Shown one piece after another: positions 1 to 63,412 of a DNA stretch of 63,412 nucleotides (its first letter is position 1; the number at the start of each line of letters is the position of its first letter). The translations under genes and the position numbers were made by a program. The notes beneath the pieces are model-generated. The model did not search any database. It saw only the letters and a list, made by a program, of their open reading frames with translations, and had not been told where the DNA came from. Source of the stretch: an uncultured delta proteobacterium (lineage in GTDB: Bacteria; Myxococcota_A; Polyangia; Fen-1088); NCBI GenBank assembly GCA_963737265.1, contig CAVTRY010000009.1:1-63412 (forward strand). Reading direction: 5' to 3'.

Positions 1-778
1 TAGCAAACGCGCCTGGAGCTCGTTCGGCAGCTCCCCGATTTCGTCGAGAAACAGGAATCCGCCGTGGTGGGCTTCGCCGATGAGCCCTGGCCATTCGCCA
101 TCCCCGGATTCGGGTAGTTGCGGACGTTTCCGAACAGCTCCGCATCGATGAGACCGGAGGGGATGGTCGCCGCGTTGCGCGATACGAGCGCTCGGTTCGA
201 CCTCCGGGACAGCCGATGTACCGCCCGCGCCGCGAGCTCCTTTCCGGTGCCGCTCTTCTCCATGCAGGAGCGCGTGGGAGTCGGCCTTGGCCGCGAACGC
301 GATCGCATCCCGCAGCGCCCAGATTGCCGGCGCTTCACCCAGGATTCCAAGTGGGTCGGGTTCACCGAACGGGTTCACTGCGGCAGGATTGAGATGACGG
401 AGGGCGGGAATGCGCGCCGGCCGACGCGTGCAGAAGAGGACGAGCTCCTGCCGGAGCCTCAGGAGGTGTCGCCGGGCCGGAGGGTGGCGGCGTCGCATCC
501 ACCCCGTTGACGCGCATGGAGCAGCGGCCCACGCGCCGCACTTCCACTCCCTCGGCGGTGGGCTGCACTTCGAGCTGGCGGCGCGACAAGGCGGCCGATC
601 CGAGCGGCTCGGGAGGGTCGAGGCGACCGGGGCGCGCTCGAAAGAAGCGCAGGCGAGGGTCTGGGCCGTCCGCTCCCCGACCGAGCACCTGAGGACCGCC
701 CTTCGCCGGAACGACCGCGAACTCGCCGACGCGCGCCGGTTCGTCCGGGTACCAGGCGACGACGAGCACGGTGACGCG
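1..778 (-). pseudogene. FHA-like + sigma-54 activator AAA domain protein, frameshifted, runs off window start
   Basis: Minus strand reads ...SGTGKELAARAVH...LIDAELFGNVRNYPNPG, then in another frame PGLIGEAHHGGFLFLDEIGELPNELQARLL; upstream part LGRGA...LSRRQLEV...MRVNG is FHA-like; several frame breaks. Confidence 0.75.
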
Positions 779-1124
779 GCCAGGTAGGCTCGAACCGGCG
801 CGAGCTCCGGCCGTGCCAGCACGGCGGCGTGGTGGAACAGGGCCAGCAGGTGCCCTTCCACATGGGTCACGTTCGCAGCACGAGCGTCGGGAATCGCCTC
901 TTCGGCGATGGCGGCCAACAGTTTGCGCAAGAAAGCCATCTCGATATTCGCCGCGATCCCACACCGCTCGGCAACCCGGAGGCGCAAGTAGGTTTCCACG
1001 TTGCGGTTGGGCACCACCACGTGCACCGGGACCAGGATCCGCTGCCCTTGCGTTCCCGCGCCAGGTTTTCCACGAACGCGTCCAGCAGCATCTCGGTGCG
1101 ATGGGACGTGTGGATAAGGATCAC
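776..1124 (-). pseudogene. recC: N-terminal fragment of exodeoxyribonuclease V gamma chain, frameshifted and truncated
   Basis: GTG at 1124: ILIHTSHRTEMLLDAFVENL, then shifted frame VHVVVPNRNVETYLRLRVAERCGIAANIEMAFL, resembling the RecC N-terminus (GIAANIE motif); homology ends near 776. Confidence 0.7.
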
Positions 1125-1171
1125 GAGACACACAATACCGCGCGGCCGTGACTTGCGTTTCTTTCATTTCC

Positions 1172-1339
1172 TTCGAACCCGAGATCACCGTCAAGCTTTC
1201 GCGCCAGCGCGACCCGCGCATCTACGAGGTTCCGATTTCCTATCGCGGTCGCGAGTATGACGAAGGCAAGAAGGTCGGGCTCAAGGATGCCTTCTGCGCG
1301 CTCTACTGCCTGACGAAATATGGGCTGCGGCGTAAGTAA
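1172..1339 (+). pseudogene. C-terminal fragment of a family-2 glycosyltransferase (DPM synthase-like)
   Basis: FEPEITVKLS...IYEVPISYRGREYDEGKKVGLKDAF is the typical GT2 C-terminus; no N-terminal part upstream. Confidence 0.75.
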
Positions 1340-1426
1340 CGGTTGGCCGCCCGGGGACCGCGAAGAATGGCCCGCGGCGCTTGCATCAGGTGATTCCGGC
1401 CACGCCTGCGCTACACTGGCGCGCGT

Positions 1427-3787
1427 ATGAAGTCCTCCGCAGAGATTGCTTTCGACCGGCGCTACCTTGAATTTCTCGATTGGCCCGAGGTGTGCGCCGA
1501 GCTGGCCCACCGAGCGCACTCGTCGCGGGGCGCGAGCGCGTGCCAAACCCTGCGGCTATGCGATTCAGCCGAGGACGCGCGCGCGCGCATGGCTGAGGTG
1601 TCGGAGGCGGTGGCAATTCTCAGCGCGGGCGAGTCGCTGCCGGCGCTGAGCTTCCCCGAGATCGAAATGCATTTGCGTTCGGTGGGCCAGGGCGTGCCGC
1701 TCGGTCCCGAGGAGCTCCGCCTGGTGGCGGATTTCTGCGAGGTCGTGGCCAACGGGCGGCGATTCTTCGGGCGCATCCAGCCCGACGGCGTGTTGCAGAC
1801 GCCGCGCCTATCGCGCCTGGCGACAGGGCTCGGCCATCACGAAGATTTGGTGCGCCTGGCGCGCGAGACCTTCGACGGAACGGGCGAGCTGCGCGACACT
1901 GCCTCGCCCGAGCTCGGTCGCCTGCGCTACGAGCGCGATCAGGTGGCTGCCCACGCGCGCGAGCAGGCCGAGCGCATTTTGCGTTCCGACGCTATCGCCC
2001 CGTACCTGCAGGACGAATTCGTGACCTTGCGCGAGGATCGCTTCGTTTTGCCCCTGCGCGCGTCGTTCAAGTCCATGGGCCTCGGCATCGTGCACGACAC
2101 TTCCCGCACCGGCGAAACCGTGTTCGTCGAACCGACCGCTCTCGTCGATCTCAACAATCGCTTGAAGGTGGCGGAGATCGAGATCCGGCGCGAAAGCCGG
2201 CGCATTTTGGAAGAGCTCGCGGCGGCGGTGTCGGCGGCGGCTCCTGGGCTGCGCAGCGATCGCGACGCGCTCACGCGCCTCGATGTGATCTGCGCGTCGG
2301 CCAGGCTGGCTGTCGCCTACGACGGCATGCCGGTCAAAATCGTCGACGAACCCATCGTCGATCTCACATCGCTACGCCACCCCTTGCTGGCCCTGCGTGC
2401 GGCGAATGAAAAGTGGACGGTAACCGCCAACAATCTGGTGCTGGGCGACGTGGAGGGCTGGAGCAAGGCCAAGGCCCTGGTCATCAGCGGTCCCAACGCT
2501 GGCGGCAAAACGGTTTTGCTCAAGTCGGTTGGCCTGGCCGTGCTGCTCGCGCGCGCGGGCCTGCACGTGCCCGTGGCCGCCGGCAGCAGCGTGGGATTTT
2601 TCCACCAGGTGCTGGCCGACATCGGCGACCAGCAGTCGGTGCTGGGCGATCTGTCGACCTTCTCGGCCCACCTGGCCAATCTGTCGGGGATGCTCGAACG
2701 CACGCGCAGCGCGACCGCCGAGAACCTGCTCATCCTGTGCGACGAGCTCATGGTGGGCACGCATCCCGATCAGGGCGCGGCGCTGGCGCGTGCCATGCTG
2801 GAGGCGCTGGCCGATGCGCCAGGGCTCATCGTCGTCACGACCCATTTCGACAGCCTGAAAACCCTTGCTGAAAGCGACGGGCGTTTTCGCAATGCCGGCA
2901 TGGAGTACGATTTGGTGAAGCTGCGGCCGACCTTCCGCCTCAAGGACGGCATGCCTGGGCGCTCGTATGCGCTCGACATCGCGGCCCGCATCGGCTTGCC
3001 GGAATCCGTGCTGGCGCGCGCGCGCCTGCTCATGAACGAAAGCAGCCTTGGTCTGGAAGAAACCGTGCGCCACTTGCAAGAGCGCGAGCAGGCCCTCGAA
3101 CGCGCCAGCCAGGATCTGGAAACCGCGCGCCTCGAGCTCGAAGAGGCCACGCAAGAGTTGGAAGTGCGCACCGACGCCGAGAAGGCCGCCACGGAGGCTC
3201 TCACCCGGCGCGAACGCGAGTTGGCCACGCGATCGCGCGAGGCCATCGATGCGGCCGTGCGCGATGCGCGCGGAGCGATTTCGGACATCGTGCGCGAGGT
3301 TCGCCGCGAACGCAGCCCGCAGGCCGCCGAGGCCGCGCGGCTTGCCCTGGAAAAAGCCGCCAAGGCCGCCACCGCCGAGCTGCCCGAGCCGCCGCCGCTC
3401 GACGTGAACAAGCTGCGCGCGGCGCTGGCCAATCGCGCCTTCGGCGCAAGCGACAAGGGCAAGAAGAGCCCGGCCGCGCCGCGAGCGAAAAGCCCCGCCC
3501 CGGATGCAGGCAAGGACGATTCCGGTCTGGTCTTGCAGTCGCGGGCCAACACCGTCGACCTGCGCGGCCAGCGCGCGGATGAGGCGCTCATCGAGCTCGA
3601 AGCCTTTCTCGACCGCACCGCCCTCGAAGGCGCGGATGCGGTGTTCGTGATCCACGGACACGGTACGGGCGCACTGCGCAAGGTCGTGCGCGAATACCTC
3701 GCCACCTCGCCCTACGTCGCGCGTTTTCGCCCCGGCGGCAGCGGCGAGGGCGGCGACGGCGTGAGCGTGGTGTCGCTCAAGGGCTAG
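1427..3787 (+). CDS. mutS2: Endonuclease MutS2 with C-terminal Smr domain
   Basis: ISGPNAGGKT Walker A, DIGDQQS...STFSAH, TTHF, GMPGRSYA; Smr motifs DLRG...IHGHGTGALR...GGDGVSVV. Confidence 0.95.
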   Translation: MKSSAEIAFDRRYLEFLDWPEVCAELAHRAHSSRGASACQTLRLCDSAEDARARMAEVSEAVAILSAGESLPALSFPEIEMHLRSVGQGVPLGPEELRLVADFCEVVANGRRFFGRIQPDGVLQTPRLSRLATGLGHHEDLVRLARETFDGTGELRDTASPELGRLRYERDQVAAHAREQAERILRSDAIAPYLQDEFVTLREDRFVLPLRASFKSMGLGIVHDTSRTGETVFVEPTALVDLNNRLKVAEIEIRRESRRILEELAAAVSAAAPGLRSDRDALTRLDVICASARLAVAYDGMPVKIVDEPIVDLTSLRHPLLALRAANEKWTVTANNLVLGDVEGWSKAKALVISGPNAGGKTVLLKSVGLAVLLARAGLHVPVAAGSSVGFFHQVLADIGDQQSVLGDLSTFSAHLANLSGMLERTRSATAENLLILCDELMVGTHPDQGAALARAMLEALADAPGLIVVTTHFDSLKTLAESDGRFRNAGMEYDLVKLRPTFRLKDGMPGRSYALDIAARIGLPESVLARARLLMNESSLGLEETVRHLQEREQALERASQDLETARLELEEATQELEVRTDAEKAATEALTRRERELATRSREAIDAAVRDARGAISDIVREVRRERSPQAAEAARLALEKAAKAATAELPEPPPLDVNKLRAALANRAFGASDKGKKSPAAPRAKSPAPDAGKDDSGLVLQSRANTVDLRGQRADEALIELEAFLDRTALEGADAVFVIHGHGTGALRKVVREYLATSPYVARFRPGGSGEGGDGVSVVSLKG

Positions 3788-3791
3788 CCAG

Positions 3792-5795
3792 ATGAAGCGA
3801 TCGGTGGAAAGATTTCTTCTCGGCGTCCTGGTCGCGGCGGTGGTGGTGGCCGCCGTGCCCGCCCTGGTGCAGCTCGGCTGGCACGCGCGCATCTTCGCCG
3901 GCCGCGCCACCTTTCCCCTCGACCTCGAATGGATGGAAGGCGGCATGCTCGTCCACGCCCAGCGCATCGCCCAGGGCAAGGGGATCTACGTCGAGCCATC
4001 GCTCGATTTCATTCCGTTTCTCTATACGCCGCTCTATCCCGCGCTGCTGGCCGTGTTGTCGTTCGTCGCACCGCTCGGCTATCTCATGGGGCGAGTGGTT
4101 TCTCTTGTCGCCTTCGCCGGAGCGCTGGCCCTGATGGTTGTCGGCTGTGTGGGCGAAACACACGGACGTGGGCCGCGCATTCTGGCGGCGCTGGTAGGCA
4201 TCGGCGGCGCCGGCGCGGTTGCCGCCAGCTCTGCCTTCACGGGAAATTTTTACGATCTGGTTCGCTCGGATTCGCTGCTGCTGGCGCTCGAGGCGCTGGG
4301 CCTGTGGCTCGCGCTGCGCGGTCAAGGATGGAAGAGCGCTGGCGGCGCGGGCGCGCTGATCGCGCTCGGCTTCTTCACCAAACAGACAGCCACGATTTTG
4401 GGCGTTGGGATCGGGCTTGGACTGCTGGTCGCGAATGTTCGCCGCGGGCTCGTCTACGCCGGGGCGGCGGCCCTGGTTCTCGGCGGCGGACTTGGCCTGC
4501 TCGTCAAGACCTCGGGCGGCTGGTTCTGGACTTACATCTTCAAATTGCACCAGAGCCACGTCTTTCGCATGGAAGCGGTCACCGACGTGGCGTGGCCGTT
4601 CACCCGGCAATTCGCCTGGCCGCTTTTTGTCGCTCTCATTCTGGCCACCCTTGGGTTGGCCCTGGCGCGCAAGCTGCGCCGGAGCGACGCCATCCTGTGG
4701 GCGGCGGCGGCGGCGGGCGAAGTCGCCGCTCTGGTGGGATTTGGCACCCAGTGGGCGGACATGAACGCCTTCATCCCGGCGATCTTCTTTCCCGCGTTCG
4801 CCGCCGCGGTACTGTCCGCGCGCCTGCTCGACGCCGCCCTCGTCGGACGGCGCTGGGGCGCGCTGTTGGTGGCGTCCGCGACGGTCGTCCTGCTTGGCTC
4901 GCAGAGCCTGCACACGGCGCAGCCCGCGCCGCGGCGGGGACCCGTGCGTTTTCCCATCTTCTCCGGCTGGCCCAGGCTTAGTCGCACGTTGCCTGCGCTG
5001 TCGAGCGTAGTTCCGAGCGCCCAGGATCGGGTTGTCGCCAGCCGACTCCTCGGTGAATTGCGGGCTCTGCCGAGCCCGCTGTTCATTCCCTTCCACACCT
5101 ACTACGCCGTGCTCGTCGGCAAGCAGCCATTCGTTCATCGCATGGGCGTCCGCGACATCGAGGCGGCTCTCGGTCGGCCCCAGGGGCTCGACCAAGCCCT
5201 GCAAAGCCAGTTCTTTCCCGCCATCGTCCTCGATTGGAAGTCTTTTCCCGGCGAATGGCCGTACTTGGACCGCCGCTATCACGTTGTCCATGAATTCGTG
5301 GAGGGAGTGGATTCGGTGCGCACGTTTGCCGGTGCACAGACCTCGCCGCGCCAGTTGCTCGTGCCCACGGTCGAGCCGCCGCCGATCCCCGCGGGCGGCT
5401 GGCGGATGTTCGATTTCGAACGCGGCGAGTTCGCCGGTTTTTCCGTCGAGGGAGCGGCCTTCGGGCCGAGCCCGGCGCCTGCGCCCATCGGGATGTACGG
5501 TCGGTACGCCGCAGACTCGGGGCGCGGCGGCCCGGCGGCGCGGGGAATTCTGCGCTCGCGGCCCTTTGTGGTAGAAACCGCCCATCTACGCTTCGTGCTG
5601 GCCGGGCCGGTCGACCCGGGACTGCGGGTTACCTTGCGCAGCGACGGTGCAGTCGTACTCAGTGCCACGCCGTCTGGGGCCGCCCGCGTGCAGGAATGGA
5701 ACACCACTCATCTCGTCGGCAAGACCGTCGAGCTGGTGTTGCAGGACGACTCGACCCAGGGAGCGCTGGTCGCCGACGAATTCGTCGCCTATTGA
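3792..5795 (+). CDS. Multi-pass membrane protein, probable GT-C-type glycosyltransferase with soluble C-terminal domain
   Basis: Many hydrophobic segments; LEWMEGG, YTPLYP, R.D (VRSDSL) and FFTKQT motifs typical of ArnT/PMT-like proteins. Confidence 0.65.
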   Translation: MKRSVERFLLGVLVAAVVVAAVPALVQLGWHARIFAGRATFPLDLEWMEGGMLVHAQRIAQGKGIYVEPSLDFIPFLYTPLYPALLAVLSFVAPLGYLMGRVVSLVAFAGALALMVVGCVGETHGRGPRILAALVGIGGAGAVAASSAFTGNFYDLVRSDSLLLALEALGLWLALRGQGWKSAGGAGALIALGFFTKQTATILGVGIGLGLLVANVRRGLVYAGAAALVLGGGLGLLVKTSGGWFWTYIFKLHQSHVFRMEAVTDVAWPFTRQFAWPLFVALILATLGLALARKLRRSDAILWAAAAAGEVAALVGFGTQWADMNAFIPAIFFPAFAAAVLSARLLDAALVGRRWGALLVASATVVLLGSQSLHTAQPAPRRGPVRFPIFSGWPRLSRTLPALSSVVPSAQDRVVASRLLGELRALPSPLFIPFHTYYAVLVGKQPFVHRMGVRDIEAALGRPQGLDQALQSQFFPAIVLDWKSFPGEWPYLDRRYHVVHEFVEGVDSVRTFAGAQTSPRQLLVPTVEPPPIPAGGWRMFDFERGEFAGFSVEGAAFGPSPAPAPIGMYGRYAADSGRGGPAARGILRSRPFVVETAHLRFVLAGPVDPGLRVTLRSDGAVVLSATPSGAARVQEWNTTHLVGKTVELVLQDDSTQGALVADEFVAY

Positions 5796-5849
5796 CCGGC
5801 CTTCGATTGCCAGCCTGGCCATTCCGTGCGGCTGTTGTAAATTTCCGCC

Positions 5850-6737
5850 GTGACCAACGCACAGCTTCCCATCCTCTCGCCCGTGCCGCCGGCCGGCAAG
5901 TTCCTGACTCTTCATCTTGCGCCCGACGCGGATGCGCGAAGGGCGCTGGCTCGCCTGGCCGAGATTCCGCATCAGGCGGATCTCATCGTCGGCCTCGGCG
6001 ACCCGTGGCTGCGCGCCCTGACCTGCACGATTGAGGGATTCCGGCCATTTCCATCGCTCAGCGGAGCCAAGGGCGCCGTTCCCTCGACCCAGGGCGATCT
6101 GTGGCTGTCCTTGGGTGGCAAGGATCAGGGGGCACTCCTTCATCGCGCGCGTTCGCTCCTCGGCCAGCTTGGCGACTCGTTTGCGCTCGTCGAAGAAGTT
6201 TCGTCGTTCGTGTTCGACAGCGGCCGGGATCTAAGCGGCTACCAGGACGGCACCGAGAATCCCAAGGGTGAACGCGCGGTGGAGGTGGCGCTGGCGAAGG
6301 GATCGCGTCCGGGTTGGGCGGGCAGCAGCTTCGTGGCCGTGCAGCGCTGGGTCCACGATCTGACGACGCTCGAACGGATGCCGCCCGACGAGCGGGACCA
6401 GGTTATCGGCCGGCGGCATGGGTCGAACGAGGAAATCGAGGACGCCCCGGCCTCGGCCCACGTCAAGCGTGCGGCGCAAGAGAGTTTCCACCCCGAGGCG
6501 TTCATGTTGCGGCGATCGATGCCCTGGGGCGATGTGCGGCAGAACGGCCTCTACTTCGTGGCGTTTGCGCGCAGCCTGGATCCCTTCGAGCGCGTGCTCA
6601 CCCGCATGGTGGGCCTCGAGGATGGGATTCCGGACGCGCTCTTTCGGTTCACCAGGCCGGTCACCGGCGGTTACTACTTCTGCCCGCCCGTCCGCGACGG
6701 ACGGCTCGACCTGCGCGTGCTCGGTGCGAGCAAGTAG
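5850..6737 (+). CDS. Dyp-type peroxidase
   Basis: RDLSGYQDGTENP (GxxDG), IGR, SAHVKR, MLRRSMPW, TGGYYFCP. Confidence 0.93.
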   Translation: MTNAQLPILSPVPPAGKFLTLHLAPDADARRALARLAEIPHQADLIVGLGDPWLRALTCTIEGFRPFPSLSGAKGAVPSTQGDLWLSLGGKDQGALLHRARSLLGQLGDSFALVEEVSSFVFDSGRDLSGYQDGTENPKGERAVEVALAKGSRPGWAGSSFVAVQRWVHDLTTLERMPPDERDQVIGRRHGSNEEIEDAPASAHVKRAAQESFHPEAFMLRRSMPWGDVRQNGLYFVAFARSLDPFERVLTRMVGLEDGIPDALFRFTRPVTGGYYFCPPVRDGRLDLRVLGASK

Positions 6738-6757
6738 CCGGATCGTTCGACGACAGC

Positions 6758-9097
6758 CTAGAACACGACCCCCTGCGGGATCGTGCAGTTCGTTTCGCAG
6801 TGGATCTTGGCGTCCGGGCTGTCCGACGGGTTTCCGCTGCTGTCCAGGGCCACACCGTTGAGCGAACCGAGGTCGCACTCCTCGCCGAGATTGGTGTCCG
6901 CGAAGCCGTCGCCGCAGTAGTGGGTCTTGGTGCAGCCGAGGGTGCAGCCGCCGTTGCCGTTTTGGGTGCCGTTGGCGGGGCCGTTGTCGCATTCTTCCGG
7001 GCCATTGACGATGCCGTCGCCGCAGTAGGTTCCCCACGTGCAATGGGTCGAGCAGCCACCGTAGGCGGTATCGCTGTTCGGACCCGTGCAGCTCGCGGGG
7101 GCCGGCACCGTTCCATCGCCGCAGTCGCACTCCTCGTCGGCCACGGCGACCCCGTCGCCGCAGGTGGGGACGCAACTCGTAGGGGAGGCATTGAAGCCGC
7201 TCAGGGTTAGCTTGTACGACGATCCAGTGGTCTGACGTTCCGCTTGAAACACCGCGATCTCGTAGACCTTGCCGTCCTGTAACCCGAGCGTGGCGGGCTG
7301 AATCGGGGCGGGCACAGGAATGGGATAGGTCTGGGTGATGGTCGTCGTGCCGTTTCCGTTTGCGGCGATGACAATCTTGCCATCGATGGGGGTGTGTAGA
7401 CCGCCGAGATCCACGGCAAGTTTCCGGTTGATGAACACCCACACATCGTCGTCGCCCACGAAGTCGAGGGTGTAGCTCTTGGTCTTGTCATAGGGGAACC
7501 AATAGCGGACTTCGCTGGTGAAGCTGAAGTTGTGCAGACGATCCTTGCCGTTGGCATCCACGTCGTGCGGCCAGCTTGCCGTTGCATCGTAATAGGGTGG
7601 AATCGTAGCAAAGCTGCGTTCAGTAAGAGGCGTGAAGAGATCGTCATCGACAGGGAAGAAGAGTGGGTTGCCGTCTGCTTTGGAGACGATGATCGTGGCA
7701 CTGTAGCCGTTGGGGCCCGTTGTGCACGTGAGCAATGTCCCTCCGGCGGCCACCAAGGTGTCGCATTCGGTTGGGTTCGGATCGATGGACGTGCACGGGA
7801 TGGGATTGCCGGCTGCATCTGTCTTTTCCCGTCCCACGGTGCCGCAGTAATAGGCAATCTTGGTGGTGTTCCACTGGGCGCCGTCGGCTCCGTACCGGTT
7901 GACGTAGTTGCCCTTGCCATCGTTCCAAAGGGTCATTTTGGACGGGGTCGCGTGATTGACGCCTGTTGTGTCTTTGTACCACTCGGCGAACGAGGCGACG
8001 CTGGCCACATGGGCGTTGGCGATACCCGAGTAGACCGGCTTGCCATATGCATCGAGAGTCGCTTGGACCATGCCCGGGAAGGGAGCATAGGATCCTAGTG
8101 CCCCGCTCTCGAAATCCGTGGGATTCTGATATCTGAAGTCGCGATAGATCACCGGGACCTTCATCGTGTTGCCGAGCGGCGGTTGCGTGCAGGTCCAACC
8201 GGGCTCGATCTGGCAGGCACCTGAGCAGCCGTCGCCACCGGCCGCGTTGCCGTCGTCGCACTGCTCGCCGAGTACGATGCCATCACCGCACTGTGAAGTG
8301 CACCCCGACGTTCCCGAGCAGTCGGGTTCGATCTGGCAGTCCTCGGAACAGCCATCGAACGGCACGGTGTTGCCGTCGTCGCAGCCTTCGCCGCCCTCCT
8401 TCTTGCCGTCGCCGCACACCGTGGGCGAGCACTTGCTCGGCGTGCCGCTGCATTTGAAGCCAATTTCGAGTTTGCAGGTAGCCGAACAGCCGTCGCCGCT
8501 CGTGGTGTTGCCGTCGTCGCACGCCTCGGTTCCGCTCACAATTCCGTCCCCACATTTGGGCGTGCACGGCTTGCCGGGAACGCGACATTGGAAACCGGGC
8601 TCGACGGTCTTGCAATCGGCTGAACAGCCATCGCCACTCACGGTATTGCCATCGTCGCAGGTTTCGTTGGAAGTCAGAATGCCGTTGCCACAGACGGCTA
8701 TGTTCTTACAAGGTTGTCCAGGCACAGGACACTCGTAGTTGCTTTCAATCTGGCAGATCTTGCTGCAGCCGTCGCCACTCGTGGTGTTGCCGTCGTCGCA
8801 TTGCTCGGCCCGCTCTCGAATACCGTCGCCGCAGAATCCGCCAGAGGGAAGATCCACGCTGGCATCAGGCGTGGTGATAACGATGCCCCCGCCGAACGAG
8901 CCGCTGTTGCCGGCATTCGCTCCTGAGAAAGCGCCCATGCCACCTGGCCCGCCCGATCCGCCCGCCCCGCTATTGTCGATCGTGGGGTTGGTGCAGCCTG
9001 GGCCTGCAAGCACTGCAATCATGGCCAGACTGACGAGTGCGAAATGGCCTGCTGGAGAACGACCGCCGAAATGGCGTGAAATCCTGATTGTGGTCAT
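6758..9097 (-). CDS. Fibro-slime (PA14-like) domain protein with myxobacterial Cys-rich repeats, probable lipoprotein
   Basis: Repeated CGDG...ExCDDGNxxxGDGCS units; [36 protein letters not shown] fibro-slime motifs; start placed at MTTIRIS. Confidence 0.9.
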
Positions 9098-9226
9098 TGG
9101 GAATTTCCTCGCGGCGCAGAGACGAACACGCGGACCTGTGGGCACATCCTGCTCTAGCTGGGTGGCAGGATGCTAACCTTTTCTTGCATTTTGGCTTGGA
9201 AATGGCGGCAACACTGGCAACGCATC

Positions 9227-9251
9227 CGAATTTACTTCGCGGACGAGGGGA
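9227..9251. repeat. REP-like dispersed repeat, copy 1
   Basis: CGAATTTACTTCGCGGACGAGGGGA identical to 32467-32491. Confidence 0.8.
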
Positions 9252-9388
9252 TGGCCGCGGCGCTCCCTTCAACAATCTTCAAGACGGGTCCATTGATGGA
9301 CACGTCTTGAGTAGGGAACACGCCCACACCGCTGGCGTCGCGCATCGAAGATAGCGCCGGTCAGCAAGGCGGGCTAAAGTCCCAACTG

Positions 9389-10264
9389 ATGACTCCGACC
9401 GCTTCGTCGTCCCAAGTGCGCTCCGCGCGGCTGCTGACGCGCATGGAGAAGCTGGCGCGGGTCTACGAGGAGGAGGTCTATCCGCTTTTTGGTCAAAAAC
9501 TGGCGGATCTGCTAATTGCAGACCTCTCCCTACCAACGCATTCGCACGTGTTGCAAATCGGCTGCGGGCTCGGGACGACCACGACGGAGCTTCTGCATCA
9601 GACCGACCCGGACAGCCGTCTCATCGCGGTCGAGACTTCACCAGCGTTCGTCGAAAGCGCGCGCGCCAACGTCGCGTCCGAGCATCTCGGTCGCCGCGTC
9701 TTTTTTCGCGCGCACGATATCGCCACCCGACTGCCCTTCGCGGAAAACGGCTTCGACCATGTGCTGGCCAACGTGGTGTTGGCCGATCTGGCCGACCCGG
9801 CCCTGCTGATGTCCGAGCTTGTTCGCGTCACCAAGCCCGGTGGCGAATTGCGCCTGGCCACCCCGCTCGCTGGCACCTGGCAGGAGTTTCTCGATGTGTA
9901 CTCGGACGTTGTGGTGCGCTTGCGCAAAGCTGACATGGCAGAAGCGTTGGCGGCGTACGGCAGAAGCTTCCCCGAGCCCGAGGCGTTGGCTTGCCAATTG
10001 GAGGCGGCTGGCATGGGGACCATCGCGGTCGAAACCGCGCACTGGGAGCTGGTCTTTCGCACCAGCCGAGAGTTTTTCTACGCGCCCGTCATCGAATGGG
10101 GACCGCTCGCCCGCTGGAAGGCCATCGCGGGAAAGGGGCCGAAGATGCAGGACACCTTTCTCGCGGTCAAGGAAGCAATCGATACCTATTTTGCCGGTCT
10201 TGCGTTCAGCGTCAGCATCGTCGCCGGCGTCTTCTCGGGCGTCAAAGCCACGCCGGAGCCCTGA
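9389..10264 (+). CDS. Class I SAM-dependent methyltransferase-domain protein
   Basis: VLQIGCGLG motif I, LPFAENGFDHV, RVTKPGG. Confidence 0.8.
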   Translation: MTPTASSSQVRSARLLTRMEKLARVYEEEVYPLFGQKLADLLIADLSLPTHSHVLQIGCGLGTTTTELLHQTDPDSRLIAVETSPAFVESARANVASEHLGRRVFFRAHDIATRLPFAENGFDHVLANVVLADLADPALLMSELVRVTKPGGELRLATPLAGTWQEFLDVYSDVVVRLRKADMAEALAAYGRSFPEPEALACQLEAAGMGTIAVETAHWELVFRTSREFFYAPVIEWGPLARWKAIAGKGPKMQDTFLAVKEAIDTYFAGLAFSVSIVAGVFSGVKATPEP

Positions 10265-10341
10265 TCTACTTCCTCCCAGACTCTTCGCGAAACCCGACTG
10301 TTGGTGCCCGGCTGCGCTTTCGTTTCCGCGCTTGCCGCATC

Positions 10342-10368
10342 TCAAGACCTCAGCAGGTCCGCCGATGG
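10342..10368 (+). promoter_or_regulatory. Candidate sigma-28 (FliA-type) promoter
   Basis: TCAA-N15-GCCGATGG versus consensus TAAA-N15-GCCGATAA, 33 nt before the hemerythrin start. Confidence 0.5.
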
Positions 10369-10401
10369 GATTGGGGCCTGCCAATTTCAACGAGGTTACT
10401 C

Positions 10402-10809
10402 ATGGCATTGATCACCTGGACCGAAAAGATGAGCGTAGGAGTCGCGAAGATCGACAAGGAGCATCAGGGGCTCGTGGAGATGCTCAACACGCTCCACGGC
10501 GAAATGCTTGCCGGCCGTGGCAAGGATGTGCTCGGCCCTACCCTCGGCAAACTCATCCAATACACTCAGACGCATTTCGCCGGTGAAGAGTTGCTCTTCC
10601 GCGTTCACGCCTACCCCCAGGCCGCGGACCACAAGAAAGAGCACGACGCCTTTACCGCCAAGGCCAAGGCCCTGGAAGCGGATTTCAAATCGGGAAAGGC
10701 CGCCATCACGAGCGATCTAATGAACTTTCTGCGCGATTGGCTGACCAAGCACATCTTGGGCGCGGACATGCAATACAAGCCCTATTTCGCCCAGAAAGGC
10801 CTGAAGTAG
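10402..10809 (+). CDS. Bacteriohemerythrin
   Basis: W...SVGV..ID.EH, HFxxEE, HxxEH, WLxxHIxxxD iron ligands; ATG at 10402 after GAGG RBS. Confidence 0.95.
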   Translation: MALITWTEKMSVGVAKIDKEHQGLVEMLNTLHGEMLAGRGKDVLGPTLGKLIQYTQTHFAGEELLFRVHAYPQAADHKKEHDAFTAKAKALEADFKSGKAAITSDLMNFLRDWLTKHILGADMQYKPYFAQKGLK

Positions 10810-10824
10810 CGAAAGAAGAGAACC

Positions 10825-11232
10825 ATGGCCCTATTTACTTGGTCCGAAAAAATGAGCGTTGGCGTCGGCAAGATCGACAAGGAACACCAGGGACTGTTCG
10901 ATCTCATGAACCTGCTTCACGACGGCATGCTGAACGGCCGGGGCAAGGAGGTGCTGGGCCCGGTCCTCAGCAATCTCATCCAGTATACGAAGGTCCACTT
11001 TGGCAACGAGGAAACCCTGTTGCGCTTGCACAGCTACCCGCAACTAGCCGACCACCTGAAGTACCACGAGGCTTTTCGCAAGAAGGTCGGCGATTTGGAG
11101 GCCGAGTTCAAGGCCGGCACTGCGGCTCTGTCCGTATCGACGCTGGAGTTCCTGCGCGACTGGCTGTCCAAGCACATCCTCGGCGTCGATGCTCAGTACA
11201 AGCCCTTCCTCGCCGCCAAGGGCGTGAAGTAG
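10825..11232 (+). CDS. Bacteriohemerythrin (tandem paralogue)
   Basis: Same motifs: EH, HFGNEE, HLKYH, WLSKHILGVD; same 135-aa length. Confidence 0.95.
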   Translation: MALFTWSEKMSVGVGKIDKEHQGLFDLMNLLHDGMLNGRGKEVLGPVLSNLIQYTKVHFGNEETLLRLHSYPQLADHLKYHEAFRKKVGDLEAEFKAGTAALSVSTLEFLRDWLSKHILGVDAQYKPFLAAKGVK

Positions 11233-11294
11233 CCAGGGCTCGTTCGCTGCATCGGCGAAGCGGTTGCGCATCGCTTGCGCCTGCGCGGAGGGAA

Positions 11295-12179
11295 TCAGTT
11301 CGCCGTCATCGCAGAGCCCGGCGCGGCGGCCAGTCGGACGTGCAGCAGCTTTGCCGCATCCAGGGGCCGGCGGTCGCGCCAGATTTCTAGCGAGACAACC
11401 GCTGCGCCGTCGAGATTCCTTCCTGCGAGCCCAAGCGTTTGGCCTGCGCCCACCCGCTGTCCCGGCTTGACCGAGATGTCGCGCAAGCCAGTGACGATGC
11501 TGGTCATGCCGCCCGGGTGGGTGGTGACTACGGCGAACCCACCTTGCGGCAGGGGCTCAACGTGTTTGACCATGCCGGCCGCGATGGCGCGCACCGGTTC
11601 GTTGAGCCGGGCGAGCGTGTCCACGCTGTCGCGGCGAAGCTCAATCTTGGTCGGTCCATCCCGCCGCGAGCCGGGTACGTCCACCGGCGTTCCGCGCAGG
11701 GGACGGAGCAAGCGCGTCGTGCTGTCGGCCTGGCCACTCCCACCCTCGCGGTTGGTTGACCCACCATTCTTGCTCGTGGGATCGCCGCTCGCGGGCTCGC
11801 CGAGGGCCCGGTTCACCAGCGCGTTTTCCATCGTGGTGCGCTCCAAGCGCACGCGGTCGAGCTCGTTGCCGAGGGCGCTTGTTTCGTCGAGGCTGCGACG
11901 AAGCGCCACCAAGGCTAGGTCGAGTGCCCGAGCATCGTCGAGGCGGTTTTCGGGGTTGGCCGCGAAGCCCAAGGTGCGACGCCGGGCGAACCGGTAAGCC
12001 AGGAGGGCAACCTGCCGTGTGTTACTTTCGGCCGCAGCCCTTTGACCGTCGAGGATTTGCTCGCGCACGTTCAGTCGATCGAACAGCTCAACTTCCTCAG
12101 CTGCATTCTCGTTGGACGCGCCAGCCAGCGCGGTCGCTGCCGGCAGCAGGAACAAGACGAAGAAGCGCAAGCTACCCAT
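11295..12179 (-). CDS. EnvC-like murein hydrolase activator (coiled coil + degenerate M23 domain)
   Basis: Signal peptide from ATG 12179; VRAIAAG, VKPGQRVGAGQTLG, LEIW..RRPLD M23 fold lacking zinc-binding His residues; follows ftsE-ftsX. Confidence 0.8.
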   Translation of the reverse strand: MGSLRFFVLFLLPAATALAGASNENAAEEVELFDRLNVREQILDGQRAAAESNTRQVALLAYRFARRRTLGFAANPENRLDDARALDLALVALRRSLDETSALGNELDRVRLERTTMENALVNRALGEPASGDPTSKNGGSTNREGGSGQADSTTRLLRPLRGTPVDVPGSRRDGPTKIELRRDSVDTLARLNEPVRAIAAGMVKHVEPLPQGGFAVVTTHPGGMTSIVTGLRDISVKPGQRVGAGQTLGLAGRNLDGAAVVSLEIWRDRRPLDAAKLLHVRLAAAPGSAMTAN

Positions 12180-12429
12180 GCAAGCTACCCCCTGATCCCG
12201 CGACAGCCGCAGAGGGTGGCGGCCGTAGACGTGGCCGCCGTGGCCGGCGTGATCAGCGTCGGCCACGGCCACGGCCACGCCGACGACCAGGACCACGTCC
12301 ACGACCACCAAGCAGCGCTCCCCTTGGGTGCGTGGCTCGATCCTGGAAAGGCCTGTTCCTGGAGGACTCTCCGCGGCGTCGCTGCGCTTGTCGCGGGATT
12401 TCGGCTACCCATGCAAGTTACCCATGATC
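12171..12429. mobile_element. MITE-like insertion with terminal inverted repeats and flanking ~20-bp direct repeat
   Basis: GCTACCCATGCAAG(C/T)TACCC at 12171 and 12404; inverted ATCCCGCGACAnnCGCAG at ~12195 and ~12382-12399; internal GGCCAC/GACCAC hexamer repeats. Confidence 0.65.
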
Positions 12430-13323
12430 GTCGGTTTGGGGCAGCGGGGTCGCGAAGAAGCCCAGGGCGATTCCAAGCAAAACCGCGAGGCCGAGGCCGA
12501 CGGCAATTTCGGCCGAATCGAGGCGCGGCAATGGCGTCGCCGCCGCCACGCCAAGATTTGTCTCCAGTCGATGGATGAGCGGACGCCAGATGAGGGTGAG
12601 CAAGAGCGCGCCGCTGCCGCCGCCGACAAGTGCGGCCATGGCCATCCACAAACTGGAGGGCAGGCGAATTCCCGATGTCGTCTCGCCGAGTTGGACAAGA
12701 ACGGCCGCTCGCTCGCGCGCGACGTCGCGGCTGCCCAGAAACACCACTGCGAGCGCGGCGAGAGCCAGCACGGCCGCGGCGACGAGAACGCCCAGGCCCA
12801 GCTTGCGGCCGAGCCTGACCCAGACCGACAGGCGCGCGAGGCCATCGGTCATGGCATCGACTTGCGCCACGCCGGGCACTTCGCGCAGGCGCTTGGCTAG
12901 GTCGTTCGCCCGTTCGGATAGATCCGCGGCTGGTGCCAGGTTGACTTCAAGCGAACGCGGAAAATAGGCGGACTCGAGTCCATCGAGCGCAGTTGCGCCG
13001 GCGCCTATGGCCGCGGCGGAGCTCGCCAGTCGCGCAAGCGCTTGCGCGGGCTCAACCTCGGCCACTAGGGCGACGGTGGGCAAGCGGCGGAGGATCTCGG
13101 CCAGTCCGCGCGATCGATCCCGGTCGACGTCGTCGGCAAGATACACGATGACGTGGACGTTTTGGCCCACGAACGCTCCCCAGCGGTGGCTGGTTCGCGC
13201 GCTGAGGAGAGCCCCGCCAACCACCAGCGCGAGCAAGCCGAATGCGGCGGTCGCGGCAAAAACGACTCGTCGGTGGGCACTCATCTGCCGCCACGTGTAG
13301 CGGGCGATCCACATCGCCTTCAT
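12418..13323 (-). CDS. ftsX: Cell division permease FtsX-like
   Basis: N-terminal TM, VIVYL, FPRSLEV, PGVAQVD, LVQLGET..IRLP; overlaps ftsE stop. Confidence 0.8.
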   Translation of the reverse strand: MKAMWIARYTWRQMSAHRRVVFAATAAFGLLALVVGGALLSARTSHRWGAFVGQNVHVIVYLADDVDRDRSRGLAEILRRLPTVALVAEVEPAQALARLASSAAAIGAGATALDGLESAYFPRSLEVNLAPAADLSERANDLAKRLREVPGVAQVDAMTDGLARLSVWVRLGRKLGLGVLVAAAVLALAALAVVFLGSRDVARERAAVLVQLGETTSGIRLPSSLWMAMAALVGGGSGALLLTLIWRPLIHRLETNLGVAAATPLPRLDSAEIAVGLGLAVLLGIALGFFATPLPQTDDHG

Positions 13324-14126
13324 GCGGGCTCCTTGGACACCGGCACCAACCTATGCGGAGCGATGCCCGAGTCAGCGTCGTCCGTCCCCGGCCTGATGAG
13401 GTTGCGTGGTTGCTCGTCCCCGTTTGCCTGTGGCACAGGCAAGGCGGGCACCAGTCCCATGGAGGGCGCGCCTGCGATGCGACCCTGCGCGAGGTGAATC
13501 CTGCGCCCGCCGGCCAGCACCAGACCGTCGGCCAGCGCGCTGTCCGCAGTAGCGCACAAGACCGCGGCGCCCACGTCTCGGGCGGCGGTCAGAGCGCGTA
13601 TCACGGTGGCCCGAGCCTCGTCGCCAACTCCTGCCGCGGGTTCATCGGCAATCACCAACGGCGGCGGTCCGACCACCGCCCGCGCCAAGGCCACCAGCCG
13701 CCTCTGGCCCGGTGACAGCGACGCGACAGCACGATTGGCCAGGTCGCCGGCTTTGACAAGATCAAGGGCGCCCTTGGCGGACGCTTCGGCCGTCGCAGGC
13801 TTGTGCCCGCGTACCGCCAACGCCAGCATGACGTTGGCGAGCGCCGTGTCCTCGGGAATCAAACGAGGTTCGGCAGCACAGTAGCCAATGTTACGTCGAA
13901 CGAACGGCAGTGAACCCCGCTGCAACGTCGCAACGTTGCGGCCCGCGAACCACACCGTGCCGGCGTCAGGTGCGCGGGCAAGCGCTGCGATTTCGAGCAG
14001 GGCGGTCTTGCCCGAGGCTGCGCAGCCCTCGATGACGGTGAGGTCGCTGCTCGCAACCCCGAGAGTCACGGCATCGAGCACCACGCTGCCATTGCGCCGA
14101 TAGGCGACGCCTTCGAGCCAGATCAC
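13320..14126 (-). CDS. ftsE: FtsE-like ABC ATPase
   Basis: GTG 14126; GCAASGKT, LPFVRRNIG, LSPGQ, IADEP; upstream of ftsX. Confidence 0.8.
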   Translation of the reverse strand: MIWLEGVAYRRNGSVVLDAVTLGVASSDLTVIEGCAASGKTALLEIAALARAPDAGTVWFAGRNVATLQRGSLPFVRRNIGYCAAEPRLIPEDTALANVMLALAVRGHKPATAEASAKGALDLVKAGDLANRAVASLSPGQRRLVALARAVVGPPPLVIADEPAAGVGDEARATVIRALTAARDVGAAVLCATADSALADGLVLAGGRRIHLAQGRIAGAPSMGLVPALPVPQANGDEQPRNLIRPGTDDADSGIAPHRLVPVSKEPA

Positions 14127-14292
14127 GCATCGATCATAAGCGAGAAGGTTGCGGCGCGAAACTTTCTGACCAACTGATCGGACAAGCATCGACATATGGC
14201 AATGTATTGTCACTGATCTATCCACAGGCATCCGCGGGACCGAAATGGCCGAAGGAGAAGGTGATTTGGCAGATTCTCCACAGTCTCTCTAC

Positions 14293-14340
14293 ACACAATA
14301 TGTAGTGTAGTTAAATGCCACACAACACTACATATTGTGT
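14293..14340. promoter_or_regulatory. Tandem NrdR boxes
   Basis: ACACAATATGTAGTGT (14293-14308) and ACACTACATATTGTGT (14325-14340), 32 bp apart, match acaCwAtATaTwGtgt; upstream of nrdJ. Confidence 0.9.
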
Positions 14341-14346
14341 TTTTTG

Positions 14347-14375
14347 TTGACACCATCCTGTTTTGGCGACAATTT
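14347..14375 (+). promoter_or_regulatory. Candidate sigma-70 promoter of nrdJ
   Basis: Perfect TTGACA at 14347-14352 with an imperfect -10 (GACAAT/ACAATT) downstream. Confidence 0.5.
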
Positions 14376-14488
14376 TCTGCCTTGTCGCTGCAACGAGCAG
14401 AGCGTGCGCTTGTGAAACGGCGAGGCGCTTCTCCGCGGGGCAAGCTCACACGGATAGAACCACTAGGATTGTTGGAGGAGGAGTTCTG

Positions 14489-17386
14489 ATGCTAGATAAA
14501 AATGACAGTCGACGTCAACGTGGCAATCGGCCGAACGGAGTCGAATTTTCGATAAACGGGCAAGGACAAACGAACGGCACAGGTACAGCCAAAGATGGCC
14601 TTCTACGCGATTCGCGCGCTTCACGTAGCCGCACCCGGAAGGTGGCACCCGGGATGAAGATGGAGCGTTTTTTCACCCGGCCCGGCGACGACGGCTTCCG
14701 CAGTGTGGAATGGGATCTCCGCACCGCCAGCATTGTCGGCGAAGGCGGCAAGCTCGTCTTCGAACAGCGGGAAGTCGAAGTTCCCAAGGCGTGGAGTCAG
14801 ACCGCGACCAACGTGGTGGTGCAGAAGTACTTCCGCGGCCAGCTCGGTACGCCGGAGCGCGAGCGTTCGGTGCGCCAGCTCATCAGCCGCGTGGCGGACA
14901 CCATCACCGCGTGGGGCATGAAGGACGGCTACTTCGCGGATCAAGAATCCGCCGACAACTACCGCGCCGAGCTCCGCCACTTGCTGGTCGAGCAGAAGAT
15001 GTCGTTCAACTCGCCGGTGTGGTTCAACGTCGGCATCGAGGCCGAGCCCCAGTGCTCGGCCTGCTTCATCAACAGCGTGGAAGACACCATGGAGTCGATC
15101 CTCGGGCTGGCCAAGACCGAGGGCATGCTTTTCAAGTACGGCTCGGGCACCGGCACCAACCTGTCGCCGCTTCGTTCGTCGAAGGAGTTTCTGGTGGGCG
15201 GCGGAACGGCCTCGGGCCCGGTCAGCTTCATGAAAGGCTTCGACGCCTTCGCCGGCGTCATCAAGTCGGGTGGCAAGACCCGCCGCGCGGCCAAGATGGT
15301 GATTCTGAACATCGACCACCCCGACATCGAAGACTTCGTGTGGTGCAAGGCCAAGGAAGAGAAGAAGGCATGGGCGCTCATCGACTCGGGCTACGACGGC
15401 TCGTTCGACGGCGAGGCGTACAAGTCGGTCTTTTTCCAGAATTCGAACAATTCGGTGCGCGTCACCGACGAATTCATGGAAGCCGTACAAAAGGATCGCG
15501 AATGGATCACCAAGGCGATTCGCGACGGCCGCACCGTGGGCACGTTCAGGGCGCGCGAGCTGTGGCGATCGATCGCCCAGGCGGCCTGGGAGTGCGGCGA
15601 TCCGGGCTTGCAGTACGACACCACCGTCAACGGCTGGCACACCTGCTCGGGCACCGATCGCATCAACGCGTCCAATCCCTGCTCCGAATACATGTTCCTC
15701 GACGATTCGGCGTGCAACCTGGCATCGCTGAATTTGCGCAAATTTCTACGCGCCGATGGAACTTTCGAGACCGAGCCGTTCAAGAAGGCGGTCGAGCTGA
15801 CCATCCTGGCCCAGGAGATTATCGTCGGCAACGCCCGCTACCCGACCAAGGCCATCGAGGAGAATTCGCTGCGCTACCGGCCGCTTGGCTTGGGCTACGC
15901 GAACCTCGGGTCGCTGCTCATGACGCTCGGTCTGCCCTACGATTCGGCGCCGGCGCGGGCGTGGTGCGGAGCCATCACCGCGCTCATGACCGGCTGGGCC
16001 TACCGCACCTCCGCGACCATCGCGCGCGACGTGACCGGCCCCTTTGCCGGCTACCTGGAAAACGAGCAGCCGTTCCTCGGCGTGATGAAGAAGCACCGCT
16101 ATCACACCGAGCGTATCGAGGCCAACTATCTGCCCGACGAGCTCATGTCCGCGGCGCGCGGTGCTTGGGACGAGGCCATCAACATCGGCAGCGAACACGG
16201 CTACCGCAACGCCCAGGCCACCGTGCTGGCGCCCACCGGTACCATCGGCTTCATGATGGATTGCGATACCACCGGCATTGAGCCCGACATCGCTCTCATC
16301 AAGTACAAGCGGCTGGTCGGCGGCGGCATGATCAAGATCGTCAACAACACGACGGAAGAGGCCCTGGCGCGCTTGGGCTATGACGAAGATCAGCGCAAGG
16401 CCATCGTCGAGTACATCGACCGCGAGGAGACCATCGAGGGCGCGCCCGGTCTTTCCGGGGACCATCTGCCGGTGTTCGACTGCGCCTTCCGCGCCGCCAA
16501 CGGCACGCGATCCATCCACTACATGGGCCATATCCGCATGATGTCCGCGGCCCAGCCGTTCATTTCGGGTGCGATTTCCAAGACGGTCAACCAGCCGGCT
16601 GACGCCACCGTCGAGGATGTCGAGAACGCGTACATGGAAGCCTGGAAGGCGGGGCTCAAGGCCATCGCCGTCTACCGCGAAGGTTGCAAGCGCACCCAAC
16701 CGGTGTCGACCAGCAAGACCGACCCGGGGTTGCAACGGGCGCAGGCCGCCGCGACGCAGTCCCTAGTGCGGCGCAAGTTGCCCGACGAGCGCCAGTCGCT
16801 GACCCACAAGTTCTCGGTGGGCGGCCACGAAGGCTACATCCACGTCGGCCTCTACGACAGCGGCGAGCCAGGCGAGATCTTCATTCGCATGGCCAAGGAG
16901 GGCTCGACCATCTCGGGCCTGATGGACAGCTTCGCCACCGCCGTCTCGCTGGCTCTGCAGCACGGGGTGCCCCTGCGCCTGCTGGTGGACAAGTTCTCGC
17001 GCATGCGCTTCGAGCCCTCCGGTTTCACCGGCAATCCGGAAATCCCGCGCGCCACGTCGGTCATGGATTACCTGTTCCGCTGGCTGGGTTCGAAGTTTCT
17101 GCGCGCCGAATCCGAGGCCGACGGGACGGAAGAAACCAAGGATGGCGCCAAGCTTGTGGAAGAGCCCAAGCCAGCGTCGGTCGCCCAAACCGCCGGCCAA
17201 AGTGGGTCGCAGGTCGAGGTCATCGATCGCACGGCGACCAAGACGAACGGCAACGGCGCGCCGTCAATGTACGGCTTCCTGGTTCGCACGGACGCGCCAA
17301 CCTGCTCGGAATGCGGCTCGATCATGGTGCCCAACGGTAGCTGCCACAAGTGCACCAACTGCGGGACCACCAGCGGCTGTTCGTAG
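14489..17386 (+). CDS. nrdJ: Vitamin B12-dependent (class II) ribonucleotide reductase with C-terminal TSCPD/Zn-ribbon region
   Basis: FNSPVWFN, QCSACFI, SNPCSEY, ACNLASLN, APTGTI, GAISKT; GGAGGAGG RBS before ATG 14489; CSECG...CTNCG tail. Confidence 0.95.
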   Translation: MLDKNDSRRQRGNRPNGVEFSINGQGQTNGTGTAKDGLLRDSRASRSRTRKVAPGMKMERFFTRPGDDGFRSVEWDLRTASIVGEGGKLVFEQREVEVPKAWSQTATNVVVQKYFRGQLGTPERERSVRQLISRVADTITAWGMKDGYFADQESADNYRAELRHLLVEQKMSFNSPVWFNVGIEAEPQCSACFINSVEDTMESILGLAKTEGMLFKYGSGTGTNLSPLRSSKEFLVGGGTASGPVSFMKGFDAFAGVIKSGGKTRRAAKMVILNIDHPDIEDFVWCKAKEEKKAWALIDSGYDGSFDGEAYKSVFFQNSNNSVRVTDEFMEAVQKDREWITKAIRDGRTVGTFRARELWRSIAQAAWECGDPGLQYDTTVNGWHTCSGTDRINASNPCSEYMFLDDSACNLASLNLRKFLRADGTFETEPFKKAVELTILAQEIIVGNARYPTKAIEENSLRYRPLGLGYANLGSLLMTLGLPYDSAPARAWCGAITALMTGWAYRTSATIARDVTGPFAGYLENEQPFLGVMKKHRYHTERIEANYLPDELMSAARGAWDEAINIGSEHGYRNAQATVLAPTGTIGFMMDCDTTGIEPDIALIKYKRLVGGGMIKIVNNTTEEALARLGYDEDQRKAIVEYIDREETIEGAPGLSGDHLPVFDCAFRAANGTRSIHYMGHIRMMSAAQPFISGAISKTVNQPADATVEDVENAYMEAWKAGLKAIAVYREGCKRTQPVSTSKTDPGLQRAQAAATQSLVRRKLPDERQSLTHKFSVGGHEGYIHVGLYDSGEPGEIFIRMAKEGSTISGLMDSFATAVSLALQHGVPLRLLVDKFSRMRFEPSGFTGNPEIPRATSVMDYLFRWLGSKFLRAESEADGTEETKDGAKLVEEPKPASVAQTAGQSGSQVEVIDRTATKTNGNGAPSMYGFLVRTDAPTCSECGSIMVPNGSCHKCTNCGTTSGCS

Positions 17387-17438
17387 CGAGCCCGTCCCTC
17401 GGCGGAAGACAAGCTATACTTCGGGCACCAAGGTGCCC

Positions 17439-18092
17439 ATGAAGCTTCAGACACTGACCGTTGGTCCGGTTTCGTGCAATTGCGGGATCGTGGCCTGCCC
17501 GGTGACGGGTGAGGCCGCGATCATCGATCCCGGCGGCAACCCCGAACGCATCCTGGCCAAGGTCAAGGCCATGGGCGTGGTGGTTAAGTTGCTGTTGCAT
17601 ACCCACGCGCACTTCGACCACATCTTGGCCACCGCCGACGTGGCCGAAGCCACCGGCGCCTCTATTCTGCTTCACCGCAACGACCAGGCCCTCTACGAAA
17701 ACCTGCCCGGGCAAGGCCGGCTATTCGGTTTTTGGGCCAAGCGTCCGCCGGCTCCGACGCAATGGCTGGTCGGCGGCGAGACCATCGCCATCGGGCAACT
17801 GTCCGCGCAGGTTGTGCATACACCCGGGCACACGCCGGGTTCGGTGGGCTATTACTTCGGCCCCAGCGAAGCGCTGCTCTTTTCCGGGGACACCCTGTTT
17901 GCCGATTCGGTTGGGCGCACTGACCTTCCAGGTGGCTCGTACGATGACCTTGCCGCGTCGATTCGCACCAAGCTTTATGTTCTGCCGGGGCACACGCGCG
18001 TGATTCCCGGCCACGGCTCCGAGACCACTATCGGCCACGAGTGCGACTACAATCCCTTCGTGCCAGCGTACAGCGCGTCCCGAGGACGCTGA
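17439..18092 (+). CDS. MBL-fold metallo-hydrolase (glyoxalase II/YcbL-like)
   Basis: HTHAHFDH, TPGHTPGS, SGDTLF, GRTDLPGG, PGHG. Confidence 0.92.
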   Translation: MKLQTLTVGPVSCNCGIVACPVTGEAAIIDPGGNPERILAKVKAMGVVVKLLLHTHAHFDHILATADVAEATGASILLHRNDQALYENLPGQGRLFGFWAKRPPAPTQWLVGGETIAIGQLSAQVVHTPGHTPGSVGYYFGPSEALLFSGDTLFADSVGRTDLPGGSYDDLAASIRTKLYVLPGHTRVIPGHGSETTIGHECDYNPFVPAYSASRGR

Positions 18093-18133
18093 TCGACCGG
18101 ATCTAGCGCCGCCAGCGATGCTATCGTCAGGCC

Positions 18134-19561
18134 ATGGCGCGCATTCTCATCATTGACGACAACGAGACCATGCGCGAAGGCATGGCCGCCACGGTCCGCC
18201 GCATGGGACATGAGGCCCTGATCGCTTCGGGCGGCGTCGAGGGATTGACCTTGATGCGCAAGCACGCGCCCGACTTCCTCATTACCGATTTGAAGATGGA
18301 AGGCGTGGGCGGCCTGGAGGTCTTGGACGCCGCCAAGCGCATCGATGCTTCGTGCCCAGCCTTGATCGTGACCGCGTTCGGCACCGTCGAGACCGCGGTC
18401 GAGGCGATGCGGCTCGGCGCCATGGACTTTTTGCAGAAGCCGTTCGCGCCCGAGGTCCTGCGCCTGAAGGTCGAACGCGCGCTGGAAATGCGCAACGAGA
18501 AACTGTCGCGCCAGCGCGCCGAGGCCGAGGTCGAAGTCCTGCGCGCCGACGCCGCCGCCGACTACGTGCCGAGCGAAATCGTCGGGCAATCGCCGCTCAT
18601 GCGCGCCCTCTTCGAGTCCATTGCGAAGGTGGCGGCGTCGGACGTGGTGGTTCACATCGCGGGCGAGTCGGGCACCGGCAAGGAGCTGGTGGCGCGCGCT
18701 ATCCACACGCGGTCGAAGCGCGCAGGTGGCCCGTTCGTGAAGGTCAACTGCGGCGCGCTCACCGACACCCTGCTGGAGTCGGAGCTCTTCGGCCACGAGA
18801 AGGGCGCATTCACCGGCGCGATCAAACGCAAGCTCGGCCGCTTCGAGCTCGCCGACAAGGGAACCCTGTTTCTCGACGAGGTGGGCGACATGACGCCCAA
18901 CCTGCAGCTCAAGCTTTTGCGCGTGCTGCAGGAACAGCAATTCGAACGCGTGGGCGGCGAGGAGACGGTGCAAGTCGATGTCCGCGTGCTGTCCGCTACC
19001 CATCGCGACTTGAAGAAGGCGGTCGAAGAGGGAAATTTTCGCGAGGACCTATTCTATCGCCTGCACGTGATCCCCTTCCGTGTCCCGGCGCTGCGCGAGC
19101 GGCGCGAAGACATCCCACTGCTCGTCGACCATTTCATCAAGAAGCTCGGGCCGCGGGCCAACGCCCGGGTAAAGCGCATTGATGCGTCGGCGCTGGCGCG
19201 GCTTTCGACCTATGCCTGGCCCGGCAACGTGCGCGAGCTAGAAAACGCCATCGAGCAGTCGTTGGTGTTTGCCGACGGTGAGAGCATCACGCTGTCCGCC
19301 CTGCCGGCCTTTTTGCGCGAGGGCGTCGGCGACAGCACCTTGTCGATCCCAGGCGAAAACATGAGCCTACCGGAGATCCTCGACGATCTGGAACGCCAGC
19401 TGATCCAGCGTGCCTACGATCGCACGGGTGGCGTGAAAACCGAGACCGCGCGTCGCCTTGGCCTCAAGACCAGCGCGCTTTACTACAAGCTGGAAAAGTA
19501 CGGCATCGGCACCACCGCCGGTCGACAAAGCGGTTCGCCCAAACGGGACGAGGAAATCTAG
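18134..19561 (+). CDS. Sigma-54-dependent response regulator (NtrC family)
   Basis: REC domain, [30 protein letters not shown], Fis-type HTH. Confidence 0.95.
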
Positions 19562-19597
19562 AGCTAGAGCTAAAGTAAAATCGAGAGCTCTTGGCCC

Positions 19598-19639
19598 CCG
19601 AAATCCCGCGGCAAGCGTAGCGAAGCCGCAGGGCGCCTC
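19598..19639. repeat. REP-like element related to the right end of the 12.2-12.4 kb insertion
   Basis: CCGAAATCCCGCGGCAAGCGTAGCGAAGCCGCAG is similar to the reverse complement of 12370-12404 (CCGAAATCCCGCGACAAGCGCAGCGACGCCGCGG); lies between convergent genes. Confidence 0.7.
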
Positions 19640-19736
19640 GCGCAAGGGGTAGCCCAAGGCGAAATTTTCTCGCCCAGGCGGCTGACGAAGGGTGGTCGTG
19701 GCCGTTGACGCGGGGTCGATTGCGGCCCGCCGCCGG

Positions 19737-20090
19737 CTACGGCTTCGCCGGGGGCTTGACCTTCACCTCGGTCGCGGTCTCGGGAACGAACGTGCCGTCT
19801 TCCTTGGGGCGAAAGCGAACCTCGGCCTTCACCTCGACCACCATTTGGGTCAGGACCTTGGCGATTTCGCTCTGCACGTCCAGATGATCCAACCAAGAAC
19901 GCACTTCGGACGTGATTTCGGAAGTGGCCACGCGAACCAGATCGTCCTTGGAACGCGACGCCACGTCCAGACCGGCGGCCATGGCTCGCTTCACGAGATC
20001 CGACAGTCCGCGCTCGGAGCGCTCGGGAAACGCTTCGTTGTCCGCGGACTCCCCGGCGTGCGCCGGGTCTCGCTTGCCACCGTCTGCCAT
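19737..20090 (-). CDS. Hypothetical protein (amphipathic helices, phasin-like)
   Basis: 117-aa ORF with GC-rich third positions; divergent from the ABC1 kinase. Confidence 0.65.
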   Translation of the reverse strand: MADGGKRDPAHAGESADNEAFPERSERGLSDLVKRAMAAGLDVASRSKDDLVRVATSEITSEVRSWLDHLDVQSEIAKVLTQMVVEVKAEVRFRPKEDGTFVPETATEVKVKPPAKP

Positions 20091-20163
20091 GGGGCGAGCC
20101 TAGCACAGCATCCGGCGGGCGGTGCGTGCACGGTTTCGCCGCGCGAGATATGCTGCCAGCCCC

Positions 20164-21897
20164 ATGGCAGGAACGACCTCTCTTAGCGCCGCACGAACCG
20201 CGATCTATCGCAGGCCATTCCGGCGCCTGCTGCGCGCGTATTTCGTGACGATGCAGGTGGTGTTGTCGTATGCCGTCTATTCCTTGCGCCGTCGCTTGCG
20301 CGGCGGTGACGAGGCCGCGCAATTCGCCGACCGAGTTCATCGCAAGAATGCCCGGCGCGCGCTGGCCGCTATCTGCGACCTGCAAGGACTGTTCATCAAA
20401 GTCGGTCAGCTCATCAGCGTCATGGCCAATTTGTTGCCGGCGGCTTTTCGCAAAGAGCTCGAAACTCTGCAAGACAGTGTGCCGCCCCGCTCGTTCGAGG
20501 AACTGGAGATTCGTCTGCGCGAGGAGTTTGCCGGCAAGTCTCCACTCGAGATCTTCGCCGATTTCGATCGAGAGCCCGTCGCTTCGGCGTCCATCGGACA
20601 AGTGCACGTGGCGCGCCTTCACTCCGGCGAGAAAGTCGCGGTCAAGATCCAGTACCCCGGCATTGAGACCATCGTTGCCACCGATCTGCGCGCGCTCAGG
20701 CGCATCTTCAAGGTCGCGGGTTGGCTGCTTCCCGATTGGGGATGGAATGTCATCTACGGCGAGATCCAGGGCATGGTGCTGGCAGAGCTCGACTACCGCC
20801 AGGAAGCCGAGGCCATCACCACCATCGCGGCCAACTTTGCTGGCCGCCGAGATGTGCTCATACCACGCGTCATTGCCGGGTGCTCGACGGCGCGCGTGCT
20901 GACGACACAATGGATGGACGGCGTGAAGGTCGGCGACTTCGCCGGCATCGCGGCGGCTGGCATCGATCGGGCAAAGGCCGCGCGCTTGTGCATCGAGGCT
21001 TACTGCAAGCAGATCTTCGTCGACGGCGTGTACCACGCCGATCCCCACCCCGGGAATCTGTTGTTGGTTGCGAATCCCGACAAAAGCGCTGGCCCAACCC
21101 TGGTGTTTCTCGATTTCGGCGCGACGGCGCGCATCTCCCCAGGCATGCGCAAGGGGATCGTGTCGTTTCTAAAGGGCGCGGTCACGCGCGACGTAGGGCG
21201 CATCGTCTCGGCGATGAAGGAAATGGGCTTCATCTCGCGCCACGCGGATCCCGAAGTCTTCGATCGCGTGATCCAGCACTTCTACGAGCGCTTCCGTTCG
21301 CAGATGCGCTTCCAGCAATTTTCCACCGGCAGCCTCAGCTCCGGGCTCGACCTGCGCGGACAGATTGCGACGCTGCTCGATCTGCGCCAGCTCGATGTCT
21401 CGCTGTCCGACCTGCGCGACGCTTTTCACGTGCCCAAGGAGTGGGTGTTGCTCGAACGCACCCTGCTGCTGCTGCTCGGCGTGTGCACCGGCCTCGCGCC
21501 CGAGCTCAATCCCGCCGAGGTGATCCAGCCCTACGTCGATCGCTTCATTCTGGGCGAACGAAAGGAGTGGTCTGAGACGATTCTCGAAACCGCGCGCGAG
21601 GCGGCGCTTTCGGCCTTCGCGTTGCCGAGCGAGCTCGGTCGTTTCCTCAACCTGGCGACCCGCGGAGATCTCGAAATCCGCGTCCGCCGCTTTGAGGAAT
21701 CCATGGAAGCGCTCTATGCCGTCGGCCAGCAGATACTGTGGGCATTTCTGGGTGCCGTGTCCCTTTGCCTCTCGGTGGTTTTTGAGGTCCATGGACAGGT
21801 CGTCGAACGCACGTCAGCCCGTGTGGCGGCGGCGCTCATGGCCGTATTTCTAGTGGCCTCGATCGTTCGAGGGCGACGTGCTCGCAGAAAGCGTTGA
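20164..21897 (+). CDS. AarF/ABC1/UbiB family kinase
   Basis: FIKVGQ, LQDSVPP, ASASIGQVH, VAVKIQYPG, ELDY, HADPHPGN, LDFG. Confidence 0.93.
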   Translation: MAGTTSLSAARTAIYRRPFRRLLRAYFVTMQVVLSYAVYSLRRRLRGGDEAAQFADRVHRKNARRALAAICDLQGLFIKVGQLISVMANLLPAAFRKELETLQDSVPPRSFEELEIRLREEFAGKSPLEIFADFDREPVASASIGQVHVARLHSGEKVAVKIQYPGIETIVATDLRALRRIFKVAGWLLPDWGWNVIYGEIQGMVLAELDYRQEAEAITTIAANFAGRRDVLIPRVIAGCSTARVLTTQWMDGVKVGDFAGIAAAGIDRAKAARLCIEAYCKQIFVDGVYHADPHPGNLLLVANPDKSAGPTLVFLDFGATARISPGMRKGIVSFLKGAVTRDVGRIVSAMKEMGFISRHADPEVFDRVIQHFYERFRSQMRFQQFSTGSLSSGLDLRGQIATLLDLRQLDVSLSDLRDAFHVPKEWVLLERTLLLLLGVCTGLAPELNPAEVIQPYVDRFILGERKEWSETILETAREAALSAFALPSELGRFLNLATRGDLEIRVRRFEESMEALYAVGQQILWAFLGAVSLCLSVVFEVHGQVVERTSARVAAALMAVFLVASIVRGRRARRKR

Positions 21898-22011
21898 CGT
21901 CGAAACCCTAAAAGGGTTTCCAAACCTTGCCGCGATTGGTGCGCCGCCAGCAAAGCTGTCGGCTTCCCACGCGACGCCACCGAGGAACTTGCCAGGTAGC
22001 ATATGTAGGAT

Positions 22012-22131
22012 ATGATGCTACCTACGACCATGATTCCCCTCATTGGAAGCGCGATTACATCCCTCGGTGCCCTGGCCATTTTCCTGGCTACGCTAACCCT
22101 TGGTAAGCCAGCAGATCAGAAGACGAGCTAG
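22012..22131 (+). CDS. Putative 39-aa single-TM small protein
   Basis: MMLPTTMIPLIGSAITSLGALAIFLATLTLGKPADQKTS*; below the ORF-track cutoff. Confidence 0.35.
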   Translation: MMLPTTMIPLIGSAITSLGALAIFLATLTLGKPADQKTS

Positions 22132-22149
22132 CGTCATTTCGCGCCGCTA

Positions 22150-22211
22150 TCGACCAGACAACCCGATGCCTGGAGCCTGAAGCCTTGGTTGCGGGCAAAG
22201 CCCGCACTATG
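22150..22211 (+). repeat. Direct copy of the 3' end of the four-helix-bundle remnant element
   Basis: TCGACCAGACAACC...GCCTGAAGCCTTGGTTGCGGGCAAAGCCCGCACTATG matches 23655-23752. Confidence 0.8.
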
Positions 22212-22280
22212 GATTCACCTTGTCGCTCGGCCGCCGGGCGCCTACACTCCCTGCGACTTTGAACCGATAGTTAAGGCCGC

Positions 22281-23453
22281 ATGACGTTGGTGAATCCAGA
22301 ATTCTCGTCGCATCCAGATCGCGGCAGACCCGGAGCCGAAGAAGCTGGCCTCCATCGCGTCGCCAACTTTGCCATCTCCGAGCTGACCGCCGTGCGGAAT
22401 CTTTTGCGCGGCGATTCCGTCATCGACTGGCACCGGCTTTACTTTACCGACCGCGAGCAGGTCGACAGGTTTCTGCGCGTAAACGAGTACGATCCGGCGA
22501 ACGCCGAGGACGTGGCCCGTCTGGAAGCGCTTCGCGAACAGGCGGTCGAATACCTCGAACGCTATCTCGGCTTCCGCGTCGCCGAGGACGTGGCGGTGCG
22601 CGTGCCGGCGCGGGATCTCATGCTGGTGGCGTCGCAGAAGGGCAAGCGGCGCACCCAGGCCTGCGTGGTGCTCAAGGTGATGCACGTGCTTCAGCATCTG
22701 GCGGTCGGGGAGCTCGCAACCCGGCTGGCGGTGAGCGCGGATCAGATTTTTCAGATCGTCGAAGACAAGGTCCTGCGCACCGTCGAGGAAATGAAGAGCG
22801 CCGGCTGCGAGATCGTCGAATTCGAATGGAGTCGCAAGGAGCAGGATAGCCTCATCACCAAGCTGCTCGCCAAGCGCGACAACATCGCGGCCCATGTCTA
22901 CGACAAGCTGCGCTTTCGCATGATCACGCGCACGGAAGAAGAAATCGTGTTCGTGCTGCGCGAACTTTTGCAACGCCTGGTTCCATTCAACTACGTCATT
23001 CCGGCGGAGTCGCAAAACGACATCGTCGATCTGCACGCCTTCATCGAAAGGGATCCGTACCTGCGCGCGCATTTGCCTGACTTGCTCGATCTGTCGAAGG
23101 TGGCCGCCGACAAGCGCCCGCCGCTCGTCAACGAGTTCTCCGGCCCGAGCTATCGCGTCGTCAATTTCGTGGCGGATCTGCCCGTGCGCATCGACAAACA
23201 CCTTGGGCTCCCGCCGGACGATCCCGCGTTCGCCGACACCGGTGTGGTGGTTTTCGTGCTGACCGAATTCCAAATCGTGGACCTGCGGACGTCGCAAGCG
23301 AATGAGCTCGGCGAAAATAGCCACGAGCGCTACAAGGAACGTCAGGTCATGCGGGTGAGGGCGCGCCTGATGCACGGAATGCAGGAGGAGGACACCGGCG
23401 GCCCGGTCCTCGATCTCAGCGGTCGTCAGGACGGCGACCTAGGTCACGATTAG
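22281..23453 (+). CDS. TIGR04552-like protein (RelA/SpoT nucleotidyltransferase-like fold)
   Basis: LRGDSVIDWHRL, RKEQDSLITKLLAK, YDKLRFR, EFQIVD, GENSHERYKERQ. Confidence 0.85.
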   Translation: MTLVNPEFSSHPDRGRPGAEEAGLHRVANFAISELTAVRNLLRGDSVIDWHRLYFTDREQVDRFLRVNEYDPANAEDVARLEALREQAVEYLERYLGFRVAEDVAVRVPARDLMLVASQKGKRRTQACVVLKVMHVLQHLAVGELATRLAVSADQIFQIVEDKVLRTVEEMKSAGCEIVEFEWSRKEQDSLITKLLAKRDNIAAHVYDKLRFRMITRTEEEIVFVLRELLQRLVPFNYVIPAESQNDIVDLHAFIERDPYLRAHLPDLLDLSKVAADKRPPLVNEFSGPSYRVVNFVADLPVRIDKHLGLPPDDPAFADTGVVVFVLTEFQIVDLRTSQANELGENSHERYKERQVMRVRARLMHGMQEEDTGGPVLDLSGRQDGDLGHD

Positions 23454-23752
23454 TAGGCTACATGCCTACAGGCTTATGGGCTACGGGCTACAGGCTACAG
23501 GCTACAGGCTTCAGAGCGGGCGCGTGAGTCGAGATCCAATCGGTCCCTACGAACATCGTCGAAGGATCCGCACGTAGTTCGACCAGGGACTACATCCGTT
23601 TCCTGACTGTAGGCGGTCGGCTCCTTCGGGCCATGGAGGAGCTGATCGACGTTCTCGACCAGACAACCTGAGCCTGAAGACTGTCTGAAGTCTGGAGCCT
23701 GAAGCCTGATCCCGGCCTGAAGCCTTGGGTTGCGGGCGAAGCTCGCGTTATG
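23454..23752 (+). mobile_element. Decayed four-helix-bundle (23S rRNA IVP-like) element flanked by inverted heptamer repeats
   Basis: Left (GGCTACA/GGCTTCA)n, right (AGCCTGA-like)n; enclosed gene remnant. Confidence 0.75.
23524..23671 (+). pseudogene. Internally deleted four-helix-bundle protein gene
   Basis: GTG-SRDP, then out of frame SVPTNIVEGSARSSTRDYIRFLTV...LIDVLDQTT*; matches the SxxxNIxEGxxR...xxRFL family signature. Confidence 0.8.
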
Positions 23753-23965
23753 CGCCGGCGGCGCCGGCACCGGGATTGCTGTTTGCAACAGCGAGGGATG
23801 GTTTATGATAACTCCCGAGATGAGGGGAATTTGGCACAGTGAGGTGACCCGTGGGAATGCTGCCTCGAGAATGCGTCCGGGGCGGCTGGCTGTCTGTGGC
23901 AGGCGTGGCGCGAGCCACCACGGTATTCGATGCGACGGGCGAGACTGCGGGGAGGAGGTGGTGCA

Positions 23966-24598
23966 ATGACCCGCATCCTGCTCGTCGACGACCACGCCGT
24001 GGTCCGGCGAGGCGTGCGCGACATTCTCACCGATGCCTTGGGTAAGGTGACCTTTGGCGAGGCCTCGAAGCCATCCGAGGCGCTTGAAAGATTGCAAGAC
24101 GCGGAATGGGATGTGGTGGTACTGGACATCTCTCTTCCGGGGCGCGGCGGCCTCGACGCCCTTCATGAGATCAAGCGTCTGCGACCTACCCTGCCCGTTC
24201 TGGTGCTCAGCATGCACGCCGAAGATCACTACGCGTTGCGCGCCCTGCGCGCGGGTGCGGCGGGCTATGTGAACAAGGAGAGCGCCGCCGAGGATCTCTC
24301 TGGCGCAGTTCGCAAGGTGCTCGCAGGTGGCACGCACGTGAGCGTCCACCTAGCCGAGACCCTGGCCAAGAGCCTTCGCGCTGACACGTCGCGGCCTGCG
24401 CACGAAAGGCTTTCCGATCGCGAGCTCGAAGTCCTGCGTTGCCTCGCCGCCGGCAAGACGGTCAAGCAGATAGGTGTCGACCTGGCGCTGTCCGAAAAGA
24501 CCGTCAGCACCTATCGGACGCGTCTGCTGGAAAAGATGCAGATGCACACCAATGCCGAGTTGATTCAGTACGCGCTCCGCGAGGGCCTGGTCGACTAG
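23966..24598 (+). CDS. NarL/FixJ-family response regulator (REC + LuxR HTH)
   Basis: LVDDHAVVR, LDISLPG, LSDRELEVL, SEKTVSTYRTR; GGAGG RBS. Confidence 0.95.
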   Translation: MTRILLVDDHAVVRRGVRDILTDALGKVTFGEASKPSEALERLQDAEWDVVVLDISLPGRGGLDALHEIKRLRPTLPVLVLSMHAEDHYALRALRAGAAGYVNKESAAEDLSGAVRKVLAGGTHVSVHLAETLAKSLRADTSRPAHERLSDRELEVLRCLAAGKTVKQIGVDLALSEKTVSTYRTRLLEKMQMHTNAELIQYALREGLVD

Positions 24599-24717
24599 CG
24601 TGAGTTTGCCGGACTCGCGCCAGCCATTTCTGCGGCAGCCGTGTAGGACCGAAGCTGACAGGGCAATCGGACTTCTTCCGGCAGACAGCGGCCGTTCGCT
24701 CGGGCCAACTACACACC

Positions 24718-25116
24718 ATGGGAGAAGTACCGGCGCCCACGAAGAGGATCTTGCTTGTGGACGACCATCCCGCCGTGAGTCAGCGCATTGGCGAGCTGCT
24801 TGCCAGCGCCGTTCCTCACGCCGAAATGGTTGCCGCGTCTTCGGGCGAGCAAGGACTGGCGCTCGCGGAGGCGCAGACCTTCGACTTGGTTCTGCTCGAT
24901 TTGCGCTTGCCCGGTTGCGGCGGTATCGAAGTCCTCAAGGAGCTCCGGCTGTCCAAACCCGGGCTGCCGGTGATCATCGTCAGCTCCTTGCCTGAATCTC
25001 CCTACGCCACGCTCGCGCGCAGGGCTGGCGCGCACGGCTTCGTCACCAAGAGCGCGCTGGTTCAAGAGCTCGGCCAAGCCGTGCGCACCGCGCTCGGCGA
25101 CCGCACGCCGGTCTAG
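24718..25116 (+). CDS. Single-domain response regulator
   Basis: LVDDHP, LLDLRLPG, VSS, FVTK; no output domain. Confidence 0.88.
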   Translation: MGEVPAPTKRILLVDDHPAVSQRIGELLASAVPHAEMVAASSGEQGLALAEAQTFDLVLLDLRLPGCGGIEVLKELRLSKPGLPVIIVSSLPESPYATLARRAGAHGFVTKSALVQELGQAVRTALGDRTPV

Positions 25117-27248
25117 CCCTCGCCAGCGACGGCGGCCCGTCGCCAGCGCAAGGTCAGCAGCGATTCGGCGAGCAAGATGAGAATGAGCGCGGCCGCCAGC
25201 CCGTGCCACAGCTCGACCCGATGGGTGGGAGGCTTCGCGCCCAAGCTCGCAACCGCGATACGATCGGGCCGCTTTTCCGGCGCGAGGCGGGCGGGATTGG
25301 ACTCGCGCGGGTCTACGTTGACGGCGAAATCCTGGGTCGCGTGCGTGGTGAATGTTCCGTCCGCACCCGCGCCGCGCACGCGGTACATACCGACTTGATC
25401 GGTATCAGCGAAGACAAGAGTGTCTCCCGGCCCAGCCTGTTCGCGTTTTCCCACCCACACCGATCCGTCGGGCCGGATCACCTCCAGGGTTTGGGCGTCA
25501 CCCGCGAAGTGAAGCGCGCGCGGCTCGCCTACCAGAAGCGTGGCGGTGTCATTCTCGTCGGTAGCGCCGACCAGGCGCCGGGCCGATTCGCGCAGCAGCG
25601 GTAGGAAGCCCGCTCTGATAGGCAAGTCGGTCCACTCGCGATCCACCGTGGTCGTGAGCAACATCACCCGTCCCTTGCCCACTTCGCGCTCGACCAAAGC
25701 GGGCGCGCCGCTTTCGTAGCGCAGGATCACGCTGCGTGCGGCCGTGTCGCGCACCGGATCGAGCAGCATGTACTTGAAGAATCGCGCCGACGCCAATCCG
25801 TCGCCCTGTTCGGGAAAAGCGGCGAGCAAGGGGTGACGACGATCGAGCGGCAGCAGGCGTTCGGCCGGCCGATCGTCGACGGTTTCGCCGGCGTGCTGAC
25901 CCGGCAGCGCGGCGGCCGTGCGAACCAACCCGAGGGGCTGGGGCAAAAGCCGGACCATGCGTTCGTTCCACGTCGCGGTGTCGACGCGATCGCCGACGGA
26001 AATGAACAGACCACCACCTGCACCGACGAAGCGCTCAAGAGCCGCGGCCAGGGCGCTCGTGGGCTGCGCCACGTTGAGCAGGGCCACGACAGTGTAGCCG
26101 GCGAAGCCATCGGTCACGACGTCGTCCACCAGCTTGGTGGTCACGACCGCACCCTGGGTTCCATGGCGAAGGGCCGCTTCGAAGAAGAAGGCCTCGTCCT
26201 CGTTGCGCACGGTGCTTGGATCGCCATCGACGGCAAGAACCCGCAACGTTCGCGCCATTTCCACATGGATGAGGCGCCGATCGTCGAGGGAAAAGGCGTC
26301 CCCATCGATTTCGACCTCGAGGTCATGCGAGGTTCCGCCTTCGCTCGGCAAGCTATGCAGGAAGCGTTTGCGGGCATGGCCGCCGGCGGGAAGGTCGACC
26401 ACACCCTGAGCCACGGCAACGCCGTCGACCCTGAAGGTCACCCCGAGGGCTGGCGCGCCCTTCTTGGAAAAGTCGGCGATGTCCGCCGTGACCGCGATGC
26501 CGCCCGGTCCCGCCTCGGCGGTGGGCTCTACCCGCGCATCGACGACGGCGCGGTTTTCGAGGGCCACGCCACCAGACACATCGTCGACAATCACCTCGGG
26601 TGCGCCTTCACCGGGAAGCCCGGGGCCGTCCTCCCAACCGGTGGCTTGCAGGTCGGTGAACAGATAGATCCTGCGATGGGCGCGCGTGGTGCCGGCCAGA
26701 ATCAGGGCCGCCTGGCGCATGGCCGCGGTGAAGTCCGCCGGACGAGCCGAACAAGAGGCTGACTCGATGGCCTCGACGACGCGGGCGCGGTCGGGTTCAA
26801 GCTCGCTGATACGCGGCGCCGAGCCGGCCGAGGTGACGAGAAAAGCGAGCTCGGAATCCGATGGAAACTGGCGCGCCAACGCAAGCGCACGATCCTTGGC
26901 GCGGCCAAAGAGCGTACCGACGCCGCGCGAGCGCTGCATGCTGGCTGAATCATCGAGTAAGATGACCGCTGCCTGCGCGTCCAGGACGACGACGGGAAGG
27001 TCGGTCGTGCGCTCGGCAAAGGGACGCGCGAAAATGAAGGGCAGGCTGGCCGCCACGGCGGTACGAGCCAGCAGCAGCAAGATCTCACGCAGACGCCGCC
27101 GCGCCTGCACGCGACGCTCTGAGCGCAGCAGCAATTGCATCGCCGCGAAACGAATGGGCAGCGCGCGCCGTTTGCCGATGCGGTGAATGAGGTAGGGCAG
27201 TGCAGCGGCGGCGAGACCGAGCAACAGGGATGGCGCGAGAAAGTGCAT
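25113..27248 (-). CDS. BatA-domain/vWA membrane protein
   Basis: LPYLIH..., FARP, LLDDSASM, FTDLQ, glutamine-amidotransferase-like middle domain, VNVDPRES. Confidence 0.88.
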   Translation of the reverse strand: MHFLAPSLLLGLAAAALPYLIHRIGKRRALPIRFAAMQLLLRSERRVQARRRLREILLLLARTAVAASLPFIFARPFAERTTDLPVVVLDAQAAVILLDDSASMQRSRGVGTLFGRAKDRALALARQFPSDSELAFLVTSAGSAPRISELEPDRARVVEAIESASCSARPADFTAAMRQAALILAGTTRAHRRIYLFTDLQATGWEDGPGLPGEGAPEVIVDDVSGGVALENRAVVDARVEPTAEAGPGGIAVTADIADFSKKGAPALGVTFRVDGVAVAQGVVDLPAGGHARKRFLHSLPSEGGTSHDLEVEIDGDAFSLDDRRLIHVEMARTLRVLAVDGDPSTVRNEDEAFFFEAALRHGTQGAVVTTKLVDDVVTDGFAGYTVVALLNVAQPTSALAAALERFVGAGGGLFISVGDRVDTATWNERMVRLLPQPLGLVRTAAALPGQHAGETVDDRPAERLLPLDRRHPLLAAFPEQGDGLASARFFKYMLLDPVRDTAARSVILRYESGAPALVEREVGKGRVMLLTTTVDREWTDLPIRAGFLPLLRESARRLVGATDENDTATLLVGEPRALHFAGDAQTLEVIRPDGSVWVGKREQAGPGDTLVFADTDQVGMYRVRGAGADGTFTTHATQDFAVNVDPRESNPARLAPEKRPDRIAVASLGAKPPTHRVELWHGLAAALILILLAESLLTLRWRRAAVAGEG

Positions 27249-27251
27249 GGC

Positions 27252-28202
27252 TTAGCGCCGCACCCTGCCCTGGCGATCGGCAAGGAACGCGCGCAGAAGC
27301 TCAGCCGGCGGCGCGTCGGTGGGGGCGAAGCGGTACTCCACCCGCGCCTCCAGGCAGGTGGCACGCCAGCGCGCGCGAAAAGCGGACGATTCTTCGGCAA
27401 AGGCCGCAACCAAGTCGCGTGCGTCGGCGAGCAAGGTGCGCCGATCGCCAGGCTCCATGCCTTCGAAGAACAGCAAATCCTCGAACGGCAGCGCCACCTC
27501 GTCGGGGTCGAGCACGTGGAAGAGGACCACGTCGTGCCCGCGCGCGCGCAACTGGCGCAAGCGTTCGGCCAAAGGCCCGGTCGCGCTTTCGCCAGGTGTC
27601 CCGTCCTCGCTGTCGAGCAGGTCGGAGAACACGACGACCAGGCTGCGCTTGTCGCAGATCTCCGCCAAGGTGTCGAGCGCGCTGCCAGCCTGGGCGCCGC
27701 CGGACGGGGCGAGACCCTCGAGCGCGGCGAGCACCTCGCGGATCTGTCCTGGGCGAGTGGACGGAGGTAGAAAGGCCCGCGTGTCGTCGGCGAAAGCCAG
27801 CAGCCCGGCCGCGTCCCGCTGCTGGCCCACGAGATAGGCGAGCGCCGCGCATAGATAGGTCGCGTACTCGAGCTTGGAAACCGTCGTGCGGCGGTAGCCC
27901 ATGGACGCCGAGGTGTCCAGCACCAGCACCATGCGCATCTCGGTTTCGTCCTCGAAACGCTTGATGGTGTAGCGATCGGTGCGGGCCACTGCCTTCCAGT
28001 CGATGCGCCGGATGTCGTCGCCCGGCGCGTATTCCTTGTGCTCGGTGAATTCCAGCGACGTACCGGCGTGCAGATTGCGGTGCGAGCCGGACAAGGCGCC
28101 TTCGACGATGGTTCGGGCACGCACCACCAGCGATGCCAGCCGCGCCAAATCCACGGGAGCGAGCAAACCCAAGTGACGATCTTGTTCGGCAGCAGGCGCC
28201 AC
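27252..28202 (-). CDS. DUF58 domain protein
   Basis: G.H...G.SLEF.EH.EY.PGDDIRRIDWK, LDTSASM, FSDLLD; GTG at 28202. Confidence 0.92.
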   Translation of the reverse strand: MAPAAEQDRHLGLLAPVDLARLASLVVRARTIVEGALSGSHRNLHAGTSLEFTEHKEYAPGDDIRRIDWKAVARTDRYTIKRFEDETEMRMVLVLDTSASMGYRRTTVSKLEYATYLCAALAYLVGQQRDAAGLLAFADDTRAFLPPSTRPGQIREVLAALEGLAPSGGAQAGSALDTLAEICDKRSLVVVFSDLLDSEDGTPGESATGPLAERLRQLRARGHDVVLFHVLDPDEVALPFEDLLFFEGMEPGDRRTLLADARDLVAAFAEESSAFRARWRATCLEARVEYRFAPTDAPPAELLRAFLADRQGRVRR

Positions 28203-28207
28203 GTTGG

Positions 28208-29275
<1,068 letters not shown>

Positions 29276-29336
29276 CGCGCTCAGAATGCCACGCCGGGGA
29301 AAGCGGGGCAAAGTCGTGTCGCAACCGTAACCGAAT

Positions 29337-29798
29337 TCACGTGGGCGAAGATTGTCGTTGCTTGCGCCAAAGGATCTCCGTCCGCCCGTCGCGAATGAGC
29401 CCTGGCAGCCGCGCCGCCCGCGCGAAGCCGAGTCTTCGGTAGAAACGCGCCGCGGGCAGATTTGCGCTATCCGAGGAAACGTAGAGCCAGCGTCGCTTGG
29501 CAAAGGTCGCCTTTTCGATGCGTTCGACGAGCGCGCGACCGACGCCGCGGCCGCCCGCCTCCGGCCGCACCGCCAGCAGCGCGATGAAGTGGCCGAGGAG
29601 AAAATCGGGTTGAAACACGACGATGCCAAGAACCTGTCTCTTCTCCTCGACCACCAGCACTCGATCCTCGCGCGCCATGCGACGCAGGTAACGCCCGAGC
29701 GGCGCGCCCTGGTAGCCGAGGGAATGCCATGGCTCGATCGCCGCGATCCAGTCCGCCTGCCGGCGTGCCTGGTTGGGACTAGCTCGGCGGAGCTTCAT
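29337..29798 (-). CDS. GNAT acetyltransferase
   Basis: LAVRPEAGGRGVG, N..AARFYRRLGF. Confidence 0.85.
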   Translation of the reverse strand: MKLRRASPNQARRQADWIAAIEPWHSLGYQGAPLGRYLRRMAREDRVLVVEEKRQVLGIVVFQPDFLLGHFIALLAVRPEAGGRGVGRALVERIEKATFAKRRWLYVSSDSANLPAARFYRRLGFARAARLPGLIRDGRTEILWRKQRQSSPT

Positions 29799-30576
29799 GG
29801 CTCTCTCCTTGTGCCTTGCGCGCCGACGAGCTCCCCTTGTCGAGCCGGCGGTAGCCGAATGGCGCCGGCTTGGCCTTCACCGGTGCGGCATCCGGCAAAG
29901 CGAGAAGCTGCGACACCGTCACGAAGCGCAGACCCTTGGCGCGCAGGCCGGCGATGATGTTGGGAAGGGCATCCTTCGTGAAAGGCCCGCGACCGTTGAT
30001 GTGGAAGATGACGATGGCGCCCGGGCCGGTTTGCTCAAGAACGGTGCGAACCATGCGCGCCGCCGGAACGTGACCACCGGCGTCGCCCGAGACCACGCTC
30101 CACAGCACCACCGGCAGGTTTTCCCGCTCGGCCGCACGCACCACGCTTCGATTCCAGGCGCCGGCCGGCGGGCGCATGGACAGGGCCGGCCGGCCCAGCA
30201 TCGTTGCGAAGATCTCGTCGGTCCGCTGCAGCTCCATGGTCAGGCGCTGCTTCGGCACCAAGGTCAGGCGCGGGTGCGCAAAGCTGTGGTTGCCAAGCTC
30301 GGCCCACGGTGCGGCGGCGATTTCCCTGGCCGCGTCGGGATGGGTTTCGACCCAGCGGCCCGACAGGAAAAAGGTTGCCCGTATCTCTTCATACGCCAGA
30401 ATCTCGAACACTTGGTGGTCAAAACCATTGGATTGCTTGCTCGTCGCGCAGGCGTCGAAGGTCAGCGCCACCACCGGTTCGCTCGTCGCGACCCTGCTAA
30501 TCGCGAAGGGCGGAAGCGCGGCCTCCTTGGCCGTGCCACCCAGAAGAAGCGTCCACAGCGCGAGTAGTACTTCCAT
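29779..30576 (-). CDS. Polysaccharide deacetylase (NodB/CE4)
   Basis: VALTFDA, ATFF, GNHSFAH, RPPAG, IVIFH. Confidence 0.9.
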   Translation of the reverse strand: MEVLLALWTLLLGGTAKEAALPPFAISRVATSEPVVALTFDACATSKQSNGFDHQVFEILAYEEIRATFFLSGRWVETHPDAAREIAAAPWAELGNHSFAHPRLTLVPKQRLTMELQRTDEIFATMLGRPALSMRPPAGAWNRSVVRAAERENLPVVLWSVVSGDAGGHVPAARMVRTVLEQTGPGAIVIFHINGRGPFTKDALPNIIAGLRAKGLRFVTVSQLLALPDAAPVKAKPAPFGYRRLDKGSSSARKAQGESHEAPPS

Positions 30577-30582
30577 GCGAAG

Positions 30583-31062
30583 CTAGCTCGAAAGCTCGAA
30601 ATCCATCAGGAGCGCGTCCTCGCCGGTGTCGGCATAGTATTTCGGCCGCAGTCCCACCTCTTTGAAGCCGAATTTTCGGTAGAGAGCCTGGGCCGCGTGG
30701 TTCGATGTGCGCACTTCGAGCGAGAGCACGCGAAAGCTGGCGGTGCGGGCCTGTGCCAAGATGTGGCGCAGCAAGGTCGACGCGTGGCCGTGTCGTCGCT
30801 CGTCGGGGCGGACGGCGATGTTGAGAATGTGCAGCTCGTCGCTGACCAGCCAGTAGTTGCAGAAGGCGACCACGCGCCCGCTCGAGCTCTGGCGCAGAAT
30901 CTCGAGGCGCGCCCACGAACGGGCCAGCTCGTCGGCAAACGCCTCGCGCGGCCACGGTGTGGGAAAGCAAAGGCGTTCGATCTCCATCACGGCATCGAGA
31001 TCTGCCGCCGTGCTCTTGGCGAGCACGTAGCCCTGCCTTGTCTGTTTGCCAAGCACTGCCAA
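30583..31062 (-). CDS. rimI: Ribosomal protein S18 alanine N-acetyltransferase
   Basis: IERLCFPTPW, LHILNIAV, LEVRTSN, LYRKFGF, R.KYY, EDALLM. Confidence 0.9.
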   Translation of the reverse strand: MAVLGKQTRQGYVLAKSTAADLDAVMEIERLCFPTPWPREAFADELARSWARLEILRQSSSGRVVAFCNYWLVSDELHILNIAVRPDERRHGHASTLLRHILAQARTASFRVLSLEVRTSNHAAQALYRKFGFKEVGLRPKYYADTGEDALLMDFELSS

Positions 31063-31076
31063 TGCCTCGTGCGATG

Positions 31077-31766
31077 CTAGGCTGGCTCGACGCCCGCGCC
31101 TTTCGGCTGCACGCCTTCCGGCCGCACGATCGTGTGGGCGATGCGCAACCAGAGTGCGTCCACACCCTCGCCGGTCTCACCAGAAACCATCGACACTGAC
31201 GCTGCCTTGCTGTCTCCATTGATGCCCATGCCCATGCCCTTGCGCACGCGTTCGCGCAGGATCCCGCGCTCGGACGCGCCAAGCTTGTCGGCCTTGGTCA
31301 CCACCAGATGACACGGTACCTGCATCGCCTGCAGCCATTCCAGGAGCTGCAGCTCTTCCGCACCGAGATCGCGGCGAGCGTCCACCAGTACCAGCACGAG
31401 CTTGAGCGCCGTCTGCTTTTTGATGTAGCCCTCGACCATGACTTGCCAGTCCTGCCGGTCGGTGTGCGAAACCTGGGCGTAGCCGTAGCCCGGCAGATCC
31501 ACGAGCCGCACCGCCTGGCGCGTCTTTTGCCCCGGCAGGCGAATCCCAAGATCGAAAAGCACCAGCCCGCGCGTGCGGCCCGGCGTCTTCGAAACCCGCG
31601 CCAGACCGCGACGGCCGGCCATGCGGTTGAGCAGGGTGGACTTGCCCACGTTGGAGCGGCCGGCGATGGCGACCTCGGGCGGTCCAGCGGGCGGCATCTG
31701 CGCGACGTCACGCGCTTCCGCGACAAAGGCGGCATCGAGAATGGTAACCGGGGGTGAATCGGACAT
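31077..31766 (-). CDS. engB: Ribosome biogenesis GTPase YihA/YsxC
   Basis: GRSNVGKS, SKTPGRT, DLPGYG, TKAD. Confidence 0.93.
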   Translation of the reverse strand: MSDSPPVTILDAAFVAEARDVAQMPPAGPPEVAIAGRSNVGKSTLLNRMAGRRGLARVSKTPGRTRGLVLFDLGIRLPGQKTRQAVRLVDLPGYGYAQVSHTDRQDWQVMVEGYIKKQTALKLVLVLVDARRDLGAEELQLLEWLQAMQVPCHLVVTKADKLGASERGILRERVRKGMGMGINGDSKAASVSMVSGETGEGVDALWLRIAHTIVRPEGVQPKGAGVEPA

Positions 31767-31809
31767 GGCATGCATAGTGTACGCGGATCCCGGTAGACTG
31801 CCTCCTGCC

Positions 31810-32418
31810 ATGCTGAAGCTCATTGGCCTGACCGGCGGGATCGGCTCGGGGAAATCCACCGTGGCGGCAATCATTCGCGCCGAGGCGATTCCCGTGATCG
31901 ACGCCGATGTGATCGCGCGTGCCGTGGTCGAGCCTGGGCAGCCGGCCCATGGGGAAATCGCTCGGGAGTGGCCCGCGGTCATCGCCGCCGACGGCCAGAT
32001 CGACCGCAAGAAGCTGGGCGCCATCGTGTTTTCGCATGCGCAGAGCCGCGGCCGGCTGGAGGCTGTCACCCACCCACGCATTCGCCACGAGGTGGCCACG
32101 CAAGCGGCCGAGCTGGCCGCGAAGGGGCATCAGCTGGCCTTTCTCGAAGCCGCGTTGTTGGTCGAAACCGGCTTCTACAAGCAACTCGACGGACTCGTCG
32201 TGGTGTCGGCGAGCGAAGAGGCACAGCTCGCGCGGGTGATGGCGCGCGACGCTTGGCCACGCGCAATCGCCCTGGCCCGCATTCGCGCCCAGCTTCCGCT
32301 GGCCGACAAGATTCGCTTGGCGAACCATGTGCTCGACAACTGCGGCAGCCTCGAAGCACTTCGTGCGCAAGTCTTGCGCCTGATCGGTGCGCTGAAGAAC
32401 TGTCCAAGACTTGGATAG
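31810..32418 (+). CDS. coaE: Dephospho-CoA kinase
   Basis: IGLTGGIGSGKST, IDAD, IDRKKLG, THPRI, LLVE. Confidence 0.95.
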   Translation: MLKLIGLTGGIGSGKSTVAAIIRAEAIPVIDADVIARAVVEPGQPAHGEIAREWPAVIAADGQIDRKKLGAIVFSHAQSRGRLEAVTHPRIRHEVATQAAELAAKGHQLAFLEAALLVETGFYKQLDGLVVVSASEEAQLARVMARDAWPRAIALARIRAQLPLADKIRLANHVLDNCGSLEALRAQVLRLIGALKNCPRLG

Positions 32419-32461
32419 TTCTTCAGCAGCCGAGCCAAGGGCTCGGCCGCAGGCTGGTGAA

Positions 32462-32491
32462 GTCCGCGAATTTACTTCGCGGACGAGGGGA
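32462..32491. repeat. REP-like palindromic repeat, copy 2
   Basis: Hairpin GTCCGCGAA-TTTAC-TTCGCGGAC; 25 bp shared with 9227-9251. Confidence 0.8.
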
Positions 32492-32527
32492 GAGTCGCGC
32501 CCTCCCCGCCTCGGCGTCCGAGGAGCC

Positions 32528-32573
32528 AATACAAAGAATCGGCGGTGAGGGGGAGAGATGCCCTCACCGCCGA
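32528..32573 (-). terminator. Rho-independent terminator of the Cys-rich lipoprotein gene
   Basis: 13-bp stem TCGGCGGTGAGGG/CCCTCACCGCCGA followed on the minus strand by TTCTTTGTATT. Confidence 0.65.
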
Positions 32574-32636
32574 CCAGGAGAAGAACGAAATACTAGGGAA
32601 TCTTACGAGCCGCTTTTCGGCGCCGGAAGCCGGCGG

Positions 32637-33698
32637 CTAAAGGCAAGCAGCGGCGCAGGTCAGCCTGCCGTTGGCTTCGCAGGTGCAAGCGCGCGTTCCC
32701 GCGGCTCCGGCGGCGCTTCGGCAAGCTTCCGAGCAATCGGCCGTGCATGCGGCGTTCGGGAGGCAAGCGGCTGCGCCTGCGTCCACGGGTCCCCCGCCGC
32801 CAACACAACCGGTGCAAGCGAGCCGACCGTTGGCGCCGCAGGTGCATGTGTCCGTTCTGCCGGCTGCACCTGGGCAGGCTGCCGTGCAGTCAGCGGTGCA
32901 GACTTCAAACGCACCACAAACCGCAGCGCCCGCATCGACGGCCCCGCCGCCGGCACAACCGGTGCAAGTGAGCCGACCGTCGGCGCCGCAGGTGCATGTG
33001 TCCGTTCTGCCGGCGGCACCTGGGCAAGCGGCGGTGCAATTGGCCGTGCAACGAGCGTTGGCGGTGCAGATAGCTGCTTCCCCGCCGTCCACGACTCCGC
33101 CGCCACAAGCACCGCAGGTCAGCCTACCGTTCGCACCGCACGTACACGCCCGAGTCTCGCCGCCCGGACAGGTCCCCAAGCAATTCGCCGCACAGATCGA
33201 GTTGGGAAGACACGCTGCCGGTCCGATCGCGGCATCCGTCCCGCCACCCCCGACGGTGCAGGCAGGGGCGCAGGCGAGCCGGCCGTTGGCGCCGCAGGTA
33301 CAGTCGCGCGTACCCGTTCCGCCCGGGCCGCAGGCCTCGGTGCAGTTCGCCGTGCAGGCCAAGCCGTTGCCACACGTCGCCGGAGCCGCGGCGTCGGCCG
33401 TTGGCGTCGTTCTGCCACCCGTGCCCGTCGCACTGCCGCCCGTGCCCACCACGCGGCCGCCCGCACCCGACTCGAAACCACCCGCGGCGATGATGCCACC
33501 GAAGCTGGTTGTCGCCCCTCCGGTCCGCGCGACGGCACCGCCCGAGCTCCCAGTGGTACCTCCACCGGTGCCGCTCAAAGTGCCACCCGTGGCAATCTGG
33601 AGCCCAGAAGTCCCTGAGCTGCAACCGGCGCCCATTGCGACCAAGATCATTGCCGAAACTGCCAGGACCCCAAATTTCTGAGACGTGGTACGAGTCAT
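32637..33698 (-). CDS. Lipoprotein with Gly/Thr linker and five 8-Cys repeats
   Basis: Lipobox GAGC; five units C-x5-C-x3-C-x3-C...CTC-x-A(N/D)GRL-x-C-x2/3-C. Confidence 0.85.
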   Translation of the reverse strand: MTRTTSQKFGVLAVSAMILVAMGAGCSSGTSGLQIATGGTLSGTGGGTTGSSGGAVARTGGATTSFGGIIAAGGFESGAGGRVVGTGGSATGTGGRTTPTADAAAPATCGNGLACTANCTEACGPGGTGTRDCTCGANGRLACAPACTVGGGGTDAAIGPAACLPNSICAANCLGTCPGGETRACTCGANGRLTCGACGGGVVDGGEAAICTANARCTANCTAACPGAAGRTDTCTCGADGRLTCTGCAGGGAVDAGAAVCGAFEVCTADCTAACPGAAGRTDTCTCGANGRLACTGCVGGGGPVDAGAAACLPNAACTADCSEACRSAAGAAGTRACTCEANGRLTCAAACL

Positions 33699-33780
33699 TG
33701 CTGCCCCCTGTGATGAAAGTTGAATTCAAACCGGTTAGAGGCACACCCTTGCATTGACCATCAACTTTTGTAGGCCAGCC

Positions 33781-33870
33781 CCGATGCACGGGGCCAGTGA
33801 TTTGATGGAGCGGCCGATGCACGGGGCCAGTGATTTGATGGAGCGGCGGGCCAGCGACTTAATGAAGCGG
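33781..33870. repeat. 33-bp tandem repeat (2 identical copies + 1 degenerate partial)
   Basis: CCGATGCACGGGGCCAGTGATTTGATGGAGCGG at 33781 and 33814; partial copy 33847-33870. Confidence 0.9.
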
Positions 33871-33917
33871 CGAAGGCTGCAAACAAACCATCAACGCGGC
33901 TGAGTACTGAGCCGCCT

Positions 33918-35903
33918 TCAGGGGACCGCCGTGAGCGGCACCATGTGCTTGACGTTCTTGGCGTTGCCGCGGACATCGCCATTCAAGACCTTCACCGGCA
34001 CCGGCGGCGTCAGCCTGAAGCGGTAACCCTTGCTGTCGCTCTGGAGGGCGATATCCTGTCCTTTGTATTGCAGGTGTCGTACGTAGTCCTCGGGCACCAG
34101 GCCGTCACGCACGTTCGCGTGGTGCTTCACGAGGAAGGCCGCCAGCCGCAGGGCCTCGAAGTTGTGCAGCCGGTGGCAGCCGTTGCTCTCGCCGCGCTTG
34201 ACGGCTCGGTAGCCGGGCGTGCCGTGGGTCCGGATACGAAGGTCCATGAGGTCCGGTTCGCCCTTTGAGTCGACAGCCATGATCTGGTGGTGCACGATGG
34301 CCACCAGCCCGTAGGCTGCGTGGTAACCGGGACCGATGATCTCGGTCCTGGGCACGAACGTGTCCCCCTGCTTGACCAGCAGCCTGCGCGTCGGCATGCC
34401 CGGCGCCGGATGCCAGGTCGGCGTGGCCAGAATTTCGGGCCAGAGAGCGTCGCCCGTCACCGATTCCTTGTACTTGAGCGCCATGGTTCCGTCGGACTTC
34501 TCGAACGTCTTCCACCCCCCGATAGTGGTTGGCCAGCGGCACAGCGCCACCTCGTGATCGCCGGCGCGGGCATAGATCGTCAGGGTAGGACGGTCTGCGA
34601 CCGGGGGCTTCCACCTCTTGCGGCCGTCCTTGTCGAGCTTTGGCCGCTCGAGTACCACTTCGCCGCGATCGATCTCCGCGCGCAGCTCCATATTGGATCC
34701 GTGATACGACGGCGGCGGTTGTAGGCGGACCGCGACGGCCGCCGGCAAGGGCTCAGGCCCCTTGTTCTTCCGTGCCTGGCGTGGCGAAGGGGCCGCATGG
34801 GCAACCAGAGTGCTTGCGAGGACGGCCTCCGGTGACGTCCAGCCCAGCGCCTGGCCGGCGGCGTGGGTGGCCGTCGCGATCAGATCGGGCGCCGGGACGA
34901 TCCTGCCCGCCGCCTCGGCGGCAGCGGGCGGTTTTTCGGCCGATGCCGAGGGGGTGGACTTGGCGGCGGCCGGTTGCCCCGGCAGGGGCAGGAACTCGGC
35001 GGTGTCCAGCTGGCGTCCCTGCACCTCGCCGAGGATCCCCAGGGCCGAACCGTCCTCGAGCAGCCCGGTCGCGTCGACGACCCGTTCACGCAGCGCACGC
35101 AGCAGCGCCCGGAAGTCCTGCTCGCGGCTGTCGCCAAGAAGCGCGGCGCGGGTCTCGGGATCGATGTTCCCGTTATCCGCGAGCATCTGTAACCGCTGAT
35201 AGACCTTCAGCCCCTCGACCGTTCGGCGATCCATCCGGCCGGGGCTGGCTTTGCCGGACAGCAGATCCTCGCAGCGCAGATGGGCCTGCATCGCGATGAC
35301 GGCCCGCTTCTCCGTCGGGGTCAACGGTCGCGGCGAGATTGTCCGCCCGGTCGGAATCATTGCCGGCGCATCGCCGGCTGCAACCGCCGCGGCGTCGGGG
35401 TTCGGTACCTTCTCTGCCTCTTCCGCCGGAATCACGTTCTTGGGCGACAGTTCCTCGAGCACCGCGTCCTTCACCCGCTCGTGGCAGGCGTGGCGCTTCT
35501 GGTCCGCCAGCCGCCGCCGCAACAGGTTCAGGCTGGGGAGCACCCCGAACGCCTCGAAAAAACGGTCCGAGCGAGCGCGGGCGTAGGCACTGCCCGCCCG
35601 AAACCGTCCGTTGGCCAAATCGATGAGGTAGCGCCGCAAAGGCTGTGGCTTGCCGGGCTCCTCGGAGAAGATGTAAGAAAGCCAGTCGTCCGAGAGATCG
35701 ACGACGGTCAGGCCGTCTCGGCGTGCCTTCTCGGGCGTCGTCTGGCCCACCGTCCGTCCCGCTTCCACCACCATGATCTCGCCGCTGGCCGGCGTCACTG
35801 AAGCGGCTTGGGCCGGCCGTGCCTGTGGCGTGGCCTCCGCGGCTCGTCCGGACAAGAGGCCGGCGACCGCGAGGGCGGTCGCGGCGCACCCTGTGATTTT
35901 CAT
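33918..35903 (-). CDS. Secreted protein with peptidoglycan-binding-like segment and L,D-transpeptidase (YkuD)-like domain
   Basis: Signal peptide; G.MD..T.EGLKVYQ...G.IDPET PG-binding-like; HGT...SNGCHRL catalytic-like motif. Confidence 0.7.
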   Translation of the reverse strand: MKITGCAATALAVAGLLSGRAAEATPQARPAQAASVTPASGEIMVVEAGRTVGQTTPEKARRDGLTVVDLSDDWLSYIFSEEPGKPQPLRRYLIDLANGRFRAGSAYARARSDRFFEAFGVLPSLNLLRRRLADQKRHACHERVKDAVLEELSPKNVIPAEEAEKVPNPDAAAVAAGDAPAMIPTGRTISPRPLTPTEKRAVIAMQAHLRCEDLLSGKASPGRMDRRTVEGLKVYQRLQMLADNGNIDPETRAALLGDSREQDFRALLRALRERVVDATGLLEDGSALGILGEVQGRQLDTAEFLPLPGQPAAAKSTPSASAEKPPAAAEAAGRIVPAPDLIATATHAAGQALGWTSPEAVLASTLVAHAAPSPRQARKNKGPEPLPAAVAVRLQPPPSYHGSNMELRAEIDRGEVVLERPKLDKDGRKRWKPPVADRPTLTIYARAGDHEVALCRWPTTIGGWKTFEKSDGTMALKYKESVTGDALWPEILATPTWHPAPGMPTRRLLVKQGDTFVPRTEIIGPGYHAAYGLVAIVHHQIMAVDSKGEPDLMDLRIRTHGTPGYRAVKRGESNGCHRLHNFEALRLAAFLVKHHANVRDGLVPEDYVRHLQYKGQDIALQSDSKGYRFRLTPPVPVKVLNGDVRGNAKNVKHMVPLTAVP

Positions 35904-36035
35904 GCAGTACCTAGCAACAGAATAGAGCCGTGCCCTTCGCGATTCAAGACGGGAATCAGCCGCGCGCCATGGATGGATCGCCCACCATCACTGTCGAGAT
36001 ACCGAACCGAATCGGTTCAGAGAGGACGGAGAGGA

Positions 36036-37331
36036 TCAGTTTGGGGGCTCAAGGTACGGTTTGATCAGGCCGTACTTGGCCTGGTTCACGGTGACCCAGT
36101 CATCCTTCAGGATGCCTTCGGTATCGCCCGAGTTGGGATTCATGCTCCAGAAAGTCCAGCTGGCTTCCTTGCCGACGTAGTCCATGAACTTGGTCAGCCA
36201 CTTGTACGGGACGGAATTGGGATCGGCCGCGCTGGCTTCCTTGATACCGAATTCACCGATGAATACCGGCGCAATCCCGTGCTTGGCCACGAACCAGAAC
36301 TTGTCGTCCCAGATGCTGGGCATGTTGCTCGGAAAATTGGCCGCGGAGAACCAGGACTGGGCGTAGACCTCGGGACCGTACTCGTGTGCCGAATACCAGA
36401 GGCTGGTCGCCGGGATGCCGCGATCGCCGATGGGGCTGTCAGCCACGCCCTTCAAGTTGCCACCCCACCAGTAGTTGTCGCCGCGATAGTTTTCCACGCC
36501 CTCGACAATGATGGTGATGGCAGGGTTGGCGGCCAGGATGGCCTGCCCACATTGGATGGCGGCCTTGCGCCAGTCGGTCGTGCCATAGCCTTCCTGGTCG
36601 TATCCCCAGGTGGCCGGCGGCTTCATGCCGGTGGTGGTATTGCCGTGTGGTTCGTTCTTCAGATCCGCCGCCGCGACCGCCGGATTGTTCTTGTAGCGCT
36701 CAATCAATGACACCCAATCCGAAATCCAGGTCGTCGCGGGATAGGCGCTGCTGTACCACAGGGTCTCGTTCATGTACCCGTCGTGCGCCCGCGAGTGGTT
36801 GTCCAGAATCACCTTCAGCCCGATGCGGTTGGCCTCGTCAAGTATCTTGTCCATCACTTCCAGCGATGAAAGCCCGTCGAGGTCGACGTTCATCCCCACT
36901 TCGTTGGTGTAGGGATCCACGCCGTAGGCATTGATCTGCATCCCGCTGGGCACAGCCGTCAGCATATCGTTGCACCAAGGCAGGCGCACGCTGTTGAACC
37001 CCAGATCCTTGATCTGCAGCAGCATCGACCGGTAGTCGCGCGCCCACAGCCCATGCGGCGAAAAATTTCCGGTCTCGAACCCAAACCAATTCACGCCAGT
37101 CAACCGCGGCCGGCCGAAGCAGCCGGCACAAGCGGACGACCCACCAGTGCCGCCCGCTCCCGCCGCCGCTGAGCCCGCGCTGCCACCCCGACTCGTCGCA
37201 GGTTCCGATGGCGCCGCAGACTTGCCGCTCGAGCAAGCCGCAAGCAGCACAAGAAAAACCAGCCCAGCCAGGCCGCCTCGCCGAGGTGTCTTGGCGCTCT
37301 CGCGGCTATCGCTACTGGTCAAGTCGCGCAT
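36036..37331 (-). CDS. GH5 endoglucanase, lipoprotein
   Basis: GVNWFGFET, GFNSVRLP, ILDNH, DLKNEPH, HEYG, IGEFG, FWSMNPNSGDT; LAAC lipobox. Confidence 0.93.
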   Translation of the reverse strand: MRDLTSSDSRESAKTPRRGGLAGLVFLVLLAACSSGKSAAPSEPATSRGGSAGSAAAGAGGTGGSSACAGCFGRPRLTGVNWFGFETGNFSPHGLWARDYRSMLLQIKDLGFNSVRLPWCNDMLTAVPSGMQINAYGVDPYTNEVGMNVDLDGLSSLEVMDKILDEANRIGLKVILDNHSRAHDGYMNETLWYSSAYPATTWISDWVSLIERYKNNPAVAAADLKNEPHGNTTTGMKPPATWGYDQEGYGTTDWRKAAIQCGQAILAANPAITIIVEGVENYRGDNYWWGGNLKGVADSPIGDRGIPATSLWYSAHEYGPEVYAQSWFSAANFPSNMPSIWDDKFWFVAKHGIAPVFIGEFGIKEASAADPNSVPYKWLTKFMDYVGKEASWTFWSMNPNSGDTEGILKDDWVTVNQAKYGLIKPYLEPPN

Positions 37332-37452
37332 ATGCGCCGAATTCTACGCCATTGGACGATGCGCACCAACGGTCGCAAGCACAACCGACTGTGAAACTTG
37401 CCCAGTTCTCATCTTGCTTGGCCGCTGAGCTGACACGTGTTAGACGATATAG

Positions 37453-38488
37453 ATGCAGACGTACTGCCTGGCTGGAGACGTCGGCGGAACCAAGACGCTG
37501 CTAGCCATTTTTGCTCGATCGTCCGATGGCAGCTGTCACGCAGTTCGCTCGAACGCGGTATCAAAGCGCGGCCTACAAAGGCCTTGCGCCGATGGTTCGC
37601 GATTTCTTGGCGGTGGGAAACGAGCCGATTCGGCGGGCTGGAATTGGTGTCGCGGGGCCCGTTTACGGGGGAAGAGCCACCGCCACCAACCTTCCGTGGA
37701 ACCTTAGCGAGCAAGATCTCGCGCGCGAATTTGGATTGGACAGGGTGCGTCTCATCAATGACTTCGTCGCTGTGGCCTTGGGGATCCCAAGTCTTGCCGT
37801 CGCTGATCTCGCCGTGCTTCAGGAGGGGAGAGTCAATCCATCCGGTCCGGTGGCCGTTCTTGGGGCTGGCACCGGTCTCGGCGAGGCCATCTTGCTTCCG
37901 GGCGAGAGTGAGCCAACGGTGCTGGCAACCGAGGGCGGACACGCTAGCTTCGCCCCAACAAGTGCACGCGAGATCCGTCTCTTGGAGTTCCTACGTTCGA
38001 AGTTCGGACATGTTTCCTGGGAGCGGGTCTTGTCGGGTCCAGGGATAAAGAGCATCTATGATTTCCTGGTTGCCGACGGTGAGCCTGAGCTTCCCGCGAC
38101 GGTTTCTCGTCTTGCGGACGAAGATCCGGGCTCGGTCATCGGCGAACTTGCTTTGGCGAAGTCGGATCCCACCTGCGTCGCTGCGGTCGACGTTTTTGCC
38201 CGCCTCTACGGTGCCGAGGCGGGTGACCTGGCTCTCAAGTCCATGGCATCAGGTGGGGTCTTTGTCGCGGGAGGAATCGCCCCGCGCCTGCTGACGATTC
38301 TGCAGACGGGCATCTTCACATCTTCGTTTAATGAGAAAGGGCGTATGTCAGCTCTGATGAACACGTTCCGTGTCTCGGTGGTGATGCGGAGTGACGTGGG
38401 GTTGCTCGGGGCATGCCGAGCCGGCCTTGGCGAGGTAGGATTCCTCCTCGCGCCTCGCCAGCCGGGCGCCCCGTCGCCCAACTCGTAG
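37453..38488 (+). pseudogene. glk: Glucokinase, frameshifted near 37530-37560 (pseudogene or sequencing error)
   Basis: LAGDVGGTKT in frame 37453; GVAGPV, TNLPW, LINDF, GAGTGLG, TEGGH, ERVLSG, GGIAP in frame 37511. Confidence 0.85.
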
Positions 38489-38582
38489 CATCTATTCTCT
38501 GACGAGCCCTTACGTTGCATCGACTGGAGCGCAGCTACGGCCGAGAAGATCTGCCTCTTGCGCGCCCGACGATCTTCGCCCA

Positions 38583-39371
38583 CTACGGGGGAGGACAGGC
38601 GGCGGCGGCCGTTATCGCGTTGGCGCAACCGATCGCCACGCCGCCGGCGTGGGCGACATCGTTGTTGCAGTTGTTCGCGCAGTTACCGGTACAGGGGTAG
38701 TTCGTCTGCAAGCAATCAATGATGGCCGTGCATTGAGCGGCTCGCGAGATGCCATTCTCGAGGCATGCGCTGCACGATAGATTCGTTCCGAAGGAGTAGC
38801 CATTCTTGATGATCTGCTGAATGCAATTGCTTGCGACGTCGCCCGCGCCAGCGTCGGGACCAGGCTCGGGAACGACCTCCGGGCCAAGCTCGGGAGGTCC
38901 GTCGATTTGGACATCTGGCTGGACATCCACAGAGACGTCGATACCGATGTCAAACGGTCCAACCTTGGTGTCGGGCCCCACTTCGGCCAAGGCTTTCCCG
39001 TCCAAAGGCGCGTCCAGCGGAGAATTGGCGTCGCCATTTTGGGGCCCGTCAGAGGCAGGGCTGTCGGCATTCCGAGCTTGGCCGTCGTTGTGGGGAACGG
39101 TTTGGGCATCGTCGTTGACCGGCGCAACATCCGGGGAAGGAAGCCCAGGTGCGTCGGAATTCGCCGGCACCACGGGTGCGTCGAGATTTTCGCTGCCGCT
39201 CGGATCTTTGCAGGGCTGCGTGCTGGAACCGGCACACGCCGACACGATGGCTGGCTTGTTGAGATTCACACATCCCAGGGACAGCAGGACAGGCGCCAGC
39301 GAAACCCATGGCGAGGCCCACGTGCGACAGCCTATCAACTCGCAATCCATCGGCTCGCTTCGTTGTTCCAA
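38583..39371 (-). CDS. Hypothetical lipoprotein with acidic Pro-rich linker and Cys-rich C-terminus
   Basis: LSLGC lipobox, D/P-rich middle, CSAC...CTGNCANNC; start uncertain. Confidence 0.65.
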   Translation of the reverse strand: MEQRSEPMDCELIGCRTWASPWVSLAPVLLSLGCVNLNKPAIVSACAGSSTQPCKDPSGSENLDAPVVPANSDAPGLPSPDVAPVNDDAQTVPHNDGQARNADSPASDGPQNGDANSPLDAPLDGKALAEVGPDTKVGPFDIGIDVSVDVQPDVQIDGPPELGPEVVPEPGPDAGAGDVASNCIQQIIKNGYSFGTNLSCSACLENGISRAAQCTAIIDCLQTNYPCTGNCANNCNNDVAHAGGVAIGCANAITAAAACPPP

Positions 39372-39509
39372 GGAAATACCTTCCCAGCAGTTTGAGACTT
39401 GGAATACGATGTTTTCAGGCTATCGTGGGAACAGCTCAACCCGCCAGATGCTATGCATCTCGCGGAAAGTATTGTGCCACAGGTGCAGCCCGGGCTGCAA
39501 TGTCGGCCA

Positions 39510-39543
39510 CAGGAAATCAGGAAATACAGGAAATATAGGAAAT
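39510..39543. repeat. (C/T)AGGAAAT(A) x4 tandem motif in a divergent intergenic region
   Basis: CAGGAAAT CAGGAAATA CAGGAAATA TAGGAAAT. Confidence 0.8.
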
Positions 39544-39692
39544 CCGCACCGGCCAAGTCCGTCAACCCGTTCGGTGCTCGACGGGCTGCCGCCTGCGGAT
39601 CCCATGGGAAAATATCTTCGAGAACGCGTTGACCCGAAGCGGTCCTTGACAGTGCTATTCTGCGAACCTTGTTCGGGGGTCGATATTGTCCA

Positions 39693-40595
39693 ATGATTCC
39701 AACTGGCCGGTGGCTCGGCTGGCTCATCGTCGCATCCATCCTCGTTCCCAGGATTGGTCATGCGGCGGTGGCGGATCCGGCAGAAGGCTGCCCGCGCCGC
39801 GTGGACGTCGATGCAGCGCTGGCTGAGCTGCTGAGTGCGAAGCCGGAACGCCGGTCTTCTCCGGCCGTAACCTTGCGTGACTTTGGCACGACCTGGGCCG
39901 TCGAGGTGGCAGGTCGTTCCGCCTCCTATTCCGATCCCGATCGGAACTGTGCCGAACGAACCAGGGTTGCGGCTGTCTTTGTCGCACTGGTGCTCGAGCC
40001 CCCGGATCTGGGAGAAACGCCGGCCGCTCCGGTTGCTGCGGTCGCAGCCAAGCCGGCACAATCTCGTTCGATTCGCCAACAACGGTTTGAGGTGGCGCCT
40101 GAGCTCCTTGTCGCTCCGGGGACGGGCCGGCGGGATTGGGCTCGAACCTGGGGCGCTGCCCTGCGCTGGTTGTGGACGTTTCAACGCCTCGGTTTCTCGG
40201 CCGGCCTTGAGGCCAGCTATCCGGCGGTCGCGCGCCTGCGCAGCTACGAGCTGTCGCTCGCCCGGGTGGCGCTGGATACCTCGCCGCGCTTTTCGTGGCG
40301 CCTGGGAGGGGCCGAATTCGGGCTTGAGGCCGGTCCCTACGGTGCGCTGTTGCTTGCGCACGGGAACGGGCTATTCGCCAATGCGAGCTCAACTCACGTT
40401 GACGTTGGAGGTCGCGCCGCATTTCGCGTACAAACCACCGGACGAATGGTGTCGCCCTTCCTTGCGGCGCAGGTGGAGGTCAGCGCGCGCCATTTTTCCG
40501 TGGTGGTTGATCCGAGCGGGGACATTGGCACGGCGCCACGCGTCTGGCTGGGTGTGTTGGCGGGCGCCAGCGTCTCGCTTGGTCATCGGCACTAG
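39693..40595 (+). CDS. Exported protein with probable C-terminal beta-barrel, first gene of an ECF module
   Basis: Signal peptide, N-terminal Cys pair, amphipathic beta-strands; precedes ECF sigma. Confidence 0.65.
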   Translation: MIPTGRWLGWLIVASILVPRIGHAAVADPAEGCPRRVDVDAALAELLSAKPERRSSPAVTLRDFGTTWAVEVAGRSASYSDPDRNCAERTRVAAVFVALVLEPPDLGETPAAPVAAVAAKPAQSRSIRQQRFEVAPELLVAPGTGRRDWARTWGAALRWLWTFQRLGFSAGLEASYPAVARLRSYELSLARVALDTSPRFSWRLGGAEFGLEAGPYGALLLAHGNGLFANASSTHVDVGGRAAFRVQTTGRMVSPFLAAQVEVSARHFSVVVDPSGDIGTAPRVWLGVLAGASVSLGHRH

Positions 40596-40628
40596 AAGTT
40601 TTCCCAAGTTTAGTGACATACTTCAATC

Positions 40629-41243
40629 GTGCAAAGGTGGACGAATTCCCGATCCGAGGAACGCGGGGCTGCCTGCCCGGTCGATCTGACTCGTCTTCCC
40701 GAGATTCCGGGTCACTTGGTTTTCGAGGACGTCTACCACACCTACTTCCGCCAGACCGTGGCCTGGATCCGCGCCCTAGGGGTGCCAGACGCCGAAATTG
40801 AGGACGTGGCGCAAGACGTGTTTCTGGTCGTGCGTCGGAAGTTGCCCCAGTTCCAGGGGGGGAACTTGGCGGGTTGGCTCTATCGAATCGCGCAGTTGAC
40901 GGTGCGAAATTTTCGCCGCCTAGCTTGGTTCAAGAACCTGTTTTCGCGCAGCCGGGATCTCGCCTTCGCCGACGGGGTGGCGATGACCACCACGCCGGCC
41001 ATGGCACTCGAGAAGAAGCAGGATCAGCGCGTGCTCGCCCACATGCTCGAGCGCATGACCGACAAGCGGCGCGAAACCCTGATTCTTTTCGAGATCGAGG
41101 GCTACAGCGGCAACGAGATCGCCGCCCTACACGGCGTACCCGTGAAGACGGTCTGGACCAGACTGCACCACGCACGCAAAGATCTGGTGACCATGGTCTC
41201 AGCTCTTCGCCAGCAGAGAGAAAATGAAATAGGAAAGCCATGA
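40629..41243 (+). CDS. ECF sigma-70 factor
   Basis: EDVAQDVFL, GWLYRIA, LFEIEGYSGNEIA, TVWTRLHHAR. Confidence 0.93.
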   Translation: MQRWTNSRSEERGAACPVDLTRLPEIPGHLVFEDVYHTYFRQTVAWIRALGVPDAEIEDVAQDVFLVVRRKLPQFQGGNLAGWLYRIAQLTVRNFRRLAWFKNLFSRSRDLAFADGVAMTTTPAMALEKKQDQRVLAHMLERMTDKRRETLILFEIEGYSGNEIAALHGVPVKTVWTRLHHARKDLVTMVSALRQQRENEIGKP

Positions 41244-42037
41244 AACAGAGACTAATCGAGATGCGGGAGTTCAGCGATCCGGACGAGGCCGAAGCCGCCA
41301 GGCTGCTACGATCGGTGCCTCCGACCGCTGTGAGCGAAGTGGTGGAGCGGCGGGTTTACGCCCGCGTCTCCGTACCGCGGCTGCGCGGTCCTCGTTTCGT
41401 GCGGCTTGCGGTGCTGGCGTCGGCCCTGCTCGTCAGCACGACCATCCTCAGTGCGACGCTGGCTCGTCATGGGTTGCGCACCGACCATCGCTCATTACGT
41501 TCCACCGCGCTGGGCGTGCCAGGTGTACAGCCTAGGCGTTTGGTCGCGCGACGAGAACCGGTCTCGGAGCTCGTCCCGGCCGAGAGCGCGCCTGTTTCGC
41601 CGTCGGCGACGGATGAAGGTGGCGCTGCGCCCATCTTTCGCGCCAGCGCTCATCGCGACCGGTTGCGAGGTTTCGCGACGGGCAGGCGACCGACGGTGGT
41701 TGCCAGCGACGTCCGAGGTGCCGGGGAAGAAGCGCCACCGCCCGAGGTTGCCGCAGCTGCGCCACCACCCGAGGAAGCCGCGCTGGTGATGTCGGCCCTG
41801 CACGCGCTTCGCCGCGAGCATAAGCCGGTGCAGGCCGGCTCGCTTTTGCAAACCTACATTGCCCGCTTTCCGAAGGGCGTTCTCGTGGAAGAGGCGCTTG
41901 CGCTGGGAATCGAGGCGGCAGTGGCCCGTCAGGATGTCCGCGCCGCCGCGGCGCTGTCGAACCAGTATCTCGGGCGCTACCCGACTGGCCGATTCCTCGC
42001 TCTGGCGCGCAAGACTTCGGGCGCAACCAGGCCTTGA
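41240..42037 (+). CDS. Probable anti-sigma factor (single TM, TPR-like C-terminus)
   Basis: Overlaps sigma stop; one TM; YIARFPKGVLVEEA...YLGRYPTG. Confidence 0.7.
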   Translation: MKQRLIEMREFSDPDEAEAARLLRSVPPTAVSEVVERRVYARVSVPRLRGPRFVRLAVLASALLVSTTILSATLARHGLRTDHRSLRSTALGVPGVQPRRLVARREPVSELVPAESAPVSPSATDEGGAAPIFRASAHRDRLRGFATGRRPTVVASDVRGAGEEAPPPEVAAAAPPPEEAALVMSALHALRREHKPVQAGSLLQTYIARFPKGVLVEEALALGIEAAVARQDVRAAAALSNQYLGRYPTGRFLALARKTSGATRP

Positions 42038-42849
42038 ACGTGCGAGTCACGAGCGCCTTGTCGGTTGCGGCGCTGGCGTCCCTCGGCGCGTGCAGCGACA
42101 AGATCGACCTGGGGCTCGAAAAGTATTACTGGTCCGCCGATTTCGAAACCGGGGATCTGTCCCAGTGGAGCAAACTGAGCACGTTTGAACCTCTCGCACG
42201 TGGACCGTCCTCGTCCGCCGAGGCGGGCCCGCCGAACGCCTTCACCGGCGGGCAGGCAAAGTCGACCGGCAGCGCCAGCCTGACCATCGTCGACACGCCC
42301 GTCCACAGCGGGAACTTCGCCGCAAAGTCGGCAATCGATGCCACAGGGAGCGTCTCCTTCGCGCGGCTGTGTCGGTGGGGAACCCTGCCCCAGGACGCCT
42401 ACTACAGCGTGTGGATGTACATCCCGACCAACTACACCATCGGGAACTATTGGAACCTGTTCGAGTTCCAGGGACGCAGCGATCCGGCCGACCCCGCGAC
42501 CCAGGTTTTCCTTTGGAGCCTCGACGTCGCACGACGCTCGGATGGCCAGATGTCCTGGTACGTTTGGGATTGGCAACGCTCGCATCAACTCAATCCGGCG
42601 GTGTCGACCGTGGCTCCCGTCGGGCGCTGGTTTCGCGTGGAAGCCTTCATGCACCAAGCGACGGACAATTCGGGCGATGTGAAGTTCTGGGTCGATGGCG
42701 TACTACTGCTAGAGGCGAGCGGTGTCTCCACCTTGACGAGCGATTGGCTGTACTGGGCCGTGGGCGGTGCAGCGATCGACATCACCGAGCAACCGGCCGA
42801 GGTCTTTCTCGACGACGCAGCTATCCTGCGCGAAGGTCCCGGTAAATAG
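42034..42849 (+). CDS. Lipoprotein with polysaccharide-lyase-like beta-sandwich domain
   Basis: LGAC lipobox; ADFETGDLSQW, AYYSVWMYIP, PVGRWFRVE, VKFWVDG, FLDD. Confidence 0.65.
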   Translation: MNVRVTSALSVAALASLGACSDKIDLGLEKYYWSADFETGDLSQWSKLSTFEPLARGPSSSAEAGPPNAFTGGQAKSTGSASLTIVDTPVHSGNFAAKSAIDATGSVSFARLCRWGTLPQDAYYSVWMYIPTNYTIGNYWNLFEFQGRSDPADPATQVFLWSLDVARRSDGQMSWYVWDWQRSHQLNPAVSTVAPVGRWFRVEAFMHQATDNSGDVKFWVDGVLLLEASGVSTLTSDWLYWAVGGAAIDITEQPAEVFLDDAAILREGPGK

Positions 42850-42975
42850 CCGCTGGTTCCGCCCGTCAGAATTTCAACCATGTTTAGGTCGCCGATGTAG
42901 AAGGCGTGGACATGGCCCACAAGTGAGAAACTCAAGAATTCCGCATGTTCGGCCGTATTCCGGAATAGGTCACGT

Positions 42976-45954
42976 GTGATCCGAGGTTTCCGGCGTTGCC
43001 GCTCCCCGAAGAGACTCACCTTGAACGCATCCGCCAGCCATCGCCCGCGCGACCGCAAGACAATTGCGGTTTTGCTCAACTACATGGACTTCTTTTCCGT
43101 CGGGTACGGCACGCAGATCCAAAGCGCGCTCGCCTCCCACGCCACCACGCTCGATCTTAATCTGATCCTCGTCTTCGGGCGCGGCCTCGATGAACCGCGC
43201 AGTGGCTCAGCCGCGCACAACGCGGTTTTCGAGCTCGTCGGTTCCGAACGCGCGGATGGCGTCATCCTTGTTTCCTCGCTGCTTTCCGGCTTCAGCGGAC
43301 TCGACGGGCTTGTGCGCCTGGCGCGCCGATTCGACTCGATGCCCGTCTGTAGCATCGGAGCGGTGATTCCTGGCTTTCCCAGTCTGATGGTGGACGACGG
43401 GCCAGGGATGCGCGCGGCGGTTGAGCATCTCGTATGCGATCATCGCTGCCGGCGCGTCGCATTTTTTGCCGGGACTCCGGGCAAGCCCGAGGCGGAAGCC
43501 CGACTGCTGGCCTATCGCGAGGTGTTGGAGACGCACCAGATCGGCTTCGACCCGGCGCTGGTCGTCCCGGGCTGGTTTCGGCGCAGCGACGGAGGCAACG
43601 GCGTCGAGGCGTTGCTCGAGCAGAAGATCGACTTCGATGCCATCGCAGCGGCCAACGACACTATGGCCATGGGGGCCATGGCGGCCCTGCGCAAGCACGG
43701 GCGCAACGTACCCCGCGACGTGCGGCTCACCGGCTTCGACGATTTGCCGCCTGCCCGCATGGGCAATCCAGACCTGAGCAGTGTGGCTCAGCCGTTTCCC
43801 CTCATGGCGGAAAAGGCGATTCAGATCGTCCTCGATCAACTGGCGGGACTGCCGGTTGCGGCCGAAACGCGTCTCGCGACGACCTTCATCGCGCGCCGGT
43901 CGTGCGGTTGCCACCAGGGCGTGCGACGGACCAAGACGCCGGTGCCCACCGCCGTTGCCACTTCGCCACGCGAGCACGTGGGGTTCAACAGCGTCAGTTT
44001 CACGACAAGGCTCGCGGTGCTCCTCGAGGCGATCGGCATGGACCATCAGCGGGCCGCGGACGATTTGGTGGCCGCTTTGCACGCCGAGCTCGGCGGAAGC
44101 TTACATTCGTTCACCCTCGTGCTCGAACGACTGCTCGAGCAAGCGGGCGAGAGCTACCAGCAATACCGGGCGCTGCAGAGCGCGATTGAATGGATGCGCG
44201 GCGAGCTGTCCGGCTTTGCCAATCTGGAGCTGGAGCGTCTGTGGGCGGATTCCTTTGCCTTGATCGCGATGGCGGACACGGCCATTCAGGTCCAGCACCG
44301 CGTGGCAATCGACCAAAACTACCGCAACCTGTTCCTCATGGGCGAGCAGATCGGCGTCGCGCTCGACTGGGACTCGCTCCATGCGTTGCTCGACAAAGCG
44401 CTGCCAGAGACTGGCGTCAAGACCGCCTTTCTCTCGCGCTTCACCGAGGGTAGTGCGACGCGACTGCAGCCATTCCTGTGCATGGTCGACGGTCAGTCGC
44501 AAAGCCCGATGCCGCCGGCTTTCCCCGCCCGGCAGCTCTTTCCACCGGATGCCTATCCGGAATCGCGCCGGGGAATTCTCCTCGTGTTTCCGCTGGTCTT
44601 CGAGACCGAACGTCTGGGGATTGCGGTTTTCGAATGGCTGCTCGACGTGCACGGCTACCACGTCGTGCGCGACCAGCTCAATGTTGCGCTTCGAAGCATC
44701 CAGATTCACCAAGAGTTGCTGGAGCGAACGCGTTTGCACGAGCGCGACGAGCTCGAACGCCTGGCGACGAGCAAGCGCCTGCAGTCGCTCAGCGTTCTGG
44801 CCGGCGGCGTAGCGCACGATCTGAACAACTCGCTCGGGCCCATCGTCGCCCTTCCCGATCTGTTGTTGATGGAAGTGGACAAGCTCGATCCCGAACGGCG
44901 AGCCGGCGACATGCGCGCCGATCTGGAGAGCATCAAGGAAGCGGGACTGCGTGCCTCCAGAACCATCAAGGACTTGCTCACCTTGGGCCGCCAGGGCCGG
45001 GTCAGCAAGGAGCGCCTCGACCTCAATTTAGTCGTCTCGAAGTGTGTCGCCGAAAACTTGAGCTTGGCCGCGTCGGGCGCCCGGGGTCGGGTGCGGATTG
45101 TCGCCGAGCTGGCATCCAGGCCAATCGCGGTGCTCGCCTCCGAGGCGCACCTTTCGCGCGCCATCACCAATCTCATTCGCAATGGAATGGAGGCAACCGA
45201 AGGGGACGGTCGATTGGTCGTTCGCTCGCTGGAACGGCGCCTCGCCGAGCCTGTCGTCGGTTTCGAGCGCATCGAAGCCGGCCGCTATGCGCTTCTCTCC
45301 ATCAGCGACGAAGGCAAGGGCATTCCCCAGGAAGACGTGGGACGGATCTTCGAGCCGTTCTTCAGCACCAAACCGCTCGGCGAATCGAGCGGCACCGGTC
45401 TTGGCCTCGCTATCGTCCACGGCGTAGTCAAGGAACACGGTGGGTTCGTAGACGTGACAAGCGTGCGCGGCAAAGGCACGACCTTCACCCTCTATTTTCC
45501 CAGCTTGCGGCCGGAGGAACGACAGGACGAACCGCTGACCCCCACGCCCATGCCGATTGGGCGGGCGAAGGTCTTGCTCGTGGACGATTCCCCCACGCTG
45601 CTGCGCACCGGACGCCGGGCGCTCGAGCACCTCGGATATTTGGTCGAGACCATGGAAAGCGGAAAGCAGGCCTGCGAGAGATTTCAACGGGCGGCGTTGA
45701 CGGGCCAGAGCCCGTGCGACCTGGTTATTCTGGACATGAACCTGCTCGAAACGCGCGATGGGCTCGATGTCTACGAGATGATTCGGCGGCTATTCCCCGC
45801 TCAGCGCGCACTGCTGGTGAGCGGGCAGGCACCGAGCGACCGGGTCCATGCCGCGCTGGAGCGGGGCCTCGCCTGGCTGCCCAAGCCCTACACCATGGAG
45901 CTCCTCGCACAGACAGTGGCCAAGGCCCTGGAAGCAACGCCGGAGCGAAAGTAG
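42976..45954 (+). CDS. Hybrid histidine kinase with N-terminal LacI-type ligand-binding domain and C-terminal REC
   Basis: AANDTMAMG...VPRDVRLTGFDD LacI effector domain; GVAHDLNN, NLIRNG, DEGKG, FEPFFSTK, GTGLGL; LVDD...LDMNL...KP; start uncertain. Confidence 0.9.
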   Translation: MIRGFRRCRSPKRLTLNASASHRPRDRKTIAVLLNYMDFFSVGYGTQIQSALASHATTLDLNLILVFGRGLDEPRSGSAAHNAVFELVGSERADGVILVSSLLSGFSGLDGLVRLARRFDSMPVCSIGAVIPGFPSLMVDDGPGMRAAVEHLVCDHRCRRVAFFAGTPGKPEAEARLLAYREVLETHQIGFDPALVVPGWFRRSDGGNGVEALLEQKIDFDAIAAANDTMAMGAMAALRKHGRNVPRDVRLTGFDDLPPARMGNPDLSSVAQPFPLMAEKAIQIVLDQLAGLPVAAETRLATTFIARRSCGCHQGVRRTKTPVPTAVATSPREHVGFNSVSFTTRLAVLLEAIGMDHQRAADDLVAALHAELGGSLHSFTLVLERLLEQAGESYQQYRALQSAIEWMRGELSGFANLELERLWADSFALIAMADTAIQVQHRVAIDQNYRNLFLMGEQIGVALDWDSLHALLDKALPETGVKTAFLSRFTEGSATRLQPFLCMVDGQSQSPMPPAFPARQLFPPDAYPESRRGILLVFPLVFETERLGIAVFEWLLDVHGYHVVRDQLNVALRSIQIHQELLERTRLHERDELERLATSKRLQSLSVLAGGVAHDLNNSLGPIVALPDLLLMEVDKLDPERRAGDMRADLESIKEAGLRASRTIKDLLTLGRQGRVSKERLDLNLVVSKCVAENLSLAASGARGRVRIVAELASRPIAVLASEAHLSRAITNLIRNGMEATEGDGRLVVRSLERRLAEPVVGFERIEAGRYALLSISDEGKGIPQEDVGRIFEPFFSTKPLGESSGTGLGLAIVHGVVKEHGGFVDVTSVRGKGTTFTLYFPSLRPEERQDEPLTPTPMPIGRAKVLLVDDSPTLLRTGRRALEHLGYLVETMESGKQACERFQRAALTGQSPCDLVILDMNLLETRDGLDVYEMIRRLFPAQRALLVSGQAPSDRVHAALERGLAWLPKPYTMELLAQTVAKALEATPERK

Positions 45955-46026
45955 TTTCCGCGCGACGCTGGTTTTCGCGCGACGATTGCGAGCAACTTGG
46001 GCAACCCGGTTGCCGAGAAGGTTCGC

Positions 46027-46272
46027 ATGAGAATGTTTGCGCTCTTGCGAGCCCGAGAATCCGCGGGGCCCGACGACGACGACCAGTCCGACGACACTGC
46101 GGCGAACGACAACCGCCACCGGGGCCGGCGCAGGTCGCGCTTGCGCGCGCGCTGTCCCACGTGCGGAGGTTCGGGCGAACTGTTCATCACGGACGAAAGC
46201 TGTCCCAAAGGTCGGATGGGTCGATGTATTGCCTGCCACGGTACGGGCCGCTTTTGGCAACCCAAATTCTGA
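46027..46272 (+). CDS. Small protein with DnaJ-type zinc-finger motifs
   Basis: CPTCGGSG and CIACHGTG. Confidence 0.55.
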   Translation: MRMFALLRARESAGPDDDDQSDDTAANDNRHRGRRRSRLRARCPTCGGSGELFITDESCPKGRMGRCIACHGTGRFWQPKF

Positions 46273-46281
46273 TCAGAGGCG

Positions 46282-46863
46282 CTACGCCTTGCCGCGGTGG
46301 CTGGAAAATGCCGCGGGCTCGGTGCCGACGGTCCAGTGATAGGCCTCGTCCCACACGAAGGCGGCCTGCGCATCCAGCACGAGCGCCGCCGAGACGGATG
46401 CGGGAAGCCACGCTCCGGCGCTGATCTCCGCTTCCAGCTGGCCAGGTGCCCAACCGGCACAGCCGAGCAGCATGCGAAAATCGCTGGGACCGCGGCCTTC
46501 GAGGAGGGCACTGAACGCGGCCATTTCACCCGTGACACCAATCTCCGCCCCGACCGATATTTCGCCCGGCAAGGGTTCTTCGCGGCGACGGTAGACGAGC
46601 CAGCCGGCCGCGGGTGCCACCGGTCCACCCAAACGCACGACCGCCGCGAAAGCCGGCGTGTCGGGGATCTGCTGCCCGGCTGGCACCAGCTCAGACGACG
46701 TCAGGAGCTCGCGCACCGTCATCAGCTCGCGGCCGTTCACGACCCAACCGAGCGCACCATCGTCGCCAGCACGGCCAAGCAAGACCACACTGTGCACGAA
46801 ATTGGGGTCGCGCAAGCTGGGTGCGGCCAGCAACATTCCTGGCGCCAAGTCATCGGTGGGCAT
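46282..46863 (-). CDS. YqgE/AlgH family protein
   Basis: DPNFVHSVVL, GALG.V.N, GGPV, G.AGWAPGQLEAEI..GAW. Confidence 0.92.
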   Translation of the reverse strand: MPTDDLAPGMLLAAPSLRDPNFVHSVVLLGRAGDDGALGWVVNGRELMTVRELLTSSELVPAGQQIPDTPAFAAVVRLGGPVAPAAGWLVYRRREEPLPGEISVGAEIGVTGEMAAFSALLEGRGPSDFRMLLGCAGWAPGQLEAEISAGAWLPASVSAALVLDAQAAFVWDEAYHWTVGTEPAAFSSHRGKA

Positions 46864-46908
46864 CTCACTCCTATTGTACGCCCTACCCGATCGCCGGGGC
46901 GGAAGAAC

Positions 46909-47289
46909 CTATTCGAGGTGCAGACCGCATTCCGTGCACGCGCCATCCACCAGCGGTGCCGCCGTGCCGCACGCCGGGCAGGGCGGCTCGTCGCCATCCG
47001 CGGTCGCCGCGACCTGGTCGGGCAAGATGCCTTCCTGATCGAGCAGGTTCTGCCAACGCGCGTGCATGAGGGTCATGATCTTGGGCAGATCCCCGGGCCG
47101 CACGCACAGGTCGATGTGCGCGGCGCACGCGTGGCCAGGTTCGTCGCATGCGGCTTGCCGATCCAAAATGGCCGGAATTCCGGCCGACAGGCATGCATCG
47201 AGGATTTCCTTGGCGTCGGCAATTCCCGCGGAAACACATGGCACCACCTCGGCGTCGGCCAGTTCTGCTAGCGCTTGGTCCTTGGTCAC
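46909..47289 (-). CDS. Hypothetical protein with C-terminal zinc ribbon
   Basis: CPACG...CTECGL. Confidence 0.75.
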   Translation of the reverse strand: MTKDQALAELADAEVVPCVSAGIADAKEILDACLSAGIPAILDRQAACDEPGHACAAHIDLCVRPGDLPKIMTLMHARWQNLLDQEGILPDQVAATADGDEPPCPACGTAAPLVDGACTECGLHLE

Positions 47290-47331
47290 ACGCGCATCTT
47301 CGCTTACCTCCGCCCGCGCGTCCAGGGCGCC

Positions 47332-47412
47332 GGCAGGTTCGGCAGGTTCGGCAGGTTCGAGCGTCGCCGATCGCCGCGCCGATCACCGCACCGATCACCG
47401 CGCCGATCACCG
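47332..47412. repeat. Adjacent short tandem repeats: 9-mer x3 and 12-mer x4
   Basis: GGCAGGTTC x3 (47332-47358); C(G/A)CCGATC(A/G)CCG x4 (47365-47412). Confidence 0.85.
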
Positions 47413-47997
47413 CACCTTCCAGGCTATTTGCTCCAGCGCAGCTGCGTGTGCGCTTTCAAAATCGGCGCGGCCGAGCGAGAGGGTGAGGTCGCTGGGGTGG
47501 TCGATGGTGGCGCGCGCGGCGGGGCTGTCGTCGTTCTGGTAGCCGAGCTTGGCGAACAATCGTTGCGAGGGCAGATTGGCGGGAATGATGGAAACGACGA
47601 CGCGCTCCAGGCCGAGGCCGCGGAAGGCGAGGGCGTGCAGCATGAGCGCGAAGCGCGTGCCGATGCCCTTGCCCTGCTCGGGGCGCTGTCCGACCAGGAT
47701 GGCGAACTCGGCGGTCTTGCCGGTGATGCGGCGCAGATCCGCGTCGCCGACCAGCACCCCGTCTCGTTCGAGAAGGAAAGCCTTGGTGCCGGCGTGGCGG
47801 AGGACATCGAAGTGCTCCACCACATCGTCGGCCGACATGGCGACGGTGTTGGCCATCATCGATCGGTTGTACTCGTCGTTGTAGTAGTTGCTGAGGGTCG
47901 GCGCCCAGCGCGCCGTTTCCTCGCGCGTCGGCTCGTAGGCGCGCAGCTCATCGTCCAGCGTCTGCCACTCCACGACCAAGCGCGGTTCGGATTGCAT
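47407..47997 (-). CDS. GNAT acetyltransferase (RimJ/RimL-like)
   Basis: AEFAILVG, QGKGIG, NLPSQRLFAKLGY. Confidence 0.85.
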   Translation of the reverse strand: MQSEPRLVVEWQTLDDELRAYEPTREETARWAPTLSNYYNDEYNRSMMANTVAMSADDVVEHFDVLRHAGTKAFLLERDGVLVGDADLRRITGKTAEFAILVGQRPEQGKGIGTRFALMLHALAFRGLGLERVVVSIIPANLPSQRLFAKLGYQNDDSPAARATIDHPSDLTLSLGRADFESAHAAALEQIAWKVR

Positions 47998-48071
47998 GGC
48001 GTCTGGAACGGATGGTACCAGCCTTACGAACCGCAGAGCAGGGCTATTCCGAAGTCGTTAAGACCGCTTTG

Positions 48072-48118
48072 ACCTGAAGCCTGTAGCCTGAAGCCCGTAG
48101 CCCGTAGCAGCTTGAAGG
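48072..48118. repeat. Solo heptamer tract (GGCTACA/GGCTTCA family)
   Basis: CCTGAAG CCTGTAG CCTGAAG CCCGTAG CCCGTAG; same family as 23454-23514. Confidence 0.8.
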
Positions 48119-48161
48119 CTCATGACACGACGCCGAAGAAATCGTCGCACCACACGAATGA

Positions 48162-50924
48162 TTACTTGGCCGCCGCCTTGGCCTTGGCCATATCGCCGGC
48201 TCTCACCTTGCTGAGCTTCTCCGGGTTCACGAATCGCTTTGCGGCGGCGTTGACGTCTGCCACGGTCAGGTTCTCGATCTTGCGGTTGAGGTCGCTCCAA
48301 TACGCGAAGGTGCGGCCGAGGAACAGTCCCTGGTTCAGCTCGCCCACGACGAAATCGTCCTCGGCGATGCGGCCCTCCCAGCCTTTGGCGTAGCTCTTCT
48401 TGGCGTCGGCCAACTCTTTCTCCGTCACGCCGCTTTTCACCATACTGTCGATCTCGGCGAGAAGGCCCGTCATGGCCTTGTTCATGTTCGTGGGCGCGGC
48501 AATGGCGCCGGCGAAGAAGAAGGCGCTCCTGTCGATGGGGTGGGCCAGCAGCTGCGAGAATGCGCCGTAGGAAATGCCTTCTTTCTGGCGCAAGCGCAGG
48601 AAGAGGCGCGAGCCCGGGCTGCCGCCCAGCATATAGTTGAACAAGTAGAGCGCGGGATAGGCGGGATCGTCGTCGCGCGCTTGCAGGGCCTGGCCCGCGG
48701 CTACGAATGCCATTTCCTTGTCAGGGGTGTCGATGCTGTCGTCGCCCGGCTTGCTTTCGCGGAAAACCAGCGGGATGCGCTGATAGGGCTTGGCAGATTT
48801 CCACGTGGCGATGGCCTTGCCGATGTCGGCCTTTATGGCGGTGGGGTCGAAGTCGCCGACGATCGAGAGTTGGGCCGCGCTCGCGCCCCACAGGCGCTTG
48901 TGCAGCGACGCCAGCTCGGCGGCGCTGACCTTGCGAATGCGCTCGATGGATTCCTTCACGGTGGGCGTGTAGCGGACATCGTCGGACGGGTAAGGCAGCA
49001 GATGCTGCATAAGCACCACACTGGCGTTGGCCATGGGATCGGACAGCTCCTCTTCCATCTTGGTGAGCATTTCCTTTTGGAGTGCTTCGAAGTCCTTTTT
49101 GGCAAAAGCCGGCTCGCGCAGCATCTCGCCCAGGAGCCCGATCACGGCGGGCAGGTTGTCGCGCACCGTCTTCACGTGCACCTGGGCCACGTTGACCGTG
49201 CTCGGCGAAAGGTGACCCTGGCCAAAGGTCACCTCGGCCTTGAGCACGTCGAGCTTGTCTTTCAGCTGTTCGAAACTGTATCTGCGCGTTCCCCGCAGCA
49301 GCATCTCGGGCAGCATGGCCGCGGCGGCGACCTTGCCCTTCACGTCGGCTTCGCTACCGTAGCGCACGGTCAGCGCCAGGTGCACCTGACCGCCCTTGGT
49401 TTTCTTGGGCAAAAGAGCCAACTTGAGCCCACCCGGAAGGTCCTCGCGCGTGGTGCGCTTTTCGATGTTCTCCACCGTGGCGACGAAGGCCTCGCCCACT
49501 TCGGATGCGGCCAATCCCTTGTAGTCCTTGAGCATGGCGGCCACGTCGGGGGTGGGCGGCAACGGCGCGCGGTCGGGCTCTTTGGTCGGCAAGAAGAGTC
49601 CCAGGGTTCGGTTCGACGGCTTGAGGTAGGCCTTGGCCACGCGCGCGACGTCCGATGCTGTGGTGGTCTTGACCCGGTCGCGGGTAAGGAACAGGAGGCG
49701 CCAATCGCCCATGGCCGCGAATTCGGATAGCACGATTCCGGTTTTGGCGGTCTCGGTCAGGATGAGATCGAATTCGCGGAAGAAGCCGGCGCGCCAGCGC
49801 TCGATTTCGTCCTTGGTGATGGGCGTCTGGCCGAGCGACTCGACAACCTTGGTCATGACATCGCGGACAGTGCTGGCCGACCCATTTTTGCCCACCTTGG
49901 CCGTAAAGATCATGACGCCTGGCTCGGCCATGGGGTAGGCCGTGCCGCTGACCTCGCTGGCTAGGCCTTTTTCGACGAGGGCCTTGTACAAACGGCCGCT
50001 CGGCTTGTTGGTCAGCACATCGACGATGGCATCCTCGGCCACTTTGTCCGGGTCGGCACCAGCGACGCCGTGGTAGGCCAGCGACACCAGGGTCACATCG
50101 CCGGCGCGACGGAGGGTCACCTGGCGCTCGCCGTCCTGCACCGGCTCGACCGTCCAGGTCGGCGCCAGCTTGCGCGCGGGGCGCGGAATGGCGCCGAAGT
50201 ACTTCACGATCAGATTCTTGGCGTGCGCCTGGTCGAATTTGCCGGCCACAATCAGGATGGCGTTGTCGGGCTGGTAATAACGCCGATAGAAGGCGCGCAG
50301 GTTCTCGATGGGCACGCGCTCGATGTCGCTGCGCGAGCCGATGGTGGATTTTCCGTAGTTGTGCCACTGGTAGGCGGCGGCCAACATCTTGTCTTCAAGG
50401 ACGATCTCGGGCTGGTTTTCGGTCTTCTCGAATTCGTTGCGCACGACCGAGAATTCCTTGGCCAAGTCCTCCGCCGCAATCTTGCTGGCCACCATGCGGT
50501 CGGCCTCAAGCGCGAGCGCGAAATCCAGGTTCTCGTTGCTTGCCGGCATTTCCTCGAAGTAGTTCGTGCGATCCCACCACGTGGTACCGTTGAAATTGGC
50601 GCCGTGGTCTTGCAACAGCTTCCACACGTCGGGGTGGCTGGGCGTGCCCTTGAACATCATGTGCTCGAGCAGATGCGCCATGCCGGTTTCGCCGTAACCC
50701 TCCAGGCGCGAGCCCACAAGATAGGTGATGTTCACCAGGACCGTGGGTTTGCTTTGGTCCGGGAAAACGAGGACACGCAGGCCGTTGTCCAGGCGATATT
50801 CAGTGATGCCTTCGACCGACCTGGTCTGGGCCAGGCGGACGGCTGGCTGGTCCGCCGCGAGGGCCGGGGCCGCAAGAGACAAGAACGACACGAGAGCGAG
50901 GCCGGGAACTAGACGCATGAACAT
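48162..50924 (-). CDS. M16 (pitrilysin-family) zinc peptidase, exported
   Basis: Signal peptide; AHLLEHMMFKGT (HxxEH), DRTNY, YYQPDNA, SRLFLRLRQKEGISY. Confidence 0.95.
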   Translation of the reverse strand: MFMRLVPGLALVSFLSLAAPALAADQPAVRLAQTRSVEGITEYRLDNGLRVLVFPDQSKPTVLVNITYLVGSRLEGYGETGMAHLLEHMMFKGTPSHPDVWKLLQDHGANFNGTTWWDRTNYFEEMPASNENLDFALALEADRMVASKIAAEDLAKEFSVVRNEFEKTENQPEIVLEDKMLAAAYQWHNYGKSTIGSRSDIERVPIENLRAFYRRYYQPDNAILIVAGKFDQAHAKNLIVKYFGAIPRPARKLAPTWTVEPVQDGERQVTLRRAGDVTLVSLAYHGVAGADPDKVAEDAIVDVLTNKPSGRLYKALVEKGLASEVSGTAYPMAEPGVMIFTAKVGKNGSASTVRDVMTKVVESLGQTPITKDEIERWRAGFFREFDLILTETAKTGIVLSEFAAMGDWRLLFLTRDRVKTTTASDVARVAKAYLKPSNRTLGLFLPTKEPDRAPLPPTPDVAAMLKDYKGLAASEVGEAFVATVENIEKRTTREDLPGGLKLALLPKKTKGGQVHLALTVRYGSEADVKGKVAAAAMLPEMLLRGTRRYSFEQLKDKLDVLKAEVTFGQGHLSPSTVNVAQVHVKTVRDNLPAVIGLLGEMLREPAFAKKDFEALQKEMLTKMEEELSDPMANASVVLMQHLLPYPSDDVRYTPTVKESIERIRKVSAAELASLHKRLWGASAAQLSIVGDFDPTAIKADIGKAIATWKSAKPYQRIPLVFRESKPGDDSIDTPDKEMAFVAAGQALQARDDDPAYPALYLFNYMLGGSPGSRLFLRLRQKEGISYGAFSQLLAHPIDRSAFFFAGAIAAPTNMNKAMTGLLAEIDSMVKSGVTEKELADAKKSYAKGWEGRIAEDDFVVGELNQGLFLGRTFAYWSDLNRKIENLTVADVNAAAKRFVNPEKLSKVRAGDMAKAKAAAK

Positions 50925-50942
50925 TCTCCTGATTTGGTGTGG

Positions 50943-51122
50943 CTAACCCGAGAAGAAGCGTGGCGAAAGCAGGCGACCGGCGCCGAGCATGGCGATGGCC
51001 AAGCCAGCCGCCGCGAGCACGGCTCCCACTAGATCGATGGGGCGGCGCTTTCCCGTCGTGAGCACCAGACCGTAGCCACACAGGGCAAGGCCAAGAACGA
51101 TGAGGATGATCGCGAGGGCCAT
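50943..51122 (-). CDS. 59-aa two-TM small membrane protein
   Basis: MALAIILIVLGLALCGYG...VGAVLAAAGLAIAMLGAG. Confidence 0.6.
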   Translation of the reverse strand: MALAIILIVLGLALCGYGLVLTTGKRRPIDLVGAVLAAAGLAIAMLGAGRLLSPRFFSG

Positions 51123-51158
51123 GGACTTGGGTGGAGAATCTTGATGTAAAATGGCCCA

Positions 51159-52226
51159 ATGTCCAAATCCGAAGCGTTCGCGCTGATCCTCGCCGGTGGC
51201 GGCGGCACGCGCCTGTGGCCGGCCTCGCGGCGAAGCCGGCCCAAACAATTGCTCGCCCTCGGCGGGGGCGAATCGCTCCTCGCCTCCACCTTTGGCCGAG
51301 TCAGTCGCGCGCTCGGGGTCGATCGCACGCTGATAGTGACCGCCGCCGACCAGGCCGACGCCATTCGCAGCGCCTTACCCGGCCTGCCGGCCGACAATTT
51401 GGTGGTGGAGCCAGCCGCGCGCAACACGGGGCCGGCGGTCGGGTTGGGCGCGGTGGCGGTGGCCCGTCGGGCTGGCGACGACGCTCGCCTGGCGGTGCTG
51501 CCGTCGGATGCCTTCATCGGCGACGAGCCTGAATTCGCCCGAGTCATGGGTACGGCCCTCGAACACGCGGCCGAGGCCATCGTCACTATCGGCATCAAGC
51601 CCACGCGTCCCGAGACCGGTTACGGCTACCTTCAGCGCGGCCCGGAGGCGCGAAATTCCGTCTATCGCGTGGCACGTTTTGTTGAAAAGCCCGATGCCGC
51701 GACAGCGGCAGCGTATCTGGCCGCTGGCGACTACCTGTGGAATTCCGGCATGTTCTTCTTCACTGCTCGTCGGTTTATGGAAGAGGCGACCCGCCATCTG
51801 CCGGCTCTGGCGGAGGTGCTGACGGAAATTCGCGGCGCCGCCGACGTGCTGGCCATGGCCGAGAGGCGCTACCCGTCGTTGCCCAAAATTTCCATCGACT
51901 ACGGCATCATGGAAAAGGCCAGCGGCATCCGCGTGGTGCCGGGCGATTTTGGCTGGAACGACGTGGGAAGCTGGTCGGCGCTGAGCGACATCCGCGACAA
52001 AGACGGCGCTGGCAACGTGGTCTCGGGCGATGTAGTCCTAAGCGCCGTGTCGGGCAGCGTGGTGGTGTGCGAACCGGGCGCGCCGCTGGTGGGTGTCGTG
52101 GGCGTCGACGACCTGGTGGTCGTGGCGACCAAGGACGCCGTGCTGGTGGTGCGCAAGGATCGCGCGCAGGAAGTACGGGCCGTGGTGGACGCGCTGGCGG
52201 CCCGCAAGCGCAATGAGCTTCTCTAG
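51159..52226 (+). CDS. manC: Mannose-1-phosphate guanylyltransferase
   Basis: ILAGGGGTRLWPASR..PKQ, EP.ARNT, PETGYGY, FVEKP, WNSGMF, SIDYGIME, WNDVGSW. Confidence 0.93.
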   Translation: MSKSEAFALILAGGGGTRLWPASRRSRPKQLLALGGGESLLASTFGRVSRALGVDRTLIVTAADQADAIRSALPGLPADNLVVEPAARNTGPAVGLGAVAVARRAGDDARLAVLPSDAFIGDEPEFARVMGTALEHAAEAIVTIGIKPTRPETGYGYLQRGPEARNSVYRVARFVEKPDAATAAAYLAAGDYLWNSGMFFFTARRFMEEATRHLPALAEVLTEIRGAADVLAMAERRYPSLPKISIDYGIMEKASGIRVVPGDFGWNDVGSWSALSDIRDKDGAGNVVSGDVVLSAVSGSVVVCEPGAPLVGVVGVDDLVVVATKDAVLVVRKDRAQEVRAVVDALAARKRNELL

Positions 52227-52242
52227 TTTTGGTGGCAAACAA

Positions 52243-53625
52243 ATGAATCCAAGAGTCTTTCGCGAGTACGACATCCGAGGTGTGGGTGAGCGGGATTTTC
52301 CCGACGATTTCGTGGCCGAGCTGGGCGACGCCATCGGCGAGCATTTGTATGAGGCGGGCGCTCGCCGCATCACCCTGGCGCGCGACTGCCGCCTGTCCTC
52401 GCCGCGCATTCACCGCGTGATGCGAAGCCGCCTGCTCGCCGCCGGGCTCGACGTGCAGGACATTGGCTTGGTCCACACGCCGGGCCTCTATTTTTCCGTG
52501 TTTCACCTGGAAGCCGACGGCGGCGTCATGATCACGGCCAGTCACAATCCCGAGGAAGACAACGGCTTCAAGGTCATGCGCGGCAAGGGCACCATCTTCG
52601 GCGCGGAAATTCAGGAGCTACGCAAGCGCATCGAGCGTCGTCACGCCGGCACCGAGGCCGCCAAGGTCGCGCCGGGCCAGGCGACCGATGTGGACATCCT
52701 CGCGCCGTACATTGCCCACGTCGTGAAGAACATTCATCCCGGCCCGCGCAAGCTCAAGGTCGTGGTCGACGCCGGCAACGGCATGGGCGGCATTGCTTGC
52801 GTGCCGATTCTGCACAAGCTCGGCTTCCAGGTCGAAGCGCTGTTTTGCGAGCCGGACGGGCGTTTCCCCAACCACCATCCCGATCCCACGGTTCCCGAGA
52901 ACCTGGCTGCTCTCGTTGCGCGTATCAACCAGACCGGCGCCGAGATCGGCATCGCCCTCGACGGCGACGCGGATCGCATCGGCGTGGTCGATCCCGCCGG
53001 ACGCATCGTGTGGGGCGATCAATTGCTGATGCTGTTTGCGAGAGAGATCCTGCGCGAGCGGCCGGGCGCGACCTTCGTCAGCGAGGTCAAGTGCAGCCAG
53101 GTGATGTACGACGACATTGCCGCGCACGGCGGCCGGGCCATCATGTGGAAGGTGGGCCACTCGCTCATCAAGACCAAGATGAAGGAAGAAAAGGCGGTGC
53201 TGGCGGGCGAGATGTCGGGCCACATGTTTTTCGCCGATCGCTATTTCGGCTTCGACGATGCGGTGTATGCCGCGGCTCGCGTGGTCGAGCTGCTGAGCCG
53301 GAGCGACAAGCCGCTGTCGGCCATTGTCGACGCGCTGCCGGTCGTGCACAACACGCCCGAGATTCGCGTCGATTGCTCCGACGACATCAAGTTCGAGGTG
53401 GTGAGGCGTGCCCTCCATCACTATAAGAAGCTCTACTCGGTGGTCGACGTGGACGGCGCGCGCATCAGTTTTGCCGGCGGTTGGGGCCTGGTCCGTGCCT
53501 CGAACACGGGGCCCGTGCTGGTGCTCCGGTGCGAAGCGGAAAGCCCGGCTCGATTGGCCGAGATACGCGCCGACCTCGAGGGCACGCTCTCGAAAATCAA
53601 GACCGACATCAGCGCCGGAAGCTGA
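52243..53625 (+). CDS. Phosphomannomutase/phosphoglucomutase
   Basis: FREYDIRG, TASHNP, DGDADR, GEMSGH, RASNT; ATG 52243. Confidence 0.95.
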   Translation: MNPRVFREYDIRGVGERDFPDDFVAELGDAIGEHLYEAGARRITLARDCRLSSPRIHRVMRSRLLAAGLDVQDIGLVHTPGLYFSVFHLEADGGVMITASHNPEEDNGFKVMRGKGTIFGAEIQELRKRIERRHAGTEAAKVAPGQATDVDILAPYIAHVVKNIHPGPRKLKVVVDAGNGMGGIACVPILHKLGFQVEALFCEPDGRFPNHHPDPTVPENLAALVARINQTGAEIGIALDGDADRIGVVDPAGRIVWGDQLLMLFAREILRERPGATFVSEVKCSQVMYDDIAAHGGRAIMWKVGHSLIKTKMKEEKAVLAGEMSGHMFFADRYFGFDDAVYAAARVVELLSRSDKPLSAIVDALPVVHNTPEIRVDCSDDIKFEVVRRALHHYKKLYSVVDVDGARISFAGGWGLVRASNTGPVLVLRCEAESPARLAEIRADLEGTLSKIKTDISAGS

Positions 53626-53646
53626 TCGCCCGAGCCCGGAGCAGCC

Positions 53647-55140
53647 GTGACTATCGCAGGACCTCGCCACGAACTCTATCACGAGATCTTCGGCTCGATT
53701 CTCGACCGCACCGAGATGACGCCGTACCTGCTTTTGCGATCGGCGACCTACCAGGTGGCGCTTCGGCAGGCAACGCGCATGATGGGCAACCGCGGCTTCG
53801 ACATCGCCGGCGCGGACGACCTGCGCCCGAGCGAAAAGGCGCGCGCGCAGTCCTACATCGAGCAAGTACGGCGGTATGTCCTCGACTTGCTTCTGCCCTT
53901 CTTGAGCAAGCAACTCGCCGAGCTGGCGGCCATGCAGTCAAAGAACTGCCCACTCTACAAAGAGTGTTTGAAAATCATGGGGCGCCTGGAGGCGGTCATC
54001 GCGGATCCCAAGTTCAGCGGTCTCGTGGAGGAAGATCCGCGCCATCTGTTCTTGCTCGCCTCTTCGCGCAAGTACCCCAATCTCTTTCGCGGCTACCGCG
54101 GCCGCGACCTCGTCATCCCGCTCGCGTGGCAGAGGATGGCCTGCGCCATGCTCAAGATGGGCCACCTCATCAAGTCGGTCGAAGAGGACAGCCAGGACAT
54201 CCACGACTATGCCCAGCTTGGTCTTTTCCTAGAAGCGCAGGGCCAAAGCCTCGACGATCTTTATAACTCCAACTGGGATCGGCCCGATCTTCTGCCGGAG
54301 GACGAGCCGGCGCAGCGGGCGTTCGTGAAGATTTCGGCCTTTTTTCACAAGTTGAAGGAGTCGATGACCTTCGACGCAGCGAAGGACTGTCTGGTCTTCA
54401 ACAGCGGGGACGGCGTCGAGGTCGACATCGTGGAGGTCAAGGCACGGCTCAAGAGCCCGGATAGCATGTTCACCAAGCTCGGCAAGAACCTGGAGGGCGA
54501 GGCGCACGACATTCGCGATATTCTCGCCATCACCTTCCTGCTCAGAAGCCGCGAAGACACCCTGACGCTGTTCCATGCGCTGCAAAAACGCGGCGTCATC
54601 TTGCAAGAGAACACCGTCTCGCATTCCATCACGCAGACGCTGTTCGACAGCCCAGACGACATGCTGGAAGCCGTGCGCCGCCTGACGGTCAACCTGGCCC
54701 GCAGCGAGGGCAGCTTGAAGCGACCGTCTGCACGACAGCTACGGGCGCAATCCCAGCAGTTTTTCGACGATCTCAACGTCAACGCGAGGAAAAATCTGGA
54801 TTCCGCATCGGGGCACCGGAAGTTTCAGTGCAAGATCAACTTTGCCCTGCCCATCCATCGCGACGCCGCAACCAATCGGATCCTCATTCCCGGTACCGCC
54901 GCCTACGTGGCACGGAACACGATTCGAACCAAAACGCAGCAACATACGCTGGGTGTCGAGCTGCGCATATCAGACGAACAGAGCTGGCAAGCGTCGGAAT
55001 GGAAAGGTGAATCTCATCACGACGCATACAAGTGCCGGCAGCTGCTTGCGCTCATGAATCGCCTGTTCGGTCCGCTTTTCAAATTTCCCCGCGAAGCCTT
55101 CAGGCAGCTGCGAAAAGACCAGAACCGTCTTTTTGTCTGA
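53647..55140 (+). CDS. Uncharacterised protein with RelA/SpoT synthetase-like motifs, distant relative of 22281-23453
   Basis: RLKSPDSMFTK, RDILAI, VELRISD, GESHHDAYKCRQ; colinear motifs with the TIGR04552-like ORF. Confidence 0.75.
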   Translation: MTIAGPRHELYHEIFGSILDRTEMTPYLLLRSATYQVALRQATRMMGNRGFDIAGADDLRPSEKARAQSYIEQVRRYVLDLLLPFLSKQLAELAAMQSKNCPLYKECLKIMGRLEAVIADPKFSGLVEEDPRHLFLLASSRKYPNLFRGYRGRDLVIPLAWQRMACAMLKMGHLIKSVEEDSQDIHDYAQLGLFLEAQGQSLDDLYNSNWDRPDLLPEDEPAQRAFVKISAFFHKLKESMTFDAAKDCLVFNSGDGVEVDIVEVKARLKSPDSMFTKLGKNLEGEAHDIRDILAITFLLRSREDTLTLFHALQKRGVILQENTVSHSITQTLFDSPDDMLEAVRRLTVNLARSEGSLKRPSARQLRAQSQQFFDDLNVNARKNLDSASGHRKFQCKINFALPIHRDAATNRILIPGTAAYVARNTIRTKTQQHTLGVELRISDEQSWQASEWKGESHHDAYKCRQLLALMNRLFGPLFKFPREAFRQLRKDQNRLFV

Positions 55141-55241
55141 TCTCGTCGCCTGGTTTTCCAAGGTGAATCGAGCAGAATAGAAGAATGCGGGCGCGTCCTT
55201 GTGGCCCCGCGTGCATCTAAAGAGGTGAAGAAGGTAAGGCC

Positions 55242-56327
55242 ATGTCCAACCCGGCTCTGTTTGAACCGACCACGCTAGGGAAGCTTTCGCTCAAGAATCG
55301 CATCGTCATGGCGCCCATGACCCGCAGTCGCGCCGTCGAGTCGAACACGCCCAACCAGCTCATGGCCGAATACTATGCCCAGCGCGCTGGCGCCGGCCTC
55401 ATCATTACGGAAGGCACGTCGCCTTCGCCCAACGGAACGGGATATGCGCGCATCCCCGGCATTTGGGCCAAGCACCAGGTCGCCGGCTGGAAGAAGGTGA
55501 CGGACGCCGTACATGCCAAGGGCGGGCGCATCTTCGTCCAGCTCATGCACACCGGCCGCGTCGGCCATCCTCTTAACCTGCCCGCTGGTGCCCAAGTCTT
55601 GGCGCCCAGCGCCGTGGCCGCCGAGGGCACCATGTTTACCGACGCGCAGGGCGCGCAGCCGTATCCCGTGCCGCACGCCATGAGCGAGCCCGAGGTGTGG
55701 GCCGCGGTCGACGAATATGCGCAGGCCGCGCGCAATGCCATGGCGGCCGGTTTCGACGGCGTCGAGTTGCACGGGGCGAACGGCTACCTGCTCGAACAAT
55801 TTCTCAGCCCGCACAGCAACCAGCGCGACGACGCGTGGGGCGGTTCGGTGGACAAGCGCATCGGTTTCGTGGTCGAAGTGGCCAAGCAAGTGACCGCCGC
55901 CATCGGCGCCGACCGGTTGGGGATTCGCCTGTCGCCGTACGGCGTGAACGCCGGCATGAAGGCCTATCCCGAGATCGACCAGACCTACGCCGAGCTCACC
56001 GCGCGCCTGGTGCCTTACGGACTTCAGTACATTCACCTCGTCGATCATTCGTCGATGGGGGCGCCCAAGGTGCCTGAACAACTCAAGCGCACCCTCCGGC
56101 GGGCCTGGCCGCGTACTTTCATTCTTGCCGGCGGCTTGGACCGCGCCACCGCCGAAGCGGCGCTTCGCGACGGCAAGGGCGACCTTTTCGCCTTCGCCCG
56201 CGCGTTCCTGGCCAACCCCAATCTGGTGACCCGCCTCGAACGCAATCTGCCCCTCAACGCGCCCGACCCGGCGACCTTCTACACGCCAGGGCCGAAGGGC
56301 TATATCGACTATCCGGCTCTGGCGTAG
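55242..56327 (+). CDS. Old yellow enzyme-family alkene reductase (NemA-like)
   Basis: NRIVMAPMTRSR, YYAQRA, GFDGVELHGANGYL, IRLSP, NPNL, GYIDYP. Confidence 0.95.
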   Translation: MSNPALFEPTTLGKLSLKNRIVMAPMTRSRAVESNTPNQLMAEYYAQRAGAGLIITEGTSPSPNGTGYARIPGIWAKHQVAGWKKVTDAVHAKGGRIFVQLMHTGRVGHPLNLPAGAQVLAPSAVAAEGTMFTDAQGAQPYPVPHAMSEPEVWAAVDEYAQAARNAMAAGFDGVELHGANGYLLEQFLSPHSNQRDDAWGGSVDKRIGFVVEVAKQVTAAIGADRLGIRLSPYGVNAGMKAYPEIDQTYAELTARLVPYGLQYIHLVDHSSMGAPKVPEQLKRTLRRAWPRTFILAGGLDRATAEAALRDGKGDLFAFARAFLANPNLVTRLERNLPLNAPDPATFYTPGPKGYIDYPALA

Positions 56328-56408
56328 CGGCGCCCCCTTAGCGGAAGCGGAAGACGTGGCGCCGGTCGCTGTCCAGCCGGCGCCGAAACCGACTGAACTC
56401 CGCACCGG

Positions 56409-56700
56409 AGGCGTTTCCTACACAGCGGAATCGCCAATCGAGCGCTGGTTCCGGCATTTTCACACGTCGGAACCGAAGAAACCGGTCCCGGAAGGCGTTT
56501 CCCCATTGTGGGAACCCCGGATCCCGACCGCGGACGGCGACTCCCACAATGGGAAGGTGGCAATCCCGAGCCCCATCGACGACTTCCCATTGCGGAAGCG
56601 CGAATCGCGACCAGGAAAGCCACATCCCGCAATGGGAAGATGGCGTCCGAGCTCGGAAAATGCGATTCCCACATGTAGGAACCGCATCCCCGGCCGAAAG
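56409..56700. repeat. Degenerate array, 7 units of ~42 bp with palindromic TTCCCA-n3-TGGGAA-like cores
   Basis: GGAA core ends at 56430, 56472, 56514, 56555, 56597, 56638, 56681. Confidence 0.75.
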
Positions 56701-56769
56701 TCGCCCGGTTCGCTTGGGGATTGCCCAAGGTCTTGCCCTTGAGGCCGGGGCAAGCGATGCTTGGCCCAC

Positions 56770-57107
56770 ATGTTGTCCACCCTGGAAATTCGTGGCTTCC
56801 GGACTTTTCGTGACCTCGGCTGGAGGTTGCTTGTTCGTCGACGAAATAGACACCGGGCTCCACTACTCGGTCATGGCGAAGATGTGGCACCTCCTCATCG
56901 AAACCGCGCGACGCCTCGATGTGCAGGTCTTTGCCTCGACCCATAGCCTCGACTGTCTTCAGGCGCTCGCCCGCGTGTGCCAAGAGAAGTCAGAATCTCG
57001 CTGGAGAGGTGGCGGTTCACCGCATCCAGAATGGCCAAGAAACGTCGACGTGCTACACGGCTGCCGAGCTTGCCCCTGCCGTGCGCCACGAGTTGGAGAT
57101 TCGATAG
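56770..57107 (+). pseudogene. Internally deleted, frameshifted ABC-type (AAA_15/AAA_21-like) ATPase
   Basis: MLSTLEIRGFRTFRDL joined out of frame to LFVDEIDTGLHYS...QVFASTHS, then another frame ending ELEIR*; Walker A absent. Confidence 0.8.
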
Positions 57108-57440
57108 GTGCCGCCAGCCAAATCGAGTCCCTTTCGTCTTCTCGTGGAAGGGAGAGACAACCTGCATTCGACCGCGAAACTACTCGAACGCCACGGCCAC
57201 AATTGGAACAACAATGCGCTCGCGCCATTCGTCTACGACTCTGGCGGCATTGATCCTCTCTTCGAGGCGCTGCCGCTGGCTCTCAAATCGTGTGTCCGTG
57301 TCGGCGTGGTCATTGATGCCGATTTGAATCTGACCCGTCGCTGGGCGCGGGCAGAGGCAATTCTGAAGGCGAATGGGATTGCGCCGCCGCCGTCCCTCAG
57401 CCAGCAAGGACTGGTCATTGGTCCCCGTGGTCGGGTTGGG
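57108..57440 (+). pseudogene. Truncated DUF3226-like (Toprim-like) protein
   Basis: LLVEGRDN, GVVIDAD...RRW; similarity stops after RVG and the ORF then reads antisense to the next gene. Confidence 0.7.
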
Positions 57441-57473
57441 AAGGCGCTGCGAAGGCAGCCGCCCCCAGGCTCG

Positions 57474-58079
57474 TCAACTCAGCGTAAACGGATAGCTGAG
57501 AATCTGGCTGGTGCCGGCGGCGGGGAAGCGCAGGCGGCCGAGAACTCCCTTGATGCAGCCGAAGAGGCCGTTGCGCTGCAAGATGGCGGGCGCTTCGACG
57601 CGCACGCCGCGCACGGTGCCGGCGCGCTGGATGCGAAATTTGATGGTCACGCGGCCGGGGACGTAGGTCTCGGGATCGGGCCGCGCGCGGGCGATGCACT
57701 CCAGGATGGCGGACTCCTGGCCGCGAAAGCGTTCGTCGATCTGGTCCTGGCTCAGCTCGGGCAATTCCTTGTCGTTCGACAGGTCGAGACGAAGCACGTC
57801 CGGGGTGGACAGGTCGTCGCCCTGGGCCACCGAGCGCAGATCCGCGGCCGACAAGCGCACCGGCTCGGGCTCGGGCTCGCCGATGGTGTCGGCGGCCGGA
57901 CCGTGCGCAACGCGGATGGCGCCGCGCCCGCGCTTCTTGATTTTCTTGCTGGCCGGCTGCACGCCGGCATCCGCAACGTGCGAGGTGAGCACCCCGACGC
58001 TGGGCCGGTGGTGTTGCCAGTAGAGGTAGGCGCCGAAACCGAGCCCCGCGACGATCAGGCCGAGAATAAAACCCTTCAT
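57474..58079 (-). CDS. Single-TM protein with AgmX/PglI-type (TonB-C-like) C-terminal domain
   Basis: N-terminal TM; ILECI...GRVTIKFRI...GCIKGVLGRLRFP...SYPF. Confidence 0.75.
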   Translation of the reverse strand: MKGFILGLIVAGLGFGAYLYWQHHRPSVGVLTSHVADAGVQPASKKIKKRGRGAIRVAHGPAADTIGEPEPEPVRLSAADLRSVAQGDDLSTPDVLRLDLSNDKELPELSQDQIDERFRGQESAILECIARARPDPETYVPGRVTIKFRIQRAGTVRGVRVEAPAILQRNGLFGCIKGVLGRLRFPAAGTSQILSYPFTLS

Positions 58080-58283
58080 GCCTGGTCGAGCCTACAACAG
58101 AGCTCCGCGCGCATCGAGGTCGCTATCCGCCACGGCCGTCCGGCCCGTTCTTCTGCGCCCATTTCGTCGCATTGCTCTTCAACCAGTTTCTGTCCGAGGT
58201 GGCGGAGTGGCGGGACGGGACCCCCGCGAGGACCTTCCGTTTTCCGCGCGAGAAACTGCTAAAGTGAAGTAGCGAAGAAGCTT

Positions 58284-61200
58284 ATGCCGGGTGAACTCCA
58301 TGCGGGCGACGGAAGGCCTCCACCGTACTCCCTTCGACCTCGCTACTTGTACCCGGCGCTCGTGTTTCTGGTCGTGGCGGTTGCCACGCTGCTGAGACCC
58401 GCGTTGACGGGCGAGGCCATCTTCGACGCCCAATTCGCGGACCGATTTCGCTCCTCAGCGAACCAGGAAAGCGGCAGGCGCGGAGAGAGTTCCGTGGATC
58501 CGGAGGTGGCAATCCTGGCTGGCGCCGCCGCGGCCGACCCTTTGCTCTCCTATCGCAAGTACTACGCTTCCGCACAAAGCGAGGATCTGAACTTGTTCGT
58601 CTGGCCGGACTATCGCTGGGTCCGCGAGAGCATCCGATCGGGTCACCTGCCGCTGTGGCGTTCGGAAATCATGGGTGGCGTGCCGCTACGGTCGGTAAGT
58701 CTATCCAGTCCGTGGTCTCCCCTGTCGTGGCCGGGCTACTTTCTGCCGCTCGTGCGAGGACGTACCGTCGTGATCCTTCTGCATCTCTGGTTGGCAGGAT
58801 TCGCCTTTCATCTTTTCCTGCTCGATCGCGGTCGGCGATGGGTGTCCGCAATCGTGGGCGGCGTGGCTTACATGCTCAACCCCCTCTCGGTGACGTACCT
58901 GGCGTACGGCGACTTCGTTCCCGTATTCGCATTGCTACCTTTGAACTTGATCGTGGTGTCCAGGCTGAATCTGGCCGTGAGACCTTGGCGCAGCGGTGCC
59001 GCGTTGGCGGCGCTGACGGCGCTGCTGTTTCTTTCGGGCGGATCTCTGTATGCCGCATACGCGGTCATGATCCAACTCGGGGCGGCCGTCGCGTTCGCGC
59101 CGCCGTCCTGGCGCGCGCGGGCGCGGGCGGCCGCGATGTGCGCCGTAGCGACCGTCGTCGGTCTTGCCGCCGCTGGAATAGAGCTGCTGCCACTTCTTGA
59201 GACGGCCGCGAACTCGCTACGGACGCCGAATAAGTACGCCGCGACGAACAGCTTGCCCGTCGAAGGACTGCTGACCTGGCTCTTTCCGCATTTTTATGGC
59301 CATCCTGGCCACGGCGATTTCGTCGGCGGCTTTCTATTTTTCCGGCATTTCTCCGGGTTCTACGGTCTGTCGCCGGGTGTAATCGTTCTGGGCCTCGCCG
59401 TCGCAGGGGCGGTCGCTACACGAGCACGCCTTGCGGCGCTGGCGCTTCTTGCGCTTCATGGCTTTCTCCTTCTGCTCGACGCTGGGCCTGCCCACGCGGC
59501 GCTCGCGCATGTGTTTCCGGGTCTCGACCGCTCTCACGTTCTCAGGCTGCTCATTGTTGGGTTCTGTTTGCAGGCTTATCTCGCCGCCCGGGGCGTGGAT
59601 GCCTTGCTGGAAGGTAGGCTTCCCCGCCGTCCGCTGTGGGCGCTCGCTGGACTGATGATCCTGGTGACTGCGGCGATGGATCTCTGGTCGCGCCTGGGCG
59701 GTGGACGCGACCCGTCCCCTCTATGGCTGCACGTGCACTACCTCGCGCGCCTTGGTTCCGTTGTTCTGGCACCGCGTGTGCTGGCGCCTCTCATCCTTAC
59801 CGGTGGCTTGTTAGTGGTCGCCACTTTGGCGGCGCGCCGGCGTCGCCTGTCGCCGTTGGCGGCGGGTGGCCTCGTGGCGTGCGTCGCCATCGAGCTGATC
59901 GTGCTCGCTCGTCCCAGCTTGCCGTCGGCGCCTGCGGCCTCCGTGGCCGGGCCGCCGGACGTGGCCGCGTTGAGAGCGGTGGCGTTGGCGCCGGGTCGGA
60001 TCGTGGGATTGACCGAAGCCGATAGCTTCCCACCGACGCTGGGCGATCATTTCCCTGCCAACACGGCCGCCATGATGGGATTCGAGGATCTTCGTGCGTT
60101 CATGCGGATTCCTCCCGAACCCATGACCGAGCTGTTAGCAACTGCCACGAAATCGGGATTTCTGGAGTTCATGGCATTTCGCGACGTCACCCTGCCGCTG
60201 TTCGATCTGCTTGACGTACGCTACGTGTTGTCGTCCTTGCCCCCTGGTGATGCCGCTCGCTTTCGGCCGCTGGCGCCGGGGATCTGGGAGAACCGCCGCG
60301 CGGTGGGCCGGTCCTTCTTCACTCGCTGTGCCGAGATCGTGCCCGATCCCGAGGCGCGCTTGCTTCGCTTGGTAGCACCTAACTTCGATCCGCTGGCGCG
60401 CGCTATCGTGGAACATTCGGTTCCAGGTTTGCCGCTTTGCGATCGGGATGAGCACGCGTTCGCCGTTCCAATCACCCGGCCCGATTCGGAGCATGTCGAA
60501 ATGTCCGTCGATGCGCCCACGGACGGGGTGGTCGTGTTGTCCGAATCGTACTTCCCCGGATGGCGTGTGGCCGTAGACGGCATCGATCAGGAAGTCCTAC
60601 GCGTAGACCATGCGCTGCGAGGCGTATTGGTTCCAACCGGCATTCATCGGATCGAGTTCAGGTACGTCCCCGGTTCATTCCGCGACGGTGCATTGCTCTC
60701 GCTATTGGCGTGGCTGGCGATCCTGATTGCAGCGTTCGGCCGCCGCCCGCGCCGGATTCCTGCTGACGACGTGTTGATCGCTGGCGGCGCGCTCGTCGTC
60801 TTGCTGGTCTTCGCTGGCGCTGCGTCGATGCCCAACGACAATGACGCTCTGTACGCAGGGGTGATACGCACCCTGAGGGATGGCGGCAGTCCTTTCCTAC
60901 TGCGGATCGGCAACGTTCCATTCCTGGACAAGCCACCCCTGTTCTTCTTCATCGGCGTCTTGCTGACCGCCGTCGCGGGCGAGACCTTGCTGGTGCTGCG
61001 GCTGTTCCCGATCCTCGCTGGCGCGTTGGGAGTCGTGCTGGTGGCGCGCGCGACTCGGCGCCTTTCCGGCTCTCGCGCTGCCGCCACGCTGGCTGGTCTG
61101 TCGCTGTTGGCGGTGCCCAGCTACTACGAGTATGCCCGTCGTATCTACATGGAGGTTCCGGTAGCGGTGCTGGGCTTTTGGGCATTCGATTTGGGTCTGC

Positions 61201-62177
61201 GCGAGCGGTGGAAGCGCTCAGGTGCGGTGGCGGGCCTGGCGTTCATGCTCAAGTCGGTTGTGGGGCTGCTCGGGTTTGCTGCGCTTGGCCTGGCGCACGT
61301 GCTGCACCGTCGAGTGCCACGTGGGCTGGTCGCCGCGGCGTTGTTGGCCATGGCCGTTCTTTTGCCGTGGCACCTGGCCGCGTACTTTGCCGATCCAGCC
61401 ATGTTCCTCGCTTTCACGGTCGATCTGCACTTGAAGCACCAGATCGCCGAGGCACAACCGTGGTCCCGCGGTGGTCCGCTGTTCTATCCAACGGTCCTAT
61501 TTACGCACGATCTCGTCATGGGGATTTTCCTGCTTGCGGGGCTCGCGCTTGGGTTGCGCGCCTGGCTTCAGCAGCGTCGATTCGAGATCGCGGCCTTGCT
61601 GCTGGCCATCGCGATCCAGCTCGTGCTGTACACGGTTTCCGCCACGAAGAAACCGTTCTACCTGCTGACAGCGTATCCCTTCATTGCCGTGCTTGGGGCC
61701 TGGTCGATGGCGCCGTGGCTGGAACGGGAGAAGCGGCGCGTACTGCTGGCCGGGCTCCTGCTCGGCGCCATTTTCGTGCTCTGCTGCGGCCGGTTTGCTC
61801 TTCCCGATCCAGCGGACGAGCAGGGCACGTACATTGCCCCCCTGGCTGCGCGTATGGGCGAACTGTCGGCGCCGGGCGAGAAGCTGTACACGATCGATAC
61901 CTACTTTTCTGCGGCGCAGTTCGCGAGTCATCGCGAAGCGATCTTCGCAGTGCCCTACACCGGTGTGCGCGACATGCTGATGCGGATTCCCTATCTACGC
62001 TATGGCGACAAGGTTGTTGTCTGGGATCCCAAGTTGCTGCGCCAGGGTGCCTGGGTTCTCGCCCCGGCTTCCGTCGCAGTCCAACTGGTCACACGCGAAC
62101 CTGCCACCCGGGTTGTCGCACGCAACGAAGGCTTCTGGCTGCTGCACGGTATGCCGACTGGCCGAGGGGCACCGTGA
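58284..62177 (+). CDS. Fusion of YfhO-family domain and ArnT/PMT-like glycosyltransferase domain
   Basis: G.LPLW...GGVP and LSESYFPGWRVAVDG...VP.G.HRIEFRYVP (YfhO); NDNDALYA, FLDKPPLFF, LRL, LK (ArnT-like). Confidence 0.8.
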   Translation: MPGELHAGDGRPPPYSLRPRYLYPALVFLVVAVATLLRPALTGEAIFDAQFADRFRSSANQESGRRGESSVDPEVAILAGAAAADPLLSYRKYYASAQSEDLNLFVWPDYRWVRESIRSGHLPLWRSEIMGGVPLRSVSLSSPWSPLSWPGYFLPLVRGRTVVILLHLWLAGFAFHLFLLDRGRRWVSAIVGGVAYMLNPLSVTYLAYGDFVPVFALLPLNLIVVSRLNLAVRPWRSGAALAALTALLFLSGGSLYAAYAVMIQLGAAVAFAPPSWRARARAAAMCAVATVVGLAAAGIELLPLLETAANSLRTPNKYAATNSLPVEGLLTWLFPHFYGHPGHGDFVGGFLFFRHFSGFYGLSPGVIVLGLAVAGAVATRARLAALALLALHGFLLLLDAGPAHAALAHVFPGLDRSHVLRLLIVGFCLQAYLAARGVDALLEGRLPRRPLWALAGLMILVTAAMDLWSRLGGGRDPSPLWLHVHYLARLGSVVLAPRVLAPLILTGGLLVVATLAARRRRLSPLAAGGLVACVAIELIVLARPSLPSAPAASVAGPPDVAALRAVALAPGRIVGLTEADSFPPTLGDHFPANTAAMMGFEDLRAFMRIPPEPMTELLATATKSGFLEFMAFRDVTLPLFDLLDVRYVLSSLPPGDAARFRPLAPGIWENRRAVGRSFFTRCAEIVPDPEARLLRLVAPNFDPLARAIVEHSVPGLPLCDRDEHAFAVPITRPDSEHVEMSVDAPTDGVVVLSESYFPGWRVAVDGIDQEVLRVDHALRGVLVPTGIHRIEFRYVPGSFRDGALLSLLAWLAILIAAFGRRPRRIPADDVLIAGGALVVLLVFAGAASMPNDNDALYAGVIRTLRDGGSPFLLRIGNVPFLDKPPLFFFIGVLLTAVAGETLLVLRLFPILAGALGVVLVARATRRLSGSRAAATLAGLSLLAVPSYYEYARRIYMEVPVAVLGFWAFDLGLRERWKRSGAVAGLAFMLKSVVGLLGFAALGLAHVLHRRVPRGLVAAALLAMAVLLPWHLAAYFADPAMFLAFTVDLHLKHQIAEAQPWSRGGPLFYPTVLFTHDLVMGIFLLAGLALGLRAWLQQRRFEIAALLLAIAIQLVLYTVSATKKPFYLLTAYPFIAVLGAWSMAPWLEREKRRVLLAGLLLGAIFVLCCGRFALPDPADEQGTYIAPLAARMGELSAPGEKLYTIDTYFSAAQFASHREAIFAVPYTGVRDMLMRIPYLRYGDKVVVWDPKLLRQGAWVLAPASVAVQLVTREPATRVVARNEGFWLLHGMPTGRGAP

Positions 62178-63412
62178 CGGCCGGAAGGAGCAGGCTGCTC
62201 CTGCTGGTGTTGGTGGCTGTGGCTTTAGGGACCATCGCTGGTTTCCTGGTGCCGCGGTTGAGGGACGACTGGCGCGTGTCGCGGGTTCTTCGTCGGGGCG
62301 AGCAAGTGCGCGACGCCTGGATGTCGCTTGTATCCATGCCACCGGATCCATCCGGAACCTATGTTGCGGTGATAGGTCCCTCCGCTTCGGCTTGGGCAGA
62401 GTTGCTGGTCGCCGCAGGACTGCCCCAGCCAGTCACCATCGAGGCCGGCGCCGGACTGTCGTCGCTGTCCACAGGATATCGGCTCGTGATCTTGCCCGGG
62501 GGAAGCCTCTCAAGCGAGGCTCTCTCTACACTCTCGTCGGATGGGCGCGCCGTCATCGTCCTTGAGCAGCCCAATCGTGACGCCGGTGTGTCGCTGGCAC
62601 GGCTTGCGACAAACGTCGCTTTTCCGTTGGACGGAGCCCGCATCCGTCGCCTCGATTTGTTGCCGGGCGAATCCCCTTTCATGGTGGCTGACGACGGCGA
62701 CCTGCTGGGCACCGTACGGTCCAGCGGGCAGGGTTTGATCGTTCGCTTGGGGCTCGACGTTGCGATGCACCTGATGCGCATGCGGAGAGGTCTTCCGGCT
62801 CGCGCTGGAAGAGACTCCGATGGCAATGGCCAGCTCCAACCTTCCGATCTACTTGAGAATGTCCCAGGCGCGATCGCCGAACGGCCCTGGGCAGATCAGG
62901 TTGTCGACGGGCTGCTGTCAACTGTTGCAATGCACTGGCCGACTTGTCCACTGCCACGCAGCCGTGGTCTGCCAGCCGGCATGCGTGCCGTCGTCGTTCT
63001 CACGTCGGACCAGGACTACGCGACCGATGAATTCGTTGACTTGATGGCAATGTGGTTGGAGGAGAGGGACGCCCGAGCGACCTTTCTACTGACGGACCCT
63101 GAGATAGGACTCGCGCCCGATCTCAATCGCGATGAGTTCGGCCACGCTCCGATGCTGGCGGCATCCACGGCCGCGTCCCTGGTCGCGAGAGGATTCGGTC
63201 TGGGCGTCCATCCTTTCCCTCGGGATCCCAACGACATTGCGGACGTCGCGGCAAGCTTCGTCAAGCGGCTGGGGCTGATGCCACTGGTGACCCGCAATCA
63301 CCATCTGCGATGGCCGGACTTCGACGGTATGGCCCGAGCAGAGGTGGCGGCGGGAGCAATCCTCGATCTGAATCTAATGCCGGTCTCCGCGTCGGGGAAT
63401 CCGGCCGTCGGG
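62174..63412 (+). CDS. Membrane-anchored protein with polysaccharide-deacetylase-like domain, truncated by window end
   Basis: GTG overlaps previous stop; open to window end; N-terminal TM; VVLTSDQD, ATFLL, GLGVH, RNHHLRW. Confidence 0.65.
   Translation, partial: MTAGRSRLLLLVLVAVALGTIAGFLVPRLRDDWRVSRVLRRGEQVRDAWMSLVSMPPDPSGTYVAVIGPSASAWAELLVAAGLPQPVTIEAGAGLSSLSTGYRLVILPGGSLSSEALSTLSSDGRAVIVLEQPNRDAGVSLARLATNVAFPLDGARIRRLDLLPGESPFMVADDGDLLGTVRSSGQGLIVRLGLDVAMHLMRMRRGLPARAGRDSDGNGQLQPSDLLENVPGAIAERPWADQVVDGLLSTVAMHWPTCPLPRSRGLPAGMRAVVVLTSDQDYATDEFVDLMAMWLEERDARATFLLTDPEIGLAPDLNRDEFGHAPMLAASTAASLVARGFGLGVHPFPRDPNDIADVAASFVKRLGLMPLVTRNHHLRWPDFDGMARAEVAAGAILDLNLMPVSASGNPAVG

Follow-up and report, generated by a model that had tools for sequence, protein, structure and literature searches.

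Bacteria rely on RelA/SpoT-type enzymes for their central starvation signals. The long RelA/SpoT homologues (RSH), Rel, RelA, and SpoT, carry HD, TGS, and ACT domains, the HD domain of RelA being degenerate (a pseudo-hydrolase), while the stand-alone synthetases are, to our knowledge, either housekeeping makers of (p)ppGpp or toxins. The former are represented by RelQ (SAS1) and RelP (SAS2) of the Firmicutes, which have none of these three domains, and the latter (toxSAS) by FaRel2 and by CapRel, in which a regulatory domain is fused to the synthetase in a two-domain single chain. The motifs RxKxxxSxxxK and HxxYK are characteristic of RSH synthetases and not of nucleotidyltransferases. In RelQ structures, the Arg of the DxxxxR motif stacks on the adenine of the donor, and the Tyr of the GYxSxH strand stacks on the base of the acceptor.

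The DNA analysed here (the window) is a stretch of 63,412 nucleotides from an uncultured delta proteobacterium. It contains a gene for a 497-residue protein, P0001, in which, as the original prediction had it, four synthetase motifs follow one another in the RSH order (Table 1) and no HD, TGS, or ACT domain is evident. Indeed, a Pfam search at E<=10 returned RelA_SpoT (PF04607) alone (E 0.0037, residues 267-317, profile positions 2-51 of 113), with 18 bits against a gathering score of 27 bits, and no HD fold was among the structural matches listed. The reading frame begins with GTG, and its start lies 21 nt beyond the end of the PMM reading frame (53625) on the same strand, again as predicted; no terminator-like or promoter-like site was found in this gap, and co-transcription with PMM in the window genome is plausible from the sequence. 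The GC content is 0.56-0.60 over the reading frame vs 0.64-0.68 in its flanks. There are 679 homologues in total, the best 120 of the 679 having 65-93% identity and lengths of 474-554 residues; the family is single-copy, with 52-93% identity across phyla.

Table 1. Coordinates in the window of the P0001 gene and of the features of its product.
Feature	Position	Strand	Residues	Basis and remarks
Whole gene, divergent RelA/SpoT-synthetase-like protein	53647..55140	+	497 aa	Open reading frame and translation
Ribosome-binding site GGAG	53638..53641	+		5 nt 5' of the GTG; read from the sequence
N-terminal all-helical domain, family-specific	53647..54291	+	1-215	pLDDT of the domain-only model 78.5
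RelA/SpoT-synthetase-like (SYNTH) domain	54292..55071	+	~216-475	Structure matches, Pfam, hhalign
RLKSPDSMFTK, RxKxxxSxxxK motif	54445..54477	+	267-277	R267, K269, S273, and K277 invariant in 80/80 homologues
RDILAITF strand	54514..54537	+	290-297	D291 at the catalytic Asp position, T296 in place of the canonical Arg; each invariant in 80/80; Arg of DxxxxR absent from all
Family-specific insertion, two helices, inside the SYNTH fold	54589..54810	+	~315-388	Secondary structure of the model
GHRKFQCKI strand	54811..54837	+		H390 at the acceptor-stacking Tyr position, register via two alignments; H390, K392, and Q394 invariant in 80/80
VELRISD, ExQxRT block	54955..54975	+	437-443	E438 kept, R440 in place of Gln; both invariant in 80/80
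HHDAYK, HxxYK motif	55015..55032	+	457-462	Motif read in the translation; H458 and Y461 invariant in 80/80; residue 462 varies (K in 72, R in 8)

The alignments place these motifs in the RSH register. RLKSPDSMFTK aligns with RAKGYWSIYQK of the long Rel of the same genome, the RDILAITF strand with DIIAFRI of Rel and YDKLRFR of the uncharacterised NCBIfam family TIGR04552, and VELRISD with TEFQIVD of TIGR04552, the counterpart of EVQIRT in Rel. The register of His390 is indirect, being obtained by bridge alignments from P0001 to TIGR04552 (SYRVVNF) and from there to Rel (YQSLH). When the sequence of P0001 was shuffled 200,000 times with its composition preserved, RxKxxxSxxxK occurred in 1,542 shuffles and was followed by HxxYK in 19, a rarity that puts the motif pattern beyond chance. 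Eight canonical residues are retained and three are replaced, as predicted for the Arg of DxxxxR (Thr296) and the Gln of ExQ (Arg440), to which His390 is to be added; all eleven are fixed in 80/80 homologues, a conservation which indicates that this active site is under selection. P0001 is a very diverged RelA/SpoT relative and probably an active enzyme.

The structural comparisons were made with an AlphaFold2 model (pLDDT 85.4, pTM 0.81). A wide search of 48,161 representative chains put RelP and RelQ first (6fgk_A, Z 7.9, rmsd 4.0, 163 residues aligned; 5dec_A, Z 7.8; 6ewz_A, Z 7.6), with Rel, SpoT, and RelA next and the Pol-beta-type transferases after the RSH proteins (Z<=6.1). The top rows of Foldseek were small alarmone synthetases throughout (probability 0.98-1.00, E-values ~0.01), and when its list was re-aligned, the first 22 PDB entries were all RSH synthetases (RelQ, RelP, Rel, RelA, or SpoT; Z 6.5-8.2), led by 5ded_G (Z 8.2, rmsd 3.6, 151 aligned); the two approaches agree on the top six. 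Because the structural tool gives Z ~8 as its limit of reliability, the assignment rests on the ranking, the coverage, and the register of the motifs; in the model, secondary-structure elements and motifs also succeed one another as in the SYNTH fold, an alpha/beta core of Pol-beta-like type in RSH topology. On this model, the C-terminal half of the protein is of the RelA/SpoT SYNTH type, in line with the stand-alone synthetase fold originally proposed, and the chain ends ~20 residues past it.

RelQ and RelP (PDB 5ded, 5dec, 6fgk, and 6ewz) are thus the best match, over residues ~180-497 (Z 7.6-8.2, 151-173 residues aligned, identity ~15%). They share with P0001 the order of RxKxxxSxxxK, the Asp strand, the Glu strand, and HxxYK, as well as a stand-alone form, no HD, TGS, or ACT domain having been detected in P0001. 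Unlike them, P0001 has an additional helical N-terminal domain of 215 residues and an insertion of 74 residues, a region that is gapped against Rel in the TIGR04552-Rel alignment, and it has Thr, His, and Arg where they have the canonical Arg, Tyr, and Gln. The SYNTH domains of the long RSH proteins (RelSeq, 1vj7; B. subtilis Rel, 6yxa) align with P0001 at Z 6.5-7.6, motifs included, but come with three domains that were not detected in it, and a canonical long RSH is encoded elsewhere in the genome, on contig 11. The toxSAS proteins CapRel (7ztb) and FaRel2 (8pu4) have the RSH synthetase fold in common with P0001, the match being weaker (Z 5.9 and 4.5, respectively).

At the level of sequence, the connection to RSH runs through TIGR04552. 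Compared directly with Rel by hhalign, P0001 aligns over 43 columns only (E 0.0055, probability 6.7), whereas its C-terminal domain aligns with TIGR04552 over 188 columns (probability 94.4, E 9.1e-8), and TIGR04552 aligns with eight Rel-type SYNTH domains (E 9.1e-4) with five of five motif blocks in register. Moreover, all 13 TIGR04552 proteins match PF04607 at E<=0.14, and one of them, L103, exceeds its gathering score (31.8 vs 27 bits, profile positions 4-112 of 113). Homologues of P0001 in 4/5 other genomes give RelA_SpoT matches below the threshold (E 1.4e-4 to 1.9e-3), and no RSH turned up among PDB sequences, whether P0001 alone or a 15-sequence profile was the query.

Against the profiles of TIGR04552 and the related family TIGR04562, P0001 reaches 64.1 bits in one case (cut-off 140) and 62.1 in the other (cut-off 125), matching only profile positions ~131-356; four further proteins (P0127, P0149, P0122, and P0052) also fall short of these cut-offs. 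P0149, tried as a bridge to distant relatives, proved to be a singleton. JGI labels the homologues of P0001 'TIGR04562 family', and in the ESM Atlas clusters from Spirochaetota, Myxococcota, and Bdellovibrionota, the phyla of TIGR04552 and TIGR04562, adjoin P0001. Homology to these two families extends across the SYNTH-like domain and part of the N-terminal domain; their proteins are ~100 residues shorter, and TIGR04552 retains the canonical Arg, Tyr, and Gln that P0001 does not. From these profile comparisons, the P0001 family appears to be an unnamed sister group of TIGR04552 and TIGR04562, which bears out the uncharacterised subfamily of the original prediction, and all three families escape the usual thresholds of domain models. 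The main texts of two RSH surveys (PMC3153485 and PMC7229694), in the parts available, leave Myxococcus and Bdellovibrio unmentioned, and in the same portion of the 2011 survey the Nitrospirae entry is Rel only; the two sister families may share members with the 'bdRel' group of that survey, which is made up of beta- and deltaproteobacteria. In the literature as far as accessible, TIGR04552 is mentioned in passing, and no functional study was found for TIGR04552, for TIGR04562, for MXAN_4858, or in the literature on ppGpp, nitrogenase, P-II, and alarmone synthetases.

Taken together, the reading that we favour, and hold to be somewhat more probable than its negation, is that P0001 is a stand-alone nucleotide pyrophosphokinase of RSH type in which the substrate pocket has changed, that its gene came from the Nitrospirota, and that its signal is likelier to be tied to nitrogen than to GDP-mannose. 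The protein would consist of a SYNTH domain, very divergent yet intact, preceded by a helical domain specific to the family. R267, K269, S273, K277, D291, and E438 would bind NTP and Mg2+ in the manner of RelQ and RelP, and the beta,gamma-pyrophosphate would be transferred to the 3'-OH of a nucleotide acceptor. Since Thr296, His390, and Arg440 are fixed and non-canonical, the donor and/or the acceptor, and hence the product, may differ from those of (p)ppGpp synthesis; a product other than (p)ppGpp, as originally suggested, is possible.

The same three replacements could reflect either a different chemistry or mere binding. Another possibility, which we consider unlikely but the most serious of the alternatives, is that an RSH-like fold serves some other function here, as a non-catalytic nucleotide-binding regulator or in nucleotidyl transfer, known from other enzymes of the Pol-beta fold, or the modification of a protein or small molecule. 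The loss of three canonical substrate contacts and the 74-residue insertion within the fold would be in keeping with this, and the next-best structures (Pol beta, Pol mu, TdT, OAS, and the CD-NTases, Z 5-6.3) do have the same core; however, every other Pol-beta-fold entry is outranked by RSH entries, and the RSH phosphate/Mg residues, including those of RxKxxxSxxxK and HxxYK, motifs specific to RSH synthetases, are invariant in 80/80 homologues.

The N-terminal domain of P0001 is probably a regulatory or sensor part. Its residues 130-178 match positions 109-140 of TIGR04552 (hhalign E 1.7e-4), and over residues 31-215, 33 of the 185 columns are invariant in 80 homologues. Foldseek gave no match for the domain model; the closest folds are those of the Enzyme I helical subdomain (Z 7.4, 6.8, and 6.3), under the level that is reliable for helical folds, so that the modelled domain seems to have no clear known fold. 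A degenerate HD domain was also considered, and no HD-fold entry was among the fold matches listed. The matches to the helical subdomains of Enzyme I and EI-Ntr had prompted the idea of an HPr/NPr binder, which was dropped because PTS-HPr is present in genome G000 but in 0/4 other carriers and because the Z-scores are below the reliable level.

The distribution of the gene is that of an acquired one. Of the other genomes in the window's genus, 9/12 have it, as against 0/48 of those from elsewhere in its family and class, in contrast to TIGR04552, which is near-universal in the class (35/41 genomes), is inherited vertically, and has a copy in the window itself (22281-23453). In a quick IQ-TREE tree, the clade of the window (8 rows, SH-aLRT 100) is nested within Nitrospirota rows, as is a gammaproteobacterial clade (6 rows, SH-aLRT 97), and within the Nitrospirota the gene is patchy. 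By this tree, the gene was transferred from the Nitrospirota to the window's Myxococcota-like genus, where it is a recent import, and also to Methylococcales-like Gammaproteobacteria. Genome G000 has nifHDK, on a contig other than that of the P0001 gene, and its NifH, NifD, and NifK share 79%, 65%, and 55% identity with their counterparts at the Nitrospirota locus L013, values too low for a co-transfer of nif with the P0001 gene to be argued.

A connection with nitrogen was found in the company that the gene keeps. At 12/80 loci in all, the homologue has a P-II, amt, or nif gene within 7 kb (P-II at 9, amt at 7, nifD/K at 4, and nifH at 1). For P-II, the number expected by chance, given 3-7 copies in a genome of ~3 Mb, is ~1.5/80; at one locus (L051), a P-II gene precedes the homologue by 57 nt on the same strand. 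No nitrogen gene adjoins the homologue at 63/80 loci, and none is near the gene in the window itself. NifH is found in 32/42 carrier genomes, which belong to three phyla, and the other 10 have no NifH match. In the Nitrospirota, 20/27 carriers have NifH vs 54/174 non-carriers, raw counts that ignore the relatedness of the genomes and presuppose a single set of 201 genomes for carriers and for NifH (the two counts used identical settings, and their genome sets overlap). NifH is also present in 4/5 gammaproteobacterial carriers. In the window's genus, 8/8 NifH-positive genomes carry the gene, and 24 genomes from other genera of its family have neither the gene nor NifH.

Because most carriers are diazotrophs and P-II, amt, or nif often lies near the gene, nitrogen status is a likelier subject for the signal than is GDP-mannose synthesis, and the product may possibly be a signal tied to it. 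The combination of an intact phosphate/Mg site, a rebuilt pocket, and recurrent nitrogen-fixation and ammonium-uptake neighbours makes P0001 a testable candidate for the source of a new nucleotide signal, one that would operate in anaerobic nitrogen fixers living in peat, soil, and groundwater. A more specific proposal would make P0001 a dedicated nitrogen-status alarmone synthetase, the pocket being rebuilt around Thr296, His390, and Arg440 for a non-(p)ppGpp product and the N-terminal domain reading P-II/2-oxoglutarate or another nitrogen cue; its spread across at least three phyla of diazotrophs would then be due to its plugging into a conserved nitrogen signal. In this full form, the proposal is rather doubtful.

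A toxSAS or anti-phage effector is improbable. Such an enzyme would be a tRNA 3'-CCA pyrophosphokinase or a (pp)pApp synthetase (FaRel2, CapRel, or Tas1-like), with the N-terminal domain as a fused antitoxin or sensor. The fused two-domain layout does resemble that of CapRel, the extra domain of P0001 being N-terminal, but the fit to the housekeeping RelQ and RelP is better than that to CapRel or FaRel2. The patchy distribution, the cross-phylum transfer, and the variable gene neighbourhood might be expected of a toxin, and PIN-domain genes adjoin the homologue at 5 loci; yet among the 80 loci there is no neighbour gene family common to all and no conserved bicistronic or tricistronic antitoxin partner, and sigma-54 activators (19 loci) and P-II (9 loci), which form the biggest clusters of neighbours, vary in distance and strand. 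P0001 has no PADLOC match, tblastn against 72,556 plasmid and 50,697 phage records found no match to it, and a single-copy family with this degree of identity across phyla is unlike fast-evolving defence genes. The C-terminal domain of P0001 has a pI of 9.5, a point in favour, but over the family the pI ranges from 5.2 to 9.4.

The weakest reading, a coupling to GDP-mannose synthesis through, for example, GTP sensing or consumption within a manC-PMM operon, is very hard to sustain, for what speaks for it (the same-strand, terminator-free gap after PMM, the synteny of manC, the P0001 gene, and an OYE-type reductase gene at 5 genus-level loci, and a large YfhO/PMT-type glycosyltransferase gene 3 kb downstream) is outweighed by the scarcity of manC (5/80 loci) and PMM (3/80), all from the window's genus, the other 75 loci having neither, by the absence of PMM between manC and the homologue at L003 and L009 and its distance of 4.3 kb at L004, and by the recent import of the gene from the Nitrospirota, where its neighbours are different. 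The adjacency on which the original prediction had based a functional link therefore exists, but within one genus, and the link itself is not upheld. The position after manC-PMM looks like a genus-specific insertion site reached by accident, a case in which adjacency in one genome can be misleading.

Finally, the regulation of the family looks heterogeneous from the upstream sequences. A sigma-54-type -24/-12 pattern was found upstream of the gene at 2/80 loci in its stricter form and at 10/80 in a loose form, vs ~4 expected, and a TACA-N4-TGTA dyad at 1/80. TGT-N10-ACA occurs upstream of the gene at 15/80 loci vs ~4 expected.

The assignment of the 497-aa protein to the RelA/SpoT homologues (RSHs) can be approached from its motifs, its fold, or its relatives. 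The original prediction had listed four synthetase motifs, and these indeed lie at the positions and in the order described (Table); when the protein was shuffled 200,000 times, RxKxxxSxxxK arose 1,542 times and had HxxYK after it in 19. Pfam, searched to E ≤ 10, returned RelA_SpoT (PF04607) as the sole match (E 0.0037; 18 bits, short of the 27-bit threshold), and the claimed absence of HD, TGS, and ACT domains holds at this level. The placement of the gene 21 nt after the PMM stop, on the same strand, likewise agrees with the coordinates (the PMM ORF ends at 53625); terminator-like and promoter-like sites were sought in this intergenic gap, and none were found.

Table. Positions of the features discussed, in window coordinates unless residues or another contig are named.
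Feature	Position	Strand	Remark
Protein with DUF4215 repeats	6758-9145	-	795 aa; many cysteine-rich repeats
TIGR04552 protein	22281-23453	+	390 aa; 330 bits vs cut-off 125
GGAG	5 nt 5' of the GTG start of the synthetase-like gene	+	sequence reading
Synthetase-like ORF	53647-55140	+	GTG start, 497 codons
RLKSPDSMFTK	residues 267-277		motif
RDILAI	residues 290-295		motif
VELRISD	residues 437-443		motif
HHDAYK	residues 457-462		motif
AAA ATPase + DUF3226 two-gene pair	56549-58262	+	candidate defence pair
YfhO + PMT_2 membrane protein	58284-62177	+	1297 aa; dolichyl-phosphate-mannose-type glycosyltransferase domain
nifHDK(EN)-type cluster of the source genome	contig 12, 231000-249000		segment L104

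An AlphaFold2 model built with 15 sequences (pLDDT 85.4, pTM 0.81) is helical in its N-terminal part and alpha/beta in its C-terminal part. In the latter, the RxK strand is followed by the SxxxK helix, the Asp strand, and helices, and then by the long GHRKFQ and VELRISD strands and the HHDAYK helix, an order that agrees with the RSH synthetase fold. The top rows of Foldseek were all small alarmone synthetases, with probabilities of 0.98-1.00 and weak E-values (~0.01). A second structure search, independent of Foldseek and run against 48,161 chains, put RelP/RelQ first (6fgk_A, Z 7.9, 163 aligned; 5dec_A, Z 7.8; 6ewz_A, Z 7.6), then Rel, SpoT, and RelA, and then Pol-beta-type transferases. When the Foldseek list was re-aligned, the top 22 were RSH synthetases (best 5ded_G, Z 8.2), with CapRel at Z 5.9 and FaRel2 at Z 4.5. 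The RelA/SpoT-type fold claimed earlier is borne out by these searches of the predicted model, in which RSH synthetases come first, and RelQ/RelP would be the closest known enzymes in predicted working.

A direct profile comparison with eight Rel-type synthetase domains covered the first two motifs only (43 columns, E 0.0055). A longer route leads through TIGR04552, an NCBIfam family whose proteins keep canonical RSH residues (SRKxxDSLITK, YDKLRFR, SYRVVNF, TEFQIVD, SHERYK). The C-terminal domain aligns with 13 TIGR04552 proteins over 188 columns (probability 94.4, E 9.1e-8), and TIGR04552 aligns with the Rel synthetase domain with five of five motif blocks in register (E 9.1e-4). PF04607 matches all 13 TIGR04552 proteins at E ≤ 0.14, and one passes its gathering score (31.8 bits, profile positions 4-112 of 113); sub-threshold PF04607 matches are also seen in homologues of the synthetase-like protein from four of five other genomes. 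Its ESM Atlas neighbours are clusters from Spirochaetota, Myxococcota, and Bdellovibrionota, and 23% of the members of the Bdellovibrionota cluster carry PF04607. Because of the chain from the protein to TIGR04552 and on to the Rel synthetase domain and PF04607, the C-terminal half is read as a genuine, very divergent synthetase domain. The TIGR04552 protein encoded in the window, 31 kb upstream, is a bona fide family member with the canonical residues and the native, vertically inherited paralogue; 35 of the 41 genomes of its class have a TIGR04552 gene.

The N-terminal domain, modelled alone (pLDDT 78.5), had no match in Foldseek; its best fold matches were to the helical subdomain of PTS Enzyme I/EI-Ntr, at Z-scores (7.4, 6.8, and 6.3) too low to be relied on for folds of this helical kind. 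HPr binding by this domain was considered and rejected: HPr was found in the source genome, and the four other carriers examined had none. Since residues 130-178 (DPRHLFLLASS...ACAMLKMGH) align with TIGR04552 109-140 (E 1.7e-4), part of the domain is, judging from sequence, common to the superfamily.

Against the NCBIfam models the protein scores below the cut-offs, with 64.1 bits for TIGR04562 (cut-off 140) and 62.1 bits for TIGR04552 (cut-off 125); the two matches are confined to the last ~225 residues. As these two families and Pfam RelA_SpoT are defined, the protein is a member of none of them, and it stands as a sister of TIGR04552/TIGR04562. Of the 679 homologues that came from a word-indexed protein search, the best 120 have 65-93% identity, are 474-554 aa long, come predominantly from Nitrospirota and Thermodesulfovibrionales, and carry no precomputed Pfam domain, and many homologues are labelled 'TIGR04562 family' by JGI. 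In a library of 50%-identity representatives, just 73 sequences match, the (near-)full-length matches having 62%, 35%, and 29% identity. On these results, the family is regarded as narrow and tightly conserved.

No functional study of the two sister families was found in the literature; in the accessible text, TIGR04552 is mentioned in passing only, and one source, a bioRxiv preprint, reports that MXAN_4858 has a mild effect on developmental fitness. In the available portion of the 2011 RSH survey (PMC3153485), only Rel is recorded for Nitrospirae, and 'bdRel' is defined as a beta- and deltaproteobacterial group. Nitrospirae, Myxococcus, Bdellovibrio, and Leptospira go unmentioned in the main text of the 2020 survey (PMC7229694), as far as available; families in the supplementary tables of the RSH surveys could overlap with the sister families.

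R267, K269, S273, K277, D291, E438, H458, and Y461 are invariant among 80 homologues. The protein differs from canonical synthetases in three residue-level features; the canonical Arg, Tyr, and Gln, present in TIGR04552 too, are replaced by Thr296, His390, and Arg440, each invariant in 80/80 homologues. In the RelQ, RelP, and RelSeq structures, the Arg contributes to clamping the donor adenine, the Tyr stacks against the acceptor base, and Mg2+ is coordinated by the Glu and Asp. The preservation of the phosphate/Mg site, together with a substrate pocket changed concertedly and then frozen, points to a predicted active enzyme whose specificity for donor or acceptor is altered, and not to decay. 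Most likely, it would function as a nucleotide pyrophosphokinase whose substrate pocket has been rebuilt.

Possibly, this predicted enzyme signals nitrogen status. The 879 ORFs of the 80 loci carrying homologues were clustered, and cluster representatives were named by Pfam; no neighbour generally common to the loci was found. Within 7 kb, P-II genes occur in 9 loci, ammonium transporter (amt) genes in 7, nifD/K in 4, and nifH in 1, their union being 12/80. Immediate neighbours in five further loci are glutamate dehydrogenase (L056, L060), ureF (L074), and a nitrate-reductase-like molybdoenzyme (L066, L067); 63 of the 80 are without a nitrogen neighbour. Five carrier genomes have 3-7 P-II genes per ~3 Mb, so the chance expectation for P-II within 7 kb is ~1.5 of the 80 loci. 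The homologue in L051 is preceded, on its own strand, by a GlnK-type P-II gene whose end lies 57 nt away. With kinship ignored, NifH is found in 20 of 27 Nitrospirota carriers and 54 of 174 non-carriers; the window's genus has it in 8 of its 10 carriers, and Gammaproteobacteria in 4 of 5. All 8 NifH-positive genomes of the window's genus carry the gene, and the three genomes without it are without NifH; among 24 genomes from other genera of the family, none has either. From the neighbourhoods and the co-occurrence, a putative link to nitrogen is rated as likely. The source genome has a nif cluster (Table). Within the family, NifH (E~1e-131) was, like the gene, found in no genus but that of the window, where 7 of the 12 further genomes have it. 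An unannotated family of 230-290 aa (L021, L023, L033, L042, L050, L063, L064, and L073; e.g., L063:10100-10963) immediately precedes amt-glnK in several of its loci and has weak porin-like Pfam matches (OmpA_membrane, BBP2, Gcw_chp; E 3.5e-4 to 3.5e-3); it might serve the ammonium-uptake cluster as an outer-membrane channel.

A further reservation on the nitrogen link is that signals upstream of the homologues vary: the stricter form of a sigma-54-type pattern was seen in 2/80 loci and paired TGTCCC-N4-GGGACA dyads in a few, while other loci have extended -10 boxes of the sigma-70 type; regulation seems to differ between lineages. The dyads are 16-bp palindromes spaced ~31 nt, at about -140 and -108 from the homologue start in L029, L034, and L061 and at -168 and -135 in L074; an extended -10 box of the TGATATAAT type comes after them. 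A sigma-54-like TGGCAnGnTTTTCGCT takes their place in L055 and L064, at -82 and -76.

The proposed link to GDP-mannose synthesis is not supported by the neighbourhoods: within 7 kb, manC is found in 5 of 80 loci (L002-L005, L009), PMM in 3, and a downstream OYE-type reductase in 6, all in the window's clade, and the remaining 75 loci have neither manC nor PMM. PMM is absent between manC and the gene in L003 and L009, and 4.3 kb intervene between PMM and the gene in L004. Since manC and PMM are confined to this clade, the position beside them is taken to be a genus-specific insertion site. The YfhO/PMT_2 gene lies 3 kb downstream and may form, with manC-PMM, a candidate mannosylation locus into which the gene was inserted. 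In the AAA ATPase/DUF3226 pair, the ATPase ORF may be truncated or frameshifted, since its PADLOC match (PDC-M38A/AbiLi) is limited to the last ~60 profile residues; the DUF3226 protein matches PDC-M38B, and its gene is conserved 3' of the OYE gene in loci of the genus.

Of 12 other genomes in the window's genus, 9 have the synthetase-like gene, while none of 48 others from its family and class does. Among 201 sampled Nitrospirota genomes, 27 carry it, mostly as a single intact copy. It had no match in PADLOC, and tblastn found none in plasmid and phage collections. Two clades are nested within Nitrospirota sequences when 81 sequences are placed in a quick maximum-likelihood tree: that of the window (8 rows, SH-aLRT 100) and one of Methylococcales/Gammaproteobacteria (6 rows, support 97). 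GC content is 0.56-0.60 across the ORF as against 0.64-0.68 in both flanks. Elsewhere in the window, the DUF4215 repeat protein is in keeping with the labels of the closest public genomes, which are Myxococcota-like.
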